Below, in pieces: positions 1 to 64,000 of a DNA stretch of 64,000 nucleotides. How positions within the stretch are numbered: position 1 is the first letter of the stretch; each line of letters opens with the position of its first letter. The DNA comes from Octopus sinensis (Eukaryota), in NCBI RefSeq assembly GCF_006345805.1, contig NC_043013.1, positions 53,878,001 to 53,942,000 of the forward strand, read 5' to 3'. The notes below the pieces were generated by a model. It did no database searches. It was not told where the DNA came from and saw nothing but the letters and a program-made list of their open reading frames with translations. A program made the translations under genes and the position numbers.

Positions 1-205
1 TAAGCAAGTAGGTCAACAGAGGAAAGAGTGAGAGAAAGTTGTGGCAAAAGGGTACAGCATGGATCAGCGCCACACCCTGTCAGAGCCTCGTGGAGCGTTT
101 AGGTGTGTTTGCTCAATAAACACTCACAACGCCCGGTCTGGGAATCGAAACCGCGATCCTACGACCGCGAGTCCGCTGCCCTAACCACTGGGCCATTGCG
201 CCTCC
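1..205 (-). mobile_element. tRNA-derived SINE (family C), head at 205, runs off the left window edge
   Basis: Minus strand begins GGAGGCGCAATGGCCCAGTGGTTAGGGCAGCGGACTC...GGTTTCGATTCCC, with Pol III A-box and B-box-like motifs. The body matches the end of the fragment at 9440-9568 (taagcaag.aggtcaa). Confidence 0.75.
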
Positions 206-411
206 ATATATATATACATATGTATGTATATACATATTTGCATATATATATATATAATATATACACATATATATACACATATATATATATGCACACATAT
301 GCATATATACGTCTGTGTGCGTGCGCGCATCTGTTTTCCTGTTCAGCTATAATAAGAAATGATTTCGAATTGATCTGAAGGATTATCCCATGATTTTGAA
401 GAGAAAAAATG

Positions 412-553
412 TATTACTCTCTAACAAGAACAAAATTGACAGTGACTTTGAAGTGTCCGGCATGTGAGCCATCATCTGACAGTCCGATGATGGCCTCGCC
501 TGGCTGGAACTTCAGAATTACTGTCAAAATACTGTTCTTGTTAGAGAATAATA
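412..553. repeat. Imperfect ~140-bp foldback containing two degenerate back-to-back hammerhead-like motifs
   Basis: Arms tattactctctaacaagaaca / tgttcttgttagagaataata, ttgacagt / actgtcaa and ccatcatc / gatgatgg, centred on gacagtc. Confidence 0.75.
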
Positions 554-594
554 TACAGGCATAGAAAGACCGAGCCCAAGATGTACATTTATGG

Positions 595-620
595 ACATGT
601 GTGTGTGTGTGTGTGTGTGG

Positions 621-661
<41 letters not shown>

Positions 662-786
662 TAATATATATATTATATATATTATTTATTATATATATAT
701 ATATAAACGATGATGATGATGATGATGATGATATATATAATATATATAATATATACATATAAATATATACATATATATATATATAC

Positions 787-824
<38 letters not shown>

Positions 825-1126
825 TACATATAAATATATATAATATATATATATATATATATAATATATATAATATATATATATATATACATATAATATA
901 TATATATATGTATGTATGTATATATATAATATATATACTTAGGGAGAGAGAGAGGAAATGTACAATTTATACATATACACATTCTTATGCATATATATAT
1001 TATACACATATACCCATATATGTGTACACATATATGTATATATATATACATACACACACACACAAACATACATACATGCATACATACATACCTACACATA
1101 TACATACATACATACAAATGCTTATA

Positions 1127-1170
<44 letters not shown>

Positions 1171-1172
1171 TA
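595..1172. repeat. Compound microsatellite (GT)n-(TA)n-(GAT)n-(CATA)n
   Basis: Directly visible simple repeats. The aaacgatgatgat motif at ~705-730 is the extreme 3' tail of the RTE-type repeat. Confidence 0.95.
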
Positions 1173-1434
1173 ACCTTCTGTTAGCTACTTTGCATGCTCA
1201 CTAACGAAGCAAACCATAAATAGCAGCAAGCACTAACCAGATGAAGTATTTTGGGAACCAATGAAGAACATGAATGCTATAAATTGGTCACTTGGCAAAC
1301 TAGCATCGACGTCACACTGGAAGATATCAGGCGCCCATCAAGGGTTAGTACGATGTGAAATGATCTGAGAAATGTTTTGAAATTGCATTCTTAAAGTAAT
1401 AAATTCTCCAAGCATGCACAAACTGATTTTGAAT

Positions 1435-1471
<37 letters not shown>

Positions 1472-1844
1472 ATATATATATGTGTGTATATATCTACATA
1501 TATGCATACTCTCTCTCTTTTAATCTTTTACTTGTTTCACTGCCTCTTGGGTTGGTATCAAAAGGGTTAAACCTCTGCAACTTTTACATCCAATTTTTTT
1601 CTCCACAAATTCATACCTTCATAGCAATTAAAATGGAAAACTTTATTATTTTTGCCGATTTTCAGATTTTTACTGTCTTTTAAAAAAGGTATATTTTGTG
1701 AAATGAAAAAACTAGATCTTATATTTTGTTTACTTATAAATTGCAATTTTGGAAAATAAAATTTTCTTTTTTACAGCCGCAATTTCTGTTTTTATTTACC
1801 TGAAATTATAGTAAAAACAAATTTTAACATTTGGCTGTTATTTT

Positions 1845-2228
1845 TAGCACGTGGAGAGACCTTCTTTGGCTTAACTTCATATGCTGGTTGAAAATCATCT
1901 AAAAAACATTCTGGAGTCGGTACATTCGACTAAAAATTCCTCAAGGTGATGCCCCAGCATGGCCACAGTCCAATGACTGAAACAAGTAAAAAGATTTTTG
2001 GAAAGTCAAAAAAAGAAAAATCAATGAATAACCAAAAAATATTACGGTGGGGGTTATAAAAATTTTCAAGAGATTTGGCCTTTATTTCTAGCATGTGGAG
2101 AGACCTTAGCTTCATGTGCTGGTTGAAAATCATTTAAAAAAATTCTGGGGTCGATATATTCGACTAAAAATTCCTCAAAGCGGTGCCCCAGCATGGCCAC
2201 AGTCTGCAACAAGTAAAATAAAAAAAAA
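1845..2228 (+). repeat. Diverged tandem duplication (~240-bp period), each unit ending in a SINE-A 3' tail
   Basis: gca.gtggagagacctt...tgctggttgaaaatcat...ttcgactaaaaattcctcaa...ccccagcatggccacagtc...aacaagtaaaa occurs at ~1847-1993 and ~2091-2220. Confidence 0.7.
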
Positions 2229-2249
2229 TAACTGAAAAATATAACCGTG

Positions 2250-2340
2250 GAGCTTTTGTCCAAGAGGCTTTTGTCTGTAGCGTTCTTGTCCTAGTGGGCT
2301 TTTGTCTGTAGCGTTCTTGTCCTAGTGGGCTTTTATCTGG
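2250..2340. repeat. Short minisatellite (30-bp unit made of 15-bp subunits)
   Basis: ggcttttgtctgtagcgttcttgtcctagt repeated twice, plus partial copies. Confidence 0.8.
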
Positions 2341-2559
2341 ATCTCTTCGCTCCAGACCCCAGTTTACCTTTACACTTTTCATTCTTTCCTTCTATCTTTC
2401 TTCCTTTCTATCCCATCTTTTTATCCTTCTCCTGAGCCCTCGCATTATACCTTTGGAACACAAACACCACTATTTTCTTTCTTAGTTACCATCATGTAGT
2501 GTCCCACATTTTGAAATACTTGCAAATTGGTATTTTCACTGCTTATGTTTGCTTCACTT

Positions 2560-2700
2560 GATCTATTTCCGAAATGAAGCACACACTTCCATAAGTAGTT
2601 GCAGTGCTTGGATCACATTGGTGAAGAATCCATCCTGTTGATCAAAATAGTCTTCAACAGCAGATAAGACGTCATCATAACAGCGATACTGGTGCCCAAT
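2560..2700 (-). pseudogene. mariner transposase C-terminal fragment
   Basis: Minus strand reads GHQYRCYDDVLSAVEDYFDQQDGFFTNVIQALQ, similar to the mariner C-terminal region that follows YSPDL. Confidence 0.5.
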
Positions 2701-2879
2701 CCACATTTTCAGAAAAAACTTTGGACCTTGATTTGCACCCACTTAGCAAATTGTGTTGCTCAGCCAGCTACCCAGGGTTTCCAGGCTGAAATATGAATTT
2801 GTTTCGCAATTTTCCAAACTGAGAAAAAGACCATTTATTCATTGTTTTTTAAACAGATGACATTGAATAAGGGATTATT

Positions 2880-3110
2880 GCTACTACTTGTTTCATCCAT
2901 TAGACAGTGGCCATGATGGAGCACCACCTTGAAGAAGTTGAAAGAATCAAACCCAGTACTTATTGCTTTTTTTAAAAAAAAAGCCTGTTACTTATTCTAT
3001 CAGTCTTTTTTGCTGAACCACTAAGCAATGTGGATGTAAAGACACCACACCAGTTGTCAAGCATTGGTGGGGGACAAACAGAGACATGAATACATACATA
3101 CATATATATA
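2880..3110 (-). mobile_element. SINE family A, 3' half
   Basis: ggccatgatggagcaccacc...tacttattctatcagtc...gttgtcaagc matches the copies at 44120 and 54290. Confidence 0.7.
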
Positions 3111-3138
3111 TACATGCATACATACATACATACATACA

Positions 3139-3174
<36 letters not shown>

Positions 3175-3448
3175 TAACATAACAATGATGGCTAGGCACA
3201 ATATAGAACCATAAAGGAAAAATTCAGTTGTTGCTAATAGTGAGTGGAAGTGCAGGGTAGCACCTACATTGCTAGAAACAAGAGTCAAAGACCCTTCTAG
3301 CCACAGAAAGCACATTGTCTATCTACGGACAGGGAAGATAACCACCCTACAGTGAGTGAGGTCAATATACTAGCAAGCTAGTTTGACTTTGAATTAAAAT
3401 ACAGCAGTAGATTACTCCATCGCCCATGGCTAAGGTAAATCCTATGTA

Positions 3449-3497
<49 letters not shown>

Positions 3498-3499
<2 letters not shown>

Positions 3500-5440
3500 T
3501 AAACAGTAAAATTAAATACAGACATGGACAAGAACATGAAACACCACAGAGACGACACAAGAACCACAGGACGGGACATTCGAAGCCCTCAGTCATCAGT
3601 CAAGAACCAGATCATCTTAGCAATTTCGGCTGATTAATCTTGAGATTGCTCCGATATGGCCAGCCCGCCAAGGAAATCTAAGCCAAGCGCATTAGATCCC
3701 CTGGAAGAAAGCTTCGAATGTATACAACGAAAGGACGGAAAACGATCGAAGTACAAACAACAAAAATACAGAATACGTGACACCAATAAGAATACAAAAA
3801 CGTAAAAACAATAACGGTAAAAATAAAAAATAAACACAACAAACAAACCAGGACGTAGGACAAGGGTCTTTCGACAGGACGATTGAGTAGGGGCTGGCTT
3901 GTGAAGTTGTGCCTAAGGCCACGGGGAGAGACGAACAAATCCGTGTTGCTTCTGAGGCTGCTGAAAACGAAAAGAGCGCTCAACAGCGGCTAGCTGTCAC
4001 GTGAGAACAAAAGACAGGAGAAAGGGACAGATGAAAAGGGAGAGAAGGTGACGAGGGAGGAGAAGAAAGAGACAGATCGAGGGGGCTGGAGGTGAGAGAG
4101 ATAGAGAAACGTAGAAAGGGGGGGGGGGACGGATGGAGAGGGAAAGAACGGAAGTGGAATAAGGGAGGAGGAGAGAGAGAGAAAAAGAGACAGATTAAGA
4201 GTCGTATCAAAGCTTGAGAAAAAAATATACTTATCGTATAAGGACAATTGTGGATACGTAGCCGCCGATTATATAGGTAAACAGTAAAATTAAATACAGA
4301 CATGGACAAGAACATGAAACACCACAGAGACGACACAAGAACCACAGGACGGGACATTCGAAGCCTCAGTATCAGTCAAGAACCAGATCATCTTAGCAAT
4401 TTCGGCTGATTAATCTTGAGATTGCTCCGATATGGCCAGCCCGCCAAGGGAAATCTAAGCCAAGCGCATTAGATCCCCTGGAAGAAAGCTTCGAATGTAT
4501 ACAACGAAAGGACGGAAAACGATCGAAGTACACAAACAAAAATACAGAATACGTGACACACCAATAAGAATACAAAAACGTAAAAACAATAACGGTAAAA
4601 ATAAAAAATAAACAACAAAACAAAACCAGGACGTAGGACAAGGGTCTTTCGACAGGACGATTTGAGTAGGGGCTGGCTTGTGAAGTTGTGCCTAAAGGCA
4701 CGGGGAGACGAACAAATCCGTGTTGCTTCTGAGGCTGCTGAAAACGAAAAGAGCGCTCCACAGCGGCTAGCTGTCACGTGAGAACAAAAGACAGGAGAAA
4801 GGGACAGATGAAAAGGGAGAGAAGGTGGACGAGGGAGGAGAGAAAGAGACAGATCGAGGGGCTGGAGGTGAGAGAGATAGAGAAACGTAGAAAGGGGGGG
4901 GGGGACGGATGGAGAGGGAAAGAACGGAAGTGGAATAAGGGAGGAGGGAGAGAGAGAGAAAAAGAGACAGATTAAAGTCGTATCAAAGCTTGAGAAAAAA
5001 ATATACTTATCGTATAAGGACAATTGTGGATACGTAGCCGCCGATTATATAGGTAAACAGTAAAATTAAATACAGACATGGACAAGAACATGAAACACCA
5101 CAGAGACGACACAAGAACCACAGGACGGGACATTCGAAGCCCTCAGTCATCAGTCAAGAACCAGATCATCTAGCAATTTCGGCTGATTAATCTGAGATTG
5201 CTCCGATATGGCCAGCCCGCCAAGGGAAATCTAAGCCAAGCGCATTAGATCCCCTGGAGAAAGCTTCGAATGTATACAACGAAAGGACGGAAAACGATCG
5301 AAGTACACAAACAAAAATACAGAATACGTGACACCAATAAGAATACAAAAACGTAAAAACAATAACGGAAATAAAAAAAAAATAATCAAACAACAAAAAA
5401 CCAGGACGTAGGACAAGGGTCTTTCGACAGGACGATTTGA
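3498..5440 (-). mobile_element. Non-coding ~777-bp element in 2.5 head-to-tail copies inside (TA)n; hammerhead-bearing (retrozyme or Penelope pLTR-like)
   Basis: The unit start ggtaaacagtaaaattaaatacag occurs at 3498, 4276 and 5052 (periods 778 and 776). The third copy stops at ~5440, and (TA)n flanks both ends. Copies differ mostly by 1-bp indels. No credible ORF. Confidence 0.85.
3584..3661 (-). ncRNA. Candidate hammerhead ribozyme with non-circularly permuted strand order (copy 1; further copies ~4362-4437 and ~5138-5213)
   Basis: Minus strand AGCAA-UC-UCAAGA-uuaauc-AGCC-GAAA-UUGCU...UCUUGA-CUGAUGA-cugag-GGCU. Stem III is AGCAA/UUGCU, stem I is UCAAGA/UCUUGA and stem II is GGCU/AGCC. Predicted cleavage is between 3644 and 3643. 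Confidence 0.7.
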
Positions 5441-5566
5441 TATATATATATATATATATATAGTACATATATTATATATAAACAAGAAATTAAATGGAGA
5501 GATACAAATGACAATCCATATTTATGTGGCATTCAACCAATGTACAATGTACAACCAATGTTTTAC

Positions 5567-6158
5567 ACACCACTTTGAAGGAATTTTTTTCCTTTATTAC
5601 CTTATGTTGTATATATATATTATATCATCATCATCATCATCATCGTTTAATGTCTGTTCTCCATGCTAGCATGGGTTGGACGGTTCGACCGGGGATCTGG
5701 GAAGCCAGAAGGCTGCACCAGGCTCCGGTCTTATCTGGCAATGTTTCTACAGCTGGATGCCCTTCCTAACGCCAACCACTCCGTGAGTGTAGTGGGTGCT
5801 TTTTACGTGCCACCTGCACTGGTGCCAGGCGAGGCTGGCATCAGCCATGGTCGGATTGGTGCAATTTACGTGCCACCTGCACGGAAGCCAGTCGAGGCGA
5901 CACTGGCTTCGGCCACGATTCGGATGGTGCTTTTTACGTGCCATCGACACGGAAGCCAGTCGAGGCGGCGCTGGCATCGGCCACGATTCGGATAGTGCTT
6001 TTTACGTATCTCCAGTCCAGGGGTCCTGGCATCTGCCGGGTGCCAGTCATAGGATTGGTTCAATTTCGATTCCGATTCCAATTTCGATTTCGATTTCACT
6101 TGCCCCAACAATATATATACAACATAAGGTAGTAAAGGAAAAAAATTCCTTCAAAGTG

Positions 6159-6162
<4 letters not shown>
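5567..6162. mobile_element. Small foldback/MITE (~50-bp arms) split by an RTE 3'-end insertion
   Basis: acaccactttgaaggaatttttttcctttattaccttatgttgtata (5567-) is the reverse complement of tatacaacataaggtagtaaaggaaaaaaattccttcaaagtggtgt (-6162), with one mismatch. Confidence 0.75.
5625..6108 (-). mobile_element. 5'-truncated RTE LINE 3' UTR (or a SINE sharing it) with (GAT)n tail and internal ~60-bp repeats
   Basis: (CAT)n-cgtttaa...ccatgctagcatgggttggacgg...ctggatgcccttcctaacgccaacc is the reverse complement of the RTE tail at 34700-34891. Confidence 0.85.
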
Positions 6163-6210
<48 letters not shown>

Positions 6211-6329
6211 GTATATATATATATATATATATAAAAGCAATATGTTTCAAATAGAAAATAGAAACTACAAGTGGAGGATAAGATATAGGGAAAGTAAGAA
6301 GAAAACAAGCAAAAATGCATATTGAATAT

Positions 6330-6608
6330 CATTTTTGCGGATAGTAGACTGTATTGAACATGAAACAGTTGTTTAGTAGGATGAATTTCAGTGCTGCAAT
6401 TATGAATCTGTGGTTGATGCATCCTGGGGTCTCTTCTGGGTATTGTTTCTATGCCATCATCGCGTGGGATATTGGTGTACAGGTTCCCCACAATAAATGA
6501 TACTAACAGGGTTCCTTCATTTATTCTCTTTGGAAGGTGGTTAAGCATGTCTAAGTCATCCCAACACCATTTGATGATCGGTAAGCATTCAAAGCCAGTG
6601 AACAGCAA
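6330..6608 (-). pseudogene. Penelope-like reverse transcriptase fragment (inverted relative to the adjacent element)
   Basis: DDLDMLNHLP...TLLVSFIVGNLYTNIPRDDGIETI resembles the PLE RT motif LVSFDVxxLYTNIP, with the catalytic D lost. Confidence 0.75.
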
Positions 6609-6639
6609 TTATGACACTGGTTTGACTTTGAATCTCTTT

Positions 6640-9350
6640 AACAATTCAAAATATTAAATTTAATTCCTCTTAATTCTACCTCAGTTCATCTAATTGTATT
6701 TATTTACCGCTACTTTTCATTAAAAAAGCCTTTATTTTTTTTTTTTATATTCAATGTGCATTTTTGCGTTTTTTTCTTCTGATTTTCTTCTTATTTTCCC
6801 CATATCTTTTCCACGTGTAGTTTCTATTTTCTCTTTGAAACATATTCCTTTTGTATTTTACTACACCTGAGACCAAAAATGCCACAGATATCAAACTCTT
6901 CAGTTAAAACTCTCAACGAAGATACTCTAAAAGAGCTAAAAGAGATTAACTCGAAGTTGAGACTCTTAATTAACAAGATTGATGAACCAACTCGATTTAT
7001 ACAAGAGGAAAAGGAAAAAGAAGAGAAAAGGCAATCTCTGGAACAACTTAATCAACATTTGACCAAATTATGCACCACCCTTCAATCTTTACCTCACAAT
7101 AATTGTATAAATGAAAATCCCCCTATAGATGATCATCATCATCATTGTTCGACCAGGGTCGAGACAATGGAATTTACCGTGCTACGCCAGACTTCATGGT
7201 CCATCATAGCATTACGGAGGTCCTGTTGCTGGATGCCTGTATCCCTGGAGATTACATCAGGGTAGGAGAGTGTAGGTTCCATCCAACCGCCTCTCAAGCT
7301 TCTTTGATAACGTCCAGGTTTCTGAGCCATATAGTAGAATTGGTTCGACTGTGGCTTTGAAGATTTCAAGTTTGAAGTCTCTACTTAGATTTGATGACCA
7401 GACCTTATGCATGTCATTACAGGCTGACCAGGCCATACCCTTTCTAGTTAGAAAATCTTTTCCAGATGATGATATGTATGACCCAAGATATTTGTAATCA
7501 GAAACCATATTTAAAGGTGCACTGTTGAGAGTATGGATGATGCAATCACTGTTGGACAGGCACTTGTTTATGTATTCAGTCTTGGCCTCGTTGAGGTAAA
7601 GACCTACACAATTTGAGGCTTGTTCGAGAGATTGTAAAAGAGACTGGGCATTGGAGAGAGAATCACTGATAAGAGCGATGTCGTCAGCAAAGTCAGTGTC
7701 TGTCAAGTATTCAGCTGGGTGTCTGGAACTTCTTCTTGGTTTTATTTCAAAGCCCTTGCTAGAAATGGTATCAACTGACATACGTAGCACATAGTCAACG
7801 ACAATGATGAAAAGAAATGGGGCGAGTGTGTCTCCCTGCAGTATTCCGGCTTTGATTGAGAAAGATGATGTTCCTCCGTCAGGGGTTAAGATGGTTGAAG
7901 ACGTATCTGTGTAGAGGACCTTGATGGCAGAAATGATTTTGTCTGGTATCCCATAGAGCTTAAGGATTTCAAACATCTTGTACCTATCTACAGAGTCGAA
8001 CGCTTTAGAAAAGTCTACAAACACCATTGCAAGATCGCGATTAAATGCTTTTGATCCTTCAATAAGTCTATAGATGATACACAGGATAGAACCCCGCTCC
8101 ACGTATTCACAATCAATTAAAAACCGGATTATCCATATCTGGAATGAGAAACTTCAAGCCAGAAAATTTTCTTTCTGGAATATCATTAAAAGCAACTATA
8201 AGGCAGTAATTTATGAATGTTGGTTAAATTCAACACCAATAATTTTACCTCGTGAATTTCAAATTAATCCCATACCAAACGAGCAGGACCAACGAAGACA
8301 ATTAAGGGAGAAACTAGCATAGGAAAAATTGAAGACAGAAATCAAACTCAAGCTTAGAGCATTAAGCAATGAACAACAATTAAAAAACACAGACAAGGAA
8401 ATATATACAGAATTAAGGAAACGTTCCCAGATGGTCAATGCTTGGAAAGTGTTTAGAAACTGTGGAAAAAACTTGTGAAGCTGAAGAGACCAACTCCCTG
8501 CAATGCTGGGAAAGACAAGCCAATTTCTTTATTAACTACGAAACACAGTTCACCATAGAAAACACATCGGCTAACCTCTTCCTGAAGAAAAATAAACCAA
8601 AAACATAACACAGAAATGACCCCACACTTATCAAACACAAACCACAGACAGTCTAGGGAACACAACTCCACCGACCTGACCTCTCTTACATCCCAAAATA
8701 ACTTTCAAACAACAAATAGAAAATCCAGACGTAATCCTCAAGGCATCCAACATACAAATAAAAGGTTCCATCGAAACCTCCAGACTAACCTAAACTTTTG
8801 GAACTGCTACCTACCAATCTACTCCCATCATCTCACAATCAATGGAAGAATTTACCTCCAAGACTTAACCCTCAACATGGTTACTTCAATCATTCAACTA
8901 AACACAACCTAATTAGACAACGTAACTTCTCCCTCCACCCACATTACAATATTGAAAATAGATTTAACCGAAACCACATCAACCATAGACAACCCTCGGC
9001 ACAACCATAATCTAGTCCACTACACGGTCACCCCACCACAATCACACTACCACAGACACACTTTACACCTGTTTTCTCCTCACCAAACCAAACCAAACAC
9101 AATACAGACTTCCCACAACAATCCACCTGCAACAACCATTTTTTGGACTTAAATCAGAAAAAACAGAGATGTGAAATGGAACAAAATACACAAGAACAAC
9201 CGAAAATAATCAACTTATCAAAGAAAATCCTAAGTATTACACAAACTCACATTCTAGCAAGAGGTTTAAAGTTTACACCAACTCCTTGGAGATCGAACCC
9301 GAATGAAATTAAGGATAACATTATGGTACATATGTGTTTTATGCAAAATC
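6640..9350 (+). mobile_element. 5' portion of a degenerate Penelope-like element, interrupted by an RTE insertion
   Basis: Broken ORF pieces at 6879- (coiled-coil-like), 8074-8322 (WNEKLQARKFSFWN...YECWL...P.EF) and 9143-9355. The last reads IINLSKKILS...ILARGLKFTPTP, the typical N-terminal motif ahead of PLE RT. Confidence 0.65.
7134..8067 (-). mobile_element. 5'-truncated RTE-clade LINE (RT domain) with 11-bp target-site duplication
   Basis: ORF 7257-8102 has FVDFSKAFDSV, GILQGDTLAPFLF, DFADDIAL, YKYLGS and LLYGSETW. (GAT)n tail at ~7134-7145. TSD ctatagatgat at 7123-7133 and 8068-8078. Confidence 0.92.
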
Positions 9351-9439
9351 TGTGATGAACCTGAGTGATTGCTGATGACCTGGAGTCACCTCTGATATAT
9401 ATATATATATATATGAATATGATGATATATATATATATA

Positions 9440-9715
9440 TATATATCACCATGATCACCGTGACTGACCAGGCTATCAGATGTTGCTACACATCGCTGGT
9501 CACAATGCACTTCGCATTGTTTTAGCCTTCAAATGATGCCACCCCGCTGGCTAAGCAAGCAGGTCAATATACATATATATATATACATGACAAGCTTCTT
9601 TCTGTTTCTGTCTACCAAATCCACTCATAAGGCTTTGGTTGGCCCAAGGATATAGTAGAAGGCAGTTGTCAGGCAGTGGGACTAAACCTGGAAGTATGTG
9701 GTCAGGAAGGAAACC
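9440..9715 (-). mobile_element. SINE C 3' fragment (9440-9568) followed by SINE A 5' half (9585-9715)
   Basis: Matches the sequence at position 1 and the cttctttc.gtttctgtctaccaaatccactca.aaggc block of family A. Confidence 0.65.
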
Positions 9716-10560
9716 TATAGATGATATAGTCCTAGATACATTATGACATTAAAACAAAGACAAGAAAGTTGTGTCTGTAATGATGGTGATCTCAGATCTG
9801 CTTGATCAGGGCTGTGACGAGATTAAACAACAACTCACTGACTGTGCCACAGCCCAAGCAGGTAACCATTCAGCTGGTAGTTTGATATCCAATTAATTCA
9901 GTCAGAAGAAACATGAATACAATGTAGATTAAAATTCTTATCTGCAAAACTCTAAAAATATAAGTTAATAATTTTAAATATTTAAAACTTTCAACGTCCA
10001 TTTCTCTTTTTTTTTTCTTTTCTTTCTCTTAGAAAACAACTCAGTTAATTTAGGCTAAAATCTTGTATTTCACTTGAAGTATTGTAGTCTAAGTATAAAA
10101 ACAGGAAGATAGATAAAGCTATTTAACACAGCAGCAGTTGTGAGAAAACCAAATTTATTCAATATTTTCGCCTTTAACAAGTTCAAATCTTCAACTCAAC
10201 ATTGCTAGAGCTGTTTACCATTTTATTCTGGTTCTAAAACATTGGTTTTTGTTTGTTTTTTTACTTCAAAATTAGATTTTATTAAAGGTGAAACTGAATA
10301 TATTTTAGTTTTCTCCTACTGTACAATGTGACATAACTTCCTTTACTATTTGCATGTAGCTGAATTTACTTAGAATTCTTCAAAAAAAAAGAAAGAAAAA
10401 GGAATATAAACCACATAACGAAACCACTTATACATATGCATATGTGTACCTGCACATGTAAACATATGTGAATGTTTGTGTATGAATGTGTATATATATA
10501 TATATATATATATACACGCATATGCATTGTATGTATGTGTATATATATATATTTATATAC

Positions 10561-10596
<36 letters not shown>

Positions 10597-11157
10597 ATAC
10601 ACACACATGTTTGTATGTGTAAGTATATGTGGGTACATGTGTTTCTTTCTCTTTTGAAATTGCTTTAATTCCTCTGACAAGGAAGAAGCTGGTTTCTAAC
10701 AAAATGATAAATTCCCTGGAATTTGGATAATGAAAATGATGTTACGTGCTGAACTTCAGGAAAATTTTGCACACTTTCACTGTGCTACTTAAAGATTGTA
10801 TTTGTAAAGTGAGTACGAGCTGGTCTCTTTCTTTGCCTAGAATCCTAAATTTTCAAGATTGTTATTTAAATAGTTATGAACATAATCAAGGGCACTAATT
10901 TGTCATATAATTAATTTCTCATATAAATGAGAAATTATAATCAGAGTAGGGAAGTTTTTGTCTATAAAAATTCTCCTTTTAATTGATTTTCAAATGTTCC
11001 CATCTACAAAGGAGATGACCCCTTTAGTGGTAGATTGGATATACTTTTCTGTCCCAAACAACTATCTCAGACCTGTTTTGGCAGAAGTTTTGATGAGAAT
11101 GGTCCACCAATATTCTTTGTACTGTCATGCATGAATTGAATTATGTGCATTATGTAT

Positions 11158-11171
11158 ACACATCATCACCA

Positions 11172-11215
<44 letters not shown>

Positions 11216-11530
11216 GTCGTCATCGTCGTCGTCGTCGTCGTCATCGTCATCTTCCCCTTAACGACCACCATCACTAGCACCATGACCACGATGACCACCA
11301 CTACCTTCATCATCATTATCCTTATCATCTTTATCATCATCATCTTTATCATCATCGTTGTTGTCATCGTCGTCGTCGTCATCATCATCATCATCATCGT
11401 TTCAACTTCCACACTTCCATGCTTGCGTAAATCAGATGGGATTTGCAGAGGCAGATTTTCTCTGGCCTAATGCCCTTTCTGTTGTCAACCCTCATCTATT
11501 TCTAAGCAAGGCAATATTTCCAATAGCCAG
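11158..11530 (-). repeat. Expanded (CAT/CGT)n tail plus degenerate RTE-type 3' end
   Basis: A ~240-bp trinucleotide array followed by ttccatgcttgc...tgccctttctgttgtcaacc. Confidence 0.75.
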
Positions 11531-11564
11531 ATATGTTTTTTATGGAAGGCATTCCTTCCTAGGC

Positions 11565-11765
11565 TCAAGGCCTGAAATTTTGGGGGAAGGGGGCCAGTCG
11601 ATTAGATTGATCCCAGTACACAACTGGTACTTAATTTATCAACCCCGAAAAGATGAAAGGCAAAGTTGACCTCGGTGGATTTTGAACTCAGAACGTAAAG
11701 ACAGACAAAATACCACTAAGCATTTTGCCTGGCATGCTAACGATTCTGTCAGCTCGTCACCTTAT
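11565..11765 (-). mobile_element. tRNA-derived SINE family B
   Basis: Reverse complement of the element at 13532-13917 (gatgaaaggcaaagttgacctcgg...tttgaactcagaacg). Further degenerate plus-strand copies lie at ~12145-12530. Confidence 0.75.
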
Positions 11766-12865
11766 TAAAATTTTTAACTATACCCCTTGTAATTTCTGGA
11801 AGAGATTTGGAACCACCACCTATATATTGTATTGCTACTTCTCAACACCCATAGCTACTGGGCCGTTATAATATTGTTTTAGCAACAACATTGTGCTGCA
11901 ACGGGAACTACATCTTGGTGCTATTTTAAGGCAACTGCTGATCATGTGTGAAAAATCTTCCACAGAAAAGTGACATAATTGACATTTTCAGATGCATCTC
12001 GAAGTTTAAGAACTTCATGGAAATTCAGTTTATTCCGTATTTCACTGCTATCTTTTGCTTTTGAAGTGCAAAGGCATGCTACTCAAAATGTGACAAATCC
12101 AAAGAAAGCTACACCTCATGTTAATATTACTTTCAATTTTGAAGGCTGTGAGCTGATAGAATTGCTAGCTTACTGGGTAGAATGGTTAGCGCCATTCATT
12201 TGTCCTCACATTCTGAGTTCAATTCAGAGTCAAATTCTGCTGAGGTCAACTTTGCCTTTCATCCTTTCTAGGTCAAAAAGTACCAGATGACACCGGGGAT
12301 GATGTCATTGATTTTTTTAACCCATCCCACAAAATTGCTGGTTTTGTGCCTAAATTTGAAATGAAAATTACTTCCGAATTTTGGCACAAGGTCTACAAGT
12401 GGCATTTTGCCTGTTTTTATGCTCTAAATTCAAATTCCACTGATGTCAACTTTGTCTTTCATCCTTTCGGGGTTGATAAAAAAAAAACCAGTTGATTACT
12501 GGGGGGGCGATGTAATCAACTTACCCCCCCCCCCCCCGCATACATATGTGTGTGTATAAATGTATGTATATCTTGTGTCTTTTACTAGTTACATTCATTA
12601 GACTGCAGCCATGCTGGGGCAACATCTTCAAGTATTTTAGTCAAGCAAATTGACCCTAGAACCTATTTTCCTTTTTTTTAAGTCTGGAACTTATTCTATC
12701 AGTCTTTTTTACCAAACTGCTAAGTTACAGGGATATAAACACACCAACAACAGTTGTCAAGCACTGGTTGGGATAAACAATAACACAAAGACACATACAC
12801 ATATACACACACATGCACACTTATATATGTGTGTGAGTGTATATGTATATATATATATATATAAT

Positions 12866-13330
12866 AGACCTTTATATAAATAAATAACGTGAAATACACG
12901 AAGGGACGAACAAAAAAACAAACGGGTCATTCAAAGCCTTCATTCTTCAGTCAGAAACTGATCCCTGATCGCAGATTTCGGCTGTTTAATTCTGAGATCC
13001 GCTCTGAATCAGCCAGCCACAGAAGGAAAGAATGAAACGCAACAGAGACGAACATGAAACGAAAAATCTTTTTTTGGGGACAGTAACAGTTAAAAACATG
13101 GATGACATAGGCGCCCTACGGCTTTGAGACAAACAGAGAGACACAAAAACAATATCAACAGCGTGGAAAAATAAGTACCTTTTCGGTGATGAGACACATG
13201 TAGTTGAACAAGCGGCCGATGGAAACGAGGCAGCAAGTTGCAAGAGGATAAGAGAGAGAAAAGGGGGTAAGAGAGAGAGGGGACAGTGACCGAGAGAGAG
13301 AGGGGGGGAGAAGGAATCGAAGGAAAGAAA
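12866..13330 (-). mobile_element. Diverged relative of the 777-bp hammerhead element, single truncated copy in (TA)n
   Basis: It shares acggg.cattc.aagcc, tttcggctg.ttaat and gccagcc, plus the same order of A-rich segment, ribozyme motif and GA-rich tract. TA runs flank it. Confidence 0.75.
12935..13014 (-). ncRNA. Candidate non-circularly permuted hammerhead ribozyme (second family member)
   Basis: Minus strand GCGGA-UC-UCAGAA-uuaaac-AGCC-GAAA-UCUGC...UUCUGA-CUGAAGA-augaa-GGCU. Stems I and III differ in sequence from 3584-3661 but still pair. Predicted cleavage is between 12996 and 12995. Confidence 0.7.
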
Positions 13331-13531
13331 ATATTTATATATATATTTATATATGGTGGGCTTCTTTCAGTTTCTGTCTGCCAAATCCACTTACAAGGCT
13401 TTGGTTAGCCTGAGACTATAGTAAAAGATACTTGCCCCATGTACCATACAGTGGAACTGAACCTGGAACAATGTGGTTTGGAAGCAAGCTTCTTAAAACA
13501 CAGCCATTCCTGCACCAATATGAATACTATT

Positions 13532-13917
13532 AAAGGCGGTGAGCTGGCAGAAACGTTAGCACGCCGGGCGAAATGTTTAGCGGTATTTCATCTGCCGCTA
13601 CATTCTGAGTTCAAATTCCACCGAGGTCGACTTTGACTTTCATCCTTTCGGGGTCGATTAAATAATTAACAGTTACGCACTAGGGTCGATATAATCGACT
13701 TAATCCATTTGTCTGTCCTCTCTGTGTTTAGCCCCTTGTGGGTAGTAAAGAAATAGCTATTTCATCTGTCTTTACGTTCTGAGTTCAAATTCTGCCGAGG
13801 TTGACTTTGCCTTTCATCCTTTTGAGGTCAAATAATTGAGTACCAGTTACGTACTGGGGTCGATCTAATCAACTGGTCCCATCGCCTCAAATTTCGGGCC
13901 TTGTGCCAAGAGTAGAG
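13532..13917 (+). mobile_element. tRNA-derived SINE family B, dimeric, with 15-bp TSD
   Basis: Head ggcggtgagctggcagaa...gagttcaaattcc (A/B-box-like). The ttctgagttcaaatt...ctttcatcctt block occurs twice. TSD aatatgaatactatt at 13517-13531 and 13918-13932. Confidence 0.85.
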
Positions 13918-14369
13918 AATATGAATACTATTTTTTAGAATCCCTAGCTTAGTGGGACGGACAGCTACTTTATTTTGCTTACTGAGACAGTGGGTTCAAA
14001 TCCTATATACACTTGACTGCAACATTAAAATATAGATGAATTACAGTGTATAAAAGTTTTTGAAGTGATGTTCTCATAATTATAACAGATACTATTGTAG
14101 ATAAACTATATCTTAGATTTCATTCCATAGCTAAGATTGTTTAAAACATTTCTTATAAGCCTAAGTCTTTTAATGCATTTTCAATAATTTTAATAACATA
14201 GTCACAATGGAAAGGTAAACTGCAGCAGCAAGAGAATGAATTAGAAGATAGAAAGAAAGATTAGGAGATGGCAAAATTTTGCAAATTCAACATTGATTCA
14301 GTGTCTGAATACAAGAAAGGCGTTCTAGCATGAATGAAGAAGACAGTGTTATCAGAAGCAAATGTTACC

Positions 14370-14720
14370 CCCATCAATTAAATTTAAAGCACGCAGCAAT
14401 GGTTGTGCTCTTAAGGATTATACAGCAGTACAAGAATGGAGATTATTAAGCCAAACGATAGCTGCATTGAAGGAGAGCTGATTAATAATGTGAAATCAGG
14501 GCCAAAGGTTTTAATTCCACAGATCAAACTCTGCCCAAGCGATGCCAATTTATCTTTCATTTTAGAGAGTTATCAGTTCACAATAAGTTTAGCATTTCCA
14601 ATAACAATAAATGAACCTTAAGGACAAACACTCAAGAGAGTTGCATTATTTCTTTATGAAGCAATATTTTCTAATGAACAGCTGCATGTACATTTACCTA
14701 GAATATGTTCCTTTCATAAT
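14370..14720 (+). pseudogene. Helitron RepHel PIF1-family helicase C-terminal fragment
   Basis: KVLIPQIKLCPSDANLSFILESYQFTISLAFPITINEP*GQTLKRVALFL...FSNEQLHV matches the PIF1 motifs VLIPRI...RRQFP..LAFAMTINKSQGQTL...FSHGQLYV. Confidence 0.8.
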
Positions 14721-15195
14721 CATCATCATCATTGTTTAAGGACCATTTTCCATGCTGGCATGTGTTGGATGGTTTGACTGGGGACTGACAAGCCAGGAAG
14801 CTGCACCAGGCTCCAATCTGATCTGGCAAGATTTCTACAGCTGGATGCTCTTCCTAGCGTCAACCATTCAGAGAGTGTAGTGGGTGTTTTTTACGTGCAA
14901 CCAGCATGGGAGCCAGTCAGGCGACACTGGAATCGACCACGTTCGGAACTTGAGCTCAAAATGGGAAGACAGACGAAATACTAAGCATTTCACCTGGTAT
15001 GCTAACGTTTCTGCCAGCTCGCCGCCTTAAGAGGGAAGAAATATTTATCTCTTTATTGCCCACAGGGAGCTAAATATAGAGGGGACAAACAAGGACAGAC
15101 AAAGGGATTAAATCGATTACATCGACCCCAGTGTGTAACTGGTACTTATTTAATCAACCTCGAAAGGATGAAAGGCAAAGTCAACCTGGGCGGAA
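14720..15195 (-). mobile_element. RTE-type 3' end (14720-14945) followed by SINE B pieces (14948-15195)
   Basis: catcatcatt...ccatgctggcatg...ctacagctggatgc, then ctgccagctcgccgcc and gaaaggatgaaaggcaaagtcaacc. Confidence 0.75.
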
Positions 15196-16206
15196 AGAAG
15201 GAAGAAATACTATTTACATATATCTATTCGTTTGCCCGACAGGTAGTTAGAGACAGTAGCACTTATAGTGATAGCGAAGTTTCTTTTCAATAGTGACAAA
15301 AAGGTTTCTGTCTGCCAGTAGAGAGGAAAAGAGTAAGGGGTCCGGAATTCTCTTGAGGGAAGAATTTCGCGACCAGATAGGGGCTCATCCAGAAACTTCC
15401 AAGCCACGAGGGTCTCAGTCGCAGCATTTCTTTGACATTCTTCGACTTTACGAAATGTCCTCGAATATTTGTCATCAATAGAACGGTGAGCTGTTGTATT
15501 AGACTCACTATAATTATTTATTTGGACAATATAATGGACATTATGATACAACTAGAAGATATTAAACATCTTTCATGCAAAAAAGCTGCAATAATTCCCC
15601 TGAAATTATTTCAATTGGATTTACAGTCAAGATAGTTGGGGATATATTAATGGCGTCACGAAGGTAGGTGTACTATCTGCTTTCTTTGTGTGTCTTCTTC
15701 AGCGATTTTCTGCCTTGCTAATTCGTCAATACAAGTAATTTTTCACTGAGAATTGTATATATTGGATAGGAAAACCAAGTAATTTATTTCTATTAACAGC
15801 AATTTGATTCAATACAACAGAAATTCTTTGTGAAACAGATAGAAAATGTAATGGTTGTTCTTGTAATATCACAAATGTTTTTCTCTTTCCGTGATGTAGA
15901 AACAAAAAATTAAAAAACAAAATTGAATGAAATATTTTATTGTACATAGAACTTTAACAAAATGGTTTTGTTATTATAAATGTCTTATATATTATAAATT
16001 CGTACTAAAATATAAAGTATTTTTCCCAGTTTTCCTCTCTTTTCCCCTCTTTTTTGAGAAGTATAATATACGTAAACTTAGAAAACAGACTTTCAGAAAA
16101 TAGAATTTATGGATTTGTTTCGATATAGGCACGTAGAATGTAAATACCCGTACATTTAGTAGAAAATGCATTATATCGAATCCAGTGAATATAAGCCATA
16201 AAAATA

Positions 16207-16560
16207 TTGTGTCTGTCTACACGACACTATAATGTGGTTGAGAGGATTTTACGAATGGCCCTAAATGTGAAATTGCAGCAACATGTGGCAGATGAATGCC
16301 TTAATGGAGATCTGCCAAATGTTAGCGAGAAGACCAAGCAAATACGGCTTCGACTATCTGGCCACTGCGTGCGCCACTCGGAACTGGAAGCATCCAAGTT
16401 AGTCTTGAGGTAACCACTTTATCGGTGATATAAGAAGACGGAAACGTCGTTACCTTTACATAGACATCTTGGTTGCAGATGCTGGCCTGGAATGTATTCA
16501 GGACTTGGAGGCAGTGAGGATGGACCGGGAAGTGTGGTGGATGGACTTTGTTGCTGCAGT
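16207..16560 (+). pseudogene. RTE-clade LINE C-terminal fragment
   Basis: RILRMALNVKLQQHV..ECLNGDLPNVSEKTKQIRLRLSGHCVRH.ELEASKLVL is typical of the RTE region after the RT domain (RLRLAGHCxRH). Confidence 0.65.
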
Positions 16561-16604
16561 GCCAGGTACTCGGCCATAATAATATGACAAACGTTCTAGT
16601 GATT

Positions 16605-16796
16605 ACGGAGATGTACTTGCATAGCAAGTGACCTGATCTGAAAACGAAAACAATTGCAGCGTGGAAGGTGTTTGTAAGCCATTTAAGAAACACACAAAAT
16701 CCGTTCGATTCACTTCAACATTTAAATTTAATTTGTCAAAATATGTTCGTCGCTTTGAGACCACGACCTGTTCACCGACAAAATTCCGTGTTTGTA
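16605..16796 (-). mobile_element. ~190-bp insertion with 11-bp TSD carrying a variant minimal hammerhead-like motif
   Basis: Direct repeat ttctagtgatt at 16594-16604 and 16797-16807. Minus-strand motif at 16732-16782. Confidence 0.6.
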
Positions 16797-16947
16797 TTCT
16801 AGTGATTGTGGCCAGACTATCACGCGAACAAAGAGCTCTGATTGCATGAAATGGGGTTTCTATACATAATAAACTGGTGATTTACAGGTAGTCAAAATCA
16901 ACTGTTGTAACATTTTAATTCTTGTAAGGCACGTCGAGAAAAAATTA

Positions 16948-17040
16948 TGGCAGAGGTAAAGGATATGCACACCACAGGCTTTCGGTGTAACCCTAACCCT
17001 AAACCCAAACCACGGGGTGTGCGTATTCTTTACCTTCGCC
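16948..17040. repeat. Hairpin/MITE with (CCCTAA)-like spacer
   Basis: ggcagaggtaaaggatatgcacacc / ggtgtgcgtattctttaccttcgcc flank taaccctaaccctaaaccc. Confidence 0.6.
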
Positions 17041-17379
17041 CAAGTTATCTGTAAATTCCAAATGTTGTTCAATATTTATTTTCCATTTCACCTCAACTAT
17101 TTATGGTGTTTCTGTAAAAATATTTCAGTATGACCTTCACAGAAGGGAGACTGTTTATCAGAAACATTCGGAAGTTACTGATATTCACGTCAATTCAAGG
17201 CCGTCTTATAAGTATTGTGGGACCATCCAGGCTCAAGTAGTTCTCTAAATGCTATAATATATATTTTTCAAAGCATTTATCGAGCAGCACTAGGCCCTTA
17301 GCACATTGGTGTGCCAAGTGTGTCCATGGCTTAAGCTGACATTGCGCCAACAGTCTGTTAAAATTACCGTTTCTGATAA

Positions 17380-17707
17380 TCTCTATATATATAAACGGCA
17401 AAATGGCTGCGTGTGTGTCCTTTATACAAATCCACAATTTTTCAGTTAGAGGGCTCACACTTTCTATGATCATTCAAAACCATCCAAAAGTGGCCGTGCA
17501 CATCTTTACATTTCCCCAGTCACCCTGCAAAGCCATTAAAAAATCAATAGAAGTGACGTTTTGTGAATTTTCTATCCAAAACCCAATTAAAATGCCCGAA
17601 ACTTGATACGGCAATTGAATGCCAGTTAGAAGTATGTGATTGGTCGGAGATTTGGACAGTACTCGCGTATATGTGCACACGCATGCAGCTGTATATGCAT
17701 ACACTAG
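17380..17707 (+). mobile_element. Non-autonomous Helitron
   Basis: Inserted between A and T, starts TC(tctatatatataaa), ends CTAG, with a subterminal palindrome before the end. Confidence 0.7.
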
Positions 17708-17727
17708 TATAAGATAAAAATAATAAT

Positions 17728-17992
17728 AGTACTTGTATCGCAGAGTGGTCCAGGTTTGCGCACGCGCGCAGACGCGCGTCCGTGCTAGCCAGACGTAGAC
17801 AGTCGATCCTACAAGCTGACTGGCGCATGCACGATATATACTTGTATCGATATATACGTGTATACGATATATACAAGGATATATCGTATACACGTATATA
17901 TCGATACAAGTATATATCGTATATATCGTGCATGCGCCAGTCAGCTTGTAGGATCGACTGCCTACGTCTGGCTACTCTGCGATACAAGTACC
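17728..17992. mobile_element. CpG-rich foldback MITE with 9-bp flanking duplication (Mutator-like)
   Basis: Termini gtacttgtatcgcagagt / actctgcgatacaagtac, and ~85-bp inner arms around the loop acaagg. aataataat occurs at 17719-17727 and 17993-18001. Confidence 0.75.
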
Positions 17993-18111
17993 AATAATAA
18001 TAATAATAATAATCGGTAAATACGTTGAAGCACTTCGACTTGGGACGGCCAGAAAGTTACATTTAACGACCTGGTCCCCAGTGTCCGCTGGTCTTCTTAG
18101 AGACCCTAATT

Positions 18112-18229
18112 GGGTACCTCTTCAATACAGAGGTCCCGACGCATTTCTCTAACCCTAACGAATGTGCGCTGTAAAAACATATCGCTGTAAAAACATATGC
18201 ATCGGGACCTCTGTATTTAAGTAGTGCCC
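18112..18229. repeat. Small hairpin/MITE
   Basis: aatacagaggtcccga / tcgggacctctgtatt arms; the spacer contains taaccctaac. Confidence 0.65.
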
Positions 18230-19734
18230 CTAATTGTATTTTATAATTTTATATATTACTTTCGAATATATATATGTCACCAAGTAAAAGATAGAGAGTG
18301 GGAGAGCGACATGTATGTTGCTGTAGAGGAGGTACGTGGTTACCTGGCCAGTGAGAGAGAAAGAGTGATTGAAAATGAGGACAGAAACAGGTGTGTTACT
18401 GTAAAGGAGTTACATGGTTACCCAGGCAGAGGGAAAAGAAAGAGAGAGAGATGGTGGCGAAGTGGCAGGGCAAACTCCCAAGGAACAGGAATCAGAACAT
18501 AGATGGAATGGTAAAGGAAGAGAGAGAGAGTGGTAAGTGCGAGCGTACACCCTGAATGGCCGTAATGTAATCTCCGACATCTAAAACCTAGGAATCCGAA
18601 AAAATAGTTTTTTAAAATGCATTTTTCAAAGGAGGGTGCGAAACTGTATTAGCTCTTGCGTGGTTGTATATAACTGTGTGCCTCTGTGTGCGTCTTTCTG
18701 TATGTGTCTTTAATCGTGCGTGCATATGTGTGTGTGTGGTCATGATTTGTCGTCTGTTCGCAGATGCAGACGACAGTAATGCTGTCACGTGGGCGCGTGT
18801 CGTCTGGTTTTTGATTGTAACTTCTGCCATGACAGAAGGAAAAAAAAAGCTGAAAGTAGTTGAAATAATAATTTCTTGATAGACAATTTATAACAGAAGG
18901 TTTCGAATGTATAAAGAAATTATGAGAATGTGATACTTTTCTGCATGTTTTTCTTAGAAATGCCTGCAAGATGATATTGCAATTAAGTTATTTGTATTAA
19001 CGTAAAAAGCCTACTTCTATTTTATTAACGAGAAAAGTTTCCCAGTCTGAACTTAAGCAACGTCTTCCGATAGAAAATAGAAGTTATATAGAAACATCAT
19101 ACTGGACTTCACAAATGCTCGCAAGAATTCTAAAATATGGTGTTTTATTATTTATAGAATATGCTGTACGAGTGTCATTGTGTGAATTTGATTAATCTTA
19201 GTAATTACGGTTTCGCTCATTGGTTCGTAAGGTAGTATTAATTTACTCATGTGGAATCCCTGAATGACAGAAGGAGATTAAAACAGGTTCACGTTTAAAT
19301 GCATAATTGCCTTGGATCTGTCACTGATTCGGTTTTCATAGAAACTTCACTGTTGTTGAGAAGGAGAGAGAGAGACGGGGAAATAGTAAGAGGAGAGACG
19401 AGAAGACAGGAAGAGAAAGACAAGGAAGGGGGCAGAGAGACAGACATCCAACGAAAGAGAGAAATTGAAAGAAACAGAGAGGGAGAGAGGCAGATCGAGA
19501 GAGAGAGGGAGGGGGAAGAGAAAGGCTCTCCAAAGAAAAAAAAACATGTACTATTGAACATGTTACGTACTTTAAGCCTCGAAAAGATCAGGAACCAGAT
19601 GAAGACTTTCCACTCATGACATTCCATATACTTCCAACAGACTGTCATCTTTTCGTATTATTATTTGCTACTTTTTATTCTTTCAAAGTCAGCAGGGTGG
19701 AATTTTGGGGCGGTTGGATTTTTGGTAAATTTCC

Positions 19735-19860
19735 TTCCGAGCCAAAATATGGGATTCGCAGCATATTATGAGGTCAGGGTACTTGATTCCACGCAAAAAA
19801 TCCGAGTTTTTTTTTTCTTAGTGAAAATCGTGCGAGTGTTACTCTGAAAATTTACCGGAT
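19735..19860. repeat. Fragment of the Helitron-like repeat also found at 24460-24580
   Basis: gcagcatattatgaggtcagggtacttgattcca.gcaaaaaatc.gag...gaaaatcgtg...aaaatttacc is shared between the two sites. Confidence 0.7.
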
Positions 19861-20295
19861 TTTTTACTGCTATTTCTGCACGATTAGTTGGTTTGTCGAG
19901 GTGCAGAATTTTGGAAACAATTTCCAGTAGAAACACTGAACAACATATGGACTGAACCATTGCCTGAAGCTACTGTAAATCATTATTGTAAATTTACAGT
20001 GTATGTTCTGGGGATGAAGATTTTACACCACGTCTTCCACCACAAGAAGTGGGGGTAATCATGGGCATAGACGTCCACTTTCAATTTGACAAACAAGTTG
20101 GTAATATTATTTTGCTCGGAGATTGCCTGCCATGGATTGTCTGTTTTTCTCTCTCTCTCCCTCTTTTCCTTTCCCCCTCTCTCTCTACGATTATATTGGA
20201 ATTTATTACAAAAGATAAATTGGTCTTATTTTGACACATCACATCTACAAAATGAAACTTGAAATTTTGGAAAAAATTGTGTGTCAATATGTATA

Positions 20296-20348
<53 letters not shown>

Positions 20349-21083
20349 ATACAGTATTATAGATCTTTTCTGCTGATATGGTATATTGTTACCAATATCG
20401 TAAATTCACTGCTGTGTTATTAGTTGCTGTTTAGGCTGCGTGTTATACCATCATGAACTGATGCAAACATAATAGAATATATTTATTGTAAGATTTATTT
20501 ATAAATTTCTAATGATTGTGGTGGGAGTGTAGGAGATTAGAATTGAGCTGCAGTGTAACTAATATCCATTGCAATGAGGATAGATAAGGCTCAAGGTGCT
20601 GGAAAGAGGTTGGTTTGTCATTATACAAGAAGTCCTTTATACAGGACTTCTGGCAGAAATTCAATAAATGAAGTCTTGACATCGTTTCTGCTGTATTAGA
20701 CCACGCTTGCTTGTAGCAAGAGGTGAGAATGTGTGTTCTCCAGTTGTTACCTCAGTGATTGTTCTTGGCAGGTTTTTCACCTTAATATTAAGAAAAACAT
20801 GGGAAAAGGTCATAGAACATTTGATTTAATTAATGATATGGTATGATATCACTACAAGTTGATTGGTTGAGAATCAGGACAAACTGCATGATATGAACAT
20901 GTACCACGTGTGGTATGGACCTGGTAACTGAAAAATGTAAGTTTCAATTCTGGGTCTAGTTACAGATCCATTACAGTTGATCTTACCTATTGGTTTTGTA
21001 CTAGATACTAAAACCTGATGTTACACAGTTAAGTAATACCCTATACTACTCTTCAGAGATGGCAAGTATAGACAAAAATTATG

Positions 21084-21124
<41 letters not shown>

Positions 21125-21194
21125 TCTATGCATCTCTGTATGTATTTAGTATATTATATTATATATATAGATATATATATATATATGTATGTAT

Positions 21195-21240
<46 letters not shown>

Positions 21241-21479
21241 ATATCATATTTGTAAACAAATGGCAGATGCTAGTGTGCTCCAAATACTGATTGCTGGCTG
21301 GTTTATTTTTTCTCTAATTAAAAAAGTAATAAAAAAAAGAAGTAAACTGTATTCAAAACAAATGCAAAAATGAACCACTAATCACTTTTTCTATGGCAAA
21401 AATGGAAACACAAAAAGCACAGTTCATTTTAGCTGTTGACAAATTATATTTCTTTTTTGATGTTATTATATATTTTTTG

Positions 21480-22170
21480 CTTTTGCCAATGGTTCCCAGA
21501 CTTATTTAGTTGTATAAACACATACAATTCTTCAAAAATCATAAAATTCCTCTTCTATATTCAATGAGCAACACTTGATAACCAGTTTTTTTCAATAAAA
21601 TATTAAATATAACAAAAATTGGTTTAGAGAGAATTTATTCACATGCAAAAACAATTGTATATATTAAATATTTCTGTTTGTATCACCAAACCTATATCAA
21701 CATTTTATGTAGAAAGTATTTGACCTGTAAACAGCGCAGATATTTCCGTGTGTGGTGACTCAATTACAAACACTAATGTTCTTGTGATTGTCCTTTCCTT
21801 AATTTTGGCCATCCTTTGCCCTCTCTTCCACAGACTGCCTCCCCTCCTCAATTCTTTCTATTCCTTCCTCTCTCTTCAAACCCATTACTTCTCTTCCCAT
21901 TTTCTCTATTGATCTTCCACTTACCTGCCTCCCTTTGCTGCCCCCACTCCCTTGTTCTGATACCATTACTTCAGTGTTCTGCTTTGATATAACCAGAAAG
22001 AGGACTCTGATGAAAGTGCTACTAACTTTTTAGGTTGTTCAATTTTTTTCTCAACTGATCAATGGACTGATTAAGTAAACCTATCAATAACGAACCTCTA
22101 ATGATTACTGGAAACAGCAGTTAGCCAAATTTACTGCAATAAAGAAAAATAACCATTATTTATGCCCTGC
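21480..22170 (+). mobile_element. Decayed Penelope-like 3' end: GIY-YIG-like remnant, pyrimidine tract and minimal hammerhead-like motif
   Basis: ttcacatgc...attgtatatatt...tatatc (FTC..IVY...YI) and DISVCG resemble PLE endonucleases. A CT-rich tract at 21790-21960 is followed by CTGATGA (22007) ... GAAACAGCAGTT (~22112). Confidence 0.4.
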
Positions 22171-22342
22171 ATATATATATATAATATATATATATATAGA
22201 TATATATTATATATATATATATATTATATATAATATATATATATATTATATTATATATATATTATATATTATTATATATATATTATATATATATATATTA
22301 TATAATATATATTATATAATATATATTATATTATATATATAC

Positions 22343-22404
<62 letters not shown>

Positions 22405-24379
22405 TATATATACATATATCTCATTTTACAAATGGTAGATAGCCATTTCATATATAATAAATATTTTTTGAATTATGCTTAAGTCACTGTTCGCAACCTC
22501 CAACAAGGATTTTTGGATGAAATATTGTTACTTCTTGAAATTTACTTCGGGTAGCAGTGCTGTAATTCTACTTCCAATAAAACCTGTTCTCCCCGACACA
22601 CTTCAAATACTGGTTCACAAATATATTGTTTCTTCTCTCTTGAACAAGTGAGCTCTATTCTGTCTCATCTGAGCCACAAATTGTCGCTCAAGCTGTCTTT
22701 CACCTTCCATTCCCAACACTGAACATTTTCCCAATACTTCATCTCAGAACTCTGAACCTATTGAGCAACAATTCTCTTCCTCTCTATATTTTGCCTACAG
22801 ATATTGACATACATATATATTCAAACCTGTACACTCCTGCTATTGATATCGCTATTATGGTGGAGTTTACTAAGGCCAAAGGTTAAGGCCAATGCTCTTC
22901 TCACCAACTCATAAAAATAATATCTTCATCAGAAATATTGAAAATGGAGAGAAAACAAAGTGTTGTTAACTTTCCTTCATCTCGGAGTAAATTTTAACCA
23001 ATTTTCCAGCTTTAGTTTAGTTAAAATAATAGCATATGAGAAATAAAAGCAATAAGTGCCAAAATCGGGATGAACTGAGGCTGAACTTTACCAAATATGT
23101 TAAAAATTACGAGATTACCTGAATTAAAAACAAAAAAAAAAGGAAAAAGAATGTTAAGTGCTGACCTTTTCTCAACCTATTGCAACTAATTGCTTGGTAT
23201 TAGTTTCTGGAAGAATTTAATCTGTATGACAACTATATTATCCATGCAATAGCTGGCAATAGATTCAATATAATTCTCTCATTATTAAGTATAGCAACCA
23301 AAATATTATTAGATCTTTACAGTATTTTCCTCAGCTCTTGGAAATTCTTGGTGATTGCAATCTGATGAATGTTTTCCTTGAAGGTTCAATTAAACGAACG
23401 ATCAGTACAGGTATAGGCGGTGAGGATGATGGAAAGAGATAGTAATCTCCGTCGTAGCTCTCTTATCCAAAGTCTGTAAATATTAAATATTTGCTGCCAG
23501 ACATTGCCAATATATTTTCTACTACAAATACAATAACCAGTTCTTTTTCTTATTTTTGGTAAATATTTCTCTGTTTATCTTTTTCCGTAGTATAGCAAAC
23601 ATGTAAACAGTATGTAGTTTCTTCAAAATTTCCTTACAATTCACAAAGCACTAAGCAAATGTTGCCATAGTCCTCCATATCTAACTAAATAATGTACTGC
23701 AAATGGTTTTATGTTTAGGCAAGTGTTGTTTCACAGATTCTCCCTCTCTCTCTCACTCTCTCTCTCTCTCTCTCTCTACTTTATCAAAGTGCAGTTTGGT
23801 TAGATGTTCATTATTCACCTTTGAAAATATATTTCAAGTACTTTCTATAAAGAATTCTCAGTCTAAATTCTTCAAATGATGTTTGCCGAGAATGTGCCCC
23901 ATTTCACTTTCATAAGACAGATCCATGATTTTGATGAATGACTTTTAGGTGCAGGCAAGGCTATGGTGGTTTATAACTCCTTACTTTGTAACCACATGGT
24001 TTCAGAATTAGTCCCACTGCATGGGCAAGTATCCTGTGGTTATGCATAGGATGACAATTACCTCATGAGTGAAGTTGTTTGTTACTTATATGCATAATGT
24101 GTGCATGAATGCTGATACCCGATGCCTTTCCTTGAGTGGAACAATGATATGCTTACATTTCTATGATCCTTTGTTCTCGGATTTTAAAGAGCTGTGGAAT
24201 AATAAATCTTTTACTTAAGAAACAGGTAGCGATTGATGCCAAGAAGAGGATCCAGCTGTAAAATCCCAACCCTTATCCCTATCCAACTCCTTCTTGCATT
24301 GATAAGCAGATGTTGATGTAACAAAATTAAGGGTTTTGTAATGGTTTACAAAAAGGGTTTTGTAGCACATTAGGAGGTC

Positions 24380-24846
24380 ACAGGAACTCATTCAACAGAA
24401 ACAAAAATTTCCAATGATTCCGGGATGGAGGAGGGGGCCTCGCCCTACCCCGCTTTTTTTCTGAACCAAAATAAGGGATTTGCAGCATATTATGAGGTCA
24501 GGGTACTTGATTCCATGCAAAAAATCTGAGTTTTTTTCTTAATGAAAATCGTGTGGGTGTTAATCTAAAAATTTACCCTTTGTTTTTCTTTCTCGCCATT
24601 GCTAGACGGGTGACTTAACTCATTTTAGCAAACTTATGGATTTCACTGACGTGGAAATTGGTAAAAGTTATGGTTGAAAATCAATTTTTACCACTATCCA
24701 CAGGTGCCTCGGGGAGAATAAGTTGACAAAAGCACAGCCATGATCGTGACCAATGTCCTCCTAAAATTGGAGCAACATGCATGCTAATTTGTGGATGTGC
24801 ATAAATTACATTCACACACACATCCTGCCTTTTATAGATATACAGA
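24380..24846 (-). mobile_element. Non-autonomous Helitron-like element, 5' end at 24846
   Basis: Minus strand starts TCTGTATATCTATAAAAGGCAG-atgtgtgtgtg, the same style of 5' end as 17380 and 55193. The 3' end was not resolved. Confidence 0.5.
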
Positions 24847-25669
24847 CGTTTAGGTTTGCCAGTTTCAACAAGTATAATTCTGAAAGAAATAACTTCTATT
24901 TAAATCTTGGTAATTATTTCAACTTAGATGGTCTAGCTTTGACTTCATAAGCAAACAGCAATGTTAAATGGTAAATTTCATGTTTTAATCTTTGAGCACA
25001 CTGCATATTTTATACAGACTCTTTTTATTGATAAATATTCAGATAACATGATTTACTTGAAAATAGTGTTTCTGAAATATTTTCGCAGTAAACACATATT
25101 TGTGTTTTTTTAACTGGGTTATTTAGAAAGCTCTCCTAGCATGTTATAGTGTGTACTGAAACTCCTTTTAATTTCAGCTTCTGTGAGTTCCTAAGCTTTT
25201 TGATTGATTGTTTCTAAACCAATAATATAATGGTTAAAATTAGAAATATAACTTTACTGTTCAGTCAGACTTTCCAATCTCGAATGCAACTAACTTATTT
25301 AAATTATTTATCTATTTGTCACCAAATATATATTTCATCTATTTGGTAGAATAACGACAGTAATATGTCTTGCAACGAGTAAGCTGCCAAACAAAAATTA
25401 TTTGCAGTTCCAACAGCAGTTTGCTTTATTTCTAATGGAACTTAGCAAAATGCTACAGTCTAAATGTTTCCTCCATCTCGGTACCTTTGGCTCTTTCTGC
25501 TTACACATCATCTGTGTTATTCTTGTATATTATTATTATTTTTACTGGTTATTAGACTACAGCTATATTTTATTGCCACTTTTGATTAAACACTCATCTT
25601 ATTTTAACTTGAGATGTTGTTGAACTCATAAACATTTTCATAAACCAAAACAGGTGTGTATATATGCTC

Positions 25670-25920
25670 CTGTGCAGGTGGCACATAAAAAACACCATTT
25701 GAGCATGACTGTTGCCAGTACCACGTGACTGGCCCTCGTGCTGGTGGCACGGAAAAGCACCCACTACACTCTCGGAGTGGTTGGCATTAGGAAGGGCATC
25801 CAGCTGTAGAAACTTTGCCAGATCAGATTGGAGCCTGGTGCAGCCATCTGGCTCGCCAGTTCTCAGTCAAACCGTCCAACCCATGCCAGCATGGAAAGTG
25901 GACGTTAAATGATGATGATA
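25670..25920 (+). mobile_element. RTE-type 3' end with (GAT)n tail
   Basis: aagcacccactacactctcggagtggttggcattaggaagggcatccagctgtagaaac...ccatgccagcatggaaagtggacgttaaatgatgatgat. Confidence 0.85.
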
Positions 25921-26520
25921 TATATATATGTGTGTCATAAATGACAGAAGTAGTTTGATGAAATTTTATTATTATACAACAAGAAGATTCAACTATATTG
26001 ACAAATTATTTCATAACTAAAAACCATGTAAATAATTTTATATACATTAAGGAGCTTCTTATTTGGTGTCCCTGCTCTCATTGACTGATGTGCAGAGGCT
26101 TTATCTTACTTCACTTCTACTAATGGATGCCCTTCATTTCACCAGTCACTTTACAGTGTGTGTACAAGGTATATTTTGTGGCACTTGCCCTAGTAAGAAA
26201 ACACTAAAGAATGTTCTTGGCTTCACAGTTTCTCTGTTCATTTACCAATCAATTCATAAAGTGTTTCATGTGCAATTTACCATGGTACCAGCTGTACAAA
26301 GGTTGTAGATTTCTTATGATAATACTAACAGGACTCCTTGCCTCCAGATTCAGCAATCACTCTAAACTTTTTCTCAAGTTGGGTGGCACTGCTACCTGAA
26401 AATGGAGTTGACTCATTTTATATGAGTACTGGTGGCTGCTAGGAAGGCAATTGATGCACCCATATAACTTTAAAGTATTTTTCCCCTTATTTAAACATTA
26501 ACTATAAAAGAATTAGATGT

Positions 26521-26833
26521 TCATCATCATCATCATCGTTTAACGTCCACTTTCCATGTTGTCATGGGTTGGACAATTTTGACTGAGGTTTGGCGAACCA
26601 GATGGCTGCACCAGGCTCCAATCTTGATCTGGCAGAGTTTCTACAGCTGGATGCCCTTCCTAACGCCAACCACTCCAAGAGCGTAGTGGGTGCTTTTTAC
26701 ATACCACCGGCACGGGGACCAGTCAGGCGGTACTGGCAATGACCTCGCTCAAATCCTTTTACACATGTCACTGGCACAGGTGCTAGTAAGGCGACGTTGG
26801 TAACGATCACGCTCGAATGGTGCCCTTTTACGT
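26521..26833 (-). mobile_element. RTE-type 3' end with (GAT)n tail
   Basis: Reverse complement of the same tail. A more degenerate copy lies at ~27280-27425. Confidence 0.85.
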
Positions 26834-28368
26834 TATATTACAATAAACTGCTTGCTTTCCACAATGACAACTATGAATTGAATATAAAGATAAATTTTAA
26901 CTGGTGACTACAGAGATATTTATGAAAATCAAAAGACGCCTGATTTGGCCAAAACTACTTGCTAGATATTTGGTAAAAGATTTAGGTCAAGAAGTGGTGA
27001 GAAATATTTGCTTGGAGTGGTGTTGTGGCAAGTTGTCATCTGCCTGAAACTAAATTACTTGTGTTTGATATTACACATATGCATATTTAAAAAGTGGGAG
27101 AACTGAATCATAGCAAGGGTGCAATGAAAAAACAATATAAGTGGTAGTAGAAAAAGTTTGAGGTGCTCTGTTCTGTAGAGTTCTCTGGGTTCATTTTATC
27201 ATGGCCATTGAACCAGCACAAGAGAGGTTACCTTGTACACTGTAGGTGTAAAGAATACTCAATACTCTAAGTACTCTATCATCCTCATCCTCATCACTGT
27301 TTAACATCCACCCTCCATGCTGGTATGAGTTGGACAGCTTGACAAGAGCCTGCCAAGCAGAAGCCTGCACCAGACTTCTGTAACTATTTTGGTAGGATTT
27401 TTATGACCACTCAGCAGAGTGGACTCTAAGATTCAGTCAAGATAGTGTGAGCAAGAAGGGGAATAGGAGAGAAGTGGATAACTGAAAAGGTGAGTGAAGG
27501 AAGCAAGTGTATGGAACTAGCAGCAAAATGATTGGATTGAAGACAGGTAGGGAGAAATGGGTAATAGCAGAGGTGGATAGAAGCAAGAGTTAGTAGATGA
27601 CAATTGTAGACTAGCAGAGAGAATGATGATTGGCAGTACTTGGTGCAAACAGGTCTGAAGAGTCCTTAATATATAAGCCTAGTGATGAGTGAGAGAGACG
27701 GTGGTAGAGATTGGATGTGGATAGGTCTTCATGTGATGGATAACAGAGTGATGGTGTGAGATGGGAGGGTGTCAAGGATGTAGTGATCGGGCCTAGAATT
27801 AGTTGGACACACATGAAAGCTTCTGAGTAGTTTCCTTGTACATTTGCAAGGTGATGGCTATCCAGGACTGTAAGGGGGATACTTGCACAATGTACTATGC
27901 AGTAGGAAGGAGCCATGGGGTTAGTTAGCATTTTTCTTAATCTCACACCTATGCCTTAATTTCTCAAGAACATCCTGTCTCTAGAGGCCAACATTCCAGT
28001 TTTTTTTTTTTTTCAGTTTCAAAGTTTTGTTTCCGTTTCTGTTTCCCTACAGTATTTTGCTTTTTAATGATGACTGTCTCATTAATCATATGTCTTACTA
28101 ATCATTTAATGCTACCACTTTAAAAAAAAATAATAATAAACAAGTAAAATAAAAAAGCAACTGTTTATGAACATTTATTTAGTTTATCAAATGCAAGTAT
28201 CTATTCTGCTTCACATTCAGGAAAAACCTACAAAAAACTGTTTTTCTTATATTTTTCAACACACAAAATTGATTCAAAACTGATTTGCTACTTGATATTC
28301 TACTTGAGTATTTGTGAATGATCATAATGGAAATTGTTTGAAAAACTACTGCTACAACACCACCTTTC

Positions 28369-28427
<59 letters not shown>

Positions 28428-28932
28428 ATTTTGAATTGCTCGTTTCACAACTCTGAATGGAAGAATGACGTAGCTTTAAGTAACCTGTCCAGAAAGTTAC
28501 TATGCTGAAAGACAAATGTTTGATTTCTTGCGATTGGAATATGTATGGTAAAATTGACTCCAATATATTACTGACGCTTATTTTGGTAATTCTAGATAGA
28601 TGAAAGTTTTGATGTTAGGACTGCAAATAAATTTTGTTTGGCAGCCTACACTTTGCAAGACGCATTGCTGTGGTTCTATCAAATTGAGAAGACATGAAAT
28701 ATGTATTTGATGACAAGTAAATAAATAAATAATTTAAATAAGTTAGTTGCCTTGGAGATTGGAAAGTCTGATTAAACTGCAAAATTGTATTTGTAACTTT
28801 GGCTATCATATTGGTTTAGAAGAAGCACAACTCAATCAAACAAAAAGTTTAGGAACTCAAAGAAGCTGAAATTAAAGGAGTTTGCTTCAGTGCACAATAT
28901 AACATGCTAGGAAAGCTTCTTAAACAGTTCTT

Positions 28933-28989
<57 letters not shown>

Positions 28990-30449
28990 AAATTAAAAAA
29001 ATTCTGCTGTGTAAATAAAATATTTCAGAATGTCTATTTCCAAGTGCATCAAGTTATCTGAATATTTACCAATGAATAGACTGCACAAAATATACAGTGT
29101 GTGTTCAAAGATTAAAATATGAAATTTGTCATTTTTGTTTAAGTCACACACTGCACTACAAGATCAGCAAGATTTAACAATTGTAAGTAAAAGTATTTGA
29201 GAACTCCAGTGAGTTTCAACACAGTAAATTAATGTACCAGAATAGACAAAGTATGAAATTTTGCATCAGTTTTACTTTCAGTTGACTGTATGACCTTTCC
29301 ACAGAATTAAGGAATTGATATCTGTTACATATTCTGGTGAAATTTGCTGTGGTTTGGATGTTATGAACTTACTTGTTTTGCCATTTTAAAATCTTTGTAA
29401 TTCTGTAATTAAAATGATTTATGTCTCGTTATGGCACAGAATTAATGAGAATTCATTGTTACAATATAATATCATTTATCTTGCAAAGAACATAACTGAA
29501 ATGTTTCATTTATTATATCCTAACCAATTCTCAAACTTTTCTACTGATGTATTACATTAGATATCAAACAGCTTTGCTATTCACCTTCAAATTTCCATCA
29601 ATGCCTTTATGATGAGAGACCGTATTCTTTAGCGTTAACAGAAAACCATAGAACTAGAAGAGATTTGTTATTAAATTTTGTATCCAAACTCAATGGAAAT
29701 TAAATGTGTAACTAAGAACCAAATGAAAACTACCATGAAATTCTGAGTACTGTAATCCATAATATATCAAATTACCATTATGTTTAGAAATTTGATGTGA
29801 ATAGAAATGTAAAGTAGCCCATACATTGTTCTGTCTAACCATCAAATATTCCCATTATTATATGATAGCATTTGCTTTACTTAATCTTTTGAAGACTATC
29901 TTCACATTCCAAAAGCTATTTTGCTAGTGTACAATCTTTTGACATATCATTTGATTGATCTCGTCTGTTTTTCAATTTTGATATCGCTATAACTTTTTAA
30001 TCATTAAGTGAAGTTCTGTTAAATGTTTTATAGTTTGAGATATTGTTCATGCATTCCTTCATTTAATATCTGCTTTTCCATGCTGGCATGGATTGGATGA
30101 AGATGTATTGAAGCAGTATTTTATGACTGGACGTCCTTCCTATCTTTAATCCTTACTGGTTTTTAAGTAAGGCTTTTAATTTCTTCACCTGACTTCAAGG
30201 TCAGGACCACAGAATGTATTGTTTACTGTGTAAGTGTGACCTCACTGCTTTATGCATTCATACACACACACCACACATTTTGATGCAGTTTCTCACTACT
30301 CATTTCACTCACTGTGGTTGGCACAAGTATGCAGCGAGTTTGGGCTAAATTCGATAGTTTGCATAAAAGGAAAAGGAAATACAATATCTCATCCAAAAAT
30401 AAATGTATTTTTGAAAAATTAAAAAACATCAACATGATTATGACTGGGA

Positions 30450-31500
30450 GGTAAAAGTTTACTCAAGAGAGCTGCTCTCAGTTTCCTGTGTGGCCTCAAG
30501 ATGGCTCCAAAACCTGGCACATTCATCCTTCTCTGTGTCCCTGGGAAGATCTTTCAACAATTTCTTGAACTTGGCCACTAGCTTAGCCATAGTGTAGCAG
30601 GCAGTGTTTTGTGCCTTTCTCAGCAGTGGCCCACACATTGTAATCCATGGAATTACAGCCGAGGGATTAGAAGGCGAGAAATTAAGGCTGGTGGAGTTGT
30701 AGAAATTCTCTGATAACAACTTCTAACTCTTTCCATAGGCATGGCAAGAAGCTGAATCCTGCTGCTACACATATGGCCCTCCAGCTGTGACCTTCTCCAG
30801 TCAGAGTTTGACCACTGTCTGTAGCAGCTTTGCAATGCTGTCTAAACTGAGCCTAGAGCCTTATTCAAAAGGTGTCGGGTACCATAACACCACCTTACTA
30901 GAAACACACCCAAAGATCACAGTTTGTGGGTACTTGGTTTTCATACGTGGGACATTACATGGATTGTAGGCAAGCCACCTGTTCTCCTGGGTATTATGCA
31001 ACTGGTCCTGGCATTTCTTTTCGTTTAAGAAGAACCAGATCATCCCTGGTGCAGCAGACTGCATCAGCTTGTTCAGGAGCTTCTTTGCCTTTGTTAAGCG
31101 GTTCTCCTTGGCTTTGGCTGTCACAATTTGTTCCTTGTGCCTCTTATAAGCATGTTAGTGAAGGTCCTCATTCAGGGCCAAACTCCAGATTCCCTTGGAT
31201 CTTTCATCACCTTGTTCTGCAGTTGATGGATGAATTCTAACATGTAGATGCAGTAGGATCACCTGTGTTGTTCCTGCTGGCCACGGCCCTGTAGTCTCTA
31301 TTGCAGCTGTCCATGTCATATTTCACAGCCTTTTCACTGTTCACTGAGTATTGAGAAGAAGTCATGATGTCGGCATTTTGGTATCCGGTGCAAATCATCA
31401 TGATGCCGGTAACTCTTTTCCAATATTCAAAAGGCTTCCAGTTCTCCGAGTCAGCTAACTTTTTCTCAACTACAGTTTTACTCTTTAAACTTTTCCAGTG
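30450..31500 (-). pseudogene. Tc1/mariner superfamily transposase fossil (DD37D/maT-like)
   Basis: AKENRLTKAKKLLNKL...MIWFFLNEKK.QDQLHNTQENRWLA..P.NVPRMKTKYPQTVIFGCVSS, and a decayed PPSSPDLNP.DY region. Same family as 51193-52351. Confidence 0.75.
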
Positions 31501-31911
31501 CTGTTAATTGTTTGCTAATGCATCAAGATATTCCTGAAGAAGGAGATGCATCATATTGTCAGATTTAATCCAAACACTCTGTACAGTAAAAGACACTTGC
31601 TTGAGGTACAGTTGCACTGAATGTGAAAGCATAGGATAAGTGAATTTCTTAAAAATACAACCAGAAGTGCAATAAATAAAAACCAAAGCAGGCAAGCAAG
31701 AGATATTCTTTTACAGTCATTTGACTGCAGCCATGCTGGAGCACTGCCTTTTATTCGAACAAATCGATCCCAGGACTTATTGTTTGTAAGCCTAGTACTT
31801 ATTTTATCAGTTCTTTTTGCTGAACTGTTAAGTTACGGGGGACATAAACACACCAGCACCGGTTGTCAAGCGATGTTGGACGGACTGACACACAAACATA
31901 TATATATATAT

Positions 31912-34889
31912 ACTAACTTCAGGAAACCTACCAGCCACCTAGTCACTTACCGATCGGGCCAACATACCAGCCAAATTGACTACATCCCTGCAAGGCAAAG
32001 GGAGAGATGGCTGCTTATAAATGCCAAAACCTTCCCAGGCGAAGAATGTACCCCACAACATAGACTGGTAGTTAGTGACTTTAGGATCAAGACTAGGAGG
32101 ACAACCAGAAGACGACCAATATGGAGAAGAAGGATCTGGAAGCTTAAAGATCCTGCAAATGGACAGAGATTTAGGGACATATTACTTGAAGCCTTTGACG
32201 AAGTAGAAGGGGATAGAGCATCACAGGGGGTAGAAGACAACTGGACGTTTCTAAGGGACAACCTGCTGAGAGCCACTGACCAGATCTGTGGTTGGTGCAA
32301 AGTCCCCTCTCGACCTAGAATAACGTGGTGGTGGAACAATATTGTAGACAGGGCTATTAGAGAAAAGAGACAGGCTTGGAAGGTCTGGAAAAATGGGGGT
32401 AGCAGGGAATTGCATCAGACTGCCAAAAGAGAAGCTAGGAGACAGGTTTATTTAGCCAGAGGGGAAGCAGATAAGAAAAAAATTGCCAATGTTCTGCCCG
32501 TGAGGACCAAAGACTGGAGGTGTTTCGCGTTGCAAGACAGTGTGTGAGAGAGAATCGTGATGTGGTAGGAGAGAAGTGTGTTCGCATGGAAGATGGTTCA
32601 CTTGCGCTAAATGAGGATGCAAATAGAGAGGTTTGGAGACGCCACTATGAAAGGTTGCTGAATAAAGAAAATGAATGGGATAAAGAGAGTCTGCCGAATG
32701 TCAACCCAACAGAGGGACCAGCTATCCGAGTTGATAGTTCCTTGGTAGTTAAGGCAATTAGAAGCATGAAGACAGGGAAAGCCCCAAGCCCATCAGGAAT
32801 CACTGCAGAGATGCTCAAAATGTCTGGTAGTGTCAGCTATAGCCTAGTCACCCGTATAGTTAATCAGGTGATACACAAAGGAGTCATACCCAATGACTGG
32901 TTTAGCAGCATAATAGTCAACTGCTACAAAGGTAAAGGTGATGCCCTAGATACAAATAACTACAGAGGTATCAAGCTGTTGGATCAGGTGATGAAGGTTA
33001 CGGAGAGGGTCATAGCCCAACTAATTAGAGAGAGAGTTAGTTTAGATGAGATGCAGTTTGGGTTTGTGCCAGGGAAAAGTACCACTGATGCTATATTCCT
33101 GGTAAGGCAGCTGCAGGAGAAATATCTAGCCAAAGATAAGCCCCTGTACCTGGCTTTTGTTGACATGGAGAAAGCCTTCGACAGGGTCCCCCGATCCCTT
33201 ATCTGGTGGTCAATGAGGAAACTAGGGATAGATGAATGGTTAGTGAGAGCTGTGCGGGCCATGTATAGGGATGCTGCTAGTAAGGTGAGGGTTGGCAACG
33301 AGTACAGTGAAGAATTCCAGGTGGAGGTAGGGGTCCACCAAGGCTCAGTCCTCAGCCCCCTCCTATTTATCATAGTCCTCCATGCAATAACGGAGGAATT
33401 CAAGACAGGATGCCCTTGGGAGCTCCTTTATGCTGATGACCTTGCTCTAATTGCTGAGTTGCTATCAGAACTGCAGGAGAAGTTTCAGGTGTGGAAACAA
33501 GGATTAGAATCGAAGGGCCTCAGCATCAATCTAGCTAAAACCAAAGTACTAATCAGTAGGAAGGTAGACAAATCACAAACGCCTTCAGGTAGATGGCCCT
33601 GCTCGATCTGAGAAAAGGTGTAGGTAGAAACTCTATAAGATGCACCAAGTGTAAGCTATGGACACATAAGAGGTGCAGCAATGTCAAAGGAAGGCTAACT
33701 AGGAAGATAGTTTTTGTATGTGGCAGATGTTCAGGAACAATAAACACTGAAAATGCTCTGAGACCAACTTCCGTCACTTTCCAGGGAGAAAAACTAGAAA
33801 TAGTTGATAGTTTCCGTTACCTAGGTGACCAAGTCAGCAGCGGGGGCGGGTGTGCTGAAAGTGTAACTGCTAGAGTAAGAATAGCTTGGGCAAAGTTCAG
33901 AGAGCTCTTACCTCTGCTGGTGACAAAAGGCCTCTCGCACAGAGTAAAAGGCAGACTGTATGATGCATGTGTACGACAGCCATGCTACATGGCAGTGAAA
34001 CATGGGCCGTGTAAGCTCGCAAGAAATGAAGCCAGTATGCTCCGATGGATGTGTAATGTCAGTACTCATACTCGGCAGAGTGTAAGTACCTTGAGAGAAA
34101 AGCTGGACCTAAGAAGCATCAGTTGTGGTGTGCAAGAGAGACGTTTGCGCTGGTATGGTCATGTGGCGAGAATGGATGAAGATAGTTGTGTGAAAAAGTG
34201 CCACACCCTAGCGGTTGAGGGAACCTGCGGAAGAGGCAGACCCAGGAAAACCTGGGACGAGGTGGTGAAGCACGACCTTCGAACTTTAGGTCTCACTGAG
34301 GAAATGACTAGAGACCGAGTCCTCTGGAAGTGTGCTGTGCGCGAGAAGACCCGGCAGGACAAGTGAGTCCATAACCCGTGGCCTTCTACATGGGATGGAG
34401 CCAGCCTACGTATGCATACCTTCCCTTCTTGGGACACAAAACTCTACTTGTGAAGACCTGTGAGGATCAGAATCGAAATCGATCAATGGAAATTGCAGAT
34501 GTGTTACCAGTGCCGGTGGCATGTAAGAGAACCATCCGTTTCGCGACCGTTGCCAGCACCGCCCCGACTGGCCTCGTGCCGGTGGCATGTAAAAAGCACC
34601 ATCCGTTCGTGTCCATTGCCAGCCTCGCCTGGCCCCCGTGCCAGTGGCACATAAAAAGCACTATCTGTTCGTGGCTATTTGCCAGCTCTGTCTGACACCT
34701 GTGCGGGTGGCACGTAAAAAGCACCCACTACACTCACGGGGTGGTTGGCGTTAGGAAGGGCATCCAGCCGTAGAAACACTACCAGATCTGACTGGGCCTG
34801 ATGAAGCCTTCTGGCTTCACAGACCCCAGTTGAACCGTCCAACCCATGCTAGCATGGAAAACGGACGCTAAATGATGATGATGATGATG

Positions 34890-34891
<2 letters not shown>
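31912..34891 (+). mobile_element. 5'-truncated RTE-clade LINE: APE endonuclease C-terminus, RT, PHD-like zinc finger, 3' UTR and (GAT)n tail; about three frameshifts
   Basis: SQIDYI...QHRLVV (endonuclease), then NYRGIKLL, QFGFVPGKSTTDAIF, FVDMEKAFDRV, GVHQGSVLSPLLF and LYADDLAL. After these come CSI/C...CTKCKLWTHKRC...CGRC, FRYLGD, RRLRWYGHV and GRGRPRKTW. The tail is gatgatgatga. Confidence 0.95.
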
Positions 34892-34916
<25 letters not shown>

Positions 34917-34920
<4 letters not shown>

Positions 34921-35053
34921 TGTCCCAAAAGTTCGTTGAAAGTCTTGGAAAATAATGGTCTTTATTTTGAGGAATAATTTTTGTTGTTTTTGTTAGTACT
35001 TGGCGAGTAAAAATTCAATTTTTGCAAGTGTTTACGAACTTTTGGGACAACCT
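34917..35053. mobile_element. 137-bp mariner-type MITE
   Basis: Perfect 20-bp TIR aggttgtcccaaaagttcgt / acgaacttttgggacaacct in a TA context. Confidence 0.85.
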
Positions 35054-36524
35054 AATATATGCACACACATACACGACAGGCTTCTTTCAGTTTCTGTCTA
35101 CCACATCCACTCACAAGGCTTTGGTCCACCCAAGGTTATAGTAGAAGACACTTGTCCGAGGCATCATGCAATGGGACTGAACCTGGAACCATGTGGTTGG
35201 GAAGCAAGCTTCCTGTATAATATAAAAACTTAGAACTACATTAAGCAAGTTAAGAAACTTAGAAGATATGGGATTGATGAGTTAGAAGCTGGATTGAGGC
35301 AAAGTAAATATCTAATCAGAGAAAATACTCTAAAGCTGTTAATATCCAGACTGATAATTTAGTTTTGAAAAGATTTGCTGAAGTAATAAAATGAATAGCT
35401 TAATAATATAGCAAAATAGATTACGAAATCTACATTAGTTCTTGTTATGGATGGGAAAAATTGAAGATGTAGATGGTCATTCATAAATCAAAAATAACTC
35501 CTTTGGAAAGTGTTTGAGGATTTGGTATTTTAATGAAGCTGAGAGGTTATTTAGTGTTTGAAGAGTTTTGCTGTAATAAAAATTCTAACATGAAAGTTTT
35601 GCATTAGCTGAGAGTGAGCAAAGGGTTGGTTAAGATCATCTCACATCGGCATCATTTAATGTCCATTTTCCATGCTAGCGCAAAAGGAGAGAGAAGTTTA
35701 TTATATGATATTACTGGCTGACATGTATTGTGTATGTGAGCTGAAGTTGTTTAAGCCCAGGTCATCCTTGATATGGCAGACTTAGAAATATTAAGACATT
35801 CCTAACCATGACCATCTGGGTTCTATTTCAGGCAATCTGTCTGGAATGCCATAATCCAATCTATCCTTACTTAAATTATAAAAATAGTGCCAGTTAACCA
35901 TTACTTTTAGCTGATCAAGTGGTCACATACTCTCCCTACTAACTTGGAATTAATGCATTAAACAAATATACTAATTTTCATTTTTATATTTTCATTTTTG
36001 GAATAGGCTTATTACTAATCCATTTTAATTCAGGTTTTGTGTATTAATTCTTTAAAATCAGTAAAATGGTTGAATATGAAATATAGCTGTGTTAAAGGAG
36101 AAATATTTTGTTGGGTTTGTTGCTGTAAATATTATAAATGGCTAATCTTGGTACAATGAATCCTACTTTAAAGTTTGCTTTTCATTTTTTTTTTTGTTAT
36201 TTGAACATAGCTGTACAACCAGTAATAAATAATTCAGTGTAACTTGCTTTAATAATTTAATAGCTTTCTCAGAATATTTTAGATTATCACTCTAGTTTTA
36301 TCTTATGGTAAGACCAAATGTTATCTACATATGCTGCAAATATTAAATATACTTCACATAAGAAATTGGGATGCCATATCTTTTACGTCATGCATGAGCG
36401 CCTGTGGCTGAAATTTGTTTAAAGTAATTCGTAAATTCCAGTTGGAAACATATTGGTTTAAAATAATTTCCTATATGAAACATTACAAAAACGTCTTTAC
36501 CATTATCACACTTGACAGCAAAGC

Positions 36525-36728
36525 AGCGATGGCAGTGAGATGGAATAATTGGTAGCATGCTGGACAAAATGTTCAGAGGTATTTTGTCAATTACTAGGTT
36601 CTGAGTTCAAATTCTGCCAAGGTTGGATCTTTTCAGGGTCAATAAAATAAGTATCAGTTGGACACTGGGGTTGATGTAATCGACTTATGCCTACCACCCC
36701 CAAGCGGTACTTGTGGCAAAAATTTGAA
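36525..36728 (+). mobile_element. SINE family B, degenerate
   Basis: ggcagtgagatgg...gttctgagttcaaattctgccaagg...ggggttgatgtaatcgactta. Confidence 0.65.
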
Positions 36729-38334
36729 ATAATTATTACACTTCGCAACTTACATAAATGCTCAAGATTTGTAAATTCTTCCAAATTAGAAATGCAATGT
36801 AAACATGGAAAAACAAAACAAAAGCAGGAGATCCATTATGATCCTAAAAGCTCCTGTTTGTGAAAACAGAAAGCTGATGAGCACCAACAAGCGAGAGAAA
36901 GAAAGAGACAAGAAACCTGATTGCTTTTAAATTACTTCAAGAAGGCAAATTTTACAAAAGTGAAAGATAAGAAATGAGAACAAAAAGAGAAAGCTCTGGG
37001 CAGTGATTTATCTCACAATTATATAAAATCAGTTTCTCATTCATCAATCTTGAAGTTGTTCTTCCATCACTCCAATAGTAAAAGTAATTCTAGAAGTTTT
37101 CCCATTATTTTCAGTTTCCTATGAACCCTACTATCTTAGAAGTCAGTCCCAGCATCAAATTGAATTTCTTTCTCTATTTAGCTTATGTCTTTAAGATTAT
37201 TAATCTAATCTTCAGTTGTGCTTAATCTACACGCATTTCTTACATTACGTTTTGTTTCGTTGAACTAATGTTAATTTGTCTCATCAGTTGGTAAATGTAC
37301 TTTAGTAATTGCAATATTTATGATAAACTGCTTACGAGACAATTATTTTCACACATTTATCTATATGTGACAATTTGTGATTGACTTTAAATAAAATGTA
37401 TGATAAGTTTAGACATTTAACATAAGCCAGACAAATAAAATTATTTGTAAACTAGTAGAACTATAATTTAGTCATGCTATGAAAAATCAATACCATTCAA
37501 CAGTAACATTAACACGTGGAGAAAGATGTTCTGTCTTATCTGTTCTACTAGTGTTACCTGTACATTTTGTTCTTGTATAATTTATTAAGTGACCCATAGT
37601 TCAACTTTGGAACTTGAAGTATCTGCTTGTGTGGTTGGTGGGAGGAAAGATTCTAGCTATGTTTCTGATATCAAGAAAATATTTTCCAAAAGTTGTACCA
37701 TGCCAACTCAAGTGCAGGCTTATTGAATTTTGTGAGTATTTGCTTTTTAACCAACTCTACAAAGACAATAGACCAATTAAGTCCCCATAAATACTTTTGC
37801 TTTGTTGGTTGAGTTCATTGGAAGAAAAGCTGATAGGGAAGATGTCATCATCTTCAAATCATGGACCAGTTTTAAGCAGTGAATTCAAATATTGGTTATG
37901 GTCAGGAATCGAGTGACTTAGTTTGTCTCTAAGGTCAGAGAAAGTGTGGGGGGGGGGAAAGATTTGGTAAGATTAGATTAGTGACCTTAATATGAAAAAG
38001 GAAGACTAATTGGAAATCATTAATCTATGAAGGTTCTGAGAAGGGGTAAAATCGGTTATTTACATATGGAAATGTGCTTTCTGGGTTATTACATGTGGGA
38101 ATAAGAGTAAAAAGGGGCTTATTTAAGAAGTTATGAGGGCATTTTAGAGAGTTCCAAAATGTGGTTTGTAAAAAGCTGATAATCTATATATTAATACACT
38201 GAGGCTGAAATGTGTTGCGCTGTCAAGTGATTAGTTGAAAGGATTTACTGATTTTAAAGAATTAATACACAAAACCTGGATTAAATTGGATTAGTAATAA
38301 GCCTATTACAAAAATCAAAATATAAAAATTAAAA

Positions 38335-38655
38335 TGGAGACCTACTGAGTCAAGTACATCAACATCAAAATAAATATCAATTGGAAATTGTAGTCGTGAT
38401 ACCTGTGCCAGTGGCAAGTAGAAAGCACCAACCCATTGTGGCCGCTGCCTCCTCCCCTGGCACCTGTGCCAGTAGTATGTAAAAAGCACCCACTACACTC
38501 ACGGAGTGGTTGGTGTTAAGAAGGGCATCCAGCTGTAGAAACACTGCCAGATCAGACTGGAGCCTGGTGCAGCCTCCTGGCTTCCCAGACCCCAGTCAAA
38601 CCGTCCAACCTGTGCGCTAGCACGGAAACCAGACATTAAATGATGAGGATGATGT
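38335..38655 (+). mobile_element. RTE-type 3' end
   Basis: Same tail as 34700-34891. Shorter copies lie at ~39772-39856, ~41558-41626 and ~50244-50294 (minus). Confidence 0.8.
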
Positions 38656-40554
38656 TTAATACATTAATTCCAAGTTTAAAGGAAGGGTGAAGAGCAAGAG
38701 AGAAGTATTAAGGACATGAAGTAGGGGGGAAGGTAATAGTTATTATGTGGTTAAAAAGTTGGTTGAAGAGATTGATATAGAAAGAGTTAGAAATAGAATG
38801 TCTAGCAGAAGGGTAATATTTTGGTGGTGACGTTAATGAAAGACAAAGAGAGAGGAAGAGAGGTGGGTAAGCGAGAGAGTAGTGACATTATTGCTAGGTG
38901 ATACATTATGCTGTCATGTGGTTAGTGGAAGTGAGAAGAGGGAGAGAGAAATGATAACTTTGTAAAGAGGGAATGACTCAGTTATAAAGTTTGTTGAAAA
39001 GGTAAGAGGTAACAAGATTAAGAGAAGAATAAAAAGTGGGCAGTTTTGAGCATCATATTGTGGCTGACAAGAAAATAACAGTTTAATAGTCAATTCTTGC
39101 GACTGCTATCTGCTGATCAATTTATGTATGCACATTGACAAATACATTGACAGCTGGATGGTAGAAGGAAAGCTGACATTAGATATGATGATAAACTTAT
39201 AGATAGAAAGGAAGGTTTTTCAATGAAAGTGAAATAACTTAGTAAAGTAGCCATGGATGTTGTTAGTTTTTGAAAGTTTGTCATTTGAACTTTGTTTTGA
39301 CAACAAGAAAAGTAGATATAAATAAACAATTGAAATGAAATAATATTGGTTGGTAAACTAGTTAGACTGAGCTTTGTTACTGAAAACTGTGATGATGATG
39401 GTGATTGTGGAGGAGATGGTGATGATGATGGTGGTGGTGAGTGGATGGTGAAAAACGTAGTTTTCTTAATTGAACTAAATTTTTCATATTGCTATCACTT
39501 AAAGCATTCACATAAGTGCAATTATTTATTGTCCGTTTGCTTGAAAATTGATATTTGTTCATAAAATATGAATGACAGAATATGTAAGCTAACAAGAGAA
39601 AGAATGGGAATGACATAAAGAGAAGCAGAGGGCTGAATCACTAGAACAAGAACGTGAGCATCAGGGTGTAGAAGGGAAAATATGAACCAAAGAGTATAGA
39701 GTGAGTATTTATAACAGATAAGGGAATCAATGTACTTTTGAATGGGCTAGGGCTGATTATGCAAAACAAGTTCCTGGCTTCCCAGACCCCAGTTGAACTG
39801 TCCAACTCATGCTAGCATAGAAAACAGACGTTAAATGACGATGAGGATGATGATGAAGGGAATGTATTCAAGATAGAATATGAAATGAAAATGGAGAGAA
39901 CATATAAAAACTGTAAACTTATGATTGAAAATTACAACATTGCTGACATGAATATTCTCTGTAATCATTATGAAACTCTTAGATTTATAAATGAATCTCT
40001 AAACTTCTGAGAGAAAGGGAAAGTCATGCTCCTACAATTACAGCCTTTTCCTGAAGAACCAAAAATGATTTTAAGTGAAAATAATGCAGAATATACAACA
40101 TATAAAAGAACACTCGTTTTTATGGCTCTATATAAACTTACAACCATCTAAAACCTGTATTTACCCTGAAATTTCCATAGGTACTGCTAGTTAGTGATAA
40201 TTATTTTCTTATATATGATCCTCTTGTAGTTTGTGAGGTGATGAGGAACGAGATTATTATAGAATTACTTGTTAATCTATGAAATCCCTCAGTAGAGAAT
40301 CTTGCCTTTTTGTTGGTTTGATTTTAATGTAGAAGCAAAATTATTTCATTGTTACCAGTTCAGATTGAGGTAGCATATTAAAACTTTTTTATTTTGTAAT
40401 TTGGCCATTTCTTAAATGATATGAAATTGTATTTGGTTTACAGTTAATGAGCTAGCTTTGTTGAACACCCAGTCATTGTAAAAGGGAGAAGTTATTCTCC
40501 TGTGATGCTCACTAGAGTGATTTGCATATTTCACATCTGAACCTGTTTAGTAAA

Positions 40555-40775
40555 AAGAAGTAAAGTTCCTTCCCGAGTCAAAGGACCAGTTTCCTGGATT
40601 CCATGGCATATATATTGGACGCTGATCCGTCACAGGATTACAACTGAGTGATCTTGAGTAATGTGAAATGAAGTGTTTTGCTCAAGAACACAACGCATCA
40701 TGTGGTCCAGGAATCAAAACCACTGTCTTATGATCATGAGTCCAGCACCTTAACCATTAAGCCACACACCTTCAC
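40555..40775 (-). mobile_element. tRNA-derived SINE related to family C
   Basis: Minus strand TGGCTTAATGGTTAAGGTGCTGGACTC...GGTTTTGATTCC, then gcgttgtgttcttgagcaaaacac. Confidence 0.65.
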
Positions 40776-40835
40776 AAACTTGCTTTGATGTGTTAAAAAT
40801 AAATATGTAAATATTCATTCTAGAATATATATAAA

Positions 40836-41296
40836 TGGCTGTGTGGTAAGTAGCTTGCTAACCAACCACATGGTTCCAGGTTCAGTCCCACTGCGTGACA
40901 TCTTGGGCAAGTGTCTTCTGCTATAGCCCCGGGCCGACCAATGCCTTGTGAGTGGATTTGGTAGACGGAAACTGAAAGAAGTCCGTCGTATATATGTATA
41001 TATATGTGTGTATGTGTGTTTGTGTGTGTGTGTGTTTGTGTGTGTGTGTTTGTCCCCCTAGCATTGCTAAAGTACCCAATAAAGAGGTTGGCATTAGGAA
41101 AGGCATCCAGACTTGGAAACGATGCCAAAGTGTGTTTACGTCCTCGTCACTTAGCGTTTCGGTAAAAGAGACCGATAGAATAAGTACTGGGCTTACAAAG
41201 AATAAGTCCCGGGGTCAATTAGCTCGACTAAAAAAAAAAGGTGGTGCTCCAGCATGGCCGCAGTCAAATGACTGAAACAAGTAAAAGAGTAAAAGA
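40836..41296 (+). mobile_element. SINE family A, near full length
   Basis: A-box TGGCTGTGTGG, B-box GGTTCAGTCCC, internal (TG)n, tail gaaacaagtaaaagagtaaaaga. Confidence 0.85.
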
Positions 41297-41304
41297 TATA
41301 TATA

Positions 41305-41431
41305 TTTATTTTATAGAGGGCATTATTACACATAAATGCCACATGCTAGGAGGGACTTTCAAAGTCAAAACTACTAAAATAGTAAAATAGCGTGTGGCAT
41401 TTATGTGTAATAATGCCCTCTATAAAATAAA
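41305..41431. repeat. Foldback element, 44-bp arms with one mismatch and a 39-bp spacer
   Basis: tttattttatagagggcattattacacataaatgccacatgcta / tagcgtgtggcatttatgtgtaataatgccctctataaaataaa. Confidence 0.85.
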
Positions 41432-44119
41432 AATGAATAGATTTAAAGGAAAAAAATTGATGTTTTTTTTCTCTTATGAGGTTTTTTCCTGCTAACTACT
41501 TGATAAATTCTTATAAAGATTTTATCCTATTTTCAAATTATATATATGTATATATAAGCCCCATTTGAACCGTCCAACCCATGCTAGCATGGAAAGCGGA
41601 CACTAAACGATGATGATGATGATGATATATATATATATATATACATGATGCAACTACATATATACACATGATGCAAATAACGATTTTTTATTGGTTGGCT
41701 GATATAAGTGCCAATCAGCAAATAATTTGTTTGATGAAACTATAAACTAAGCCAGCAGCTTTGCTTAGGCTCAGTGTTCTGGCTACTTCTGGCCGTTGAA
41801 ACACCAATGTCCTAAAATTATTCTGTGCACCGATGTGTTGAGTGTGTTGAACACAGTCATTGTAAAAGAAATTATTGCTCAATGATGTTCTGTGCACTGA
41901 CCATTATATTTTGCATATAAACCTGTCTAGACATCTTAAAAACAATTTGCTTCAGATTTCTCTGTACAAAGTGCAAATAATTTTAAATCTGTTCTGAATG
42001 ATTCATAGCTGGATTTGATGGTGGACATTTTTGAAAGTTTTTTTTACATAATGGAGACAGTATTTTAACTTCAGGGAGAGCAGGGTTGAGGGTTCAAGTC
42101 CTGACAGTTATGAAAACATTTAGCATTTGTTACATCTTGGGATGGTCATTTTACTAGTGATTTGTTTTTTATTGGAAAAATTGCCCTCAGAAATTACATC
42201 TGTTTCTAGACACAATTTTACATTAAAGAACATGAAAAAAAAGCAAGTTTTGACAGAACACTAGATTTGGATGGCTATTTTAGTCTGTGTTGATTGTTAA
42301 TTAATATGTTAGTTACTTACATGACTAACGAGTTGGTTACATTTGAGTTTTTGTAAAAAGTTGCTCATTGAAGTTACATGTCTGGAGATAGAATGAACTA
42401 GAATTGAAAAGGAATGGTTGAGTGTGAGATGGAATGATGGAGTTCCAATCAATACTTCTGCATCTGTAAAAAAGGAATCCATCGAGCAAAAGACAATCTC
42501 AAAGAAGTTGCGTAAGTGTAACATATTTTTGACAACGAACAGTTAAGTAAAACACTGAAGGTTAAAAGTTCTTTAATTCTTTTTTAGCCATTGTAGCTAA
42601 TGGCAATGGGGTAGAAATGATTAGGAATGACGTTAAAACAGACAGTAGCTTGGGAAATTCATTTATCTCGTTTAGTTCTTCTATAAAAGTGAGCATCAAA
42701 TCGATAGTTACCATTTTTACTGTTTCTTTTTTCTTTTGTTTTTCAAAACACACATGCTTCTTAATTAGCAGAAGGTGAACTGTACAAAGATGAGAAACAG
42801 TTCAGGTTTCCTGTATTTATTAGTATACAAATATATTTCCAATTACATCAGTCAAATAATGAAAAACTTTGTATCAGTTTTTTTTGTTGTTCTTTTCATA
42901 ATTTCATATTCAGCTTTTTGCCTAAAGTCTACAGAATGCTGGTGCCTAAAATGTCACTTGCAGAATAACATTCTTTTCTCTTTTGATGTCTCAGGAACTA
43001 TTTTACTTCAATAAATATTGACTATGAATTCCATTTGGAGCAATTCATTTTCTATTTTATTGTTAACTCATTGTTAATCTCATTTCAAAAATAACCTTTA
43101 CTTGAATATATTTAACAAGGAAATTCTATTTACCATTTTCAATTTTATTTACTCTGTTGTATTTGTTAAAATTGAAACTTTACTCTTCAACATTTGTCTG
43201 TCTAGATCATTAGGTTACTGGTTATCATTTTTGTATTTTGCAGTGTGTGCTTTTATGTGCACGCACAAATGCATGCGTGTACACACACACAGGTATGTAT
43301 AATGCATGCACAGGTATGTATTTGCAGTTAAGCTTGCTTCTCAACTGTGTAATTATTGGTTCGGTTTCATTGGGTGGCACCTTGGGTAGGTATCTTCTAT
43401 TATAGCCTTCTAGGTGTATGTAACAAGGAAACTGAAAGAAGCCTATTGTGTGTGTGTGTTTATGTTTGATTGTTCTTGACATTGGTAGTTGTAAATGATC
43501 ATCTCTCCTACATGAAAACATGTTGAGCAATTGCAAAGTATTGCTTTGCTTGGAAACAGGTGTAAGGATTGGAAACAGGAAAAGTATACATGTAATCATG
43601 TTGAAATACAATAATTGTATTAAGTTTCTATTTTCTGTGTTATATTTTCTGTGTATCTCACACAAAATGCATTCATTTTCTGAGTCTTTGCTGTTTGGTA
43701 AGAGACTGTGATCCTAAATCAAGTTCATGGCAAAGTTATGGTGATGCCATCAGAAGTATGAGTCTGAATTGTTCATCTCCATAGCACCACATATTATACC
43801 AGTTTCAATTGAATTCCATATCCTGGACAGCTTTATATCTTCTCTATTAGTAAGATATATATACTCCTGTCCTCTGTCACACTTGAGCTTCTCAATACCT
43901 TGCATAAACCACCTCCCACTTAGTTGAGGGGGCTTCTCTTGCAAGCTGCATGATGACCTAAAGTACCCAATAAAGAGGTTGGCATTAGGAAAGGCATCCA
44001 GACTTGGAAACGATGCCAAAGTAGATATTAGACCTTGACAAGTACCTCAAACTCATTGGATCGTTTCAAAATGTGACACATAGCAACATAGAAGTTAGAT
44101 GTTAAATGATGATGGGTTT

Positions 44120-44472
44120 ACTCTTTACTCTTTTACTTGCTTCAGTCATTTGACTGCGGCCATGCTGGAGCACCACCTTTAGTCAAGCAACTCGACCCCG
44201 GGACTTCTTCTTTGTAAGCCCAGTACTTATTCTATCAGTCTCTTTTGCCGAACCACTAAGTTACGGGGACGTAAACACACCAGCATCGGTTGTCAAGCAA
44301 TGCTAGAGGGATAAACACAGACACACAGACACACACACATATATATATATACATATATACGACAGGCTTCTTTCAGTTTCTGTCTACCAAATCCACTCAC
44401 AAGGCTTTGGTCGGCCCGAGGCTATAGCAGAAGACACTTGCCCAAGATGCCACGCAGTGGGACTGAACCCAG
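44120..44472 (-). mobile_element. SINE family A (head truncated)
   Basis: Reverse complement of 40836-41296. Confidence 0.85.
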
Positions 44473-45089
44473 GAGGTGTTTAAAGTTTGTCTACTTTAAC
44501 CTAATCTGCTGTTTAAGGTATGTGTTCATAGATCTTGATATTAAGATGAATTTCAGTGATGCAATGTCTGTAAACAGGTGTGTTGGCTTTTAAGAACGAA
44601 TCACTTGAGAAACTTTGATCTTGAACATATAAAGAAAGGTTTACTTTTAATTTTTAAGGAATGGCTTTAAAATTTCGCCTCAGAATGATATTGTTGGTGA
44701 AGAAGCTAAATCTGTTCCAGCCCCAAATTTCCTGCATCTGTTATGTCAATATTCTTACCTGCTACCACCTCTCACTCCCACTTCTATGCAAATGGTATCA
44801 CTCATTATTCTTTTTGGTCCTTCTGTCGTGAAACACTATATGTCACATTTACTATAGAAATTACACTAACTCCTCCACCACACACGCACACCTAAAGGAG
44901 TAAAAAGGTAAATATTTGTCTAATTAACATGGAATGCTGAGATTGTTTAATGTTAAGATTGAAATCTTTGCTTATAAGAAAATAAAAATTTGAAACAATA
45001 AGCTGCTGAGCTTCTGATCTCAGTAAAAAAAAAAAATTATAAATACAGCTTTAGTGAAAATGGTGATATAATAAAAAATTATTAATGTA

Positions 45090-45638
45090 AATCAAAATCA
45101 AAATCGATGACTGGCGTCTGTACTAGCAGGGTGCAAAGAGCACTATACGAGTGTGATCATTGACAGAGCGGCTAACCGGCTTCTGTGCCAGTGGCACTTA
45201 AAAGGCACCATTTGAGCGTGATCATTACCAGTGTCGCCTTACTGGCACTCGAACCCTGTGCTAGTAGGGTATTAAGAGCACCATCTGAGTGTGACCATTG
45301 CCAGAGCGGCTATCTGGCTTCCATGCCAGTGGCACGTAAAAGACACCATTCAAGCATGATCATTACCAGCATCGCCTTACTGGCACCTGTGCCGGTGGCA
45401 TGTGTAAAAGATTTGAGTGAAGTCGTTGCCAGTACCGCCTGACTGGCTCCATGCCGGTGGCATGTAAAAGCACCCACTACCCTCTCGGAGTGGTTGGCAT
45501 TAGGAAGGGCATCCAGCTGTAAAAGCTTTGCCAGATGAGATTGGAGCCTCGTGCAGCCCTCTGGTTCGCCAGCCTTCAGTCAATCGTCCAACCCATGCTA
45601 GCATGAAAAGCAGACGTTAAACGATGATGACGATGATT
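45090..45638 (+). mobile_element. RTE-type 3' UTR with an expanded internal tandem array
   Basis: Several diverged gtgccagtggca...aaa.gcaccat..gag units precede the common tail ending aaacgatgatgacgatg. Confidence 0.8.
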
Positions 45639-46771
45639 AACATTGAATTTGAGTGTATTTCCGGGGTTTAGGTAAATGCTACAGCTAGACGAATTTGTAA
45701 AGGTCTTCAATTAATATATTTAAGGGGAGGACAATTATTGTGTACTTTACAAATGCTACTGTTTGTGAAGATGCATAATATGGCTGCTTTCATATATTTT
45801 GGTTAATACTTTTGAGAAGAGAGTAAACGAAGATTTCCATAGAAAATGTCTGAAGATGATGTCTTGAATATTTGTGCAACATTTATTTTTAAGCTTAGAT
45901 TGTTATATCTAAACTTATGCTCAGATTGTTTCAAAACAGTCATGAAATGTGTGTTATGGAGCATGTAATTGCATTTAAAAGATAGTAGTTACTACCTGAA
46001 CAAGCCATGTGACTACATCTACACTTTTCTCATATTGTATATACTTAATCAGGAGAGTTCAGCTACAATAGGTAACATTTTAGAAGAAAATAAAGGACAG
46101 GTATGTTATAAGTTTAGAAGTGTGTAGTAAGCATGTGATTGAGATTTCCCATATACTGATAGATTATAGGTTATGAAACTAGATTGAAAAGTTGTCAGGA
46201 TAGTCAAATATTGTATCTGTCTCGATAAAAAGAAAATTGCTAGGTGACTTTCATGAGGAATTTTCTTCCATCTGTTTGCTTGCAGTTTATTTTGCTTTGT
46301 TTTATTTTCACCTTTGCAGACATTCCATTTGTTTCTGTCAGAATCAAAACCTTAATTGGTATTAATCTTCCATTAGAGGATTAGATACTTTTCTATCTTT
46401 TCTCTCTCAGAAATCACAGCATATACACAATAATGAAGTAATCAGCAACATGGATTGGCAGAAATATTCTTAGCTGAGAAATAGATAAAATAATTGACTC
46501 TGTGCGTATGTGTGTGGTGGAATAATTAAAATTAATGAAGTGAAAAATATGTATATGTAGCCTACATATGACAATGCTAAAATCTCTTATTTAATCACGA
46601 ATATAATTAAAAACCTAAATTATGAAAATTAAAAAGAACTACCTTTTGTAAAGTTCCTAATGACCTCATGACTTGTGAATTAAATATATAGTATGCACTC
46701 ATTTGTATATGATATCCATTATGATCTTGTTTAAAATTGCAAGACTCTTGTTCACTTTCCATATGAGATTC

Positions 46772-47117
46772 AGGCTGTATGGTAAGTAGCTTGCTTACCA
46801 ACCACATGGTTCCGGGTTCAGTCCTACTGCATGGCACCTTTGGCAAGTCTTCTAATATTATCTCGGTCTGACCAAAGCTTTGTGAGTGGATTTGATAGAC
46901 AAAAACTGAAAGAAGCCCATCGTATATAAATATATATATATATTGTGTGTGTGTGTTTGTGTTTGTTCCTCCAACATTGTTTGACAACTGATGCTGGTGT
47001 GTTTACGTACCTATAACTTAGCGGTTTGGCTTACAAAGACTGTTCTAAGGTCGATTTGTTAGACTAAAGGCAGTGCTCCAGCATGGCTACAGTCAAATCA
47101 CAAACAAATAAAAGAAT
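46772..47117 (+). mobile_element. SINE family A
   Basis: ggctgtatggtaagtagcttgc...gggttcagtcc...gtggatttga.agac.aaaactgaaagaagccc. Confidence 0.8.
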
Positions 47118-48140
47118 ATATATTTAGAGAGAAAGAGAGAGAGAGAGATATGGGTTAAATGAATGTTTTAATGAATTGCAACTGTTCTATTCTGTTCCTA
47201 TTTGAAGAATGGCACTGAATATTTGCTGTAGTTTCTGAACTTTCAAATTGGCTAATTTTCAACTACACCCAACAATTTTTTTCAACAGTAATTATAAACT
47301 GTTTTTTAAAGCAAACACTAAACAAATTCAAGCAACAAGAAAGATATTTTTCTGTTAAGGATTTGTATTTTCCTTAAAAATAATTAATTTTACTCATCAG
47401 CTGCAGTTCTGACTTAATTCTTTTTCAAATTAACTAGAAAAAAATCAAGACAAACCGGAAAGAAAACTACTCAAAATAAAAGAAAATTTAAATCTGTTAC
47501 ATTTCAAAAATGGTATGGTTAGTTTTAAGGGTAATAACTAAATTTTAGGAGAGACTTTGTTTTTGCCACTTGAAAGCAAGTGGCGTATTTCAGCCATTGT
47601 GTAAGCTTAAATTTTTCAGGCTGTTAGAAATAACAGTGAAATCTTTCTCAAATTATGCCTTGTTATCTTAAAAAGGACAGACTATGTTGAATGCTGTTGT
47701 TCCAGATACATTGTCTTGATAATGACAAGAAGCGTAAAGGTAAGGCTGATCATGGTTGAAATATCTTTGAACCATCAGTCTTGATGTGTGTATGTATGTA
47801 TGTCATCTTCATTTAATGTATGTTGGACAATGGTATGCTGGCATGGGTTGCACAATGTGACCAGAACTTGCAAGCTGGGGAGCCACACTGGATTCCAGTC
47901 TGATTTGGCAGGGTTTTTATGGCTGGATGCCCTTCCTAATGCTAACCACTTTACAGAGTTTGCTGAGTGCTTTTACATGGCACCGCATCGGCACTATTAT
48001 GCGGCAGTGCCGCAAGTGCTTTACACCACCAGAAGAATCAGTCTTAATACTTCTGCTTCTTGAGTACGGCAAGGCACCAAGTATCTCGACCCTTTGTCAG
48101 CTCATATATACATATATATATATATATGTATATGTATAAA

Positions 48141-48186
<46 letters not shown>

Positions 48187-49886
48187 TACATAGATACATA
48201 TATATATACATACATATACATACATAGATACACACACACACACACGTAATATGTGTATTTGTGTTCACCACTCCCTGCATTCCCCTCCGCTGTATCTACC
48301 ACTCTTTCGCTCTCTCATGAACTTAAATACCTGTACACCCTATTGAATCTGCTGTACCACTTCTATCCACCTCCCTGTACCCTTACACACCTTCACCATC
48401 CTCTCCTTTCTCTTCTCTTTCTTCTAATTTTGGTAACCATGTATATCCTCAGCAGCAAGACACTTGCCTCTGTTCCCATATATTTTAACCTTTCATCTCC
48501 TGCTACCAAGCCACTTACCTCAATTCTACTCCCTCTCGTGGGGGTGGGATTATCTTGTAGGTTACTTGGTGACTTCGATGGGGCTGGTACCATGTGAAAA
48601 AAAAAAAAATGGCACCCACTGCACTCTGTAAAGTGGTTGCTGTTAGGGAAGGGCATCCATCCATAGAAGCCAGGCCAAAATAGGCAGAGCTTGGAACGGT
48701 GATACATGTGTGTGTATAAATAACACTTCTTTTTATAGACGTAGGTAATATTAATATACATGTATATTATATAAATCTAATGCATTTTTTCATATTAAAT
48801 GTGGTATACATAGGTTATATATATGTGTGTGTGTGTATATATATATATATGAATAATCTTTGTGTGTGTAGAACAGATTATTGATATAGAATAAAATATG
48901 AAAACTATGCATCAAGCCAGTGTATATGCCTCCCATTATGTATGCTCCAGTCTAAAGTAATATAACAGTAGAAATCTCCATTATATATTTTCACTATTGT
49001 TTTTTGATTACAGGAAACCTAAATCATCAATTGTAAAATAACAATTCTCTATGAGAAATAATTTTTGTTTTTTTCATAAATCAATAGACTTGCCTTTCAA
49101 TGTCTGCGATTTATCAGCAACAATATAAAACATCTTAAATAAAATACATTGAATGTATAAAAATTCTTCCGATTCTTTCAGTTTATTTTTTTCTTAAATT
49201 TTGCATTTAAATCCTGTGAAAACCTAATTATTTATATGAAAATATATAACCATTAAACCAGGTTATGTAAATGATGGTGGTTTTTTTTCCTGATATATTC
49301 TAGAGCAAAAGTAAAATACATTTCCATTAGAACATGACTTGAACATTATTTCAAGTGGATGTTTAAGAATTGTCACAGTGTTTTTGTCTTGTATTTTGAG
49401 TCAAGTTGCTATATTGAATATTATTTTGAATAAATACATAGCTTCAAATACATTACAAAGATCCTATCTCATGTTTCTATTCTTTGAATGATACAAACTT
49501 TCCTTTTAATATGGACTTCAGAACAATTTGTCATTGTTGTGTAGATTTTTTTTATTATTTCTTATTATACATGAATGATGGAAATGGCTAAAAGCAAGAA
49601 AATATTTGAATCAAATTAAAATAAAGCAGAACAAAGATGGAAAGTTTTCAAAAACAATCAGAAGACTTAACTGGAATTAAAATAGTTTAGATAAAAAAAA
49701 AAAATGAATACAAAGGCAAAATAAATTCTACAAGAAGCTAATTCTAAGTCTGTAAATGTTTATTAAAGTGTTCAATCCTGGTCTACAATTCAGATTCCTG
49801 ATATGTATAAAATGGTGCAATCTCATGTTATTGACTTAAACCTTGAGAGAAGAATTTGATAAATGAAAACTATGCAGAAGCTTGTG

Positions 49887-49945
<59 letters not shown>

Positions 49946-51049
49946 AAGCATGTATATATATATAGTGACATTGAAGGACACATCTTTCGATTTACAATCT
50001 AATATAGTAGAACATTTAGTATATGTGTGTATATGTATATATATGTGTGTGTGTATATATATATATTGCCTGTTATATACATTATATCATTTTTATAATT
50101 TACTTCATCTTTACTTTTTAATTGTCACTTTAATTTTAACTTTCCTGTGATATACAATTTTCAAGATGGTGTAATTTAGTTGTTCATTTTGAATCGATAA
50201 AAGGTTTTTTTTCTAATATTTCATGTATAAGCATGTATATATATCATCATCATCATCATCATCGTTTAACGTCCGCTTTCCATGCTAGCATGGGTATAGT
50301 GGTATAAATATCAACACAATTTTTTCCTCTTCTTCCCTTATTTTTCTTTTTCTTTTTTTGTTTCTCTTCCCTTCTCTAAACACACAGACACACACACACA
50401 CACGCACACACACACACAAACACACACACAGACACACACACAGACACACACACACACACTTCCACAAAAGGATCATAAAAAGTGGAAAGAATTCTTAAAC
50501 CCAAAAAAGCATTTGACCATTCTCACAATGATAAAAGGAAATATAATTTATGGCCTGCCTCCCCGCCACCACACACTCAGTGAAACTGTGAAGTGGTCAA
50601 AGCTGAAATTCTTAGAACCCCCTTGGAGTCAATATTCTGTCCAGTAGACCAAAAAAATTCTTTCCTCCTTCTTTCCTCTCTCTTCCCCTCTTTCTCTTTA
50701 GCACTCACCTCAGATACAAACACACACACACACACCACACACACACACATACACACTTGTTCTCTCTCTCACTTTCTCCTCATCCATCTCATCCTCTTGT
50801 ACTGTCTTACATTCCTCCCCACCACTACGAAACTCTATAAAATGATTAAAATTCCCCACACAGGAACTTAGTTTGATTTGAAAACCCCACTAGAATGGGA
50901 GAAAGCGCTAATGATCTAAGTGATATGATATATATATATATAAAATGTAATATATAAATAAATATTTGTAAATATAAACCATCCGATCTTCTGATTACCT
51001 CATTTCTTCTAATATATAATACCTGTACATCATCTCCAAACCTTCCAAC

Positions 51050-51085
<36 letters not shown>

Positions 51086-51132
51086 ATATATATATGTGTG
51101 TGTGTGTATATATATGTGTGTGTGTGTGTGTG

Positions 51133-51172
<40 letters not shown>

Positions 51173-51192
51173 CATATATACATACATACACA

Positions 51193-52351
51193 CAGGGTGT
51201 ATAAGATATTTGAGGACAGATTTATGTTTATAAAGAATCAGATATATAATAACAGATAATATCCTTATTTATCAAAAAATGCTATGAGGATAAAAATAAC
51301 CTTCTTTTCTAAGTGGTCCTGGTTCCTTTTGAATATCACTCTGACTATGGCAGCTTTCGTAGAATCTTTGCTGTTGTAGGCATGTTCATTGACCTCTTTC
51401 TCAACAATGCTTCACATGTAATAGTCCAATGGATTGAGGTCTGGGGAATTAGAAGGCCAAATGTTAGAGGCCATATGATCATGAAAATTTTCAATCATCC
51501 ATTCCTGTGTTACTAGAGCCATGTGTGATAGTGCAGAGTCTTACTGAAACACATATGGCCTTCCATTGCAAAGACGGTCTATCCAAGGCTTAACAATTAT
51601 TTCCAGGATCTCAGTGTAGGCAGCAGAGTTAACTCAAAGGCCTTGTGGAAAGAAGTAAGGAGGCATTACATATCCTTCATTGCTGACAACCCCTAAAACT
51701 ATGACAGTTGCAAGAAATTTTGTATGCATAACACTTGGAACTTCAGAAGGGTCTGCACATTTGTCATTTCTTCTGTTAACTTTTTGATCTTGGTGGAAGT
51801 TTTTCTCGTTTGAGAAAAACCAAATCAAACCATCATCTACTGGATTTTTTCAGTTTGTTTAAGAGCCTTTTAGATCTGATGTAGAGATTTTCTTTTGCTT
51901 TTTCTGACAAATTCCCCTTTCCTCATAATATAACACTTATTTCTGATGTCTTCATGGACATTTCTGACTGTTCCTTCTGACACATGGAGATCTTTTGCAA
52001 TTGACTCCATGGACTTTCTGAGATTGTTGAACTTGCTGGATAAATTCATGTGTTCTGGGGATTTCGGAGTGTTTAGAATGGTTTTTATGCTTTGATACTG
52101 ATCGTATGTTTCCATCTTCAATCTCTAGCTCCTTACAAACTCTGCAGATGAAAGATCTGGCAACTTTTAAAACTCAAGATATTTCTAAATCGTTATGCCC
52201 AGCCTTTATAACCACAAAAACAGCATGCCTCTGCATGTCTTGAGTAAGCTATGGGTCGGCCTTTATTTTCTGATACAAAGATTATACAGAGTTAGCAAAA
52301 AATGCAGCAATGACCCAAAGTGGTATGTCCTCAAACACCTTATGCACTCTG
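51193..52351 (-). mobile_element. Tc1/mariner (DD37D/maT-like) fossil with both TIRs
   Basis: TIRs cagggtgtataagatatttgaggaca / tgtcctcaaacaccttatgcactctg (22 of 26 match), the right one followed by TA. Transposase pieces SIAKDLHVSEGTVRNVHEDI and IWFFSNEKNFHQDQKVNRRND...PPYFFPQGL. Confidence 0.88.
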
Positions 52352-52469
52352 TATGTGTCTGTGTGTGTGTGTGTGTGCATTTGTGTGTGCACATGTGCAT
52401 GCGTGTACGTATGTATGCATGTTCATGCATATGTGTTTGTATAGATATGTGTGAGTATAGGTACCAAAA

Positions 52470-53335
52470 CTTTTAGATAGGGACCGTTGGACTCTTACAT
52501 GAATTGTTAGAAAGGATCACAAAAGTACAGTTCCCAAAATTACTGCAGAGCTTAATGACCACTTCGAGAACTCAGTTTCAAGAAAAACAGTTTGCCAAGA
52601 GCTGCACAAAGCAAGATTTCACTGGAGCGCTGCAATCAGAAAACCACAGCTTTCAAAAGCAAATGTTGCAAAGCATTTCGAGTGGAGTAAAAACTTACAG
52701 AATTGGTCCTCTTGAATGAGTCATCCTTTACCTTACTTTTGGCCGCCAGCTGATTATATATGTGGAGACAGCCAAAAGAAGCATTTGACCCAGACTGCCT
52801 TCTTCCAGCTGTTAAACATGGAGAAGTATCTATGATGATCTGGGGGGGACTGTATCTCAGAAATCCACATGCCCAATGGTTTCCCTTCATGCCAGAATTA
52901 ATAGTCAAGACTATTTAAGCATTTTATCTCATCAAATTCATCCTATCATTGTGAAACTGTTTCTAGGGGGAAACACAATCTTTCAGGATGATAATGCACC
53001 AACTCACACATCTAAAGTTGTTTCTGAATGGCATGAGGAGAATTCTAGTTGAACATCTTATCTGGCCACCACAGTCCCCAGATCTCAATATTATTGAACA
53101 TTTAAGGTGCACTTTAGAAAAACCAGTAAGGAGTCAATATCCTCCATCATCACTACAAGAACTGGAGACTGTTTTATCTGATGAATGGACAAAAATTCCT
53201 TTGGAAACAATTCAAACTTTGTATGGGTCCATACCTTGTAGAATTCAAACTGTAATTACTGCCAAAGGTGGTCCTACTCCATATTAAAATTAATTTTTTT
53301 GAAATTTTAAGGTGTTTCCATTATTGTGTCGAACT
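52470..53335 (+). pseudogene. Tc1 (DD34E) transposase remnant
   Basis: IFQDDNAPTH, WPPQSPDLNIIEHL and IPCRIQTVITAKGGPTPY* (ORF 52988-53287). Confidence 0.85.
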
Positions 53336-53634
53336 CCTCGCCAAACAATGTCCAAGAAGCTAAGCTAAGATTCTTTCTTTCAATCTCATTTTCCATCCCT
53401 GTACGCATTCACCATTCACATCTTAAATGGATTATTTACTAACAGCTTGTTTTTCTTTTCATGAGCTAACCATTGGAAATGTCCCCTCAAAATATAATTT
53501 TTAATTGTATCTCATAATTTTATTAAGTTAATTACTCGTTTCTCCCCCTGTTTAATCTCATCTTTATTACCATATCTCGTCCTTTTGTCCCCTCTACTGG
53601 AAGTCTTTCTCCTGGAACTTCTCTTTCTCCTGGA

Positions 53635-53945
53635 ACCTCTCTTTGTGGCTGGTAACTTCAGTGGATATGTTGGACATCTGGGTGGTGGCTTCCTTGGCAC
53701 GCTGGTGGCAAAGGATTTGCTTCCCATAATGCAGAGGGAACCAGGCTGCCGGAGTTCTGTGATGCAAAATAACCTTATGATCTGCAATGCTAACTTCAGG
53801 AAACCTGCCAGTCATCTGTTCATCTACCAATCTGGTGGGCACACTAGTCAGATTGATTGCATTCTAGCCAGAAAATGGGGATGATGGCTGCTTATAAATG
53901 CCAAAACCTTCCTAAGTGAAGAATGCACCCCACAACACAGACTAA
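53635..53945 (+). pseudogene. RTE endonuclease fragment, same family as 31912
   Basis: FVAGNFSGYVG...NNLMICNANFRKPASHLFIYQSGGHTSQIDCILAR, with DNA similar to 31912-32065. Confidence 0.8.
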
Positions 53946-54289
53946 AAGAGAATGATTTCCTCAAGACACAATAATATATAGGTCAAAACAGTTTGATTCA
54001 AATTCTTTTAGTGCTTTAAGTTCCAAATTTCTGATAGCTGGGGATTTGCATCATACTGTGAAACTAAAGGAATTTGAATCAAAATGTTTTGATCCATATA
54101 ACTAATTCCCAATTATTGTGTTGAGTGTCCTGCTTTCATTTGTCTACTCACTTGTATGTATGTATGTATGTATGTATGTATGTATGTATGTATGTATGTA
54201 TGTATGTATGTATGTATGTATGTATGTATGTATGTATGTATGCATGCATGCATGCATGCACGTGTGTGTGTGTGTGTGTGTGTGTGTAT

Positions 54290-54595
54290 ACTCTTTTACT
54301 CTTTTACTTGTTTCAGTCATTTGACTGCAGCAATGCTGGATCACCACCTTTAGTCGAGCAAATCGACCTCAGGACTTATTCTATTGGCCGCTTTTGCTGA
54401 ACTGCTAGGTGACGGGGACGTAAATATACCAGCATCAGTTGCCAAGCGATGTTGGGGGGACAAACGCAGACACACATACATAAATATATACATACAGTTT
54501 CCATCTACCAAATCCACTCACAAGGTTTTGGTTGGCCTGAGGCTATAGTAGAAAAGACTTGCCCAAGCTACTTACCCCACAGCCACTCCTACGCC
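54290..54595 (-). mobile_element. SINE family A with internal deletions, next to (TATG)n
   Basis: ctcttttactcttttacttgtttcagtcatttgactgc...cacagccactcc. Confidence 0.8.
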
Positions 54596-54611
54596 TATAT
54601 ATCTAAATATT

Positions 54612-54680
<69 letters not shown>

Positions 54681-55192
54681 GGAGCCATACTAATAATCAC
54701 CTGCACTCACCAATGTGGGAATTGCATCTTATAGCAGAAAACAGCTGTCAGCTAATGAAGTTCATTACATAATTTATTCTTTTCGTAATTTTACTTTCTT
54801 ATATTAGTTGTGTGTGTGTGTGTGTGTGTGTATACAGTTCACTTTGAATTTCACTAATTTTGGATTGTCTTAAAAATGTGTTACATGCATTTTGAGATAT
54901 ATTAATTTCATTATTTTTTGTATCTGAATATGTTAACACAATAGAAACAATTGTCAGCTTTTTAAAGCGAATTCTACAATTAAAGATGTGAATTTCTCCA
55001 TTTTTATTGTCTAATTCTCTGAATTTTTCAAAATTCTTCTAAATGATACTTGGATCATCTTGTCATACATGAAGGATTATCGTGAATGTGTTTTGTACTT
55101 GCATTTCTTGGAATCTGATTGTTGGCTGTGGTTAACCAAATTCGTTTAAAACTGAATGATTTATTTATATCTGCCCTTCTTTTCCCTTCTTA

Positions 55193-55585
55193 TCTCTCTC
55201 TATATAAAGCTGAAGTTGTCTGTGTATGGCAGGTTTGGTAGCCTTCAACTAACACTATCTCCTCTGAAACCCTGCGGCACAAGTTGACCAAAATTGAGAG
55301 TATGATAGAAGAAGGTTTGCTCTTCCTTCTGTAGAAGATAAAATTAAAATTGGACTATGTTAATACCAAAAATTATTTACATCAAAAAGGTGCTTTTTTT
55401 CTATGAAAATCCCTATTTTTTTACGATTTTTTGACTGCTGTGTTACCATTTTTCGGTGTATTTCAACCAGAAAAATGTTCATTTAAAGAGAATAACAAGC
55501 TACATAATGCAAAATTTTTACTTTTCAAAAATTCCAATTCTAAAGGGTCGAAACAAACCCGAGCAACGCCGGGCGATACTGCTAG
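55193..55585 (+). mobile_element. Non-autonomous Helitron
   Basis: A|TC start (tctctctctatataaa), a GC-rich hairpin cccgagcaacgccggg about a dozen bases before the end, and a CTAG|T end. Confidence 0.85.
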
Positions 55586-55888
55586 TCTATATATAAAGTT
55601 GCATCATTAGAAATGTTAATGTAACTAATTGCTAGAGATGAATAAATATGTAGCTAATTCCTATATCTTCTGGGTTCAATACGAGTAACTAAATTCCATG
55701 CAGATAATGCTTCCGCAAGGCTTTAGTCTAACAAGTGAAACCAGTAAAAGAAGAAAATGCTTCAAAAATGCATTTTGAAGGTGTGAATCTGGATTTTTTC
55801 CTTCCTGTCAAATGAAATATAATCATAATTAGAAATATAAAATTTCTAAATATCTCAGAGAGATATGAGCGGTGGTGGAATGATAGAG

Positions 55889-56270
55889 CGGTTGTATGCT
55901 GTCAACTTAACGTGACAGTCCCATAGAGGGAATTACACCACCGCTATTTAGCCCTAGGAAGCATCAACGCTTCCTGTCGGCCATGACACATTTCTTGTGT
56001 CCTTACTGAAAAAATATATATATATATGTTTATAAAGCCTAGACAGGCATCTTCAGCTAGCAGGCCATGCTACAACAGACTGATGACAAGCAAGACTCAG
56101 AAACATGTCATGTCTCTGGATGCAGGCCTAGCAGTTGGGGGTGCTTGTCTCCCCTTTGTAAACATAAGGACACAGGAAATGTGTCAAAGCCGACAGGAAG
56201 CATTGGTGCTTCCTAGGGCTAAATAGCAGTGGTGTAATTCCCTTTATGGGACTGTCACGTTATACAACCG
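55889..56270. mobile_element. Foldback element with ~100-bp arms and a structured interior
   Basis: taacgtgacagtcccat...gtgtcctta (55908-56005) pairs with taaggacac...gactgtcacgtta (56165-56262). Outer cggttgta / tacaaccg. Confidence 0.85.
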
Positions 56271-58599
56271 AAATCTAATCATTTTTCTTGGATTAGAAAA
56301 GATATCCAGTTGTAGAAACCATGCCAAAGCTGACATAAAAAACTCTGCTGTCTGCTGATTCATTGTGCCTGGTTGATCATTCAACTTATGCTAGTGAAGT
56401 AAACCGATATTAAATGATTATGTTTGAATACATCAGTATCATAATCTATATTTTATCCATTTTCATGCACTGGAATATTTTAAATAGATCTGTTTCAAAA
56501 ATTCTTGTAGCCATTGTTGCATGAAATCCTATTTTGTGGAATTTTCATAACTTTTTACATATTCAAACTATTGGAGTAACTTCTGTCCCCCCTTCACTTT
56601 TATTGGAGCCATTTTCTCAGTTTGATTCTGTTAATACCCCACCGACCCATTATAATTCCTTCTGGGTTATATACCCACTTTGTTCCCTTCTTCATCTTTC
56701 AATACCATACCATACCTCTTCAAGTAGAAAAGATTAATGATTATTTCTTTGAAATTTTGTCAGAGATCAATAGTGTTAACATTTACATAATCTTGTTTAA
56801 ATGAAATTTTGTTCCGTCTCTTTCAAAGTAGACCTGCTTTGGATGTCTGCTTTAAAATGTAATTCAGTATTATACAGTTGCTTCACTTAATGCAGTTGCA
56901 AGTTATGTTGCATTAATTCAGGTAAGCTGGTTGTAAATTTACAATTTAAACACATTAAATGAACAGGTAGTTCAACTGACTTTTGCTAATCAATGATAAA
57001 AGATCATGGACTGCTATGACAGTTTGTTAAAGGTCGTTAATAAAACCCTCAGTTGTTATTCAAATTTTGATCCAGCACACCACTTGTGATCAAAAGTGTT
57101 CCGGCTCTGATGAGCTTACATTTTTCTCAGATCAAGTGACTACATGGTTTCCTTCATTGGCTCAGTAGTTCCTTTCTCTGTGCTGGGTTATATTTGAACA
57201 TTGTTACAAAATGCAAGTGAATTTGGAAGACACTGTCAGATAAAACATATCTACATATCATTGATGGTAATTGGTGCAGATTAGGAACTTTGTTTACATT
57301 TTCATATCTAATTTCATATCCTACATGGAACTATTTTAATTGGATTTAATTACCCAGTTGCCTTCAGCTTCAAAATTGAACTTTGTGCTATCAGCATCTG
57401 TGAAACAGAAGTTTAAACTTTGACATACTGTTGAAAAATTTCTAAGCCAAAAACCTGGTCTTGTAATGATTCTGTTATGGAAGAGGAATGAATAGATGAG
57501 GGGATTCATCTTCTACCTTACATTAGAGAGATTTTTTACTTCCTTTGTACTCAAGGTTAGCATGATTCTTGTGATCATATTACGTTCCAGGATTTTCTGA
57601 CAATTGCAGTACCATGTGGTAGTGTCATACTGTAAATTAAGAGCAAATTTTGGAAATCAGGTAAAATTTGTCTAATAATTGTGAGATGAAATATTCTTAT
57701 TTGTACTGAAAATAAATCTCTTTAAGATACCTGCTTTTTGTAGTTGATTGTTATCTGTTCTGCTTGTAAACTAGCTGCTGTGAACAATACCTATAAAACT
57801 TTCCAAGCTATTTCAAAAGAAAATTGCTTCTTAACTTAAGTGTAAATGTTTAGAAAGATTGATTTGTTCCTAACCTGTAAGGGAAATATTGGGAAATACA
57901 TATGGTTATAGAAGAGTCGGCCATTCACAAAGCAATGTGAAGAATATGATTTACTGTGAAACCTGTCTCTATGCTGCAGTCTTTTTGGCTAGAGTTGTGA
58001 ATATATTTAATTACCATTTCTCATCTATTTAACGAAGTGATTTTTTATCAAAGTCTTTTTTGTTAAACATTTGTTTAAAGTAATGTAATAATTCTTTTCT
58101 TTAATAATAAACTACCTGCTGTGAACACTGCTTCAGTAGACAATTGCTCAATTATTAGTTTAGTTTGCCTTTTTCATATAATACTTGATAGAGCAGTTGA
58201 CTGTTTATAATAGTAAGATAACTATTACTTTTCAACATTACTTCTTTCTCTGTATTGAATTGGTTCCAAGGAATCCAATCCAATATAGACAAAAGCTTAT
58301 TGCCTATTAATTCTAAGTAAAAGCAAAAGAAATAGAAGCAATGTGATTCTAAAGTAGTCTTTGATGGCATAAAAGATGCATGGGCATATGTAGATGCACT
58401 CTAATTCCAGCAGTACATATTCACAATAAAAGATTTTAGTGCATTAAAGTGTGTAATATAGGTTCAATTTCAGATACAGGACCTTGGTGGACTTTTTTGA
58501 AACTTATCTTTTTTTGTAGAAAAAATGTGCCATTTGTATACCATCAAATATAGTACTTTATTGTATCATATTTAATGGCATATTGAATTATTTAAAATT

Positions 58600-59610
58600 G
58601 ATCATTTATTTAAGAGACAGTTTGAATGCTTGTTTAATCTGCAACCAACTAATTATACTGCTACAGAAGCAATGAAAAACATTTGTGAAGTGTATGTGGA
58701 TGCAATTAAAGCTTGTATATGTTAGCTGTGGTTTTAAATGGTTTAAAGATGACGATTGTGACATATCTGACAAGACTTGCTTTGGAAAATGATCTACACT
58801 GAATGACAGCCTTTTGAATGAGACTGTGGTATCAGATCCACATCAAAGCACCAGAGATTTGGAGCAAAAATTTAACGTGTTATGTACAATTATCCCCAAA
58901 CATCTTGAGCAAATTGGGAAAACATACAAAGAGGGAAATTGGGTTCTACATGAACTTATGCTTGAGAAATGAACAACATTCCACCATCTGCAGCAGTCTT
59001 CTAGCCAGGAATGACAGCCTATCATTTCTGCCCATTGTTACAGGTGATGAGAGATAGGTTTTGCATCACAACAGAAAATGGAAAAGACAATGTTTACCAT
59101 GTAATGAGAGGTAATTGCCAACACCAAAACCAGAATTCCATGCCATGTACAAAAATCCTTGCTCTGTGTTTGATGGAACATGAAATGTATCATCCATTAT
59201 GAGCTACCGGAACATGGAAGGACCATCAATTCAGATGTCAAATGCCTACAACTTGATCGTGTAAATGAAAAATTACATCTAAAGTGGCCAGCTTTGTAAA
59301 ACAGAAAAGGTGTTAATCTCCAGCATGACAATGCTCAGCCACACTCTTCAAAACAAACCAAGAATATATAAGATTGTTAGGATGGGAAGTTCTTCCACAT
59401 CCTCCATACTCACCTGACTTAGCACCTAAGAATTTCCATCTGAGAATTTTAAAAGAGGCAAAACATTCAGAAACGGGGGAAGTTGAAAACTGTCTTTCAG
59501 ACTTTTCTCAGGAAAAGAAATAAGTTTCTTTGAATGTGGCATAAAAAAAAAGATACTTTCCCATTGGGCTGCAGTCATTGAAAATAATGGTGATTCCGTT
59601 CTTGATTAAA
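58600..59610 (+). pseudogene. mariner (DD34D) transposase fossil
   Basis: IVTGDER, LQHDNAQPH and LGWEVLPHPPYSPDLAP.NFH read across frameshifts. Confidence 0.85.
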
Positions 59611-62600
59611 ACTGTTCAGATAAACCGAGATAAACATTTGTTTTTATAACCCTTTTCTGCTAAACTGGAACTACTTTCTGAACACTTTATTTTATTAGTA
59701 ACAAAAAAAAAAGGGTACCTTCCAAATCTTGGAACTCTTTTTGCATATAGAACTCATTCTCAAGTTTCTTGCAAAGAGAAAGCTGCATTTGTGCAGTGCA
59801 TATCTTCAGTCATCCTAAATGCAAATTATCATTCTGGTTCTTTCTCTGAAGTTCCATTTCTGCATGGTTTGTATGGTTGGATATCCGTTCTATCACCAAC
59901 AATTTTACAACATATACTGGGTGTCATTTTATATGATCCCAGCACCGGAGAGGTTGCTGAGTCGCCTCTTCCCCTCTACTTTGTCTCCATTCTTTCCAGG
60001 CAAGTGACTGTGAGTGTGAAAGTGGGGACTATAAGCGACAAAATAAAAAGTAGTTAGAAAGGTAAGAGAGGTGGTATAGGAGATGAAAGGGATGGCAACA
60101 TGTAGAAGGTTAAATAACAAAATACAACATGAGTACCTTGATGGGACGAAAATTAAAACTGGTCGTCATATGAGAAAGTGAGTGATGGTGAAAAACGGAC
60201 ACTGGTAAGAGTGATAGATGTCAACTTGGTGTCCTGGAGGAAGCAGAGAGAATGACGGTTAGTGGTGGAGGGTGACAGAATGATGTACTGAATATGGGTA
60301 GACCCAGTTGCATCTCTCATTACATAAATATTAGGAGAGTAGAAAAAAGAAATGATGTAAGGATTAGGTATGAGAAATGATAAAGAAATTTAGTGCAGAC
60401 AAATCAGATGTCATGCCCACCCTCTTTGTGCTGGAAACAGTACTGCAAAGAGGATAGGAGGTGAAAGAGGTTGAATAAGACAGGAGATGGAGAGTTAAAA
60501 GGAGTAAACTGAGCAAGAGTTCCAGTGATATCTCAATCTCCATCATATTAACAACCATTTAACAATAGCATTGCACTGGTGGATATGTCTTCTCCAGCAT
60601 TGCATCATGCCAAATAGAATTCATTTTAAGATGAAAACAAGCATCACCCTTCCGAAAGAAAACTGTCCAAAACATCCTCTGATGTGCAAAAAAGACAAAC
60701 AAAATGATAGTCCCTTTAATTTATGAGGATCTGAGTGGCTATGTGTGTATCTGTAGGTTTGAATTAAGGGTGGTAGTAGTGGGCAATGCTTTAGGAATGG
60801 TGTGTTATTGGGGCAGGGTTGTAAGTATTTTGGTCTGATTAATATCTCATAGTAGCAACTAACAAACAAAAAACCATGTCTCTTGCATTTCTAGATTCTC
60901 TATTTTAACCTTTTAGCATTCAGATTATTCTGTCAAGTGTAATGCCTTTATCCAAGTTAATCGTGCATTATCTCAGAGCTCCAAGATTTTTGCTGTGATT
61001 GTTTACTTTTAGGATGACATTGTAGGGTAGGTGCGAGATAGCAAATCTGGCTCATTTGAATGTAAAACAGGTAAAATATTTGGCCTCATATGACTGATTT
61101 TAAATACTAAAGGGTTTATTGTTCTCTGCAAGGTCACATGAGTAACCAGTAATATCTGCCAAATCTCTTGATCTCTTAGAAAGTTGTGGTATATTTTAAA
61201 ACATGAAAACATTAGTGTAGTCAGTTCTAAAGCAACTGGCTTAGTATTTACAAAAAATGTTGGTTTATTTGAATGTGGAATAAATGATGTGCTTAATGTA
61301 AAAGAATATAAACACATGCATGTGTTTTTTTTCTCTTCAGGGAAATGACAAAAGGCCTGTAAAAGTTTACATACAAACACACACACTCTCTCTTCCTCTG
61401 TCTACCCCCACCCTCCTGTGTGAGACACTATTTTATCTCCTCTCCTCCTCTCTTATTTCTTTGCTTCATACTCATGTCTCTTAATTTTTCATTTCTCCCT
61501 CCCTCTGCCATAACGTTTCTTTTACACGCCTTCTTTTTTGTGACTCTCTCCTTCCCCTCTTCTTAACAGAAGCCACACTACTCACTCTCTTCCACACACA
61601 TATCCTTTACACTATCACTCCCTTATTCTCTCATTGTCTTTCTACATCTCTCTTTCTCTTGTAAGTGTGGCATTACTACAACATGTTTGAGTGTGTGTGT
61701 GTGTGTGTTAGAAGAAAGCTGTTTTTACAGCACTTTTCCTTCAATCTATTCTTTTTTCTTTAACTGATATAATAATCATTTATACAAGCTTACAATAGCA
61801 AAAAAAAAGGGAAGTGACTTGACCTTTTATATATATAAAGTGAGCTGACCATGGATGGAATATCAGTGACAGAAATTTCCAAGCAAAAAAAAAAAATTCA
61901 ACCTGGAATATAGCATCAACATCTGGGATGCTTATTCAAAACTGTAGCTTCTGCAATTCACAAAATAATACAAAATTATTGTTAAAACAAAACACAGCTT
62001 TCTAAAGATATTTTCTGTGATATTCTTTAAGAAATTGTATTTTTTAATTTAGTATAAAACCATGTTGATGGAGCATCTCAGAAGTACATATATATTTTAA
62101 ATAAAATCATATTTATCCAGCATTAGTTTTGCCTCTTTTGTCTAGCGATAGATTTTTTTATTTACAATATTACTACAGATGTTCTAATTCAAAAATTAAA
62201 TTTCATGAGCTTTTTGAATATTTCTAAAAGCTTTACATTCAATTCTTCTAAATAATGAAACAAAATTTGAAGAACTTTTATTGCATACCCCCATTGCATT
62301 ATTTTTTTTACTTCTGAAGACAAATTCCACTGAAGTAATTTTTGGCAAGAAATTCTAATTCTAGTCTCTTCTGCTAGTAAGCCAACAATGAATATTCAAT
62401 AGGTGAATGTCAATATTTCTTATTCTGAATTTAATCACATTTGATATAAAATGACTATTTAGGAGAATTAGAAGAAGAATTTCTCTTTGAGAAAGAAATA
62501 TACACATGACCAAAAAGAAAATTAAAAAAAACATCAAAACATACTGAGGAATAAGTTTTGAATAAAAGTTGAATATTTAATTGAAATTGATTGATTTTAA

Positions 62601-64000
62601 TGGAGAATAATTTCCAAAACTGTTCATTACTCTAACAAAGCAATTAAGCTTCATTGTAAAAAAAAAAAAAAAAAACTTAGAAAAATTACAACTTCTGTAT
62701 AAACTGATTTCATGAATTATTGATGTTTCTCAATGTTTTTAGAATTTGTCATTCCAATTTTTTTTTCTGTTTCTTGCATGTCTGTTGCAGTTTAGGATGA
62801 GAGGATAGAACTGAAATGCTGATCCAAGTCTGTAGTAAAACCAATAGTGCTTAGTTTGAAATTTTTTTTTTTCTTTTTGGTTTCTTTTTCAGTGATGCAT
62901 TGAAAATTAATTTCAAACTCCTATTTAGTTTTTATGGTATATTCTTACAAATTAGTTTCAAACCATATTCTTTAATATTTTAGAAACCTTGTGTCAGATT
63001 CACTATACAAGTCAGAAATTTTAGCATAAGTCATCTAATATAGATTATTTGATGAAAAATAATGTAATAAATTTTGAATGGAGATTTCATTCGTATTCAC
63101 TGCCCCCAACATCTTTGGTTTGTTATTCTCTATATATGCTCTATATTTGATATAAGCACCAATATTGAAGTAAATTTTGGTGAAGTTCATTTAATGTTTT
63201 GAATTTATAATTAAAATGTGGGTGGTGGGGGTTCCTCTACTTGTGCTAGATAAGTTTATAGACTGCTTGCTTTAAGAACAACTTAATCAAGTATTCCATA
63301 CTAGTGAATATATAATGTATATTCCTTGGAAGATATTTATATATTTGCATTTATTGAAATATTTTTTAAGTACCTTTTTCCAAGTGAATTCTAAATGGCA
63401 TGAATTTTCCTCATCTGCAAACAATGCACTTTTTCTCATCAATCACCAGACATGAAGCTGAATACTTTTTAGCTAAATCTTGTCTTCTCAGGACTTTGAT
63501 TCTTTAGAACCTGTTGTTGTGTACATTTTCCTTCTGTAGAAGTTGAAGGGGAATTTCAACAGCATTGAACTTACTAGTCTGTGAGGGCTTGCAAGTGTTG
63601 TGCTTAACAATTCAAAGAAAAGTTTAAAATCTCCAGGAATGTCCTGATGAAACTGATTTTTTTTTCTGCATGTGCTAAAGAAAATGTAATTCGGTTAGCA
63701 GTAAAATATGAATTGTAACTTTCTGATTTACAACTTGTTTAAATCTAAATAAACATCTATATCCATTAACTTTGACATATAGACTACAAAACTTGATAAG
63801 ACTAACACATTCTATTTTCATGATGTCTTTATTCATTCAAAAGTATTCCATTGTTTTTTGGGGTTTTTTAACCAAAGATCCATCAAGATATGTTATGAAT
63901 TTTATCAAATGTAAAACACATAACTTTGGAAATATTTAACATTTTCCTGTTTAAGTATCATTGAAAACCACATTATATTCATCCATAATTGTATAAAATA

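Follow-up and report, generated by a model that had tools for sequence, protein, structure and literature searches.

A young non-coding tandem family in Octopus sinensis with a predicted split-core hammerhead and insertion ends that appear to record cutting and circle-copying

The window analyzed here is a 64,000-nucleotide stretch of the Octopus sinensis genome (contig NC_043013.1, positions 53,878,001 to 53,942,000, forward strand). Between window positions 3498 and 5439, it carries two full tandem units and approximately half of a third, all lying between TA tracts. The units start at 3498, 4276, and 5052, measure 778, 776, and ~388 bp, and are 97% identical to one another, with differences that are chiefly one-base indels. 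The original prediction of a 2.5-copy tandem array in (TA)n is borne out by these unit starts and by the TA runs on both sides, and its unit size of 777 bp comes close to the 778 bp found in the majority of 62 full units. No coding role was found for the unit: frames of at least 40 amino acids are of low complexity and are not shared between units, as anticipated from the absence of an ORF. Single-base deletions in copies 2 and 3 had been suspected to be long-read errors; they are missing from nearly every other unit (no column is gapped in more than 3 of ~90 units) and are therefore likely to be just that. The array is laid out as follows.

3443–3497, no strand assigned: (TA)n target tract at the fixed end (the 3' end in RNA sense); all 39 arrays examined start after TA repeats
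3498–4275, minus: unit 1, non-coding, 778 bp; the RNA sense is the minus strand
4276–5051, minus: unit 2, 776 bp, with one-base losses in the core that are likely read errors
5052–5439, minus: partial unit 3, unit bases 1 to ~388, the 5'-truncated end
5440–5480, no strand assigned: (TA)n tract at the variable end
4270–4275, with a second copy at 5046–5051, no strand assigned: TATATA at the unit junction, putative priming site for a nicked TA target

Elsewhere in the window, tandem 62–138 bp repeats with a common motif occupy 5795–6007, 34506–34725, and 45118–45386; the motif is presumably that of cephalopod SINEs.

The 778-bp unit belongs to a dispersed family, with 97 matches in the 39 places scored out of 1,556 candidates in the 2.72-Gb genome. 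Genome-wide, exact ends number at least 189 on the left and at least 374 on the right (reversed controls, 0). Both counts are minima: of 20 right-end loci inspected, all of which belong to the 778-bp family, 19 are arrays overlooked by the left-end pattern. Clean substitutions amount to only 0.43% per base, and the family is thus young.

Insertions share one shape. Among 39 arrays, each preceded by TA repeats, 37 start at unit base 1 and the other two at bases 2 and 3. They hold one to five units, joined without a gap at 55 of 57 junctions, and the final unit stops anywhere between base 40 and base 778. The longest complete array seen, at locus L163, reaches 5.2 units. The right flank is TA-like in 68 of 82 copies. 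Circular permutation of the start and end points, proposed as a check, was sought in the same 39 arrays and is rejected, as one end is fixed: on the minus strand, insertions have a fixed 3' end and a variable 5' truncation. Such a fixed end would result if priming by a nicked (TA)n target took place at the one UAUAUA that the RNA contains. The family thus has the fixed 3' end, variable 5' truncation, partial tandems, and microsatellite target of non-autonomous Penelope-like elements, and the non-coding tandem units, one ribozyme each, without LTRs and dispersed, of non-LTR retrozymes.

The putative ribozyme lies on the minus strand, once per unit. Its elements in the window are listed below, in the 5' to 3' order of the RNA for copy 1.

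3576–3721, minus: rearranged split-core hammerhead domain, copy 1, intact
3707–3721, minus: closing helix IV, 5' strand; partner 3576–3590, 2 nt after CUGAUGA; 15 bp in the MFE and 13 bp in the centroid structure, -22.6 kcal/mol; 71% of cells paired in 16 copies
3668–3704, minus: hairpin V, between helix IV and stem II; 69% paired
3661–3665, minus: stem II strand with G10.1, upstream of the cut site; partner 3628–3632; 86% paired in 22 copies and 91% in 16
3653–3659, minus: helix Y, joining the stem II and stem I arms; partner 3607–3613; 87% paired
3644–3649, minus: stem III strand with the AUC triplet; site of the insertion-end pile-up
3644/3643, minus: predicted cut, between unit bases 147 and 146; equivalents at 4420/4419 and 5196/5195
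3638–3643, minus: stem I, strand after the cut; partner 3600–3605; 91% paired in 22 copies and 95% in 16
3620–3632, minus: stem II 11.x strand, GAAA core, and stem III 15.x strand; GAAA is invariant in 22 copies, in part of which the search pattern required it
3593–3599, minus: CUGAUGA core, without a stem II strand directly after it
4354–4498, minus: ribozyme domain, copy 2, approximate bounds
5130–5273, minus: ribozyme domain, copy 3, approximate bounds

In the predicted fold, the hammerhead core is opened between A9 and G10.1, giving the order stem II strand, cut site, GAAA, CUGAUGA. Helix IV, hairpin V, stem II (with G10.1), helix Y, and stem III with the AUC triplet precede the cut; stem I, a 5-nt linker, stem II, GAAA, stem III, helix Y, stem I, CUGAUGA, 2 nt, and helix IV follow it. 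An older, truncated sister-family copy between TA runs at window positions 12880–13345 (minus strand) has the same rearranged hammerhead (triplet 12998–12996) with compensatory changes, and a weak, AT-rich match to the rearranged-hammerhead descriptor at 47442 (minus strand) is possibly due to chance.

The fold was derived using diverged sister families, 65–85% identical to the 778-bp unit. In 22 copies from diverged subfamilies, stems I, II, and III show 91, 86, and 81% pairing, respectively, and each of the three contains double changes; substitutions affect both partners in 26 of 29 pairs, in counts that ignore relatedness. None of 500 shuffles reached the stem-pairing score, and slid controls in these copies were 28–46% paired. 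When the outer helices are included, 81% of cells are paired (16 copies). The A15.1–U16.1 pair is present in 22/22 copies, and G10.1–C11.1 in 18/22 (15/16 in the set with outer helices). For stem II, the upstream partner is specific to each copy: 17 of 22 copies reach 4.5 or more out of 5, compared with 1 of 354 cross-family pairings, and perfect pairs come in seven different versions. The core bases CUGANGA, GAAA, and NUH are kept in all 22 aligned copies, with the triplets AUC, AUA, GUC, and GUA, although many of these copies were found with a pattern requiring the core; the motif was first seen in 12 homology-aligned copies, most of which keep the core. Genome-wide, the core pattern has 9,893 matches, as compared with three in the reversed control. 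Two observations are less favorable. A distant clade also has the option of a G-U-rich stem II adjacent to the core, which counts against a split core, and helix IV, strong in the 778-bp family, is unspecific across families (-12.2 kcal/mol with its own partner versus -10.7 with others).

Other foldings were considered. By eye, type I, II, and III hammerhead and HDV-like readings have stems that are missing or unconserved. A stem II with a downstream GGCUU partner is only 46% paired; at 0–2 nt after CUGAnGA, the 778-bp family offers at most one of four pairs for a stem II strand, the partner lying 19 nt upstream of the triplet. An alternative helix IV, pairing 3668–3673 with bases after the core (55% paired), was superseded by the 15-bp closing helix. 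The original prediction of one hammerhead per unit holds insofar as a complete hammerhead is present, in another strand order; its type I reading (CUGAUGA, GAAU, GUC) does not, being devoid of stem I, A15.1–U16.1, and G10.1–C11.1, and the type I order (CUGANGA, stem II, GAAA, stem III, NUH, stem I) is not found. An Rfam search of window positions 1–12000 with E up to 1 gave no ribozyme match. Cleavage had been placed at GUC; the cut is instead predicted after AUC at 3644, ~70 nt further upstream.

The closest hammerhead class is type-SGC, exemplified by HRIMA-1 (Eckert et al. 2023, PMC10085705, as far as its accessible text goes). Both have the cut site, GAAA, CUGAnGA order (i.e., S, G, C) with all core bases kept, a short linker between stems I and II, and an extra helix joining both arms (helix Y here, 71–87% paired). 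The stem II strand differs: it lies 1–2 nt after CUGAnGA in type-SGC (PMC10085705, same text), whereas the octopus fold places it upstream of the cut and spans the gap with two further helices. In the sections available to us, Eckert et al. (PMC10085705) define six permutations, assuming that CUGAnGA adjoins its stem II strand within 1–2 nt, and take a break between A9 and G10.1 to be impossible beyond 1–2 nt, an assumption that counts against the octopus fold. The same sections report type-SGC forms in no genome of a known organism, unlike the rearranged form, with ~10,000 copies in an animal. Literature searches over mostly freely readable papers yielded no report of a split-core hammerhead in animals.

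The predicted bond can be compared with the ends of insertions. The cut between unit bases 147 and 146 was predicted after 30 loci had been seen, and further loci were then fetched. Of 100 listed left ends, 90 were measured, with one duplicate row dropped; ten previously seen copies were left out, all of which pass base 147 in the first round. A copy scored at 149 was reset to 146 because the final three letters belong to the TA target, and another, at 193, is truncated by the boundary of its locus. Among 55 copies shorter than a unit, 26 end at bases 122–147 and none at 148–173. Expressed as a rate, first-pass stops at 122–147 account for 26 of 84 copies reaching base 122, or 26 of 94 if the ten left-out copies are restored. 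In the 61 rows fetched after the prediction, 20 of 38 first-pass stops fall in the cut region, with none just beyond. By contrast, later passes stop there in 1 of 43 cases (p = 7e-5), or 3 of 106 when pooled with 51 length-chosen arrays (p = 6e-8). The first-pass cliff matches the predicted bond to 1 nt and lies mid-structure, away from its edge. In 90 of 90 read-through units, bases 144–148 are unchanged. At the unit end, a single copy stops exactly (an exact monomer) versus 34 that cross the junction. The genome appears to record cutting, as ends pile up at the predicted bond in first passes. An older sister family gives a less marked pile-up, which counts against this interpretation: with 29 of 30 copies called, 11 end 3–20 nt short of the cut, none from -2 to +6, and five 7–28 nt beyond it.

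Units within an array also share sequence variants. At recurrent sites, mismatches number 29 of 1,328 comparisons within arrays versus 10,438 of 70,839 between arrays, which suggests that each array was copied from one monomer; on this mismatch count alone, local homogenization within arrays may be the source of the shared haplotype. Among array-private variants, 13 occur in all units of an array and 38 in only some, the latter likely reflecting read errors or later mutation.

Penelope-like elements can carry an inverted 5' copy and a tail of 30–40 bp; in the 778-bp family, inverted pieces were seen at 2 of 50 loci (L156 and L162). L156:978–1277 consists of forward unit bases 2–138 and then an inverted stretch running across the unit junction (113–2, then 778–725), and so requires a junction-spanning plus-strand template. 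The right end of L162, as well as L032:2270–2298, has short inverted pieces on the opposite strand that start from the TA junction, as if the second target end also primed on the palindromic TATATA. At L113:1350–1500, an old junction-spanning fragment (unit bases 708–778, then 2–82) sits in non-TA DNA and is also found in long contigs of two runs. Assembled contigs from four runs presumed to be RNA span the greater part of the unit, with three extending across the junction, although strand, ends, and circles are not readable from contigs. One of them, from run X7, begins at window position 5101 with 16 loose letters, and mispriming is possible; we take these letters to resemble a template-switch cDNA adapter. 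A long contig with 72 bases in common with the unit was traced to an old fragment inside unrelated DNA.

We consider it quite probable that the array belongs to a dispersed and young tandem element without coding capacity, the 778-nt RNA of which forms a rearranged hammerhead, is likely cut to monomers, likely circularized, and likely rolled into (TA)n by a borrowed Penelope-type reverse transcriptase. In such a cycle, a tandem transcript would be cut after AUC, once per unit. The last piece, from the final cut to the TA tail, would remain linear and give rise to short copies of up to 146 bp. Unit-length pieces would be ligated into circles, possibly by RtcB, a candidate by analogy to other retrozymes (PMC7229834, in the parts accessible). 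A nicked TA target would then prime on UAUAUA of the circle, and the enzyme would roll around it until falling off, generating arrays of up to 5.2 units with scattered stops. The fixed end, seamless junctions, and one haplotype per array match what rolling, target-primed reverse transcription on a ligated circle should produce. The non-coding, retrozyme-like, Penelope-type nature proposed originally is supported by the insertion shape and single-haplotype arrays, and rolling reverse transcription of a monomer circle, likewise proposed, is the best model for the seamless junctions, the single haplotype, and a pile-up confined to first passes. Stalling at a structure, or copying of a partly cut concatemer, would act in every pass and is contradicted by the later-pass rates.

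The main rival keeps the cutting and dispenses with the circle, in that the reverse transcriptase jumps end to end between linear monomers of one source locus. Template jumping is a property of non-LTR enzymes, and it would account for the pile-up at the cut as well as for one haplotype per array. Yet an enzyme that jumps should stop at base 146 equally often in every pass, in contrast to the fall from 26/84 to 3/106, and no bases were added or lost at the site in the 90 read-through units; we regard this route as unlikely. A different possibility is that the fold is a non-catalytic binding or pausing structure, the pile-up near base 146 being a transcription start or an enzyme stall. Here, the lack of precedent for a split core and the weaker pile-up in the sister family are in its favor, but 22 copies retain every hammerhead core base as well as an RUH triplet, and the cliff falls within 1 nt of the predicted bond, mid-structure, and is missing in later passes, making this quite unlikely.

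Two further explanations dispense with RNA processing. Helitron-like rolling-circle transposition, or local unequal crossing-over after insertion, could build arrays at the DNA level, and one fixed end with homogeneous units fits DNA circles or local duplication. Helitron-type ends are TC and CTRR, and such ends were not found in the unit; moreover, just 1 of 35 copies reaching the unit end stops there, and neither route gives a reason for first-pass copies to end abruptly at a ribozyme cut site. A DNA-level origin is thus very unlikely. We attach next to no weight to a long-read assembly artefact: one-base indels, typical of long-read error, do make up most unit differences, but 39 arrays with one to five units and array-specific haplotypes occur on many contigs.

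The reading in which a ligated circle is copied by a Penelope-type enzyme calls for a partner, and an autonomous Penelope-like element carrying the same sequence had been suggested as a target for searching. No 3' sequence match to an autonomous family emerged from 50 GIY-YIG loci or 50 motif loci, and the motif loci have no linked ORF; the fold alone recurs, in Naiad remnants. A 3.3-kb spacing of motif matches was rejected as an autonomous element. By eye, the published Octopus Naiad 3' end has the same fold, and a motif taken from the Octopus Naiad consensus has 209 exact matches in the genome. Downstream of Naiad-type reverse transcriptase (RT) remnants, on the same strand, the fold occurs at seven distinct places (reversed control, 0) in a scan of 45 partly overlapping loci, many of them too short to reach it. 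No intact Naiad was seen among 128 Naiad-type RT matches (125 of 776 candidates scored), the longest frame being 320 amino acids, and the indel-prone assembly could hide a low-copy element. The likeness seen between Naiad remnants and the 778-bp unit is one of fold; in this model, Naiad ancestry of the 778-bp element is likely.

The genome also holds young, intact Penelope elements with a C-terminal GIY-YIG domain, which we take to be 'Neptune-like', with open frames of 762–883 amino acids in 9 of 20 fetched loci. One inspected element ends in TA. These elements carry neither the unit sequence nor the fold, apart from two sister-family copies in their flanks. At L076–L084, copies of a young, intact Penelope family, 97–99% identical, have a 781-amino-acid RT and GIY-YIG frame and an upstream frame of up to 479 amino acids; near their TA end, a degenerate, minimal hammerhead-like motif was noticed by eye.

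Among known systems, the accessible text on metazoan non-LTR retrozymes (Cervera and de la Pena 2020, PMC7229834; Li, Clavereau and Pollet 2026) describes dispersed, non-coding tandem units with one hammerhead each and proposes a circle and Penelope mobilization, much as here. The hammerheads described there are type I, unlike the rearranged form in octopus, which is invisible to type I descriptors and Rfam, and it is in octopus that insertion ends appear to record cutting and read-through. The unit had been thought unusually long for an animal retrozyme, but 778 bp falls within the 51–972 bp spanned by vertebrate families (bioRxiv 10.64898/2026.07.22.740005, in its accessible part). Only one of nine predicted Xenopus retrozymes cleaved in vitro, which counts against the proposed cutting. 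Naiads, in the portion of Craig et al. 2021 available (PMC8557442), are reported without canonical hammerheads and as long dead in cephalopods. Naiad and the non-autonomous Chlamys/MRC1 elements (PMC8557442, same portion) resemble the 778-bp family in (TA)n targeting, 5' truncation, and partial and multicopy head-to-tail insertions. Unlike Naiad, the family is young (0.4% substitutions) and lacks an ORF, and the likeness seen between the two is one of fold, with no sequence match noted.

Overall, the family is real, young, and retrozyme-like, with an apparently new hammerhead wiring and indirect signs that cutting and circle-copying happen in vivo. The cleavage-and-circle record in insertion ends is new here. 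On balance, we also lean toward a wider claim, namely, that a split-core hammerhead not among the six published permutations, its core restored by additional helices, is active in an animal at ~10,000 copies and is the hidden ribozyme of Naiad-type elements, with insertion ends as direct genomic proof of retrozyme cutting, circularization, and rolling target-primed copying. If true, the hammerhead fold would be wider than current searches allow, the apparent lack of ribozymes in Naiad elements would be explained, and many missed ribozymes in animal genomes would be implied. A long-standing proposal, as given in the accessible part of PMC4209133, derives Penelope-type tandems from circular RNA; the octopus family would turn it into a quantitative, testable case, in which short copies end at the cut and long copies pass it without a scar.

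Lastly, at the right ends of L003 and L028 and in the left flank of L003, arrays directly adjoin older sister-family copies, the families nesting in each other's TA tails.

What the first reader, a model, noticed from the sequence alone, without database searches (positions are those of the whole stretch)
3584..3661. Hammerhead ribozyme with scrambled (non-circularly permuted) strand order, supported by covariation
Established: a hammerhead has three strands. A is stem III-UH-stem I, B is stem I-CUGANGA-stem II, and C is stem II-GAAA-stem III. Types I-III are the circular orders BCA, CAB and ABC. Seen: the minus strand here has all three strands in the order A-C-B: AGCAA UC UCAAGA uuaauc AGCC GAAA UUGCU (13 nt) UCUUGA CUGAUGA cugag GGCU. 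The diverged element at 12935-13014 keeps the layout, the core and the 6-nt linker. Its stem III changes to GCGGA/UCUGC, its stem I to UCAGAA/UUCUGA, and the free N7 position from U to A. Both also carry 5 extra nucleotides between A9 and stem II (CUGAG / AUGAA). Inference: this is a conserved pseudoknot-like hammerhead that type I-III descriptors would miss. From memory, natural non-circular hammerhead permutations have been reported, so novelty of the topology itself needs checking. This family and its core insertion may be undescribed.
Basis: partly seen in the sequence, partly recalled or inferred. Interest (0 to 1): 0.92.

Follow-up and report, generated by a model that had tools for sequence, protein, structure and literature searches.

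The report
Split-core permuted hammerhead in animal retroelements
A self-cutting RNA motif (hammerhead ribozyme) with its parts in a scrambled order, and apparently with its catalytic strand split in two, sits in thousands of copies of a jumping repeat in this animal genome and seems to be the ribozyme thought to be missing from Naiad-type Penelope retroelements, although cleavage itself has not been tested.

Summary
The motif is real; no equally strong match arose in 400 simulated windows. Its strand order is the published non-circular type SGC (Eckert 2023), so the order is not new, but that paper found SGC only in metatranscriptomes. Here it lies in a ~777-nt non-coding tandem unit inserted in (TA)n, with ≥6,000 genomic copies.

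The partner of CAGCC is an upstream GGCUG, not the GGCU after a '5-nt insert'. 624 copies keep GGCUG but have lost GGCU, and sister families change the upstream strand in step with the GAAA-side strand. A9 is therefore not joined to G10.1: the SGC ring is opened inside the core. A covarying helix (P4) joins stem III through a k-turn-consensus loop, and two more helices (P5, P6) close the gap.

5' ends of truncated copies pile up just 3' of the predicted cut in two families (p≈0.001 each), indirect evidence of cleavage in vivo. By eye, 10 of 48 published Naiad 3' ends have the same fold and 6 are type CSG. Cleavage and the mobilising partner remain untested.

The parts
3490..5440 (-). Array of about 2.5 units (777 nt each) of a non-coding retroelement (family A), 5'-truncated, flanked by (TA)n at 3443-3497 and 5440-5480
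   Evidence: longest Met-ORF 125 aa
3707..3721 (-). P5 5' strand; pairs with 3576-3590 and closes the domain at the A9/G10.1 break
3668..3704 (-). P6 hairpin, just 5' of G10.1
3661..3665 (-). Proposed stem II 5' strand GGCUG (G10.1 = 3665), pairing with CAGCC 3632-3628
3652..3660 (-). P4 5' strand (equivalent of Eckert's helix 'I'); pairs with 3606-3614
   Evidence: 4 of 9 pairs show both-side changes in 53 sequences
3646..3651 (-). k-turn non-bulged GA (3651-3650) and stem III 5' strand GCAA
   Evidence: GA in 57 of 65 variants
3643..3645 (-). U16.1-C17 and the predicted scissile bond between 3644 and 3643
   Evidence: UH is UC 56, UA 8, UU 1 and never UG in 65 variants; 5'-end pile-up
3638..3643 (-). 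Stem I strand UCAAGA; pairs with 3600-3605
   Evidence: 2 pairs with both-side changes; further ones in subfamily A4
3615..3632 (-). Stem II 3' strand CAGCC, GAAA (3627-3624), stem III 3' strand UUGC, 3-nt bulge and GA of the k-turn
   Evidence: GA in 62 of 65 variants, bulge in 10 different forms
3593..3614 (-). P4 3' strand, stem I 3' strand and CUGAUGA core (3599-3593; A9 = 3593)
3576..3590 (-).
4353..4498 (-). Second tandem copy of the ribozyme domain (1-nt deletion in the core)
5130..5273 (-). Third tandem copy (one stem I base missing)
12860..13345 (-). Truncated copy of subfamily A2, inserted in the microsatellite part of a SINE (ends approximate)
12925..13035 (-). Ribozyme domain of A2: GGCUG 13018-13014, cut at 12996/12995, core 12950-12944; P6 absent; this copy has G to C in the k-turn (12967)

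Best explanation
A hammerhead of the non-circular (SGC/CSG/GCS) class whose backbone is opened between A9 and G10.1. Order 5' to 3': P5, P6 hairpin, stem II', P4, k-turn, stem III, UH (cut), stem I, linker, stem II, GAAA, stem III', k-turn, P4', stem I', CUGANGA, P5'. The k-turn would bend the stem III-P4 arm back to the distal ends of stems I and II and so do the job of the loop-loop contact (inferred). The ribozyme cuts tandem or read-through transcripts of a non-coding 660-870-nt retroelement, giving unit RNAs with a defined 5' end. A Penelope-like RT/GIY-YIG protein acting in trans primes at genomic (TA)n on a UA-rich site about 140 nt 3' of the cut and copies towards the cut (short copies) or beyond it (tandem arrays). 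The ribozyme type is shared with, and probably comes from, Naiad elements. Shown: sequence, covariation, copy number, copy ends. Inferred: 3D fold, cleavage, partner.
For: Upstream partner with >=5 WC pairs: family A 56 of 62, family B 37 of 45. Downstream partner with >=4 WC pairs: A 57 of 62, B 1 of 45, Naiad-like 0 of 4, C 0 of 3. Shuffled-upstream rate 0.7-6%. 6,042 copies carry the upstream pattern; 624 lack the downstream GGCU. GAAGG/CCUUC (B) becomes GAGCA/UGCUC (B2, 1,248 pattern matches) while the letters after A9 stay AGGG-like. On one alignment of 53 sequences this fold has 94 both-side-changed cells, against 53 for the first-reader-type fold. k-turn consensus. 5' ends: A 24 of 77 in +1..+21 against 4 of 53 in -21..-1; B 18 of 75 in +1..+13 against 2 of 57 in -12..-1; p=0.001 each. 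81 of 85 3' ends run into a TA/CA repeat; inverted 5' pieces at 3 of 84 insertions. The same fold, by eye, in 10 of 48 published Naiad ends.
Against: No cleavage assay. I found no paper showing activity with A9 unlinked from G10.1. Stem II has no both-side change within family A, so its support comes from loss of the rival and from sister families. Shuffle controls do not correct for relatedness, and the number of covarying pairs alone is not significant (187 of 500). The most common young subfamily has mismatches in P4. The P5+P6 test is weak: A 52 of 80, B 42 of 43, against 20-48% in shuffles; P5 folds in only 1 of 4 A4 copies. Units fold no better than shuffles as circles. BLAST finds no similarity to intact Neptune loci. 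The Naiad-like copies here are decayed and had no RT upstream in 5 of 5 fetched. The Naiad parses are by eye only.
Confidence: 0.72

Rival explanations
1. One reading: type SGC with an intact block C, a 5-nt insertion after A9 and stem II = GGCU/AGCC. The upstream GGCUG and P5 would then be an inhibitory switch.
For: GGCU can form 4 WC pairs in 57 of 62 family A variants. One pair of a possible downstream helix shows both-side changes. One-nucleotide insertions at this position are common in nature (PMC4209133; HRIMA-1 alignment).
Against: 624 copies have AACU there. Families B, C and the Naiad-like copies have no good downstream partner. GGCU is held in a 15-bp helix. The downstream helix is 82% paired with 1 covarying pair, against 89% and 4 for P4. 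Eckert et al. saw no insertion over 1-2 nt. Much of the invariance of GGCU came from my own search patterns.
Confidence: 0.1
2. The fold is conserved but does not cut, or cuts only with a protein. It is a protein-binding signal (k-turn binder or RT recognition site), and the 5'-end pile-up reflects an internal promoter, RT arrest or TA microhomology.
For: The k-turn is a classical protein site (recalled). UAAU in the linker gives microhomology with (TA)n for about 6 of the family A ends. Most ends lie at +3 to +14, not at +1.
Against: All core letters are kept, N7 and H17 vary by the hammerhead rule, and the sharp edge lies at the predicted bond in two families with different sequences. Family B has no UAAU there. 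An RT coming from the 3' side should stop at the entry of the structure, not at its far end (inference).
Confidence: 0.15
3. Chance resemblance amplified by copy number.
For: One founding sequence can give thousands of copies, so the counts are not independent.
Against: Compensatory changes in stems I and III and in P4 between subfamilies. The same layout with different letters in A, B, B2, C and the Naiad ends.
Confidence: 0.03

Closest known systems
Type-SGC hammerhead ribozymes (HRIMA-1 and variant; Eckert et al. 2023, PMC10085705)
   Same: S-G-C order, short linker from stem I to stem II, full core, and a fourth helix joining stems I and II (their 'I' = P4 here).
   Different: Theirs have an intact block C (at most 1-2 extra nt) and ends between helix I and stem III; SGC was found only in metatranscriptomes and in no genome of a known organism. 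Here the ends lie in a domain at A9/G10.1, P4 is tied to stem III on both strands through a k-turn, and the RNA is in an animal genome in thousands of copies.
Naiad Penelope-like elements with 'HHR_core' / 'HHR_half_core' (Craig et al. 2021, PMC8557442)
   Same: (TA)n target, tandem and inverted insertions, hammerhead core letters near the 3' end. By eye, 10 of 48 consensus ends have the fold found here.
   Different: The authors reported no canonical HHR and gave no structure. The window element has no ORF; it shares the ribozyme architecture with Naiad ends, and no sequence comparison with a Naiad was run.
Animal non-LTR retrozymes (Cervera and de la Pena 2020, PMC7229834; Li et al. 2026, 10.64898/2026.07.22.740005)
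   Same: Non-coding tandem units, GC below 50%, one hammerhead per unit, proposed dependence on PLEs.
   Different: Those have type I hammerheads, 150-450-bp units and highly self-paired circles. Here the hammerhead is non-circular, units are 660-870 nt and about 40% U, and they have no excess folding stability.
[quoted passage not shown]
   Same: PLE context; the position between 9 and 10.1 tolerates an extra nucleotide.
   Different: Circular type I order, weak stem III, dimer-dependent. Here stem III has 4-5 bp plus A15.1-U16.1 and one unit can fold alone.

Membership tests
Hammerhead ribozyme | Core CUGANGA, GAAA and UH (H not G) | tested here: met
   N7 varies; UH is UC, UA or UU; core partly fixed by the search patterns
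Hammerhead ribozyme | Stems I, II and III around the core, with covariation | tested here: met
   I and III; II only between families:
Hammerhead ribozyme | Site-specific self-cleavage | not testable with these tools
   only indirect: 5'-end pile-up
Type-SGC hammerhead (Eckert 2023) | Order S, then G, then CUGANGA | tested here: met
Type-SGC hammerhead (Eckert 2023) | Block C undivided: CUGANGA followed within 0-2 nt by the stem II strand | tested here: not met
   5 nt at best in family A; stem II strand upstream in the better-supported fold
Type-SGC hammerhead (Eckert 2023) | Fourth helix linking the strand before stem I' with the strand after stem II' | tested here: met
   P4
Non-LTR retrozyme | Non-coding tandem units, GC below 50%, one hammerhead per unit | tested here: met
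Non-LTR retrozyme | Type I hammerhead; unit 150-450 bp | tested here: not met
   non-circular order; units 660-870 nt
Non-LTR retrozyme | Expressed as monomeric circular RNA | tested here: inconclusive
   contigs of 4 runs (RNA is only a guess) cover the unit; contigs cannot show ends, strand or circles
Non-autonomous Penelope-like element | Fixed 3' end, variable 5' truncation, partial tandems, inverted 5' pieces, (TA)n target | tested here: met
Non-autonomous Penelope-like element | 3'-end sequence shared with an autonomous partner | tested here: inconclusive
   no BLAST hit to 15 Neptune-type loci and flanks; no RT-bearing Naiad found here to compare; similarity to Naiad ends is architectural
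k-turn | C-stem, 3-nt bulge, tandem G.A and A.G pairs, NC-stem | tested here: met
   GA in 57 and 62 of 65 variants, variable 3-nt bulge; the consensus itself is recalled
k-turn | Kinked geometry and L7Ae-family binding | not testable with these tools
   needs probing or a binding assay

The most novel reading that the evidence does not exclude
Naiad Penelope-like elements across animal phyla, their non-autonomous parasites and at least one unrelated LINE family use an unrecognised hammerhead architecture: a non-circular permutation opened inside the catalytic strand (A9 and G10.1 on different strands), held by a three-way P5/P6 junction and often by a k-turn. It cleaves in vivo and sets the 5' end of the retrotransposition template. 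This would overturn the assumption that block C is indivisible, and the statement that Naiads lack hammerheads.
Probability: 0.6. Interest if true: 0.93.

Novelty: new variant of a known kind. Interest (0 to 1): 0.86.

Why it matters
It would be the first report I could find (ten searches of an incomplete library) of SGC-order hammerheads in a cellular genome, and at over 10,000 pattern matches. It adds an opening point that the six-permutation scheme excludes, so current descriptors must be missing whole families. It gives a concrete, testable answer to why Naiad elements seemed to lack ribozymes, and the copy ends give rare in-genome evidence for the role of the cut in PLE retrotransposition. 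A k-turn inside a hammerhead would offer a handle for protein control of cleavage.

Tried and rejected
Rfam: nothing at gathering score and no hammerhead at E<=5.

My first idea of a fourth helix downstream (YCRG/UYGA) looked fair on alignment A1 but lost to the upstream P4.

I first read P5 as an anti-ribozyme helix. It is compatible with the upstream fold.

I first took family B to be the 3' end of Neptune elements. Intact Neptune copies end in (TA)n with no hammerhead, so B copies are separate insertions; the same holds for the A copy at L222.

Of 119 and 120 loci, the only SGC-order hits were weak and long-range (1 locus; 3 identical loci); the others were classical type II/III.

No RNA holder was listed as such among the sequencing runs; the four laid runs are contigs and show no RNA ends.

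Pfam gave no support for naming family C's host; 'HERO-like REL LINE' rests on recalled motifs.

One search used a wrong offset and too few references and was replaced. The Naiad-like family returned no rows in the P5/P6 test.

Weinberg 2015 (PMC4509812) and Hammann 2012 (PMC3334697) are not held. The first is cited for hammerheads with additional helices, so a precedent for a helix at A9/G10.1 cannot be excluded. bioRxiv supplements were closed.

No autonomous element carrying the family A ribozyme was found among 30 fetched GIY-YIG loci (of 147 matches) and 20 extended loci.

Full report
OBSERVATION. A descriptor for all six orders of the three hammerhead blocks finds three SGC hits in the window and nothing else. 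In 400 simulated windows it gives 8 loose hits and none as strong. The 3.6-kb site is the last of about 2.5 tandem units of 777 nt (3490-5440) between two (TA)n tracts. Both window variants have many 97-100% identical copies (40 of about 1,400 candidates scored for each). At least four coded organisms hold the unit. The near identity of loci L571-L590 to published octopus Naiad ends and the recalled look of the SINEs suggest an octopus.

WHAT IS KNOWN. Eckert et al. 2023 (PMC10085705; main text parts 1-6 of 8, one supplement search and one supplement part read) named this order type SGC and showed cleavage. [quoted passage not shown] So the order is not new; the setting is.

THE FOLD NEEDS REVISING. 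Parsing 65 distinct family A variants (175 copies) gave a different picture. (i) CAGCC before GAAA pairs over five Watson-Crick pairs with GGCUG, about 20 nt upstream of the cut. (ii) The next 9 nt pair with the 9 nt before stem I' (P4). (iii) Between P4 and stem III lie GA on one strand (57 of 65) and a variable 3-nt bulge plus GA on the other (62 of 65), the k-turn consensus as I recall it. On one alignment of 53 variants (12 of the 65 left out, mostly for indels or truncation) this fold has 7 pairs and 94 cells with both-side changes; the first-reader-type fold has 4 and 53. Both beat all 500 shuffles on cells, neither does on number of pairs, and the shuffles ignore relatedness. Stem II does not covary within family A, so I tested it in other ways. 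6,042 copies have the upstream pattern. 624 of that kind have AACU where GGCU was, with new compensations in stem I and P4. With the core cut out, the flanks fold into a long helix P5 that takes up GGCU, plus a hairpin P6 ending at G10.1. In the window copy P5 is 15 bp and -20.9 kcal/mol, against -9.9 for the upstream and -6.4 for the downstream stem II. The automated P5+P6 test is only moderately discriminating (A 52 of 80, B 42 of 43, B2 5 of 9, C 4 of 5; shuffles 20-48%), and P5 folded in 1 of 4 A4 copies.

SISTER FAMILIES IN THE SAME GENOME. A pattern excluding most of family A gave 4,006 matches against 37 in the control, mostly family B. B has tandem units of 780-870 nt and many compensations in stems I and III. 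An upstream stem II partner of at least 5 WC pairs is present in 37 of 45 B variants; a downstream partner of at least 4 in 1 of 45. Family B2 swaps GAAGG/CCUUC for GAGCA/UGCUC on both strands (1,248 matches of a pattern that requires both; first seen unselected in the flanks of three loci) while the letters after A9 stay AGGG-like. Family C (11 matches) lies behind decayed LINE frames that I recognise from memory as HERO-like (Pfam silent). It shows the same layout with a k-turn, clearly in 1 of 3 parsed copies.

LINK TO NAIAD ELEMENTS. Craig et al. 2021 (PMC8557442; passages and supplement searches) report that Naiads target (TA)n, lack canonical hammerheads and have unexplained 'cores' or 'half cores'. 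I saw the last 420-490 nt of 48 of their Naiad consensus sequences and parsed them by eye only. Ten show the order II'-P4-III-UH-I-II-GAAA-III'-P4'-I'-CUGANGA: Bfor (stem I only 2 bp), 3_Chem, Amil, Aacu, Anas, 2_Movir, Plae, EuTe, Obim and Ovul. They have 4-6 WC pairs in the upstream stem II (one mismatch in Aacu) and, where the view reached, P5 and P6. Only the octopus ones have the k-turn; others have plain bulges. Six nematode ends read as type CSG, and two spider ends have stem II as a hairpin between S and G. The other 30 showed no such fold in the part I saw. SGC, CSG and the split form are one ring opened at different places. Decayed copies of the octopus Naiad end exist in G000 (40 scored of 843 candidates); after CUGAUGA they have no stem II partner, and five fetched copies had no RT upstream.

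SIGNS OF CLEAVAGE. Among 84 insertions from the first listed family A matches on contig C1, 24 of 77 at risk end at +1..+21 after the predicted cut, against 4 of 53 at -21..-1 (Fisher p=0.0011) and 7 of 84 at +22..+43. Two of the four upstream cases join (TA)n directly to +1 once TA microhomology is discounted; four rows elsewhere are internal deletions or duplications, not true ends. In family B, 18 of 75 end at +3..+13 against 2 of 57 at -12..-1 (p=0.0011; 13 of the loci were hand-picked for diversity). A promoter or microhomology could contribute, but the edge falls at the predicted bond in both families.

MECHANISM. 81 of 85 3' ends run into a TA or CA repeat, 74 of them 70-110 nt after the core. 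Arrays are partial tandems, and 3 insertions have inverted 5' pieces. These are the PLE marks described by Craig et al. I infer that the ribozyme cuts tandem or read-through RNA, that a PLE enzyme primes at (TA)n on the UA-rich site, and that copying stops near the cut or runs on to give arrays. The partner is open. The ribozyme is of Naiad type, but the intact elements I found are Neptune-type (781-aa RT + GIY-YIG, several intact copies, (TA)n ends, no hammerhead) and share no detectable sequence with A or B. Contigs from four runs guessed to be RNA cover the unit but cannot show ends or strand. Units are no more stable than shuffles as circles, unlike described retrozymes (PMC7229834 passages; the 2026 preprint, part 1 of 5 and passages).

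NOVELTY. Ten library searches gave no report of SGC-order hammerheads in animal genomes, of a hammerhead opened at A9/G10.1, or of a k-turn in a retroelement hammerhead. One extra nucleotide at that position is known (PMC4209133 passages). Forgia 2023 (passages) gave no such case. Weinberg 2015, cited for variants with additional helices (PMC13725137 passages and reference list), could not be read. Earlier scan notes had nothing on this motif; one search listed other Naiad- and PLE-related notes that I did not test.

VERDICT. Real conserved structure about 0.95; split-core fold about 0.85; active self-cleavage about 0.75; whole model 0.72. A new variant of a known kind; interest 0.86.

Noticed in passing
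window 9348-9397 (+); similar at L264 and L265: Short repeat ending in (TA)n with GUGAUGA ... CUGAUGA ... CUGA, like the boxes of a C/D snoRNA; only sub-threshold Rfam hits (sR3, 19 bits against a cut-off of 41).
   Followed up: partly
L211-L214, L216, L218 (e.g. G000:C1:207474000-207480500): Young Neptune-type PLE family with an intact 781-aa RT + GIY-YIG ORF, an overlapping upstream frame of up to 479 aa, a repeat-rich 3' UTR of about 1 kb and (TA)n ends; no hammerhead core at the ends examined.
   Followed up: partly
L281-L291: Family C: split-core hammerhead-like motif with a k-turn in the 3' UTR of a decayed LINE with recalled REL/HERO-like motifs. A hammerhead at the 3' end of such a LINE is unexpected.
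   Followed up: partly
Supplement of PMC8557442, 3' ends of Naiad 1-3_Nbra, Hcon, Hpol and Asuum: By eye these are clean type-CSG hammerheads, a type known before from two metagenome sequences.
   Followed up: no
Supplement of PMC8557442, Naiad Ptep and Smim: S-G-C order with stem II as a local hairpin between S and G; A9 again not linked to stem II.
   Followed up: no
L213 (G000:C6, about 12735550-12736200): Inverted pair of classical minimal type I hammerheads with a palindromic loop 3, from another element.
   Followed up: no
L057, L264 and L004 flanks: Further sister variants of family B with their own compensations in stems I and III and in P4.
   Followed up: partly
window 7257-8153 (-) and 31627-34366 (+): Ordinary LINE remnants with RVT_1 matches.
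   Followed up: partly
L304, L327, L362, L402 (metagenome contigs): Classical type II hammerheads with a 1-nt insertion; in three loci about 240 nt upstream of a type III hammerhead, in L362 in tandem.
   Followed up: no

Follow-up and report, generated by a model that had tools for sequence, protein, structure and literature searches.

The array and its genomic setting

The window, that is, the whole 64,000-nt stretch of DNA that was analysed, is animal DNA in which microsatellites and LINE fragments are frequent. It contains a partial tandem array and a diverged solo relative, each carrying a candidate ribozyme:

3499..5437, minus strand: partial tandem array, Penelope/Naiad-like, in the order repeat-internal-repeat-internal-repeat, with a period of 776-778 bp
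3499..3884, minus strand: last 386-bp pseudo-LTR-like repeat, carrying the only intact ribozyme copy
4351..4504, minus strand: second ribozyme copy, as assembled without G8 of the core box and without one G of helix X
5125..5277, minus strand: third ribozyme copy, the first to be transcribed, in whose assembled sequence stem I and the k-turn bulge are interrupted by single-base gaps
12927..13035, minus strand: diverged solo ribozyme (the second element), 73% identity, with stems I-III, the upstream stem II strand, the clamp and the 3x6 loop; it has no hairpin Y, and its closing helix, traced by eye and absent from the MFE, is imperfect

The array consists of three 386-bp repeats with two 390-bp internal parts between them. 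Its units are 97.1% and 96.7% identical to each other by BLAST, and (TA)n lies on both sides of 3499-5437. Both the (TA)n target and the partial tandem arrangement with a pseudo-LTR are features of Naiad and Penelope-like elements. No protein-like ORF was seen in 3499-5437 when ORFs of at least 100 aa were inspected by eye, and a frame combining an N-terminal GIY-YIG domain with a reverse transcriptase, sought in the array in the same manner, was absent as well; the element is therefore filed as non-autonomous and Naiad-like, not as a Naiad. The BLAST match between the array and its solo relative spans 12883-13029 at 73% identity. As assembled, one of the three tandem ribozyme copies is intact, namely the one at 3572-3725; in the other two, the missing single bases could reflect mistakes of the assembly or mutations private to these copies.

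Each repeat opens with a 3-bp hairpin capped by a GAAA tetraloop (5420-5430, minus strand, and the matching starts of the other repeats), and the two upstream repeats (4277-5437) are set apart from the last chiefly by single-base gaps located in short runs. Two frames, 6096-6608 (minus strand) and 9011-9355 (plus strand), contain what we take to be motifs of Penelope-like reverse transcriptase proteins. The former lies on the same strand as the array, about 0.7 kb upstream of it, and a Pfam search returned no match for either frame. LINE-type reverse transcriptase remnants occur at 7257-8153 (minus strand) and 31627-34366 (plus strand), with RVT_1 matches at E-values of 4e-18 and 9e-32, and a weak DDE_3 transposase remnant occurs at 52967-53287 (plus strand).

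A hammerhead core with reversed blocks

The core elements, with positions assigned by analogy to the hammerhead core, are:

3644..3649, minus strand: stem III strand and C17
3638..3643, minus strand: stem I 3' strand in the apical loop (6 bp), then the 5-nt linker 3637-3633
3620..3632, minus strand: stem II 3' strand, GAAA box (3627-3624) and stem III 5' strand
3593..3605, minus strand: stem I 5' strand and CUGANGA box (3599-3593), in which only N7 (3595) is listed as variable

From 5' to 3', a unit thus presents a stem III strand and the AUC site; next come a stem I strand, the 5-nt linker and a stem II strand, then GAAA with the second strand of stem III, and only after these the partner of stem I and CUGANGA. 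The boxes CUGANGA and GAAA, an NUH site and the pairs A15.1-U16.1 and G10.1-C11.1 are all present in the 3572-3725 copy, the third copy and the second element; the second tandem copy lacks the full core, G8 being missing. By comparison with known hammerheads, the RNA is predicted to be cut at the AUC site between 3644 and 3643.

Comparison of the unit with the second element revealed two compensatory changes in stem I. For stem III, three compensatory changes and a G.U were counted in ungapped register, a number that falls if the second element carries an inserted pair. Stems I and III therefore covary within the window. Stem II is identical in both window families, so that its covariation comes only from the Naiads, which were read by eye. 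A descriptor of the complete motif fitted three of the four homologous copies, and in 200 dinucleotide shuffles of the window it fitted no site, although it was composed post hoc, once the motif had been seen. Rfam gave no match at the gathering threshold anywhere in the window and no hammerhead match; of the two matches found in 3450-5480 up to E = 10, both are attributed to chance. One 94-nt contig with a depth of 179 begins at 3643, the predicted cut, but it stems from a single run (X10), which is presumed to be of RNA, and as a contig end it does not count as evidence. Collectively, these features make it very probable that the element carries a hammerhead ribozyme, one that belongs to a non-autonomous retroelement of Penelope/Naiad type and whose permutation is absent from the literature searched.

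A partial match to the descriptor elsewhere in the window, at 22932 (22900-23000, minus strand), combines a 6-bp stem III and a 4-bp stem I with no stem II. Three such sites appeared in 200 shuffles, and it was set aside as a chance occurrence.

The partner of stem II

The strands bearing on stem II are:

3661..3665, minus strand: stem II 5' strand (G10.1 = 3665), upstream of the remaining core, forming 5 bp with 3632-3628 in both window families
3707..3721, minus strand: helix X, 5' strand (15 pairs, probability 0.86-1.0; includes 3711-3720)
3576..3590, minus strand: helix X, 3' strand (includes 3577-3586)
3668..3704, minus strand: hairpin Y, with helix X on one side and the stem II strand on the other, present in the MFE and centroid structures

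Two partners compete for the stem II 3' strand, one upstream (3665-3661, 5 bp) and one downstream, past a 5-nt gap (3587-3584, 4 bp). At offsets of 0-3 nt after CUGANGA at most one pair can form. The downstream strand is buried in helix X (3721-3707/3590-3576; 15 bp, -20.9 kcal/mol, pair probabilities 0.86-1.0), and the corresponding stem has a probability of 0.00; helix X excludes this candidate only, not the upstream strand. In one subfamily, observed among loose contig ends, the downstream candidate is lost, while contigs pass through 3661-3666. The upstream strand carries no variant among those listed, and its position is the same in Naiads, with other sequences. These observations suggest that stem II uses the upstream strand rather than one following CUGANGA, and that the ring of the core is opened between A9 and G10.1. 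A 5-bp closing helix beside the stem II strand had also been considered for the unit and was dropped after helix X and hairpin Y were seen.

The original prediction was wired differently, as a plain type SGC hammerhead with a 5-nt insertion after A9, a downstream stem II (3587-3584) and an outer repeat that would compete with stem II and act as a switch. The 10-nt inverted repeat (3577-3586/3711-3720) on which this idea was built does exist, and the 4 downstream pairs can be drawn in both window families. However, the repeat is part of the closing helix X, which is found across Naiads and leaves the upstream stem II strand unaffected, and the second element does not have it at the corresponding place. 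Given the burial and loss of the downstream strand, the upstream partner in those Naiad relatives that were read, and the statement of Eckert et al. (PMC10085705) that no hammerhead is known with more than 1-2 nt inserted beside the box, such wiring is highly improbable. A single nucleotide inserted at the step from position 9 to position 10.1 is conserved in the minimal hammerheads of Penelope elements (PMC4209133).

The clamp helix and the hinge

Two further elements connect the core:

3653..3660, minus strand: clamp (outer) helix, 5' strand, in which a variant at 3656 repairs a mismatch
3606..3613, minus strand: clamp (outer) helix, 3' strand
3650..3652, minus strand: non-bulged strand of the k-turn (3n, 2n, 1n = G, G, A), from its sequence and the definition in PMC5061560
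3614..3619, minus strand: bulged strand of the k-turn, a 3-nt bulge followed by G1b, A2b and U3b

The outer helix was initially described as an outward continuation of stem III in both elements. That a helix is there is borne out: in the unit (3660-3653/3613-3606) it has eight positions with seven pairs and one U.C mismatch, and in the second element (13013-13006/12964-12957), where it was said to pair despite a different sequence, all eight positions pair. In register, the two elements differ by three compensatory changes, one one-sided change and one repaired mismatch. It is not, however, a continuation of stem III, as a 3x6 asymmetric loop intervenes. Instead, the helix appears to correspond to the clamp called 'I' by Eckert et al. 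(PMC10085705). The earlier observation that the catalytic (stem I) strand starts right after this helix, although its partner lies in the apical loop, holds, with 0 nt between them in both elements.

The family is large and abundant in public runs, and its variants were collected from the contigs of four such runs (5330, 4054, 1633 and 43 contigs); percentages are of summed contig depth, not copy number, and the variants, among those listed, are known singly. Within the core box, N7 is the sole variable position among the variants listed (27% of summed contig depth, run X1). A variant at 3656 (53%) restores the mismatched clamp pair, and those at 3587, 3713, 3701 and 3671 preserve pairs of helix X or hairpin Y. 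By contrast, variants at 3609 (31% of summed contig depth, X1) and 3660 (22%) disrupt pairs of the clamp, and the list shows no compensating change in their partners. In nested folding of the 3572-3725 copy the clamp has a probability of only 0.01-0.12.

In the tandem units, the sequence of the 3x6 loop between clamp and stem III fits a standard kink turn. A 3-nt bulge followed by G1b.A1n and A2b.G2n is found in the units 3499-4275 and 4277-5051; the third tandem copy has a 2-nt bulge as assembled, and the second element has C at 1b. No variant among those listed falls on 1b, 2b, 1n or 2n; L1 and L3 are variable, G standing at L1 in 59% of family depth. Like Kt-7 and the kink turns of SAM-I and box C/D RNAs, the candidate places its 3-nt bulge and its G.A and A.G pairs between two helices. 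It differs from them in lying inside a hammerhead scaffold, in the non-standard 1b of the second element and in that other Naiads have a bulge or a three-way junction instead. A standard k-turn occupies the corresponding position in Naiad_Obim and Naiad_Ovul, where the helices on either side differ and 3b-3n is U.U. K-turns bend RNA by ~50 degrees and, in SAM-I, allow loop docking in cis (PMC5061560). A G at 3n goes with folding in metal ions alone (PMC4382518; PMC5061560), and since 3n is G in the unit, its k-turn is predicted to fold in this way.

Comparison with known ribozymes and elements

The reversed block order excludes hammerhead types I, II and III. With the order S, G, C, a 5-nt linker between stems I and II and an 8-bp clamp, the unit resembles type SGC, but it lacks that type's uninterrupted block C, in which the stem II strand follows CUGANGA after 0-2 nt. 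Eckert et al. (PMC10085705) arrived at six hammerhead permutations by assuming three uninterrupted blocks. Their types SGC and CSG share with the element the reversed blocks, a pseudoknotted core, a short stem I-II linker, a clamp of stems I and II and a connection to the far end of stem III that is short or of zero length. Here, in contrast, block C is split between A9 and G10.1, an arrangement that these authors took to be impossible; helices X and Y are additional, and both clamp strands are tied to stem III via the hinge. The hosts also differ, being an animal retroelement here and metatranscriptomic circular-RNA-like agents there. According to the same authors, single-unit type SGC constructs cleave during transcription, and natural type CSG examples reported in 2023 numbered only two. 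A keyword search of its supplement found no Octopus, Acropora, Metazoa, Eukaryota or Nematoda. No description of the fold emerged from the literature search; most subscription papers lay outside that search, and a prior report is possible.

The minimal type I hammerheads of Penelope elements (Cervera and de la Pena 2014; Lunse 2017) likewise lie in a tandem element of Penelope type, within its pseudo-LTR, accept an insertion between 9 and 10.1 and possibly need two copies. They are built on a palindromic stem III of 1-2 bp, whereas the element is not of type I, its stem III (5-6 bp) is stable and non-palindromic, and any dimer would swap stems I and II, not III. Like the element, non-LTR retrozymes have non-coding tandem units with one hammerhead per unit and are likely moved by a Penelope-like enzyme; they are defined by type I hammerheads, which the element does not have. 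With the Naiads (PMC8557442), the element shares the (TA)n target, the partial tandem with a pseudo-LTR and the ribozyme layout seen at several consensus 3' ends. It differs from them in having no RT/endonuclease ORF, and its ribozyme sequence is unlike those of Naiad_Obim and Naiad_Ovul.

Relatives in Naiads and metagenomes

Naiads were described as having a (TA)n target, no canonical hammerheads and, sometimes, unexplained half cores (Craig et al. 2021, PMC8557442). The 3' ends of 30 of their 54 consensus sequences (PMC8557442 File S5) were read by eye, over the last 450-600 nt or in the context of the motif, with record names taken from the next header and the metadata order. Nine of the 30 have the layout of the unit in unrelated sequence (Bfor, 3_Chem, Amil, Aacu, Anas, 2_Movir, Obim, Ovul and Esco) and come from a ctenophore, cnidarians and cephalopods. 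They amount to about six independent lineages with differing helix sequences. The shared order is X, Y, stem II strand, clamp, hinge, S, linker, G, hinge, clamp, stem I, CUGANGA and X, and most of the links from stem II to clamp and from clamp to stem I measure 0-1 nt. Esco has an imperfect stem II and Y, and in Obim and Ovul X is weak. By eye, a plain CSG arrangement was recognised in five further 3' ends (three Nbra, Smim and one nematode record) and a plain SGC arrangement in one (Lpol), bringing reverse-order hammerheads to 15 of the 30; the other 15 showed no such motif in the part covered or gave no parse.

A metagenome scan returned 87 loci, of which ten passed a loose stem filter and nine, belonging to a coral family, have the layout of the unit in unrelated sequence (L151, L154, L157, L160, L166, L176, L186, L197 and L203); the window's own family was not among the loci found. 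The tenth, L181, was discarded, having 4+4 bp and no stem II partner. In an alignment of the nine coral loci, 91% of cells pair, compared with 31-43% in slid controls. Pairing reaches 98% for clamp, stem III and stem I, 87% for stem II, 84% for Y and 76% for X. Covariation among these nine loci does not exceed that of shuffles (53 of 500 shuffles were as high), as expected from their close relationship. Their similarity is confined to ~70-260 bp around the ribozyme, and three have inverted repeats in their flanks. Among viral contigs, the family pattern had no match; a loose pattern hit at least 120 loci, none fitting the descriptor among the matches listed.

Folding in cis or as a dimer

How the pieces would fold together is best explained by a cis-acting hammerhead on a k-turn-bent rod, with its reversed ring opened between A9 and G10.1, to which we assign a probability of roughly 50%. 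In such a reverse-order (SGC/CSG) ring, X and Y would bridge the gap as a helical junction, and the clamp would tie together the far ends of stems I and II and hang from stem III via the k-turn. The transcript would first form a rod of X, Y, clamp and stem III; the k-turn would then bend the rod, and the apical loop would dock on the two open strands of the same unit, giving stems I (6 bp) and II (5 bp), probably with fraying of one or two clamp pairs. The core would cut after C3644, and tandem transcripts would be converted into unit-length RNAs for a Penelope-type enzyme and retrotransposition, as has been proposed for retrozymes (bioRxiv 10.64898/2026.07.22.740005).

The original prediction held that folding in cis is sterically hard. 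This was explored with a crude rigid-body model of ideal A-form helices and covalent-link limits, using A-form helix parameters and the distance from A9 to the scissile phosphate, with 20-75 starts and hops per run, so that its values are indications only. In the model the core alone closes. The difficulty is genuine for a straight rod, which misses closure in cis by 56 Å, but a single unit closes once the 3x6 loop bends: a free hinge leaves 0.8 Å with an unforced bend of 53 degrees, and the second element leaves 3.2 Å at 50 degrees. With a formed k-turn the modelled gap in cis is 16 Å; opening the top G.U reduces it to 7 Å, a looser tolerance to 4 Å and the opening of two pairs to 2 Å. The difficulty also applies to relatives modelled with all pairs formed. 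At box-jellyfish dimensions, cis fails by 31.5 Å and a dimer nearly closes (2.2 Å), and at coral dimensions cis fails by 19 Å unless five distal pairs are opened, which lets it close; with ctenophore dimensions, closure in cis is reached.

The same ribozyme could instead act chiefly as a dimer with reciprocally swapped domains, or in trans among the tandem copies, which is the idea of the original prediction with its wiring corrected. The apical loop of each unit would dock on the open strands of the other, only transcripts with two repeats would be cut, and the monomer or circle would be stable. We regard this as a serious but somewhat less probable reading. A two-fold (C2) dimer with a formed k-turn closes in the model at 0 Å, which the cis form does not, and the arm lengths of several Naiads are mismatched for cis (31.5 Å and 19 Å, as above). 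Further, pairing in the coral family's 12-bp stem III stands at 98%, three of its pairs showing one-sided changes, the array supplies three copies, and the parallel drawn earlier with minimal Penelope hammerheads, which act as dimers, provides a genuine precedent (PMC4209133). The puzzle of the 0-nt link was flagged for type SGC by Eckert et al. as well (PMC10085705). However, the dimer model has extra freedom and closes at nearly any hinge angle (even a nearly straight rod comes within 4.6 Å), so that its closure discriminates little. Solo copies exist, namely the second element and the nine coral loci, none of which has a second copy within its 400-bp flanks; in the model the ctenophore form reaches closure in cis, by eye the arms of the horseshoe-crab form match, and opening a few pairs permits cis closure. 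The short palindromic stem III that forces known dimers is absent. As the bend is needed for cis and dispensable for a dimer, docking in cis is considered the single most likely mode.

It is unlikely that the rod is an off state, with little cutting by the RNA itself and a dependence on unfolding or on a k-turn binder of the 15.5K/L7Ae protein family, or that this genomic copy has decayed while the family is functional. Damage in two of the three tandem copies as assembled would agree with it, as would the long inactivity of cephalopod Naiads (PMC8557442), the eight of nine Xenopus retrozyme dimers left uncleaved in vitro (bioRxiv 2026.07.22.740005) and the U.U at 3b-3n in the related k-turn of Naiad_Obim and Naiad_Ovul. 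Against this, the G at 3n of the unit predicts folding in metal ions only (PMC4382518; PMC5061560), the identity between units is 97%, and public runs contain the family in abundance. Even together with other wiring, an inactive or off-state form is given only a small share.

Implications

The layout is probably a new hammerhead permutation shared with Naiad retrotransposons. If the cis fold or another with the same opened ring is true, the rule of uninterrupted blocks behind the six permutations (PMC10085705) would be broken. It would also bring non-circular permutations into animal genomes, add many more natural type CSG examples and perhaps explain why a large group of retrotransposons seemed free of hammerheads. 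The 'half-core' motifs left unexplained in Naiads (PMC8557442) become directly testable on a reverse-order parse, and the zero-linker puzzle of type SGC gains a concrete hypothesis, hinge versus dimer, along with a 154-nt test RNA. A broader view, which we put forward only tentatively and think rather doubtful, is that Naiad-type retrotransposons of five or more animal phyla use a family of reverse-order hammerheads, among them a seventh permutation whose core contains a junction. Its cephalopod members would act as k-turn-braced reciprocal dimers that need two repeats per transcript, possibly gated by 15.5K, and would thereby count repeats and protect the monomer or circle.

Other 3' RNA motifs were seen among the Naiads. 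The hammerhead-less Naiads CGi, 1_Skow, 1_Pfla, 1_Chem and 2_Chem, of bivalve, hemichordate and hydrozoan origin, have in common a different conserved 3' RNA motif, which could be another ribozyme. In the same File S5 set, the 3' ends of Naiad-1_Movir and Naiad-4_Chem look like twisters.
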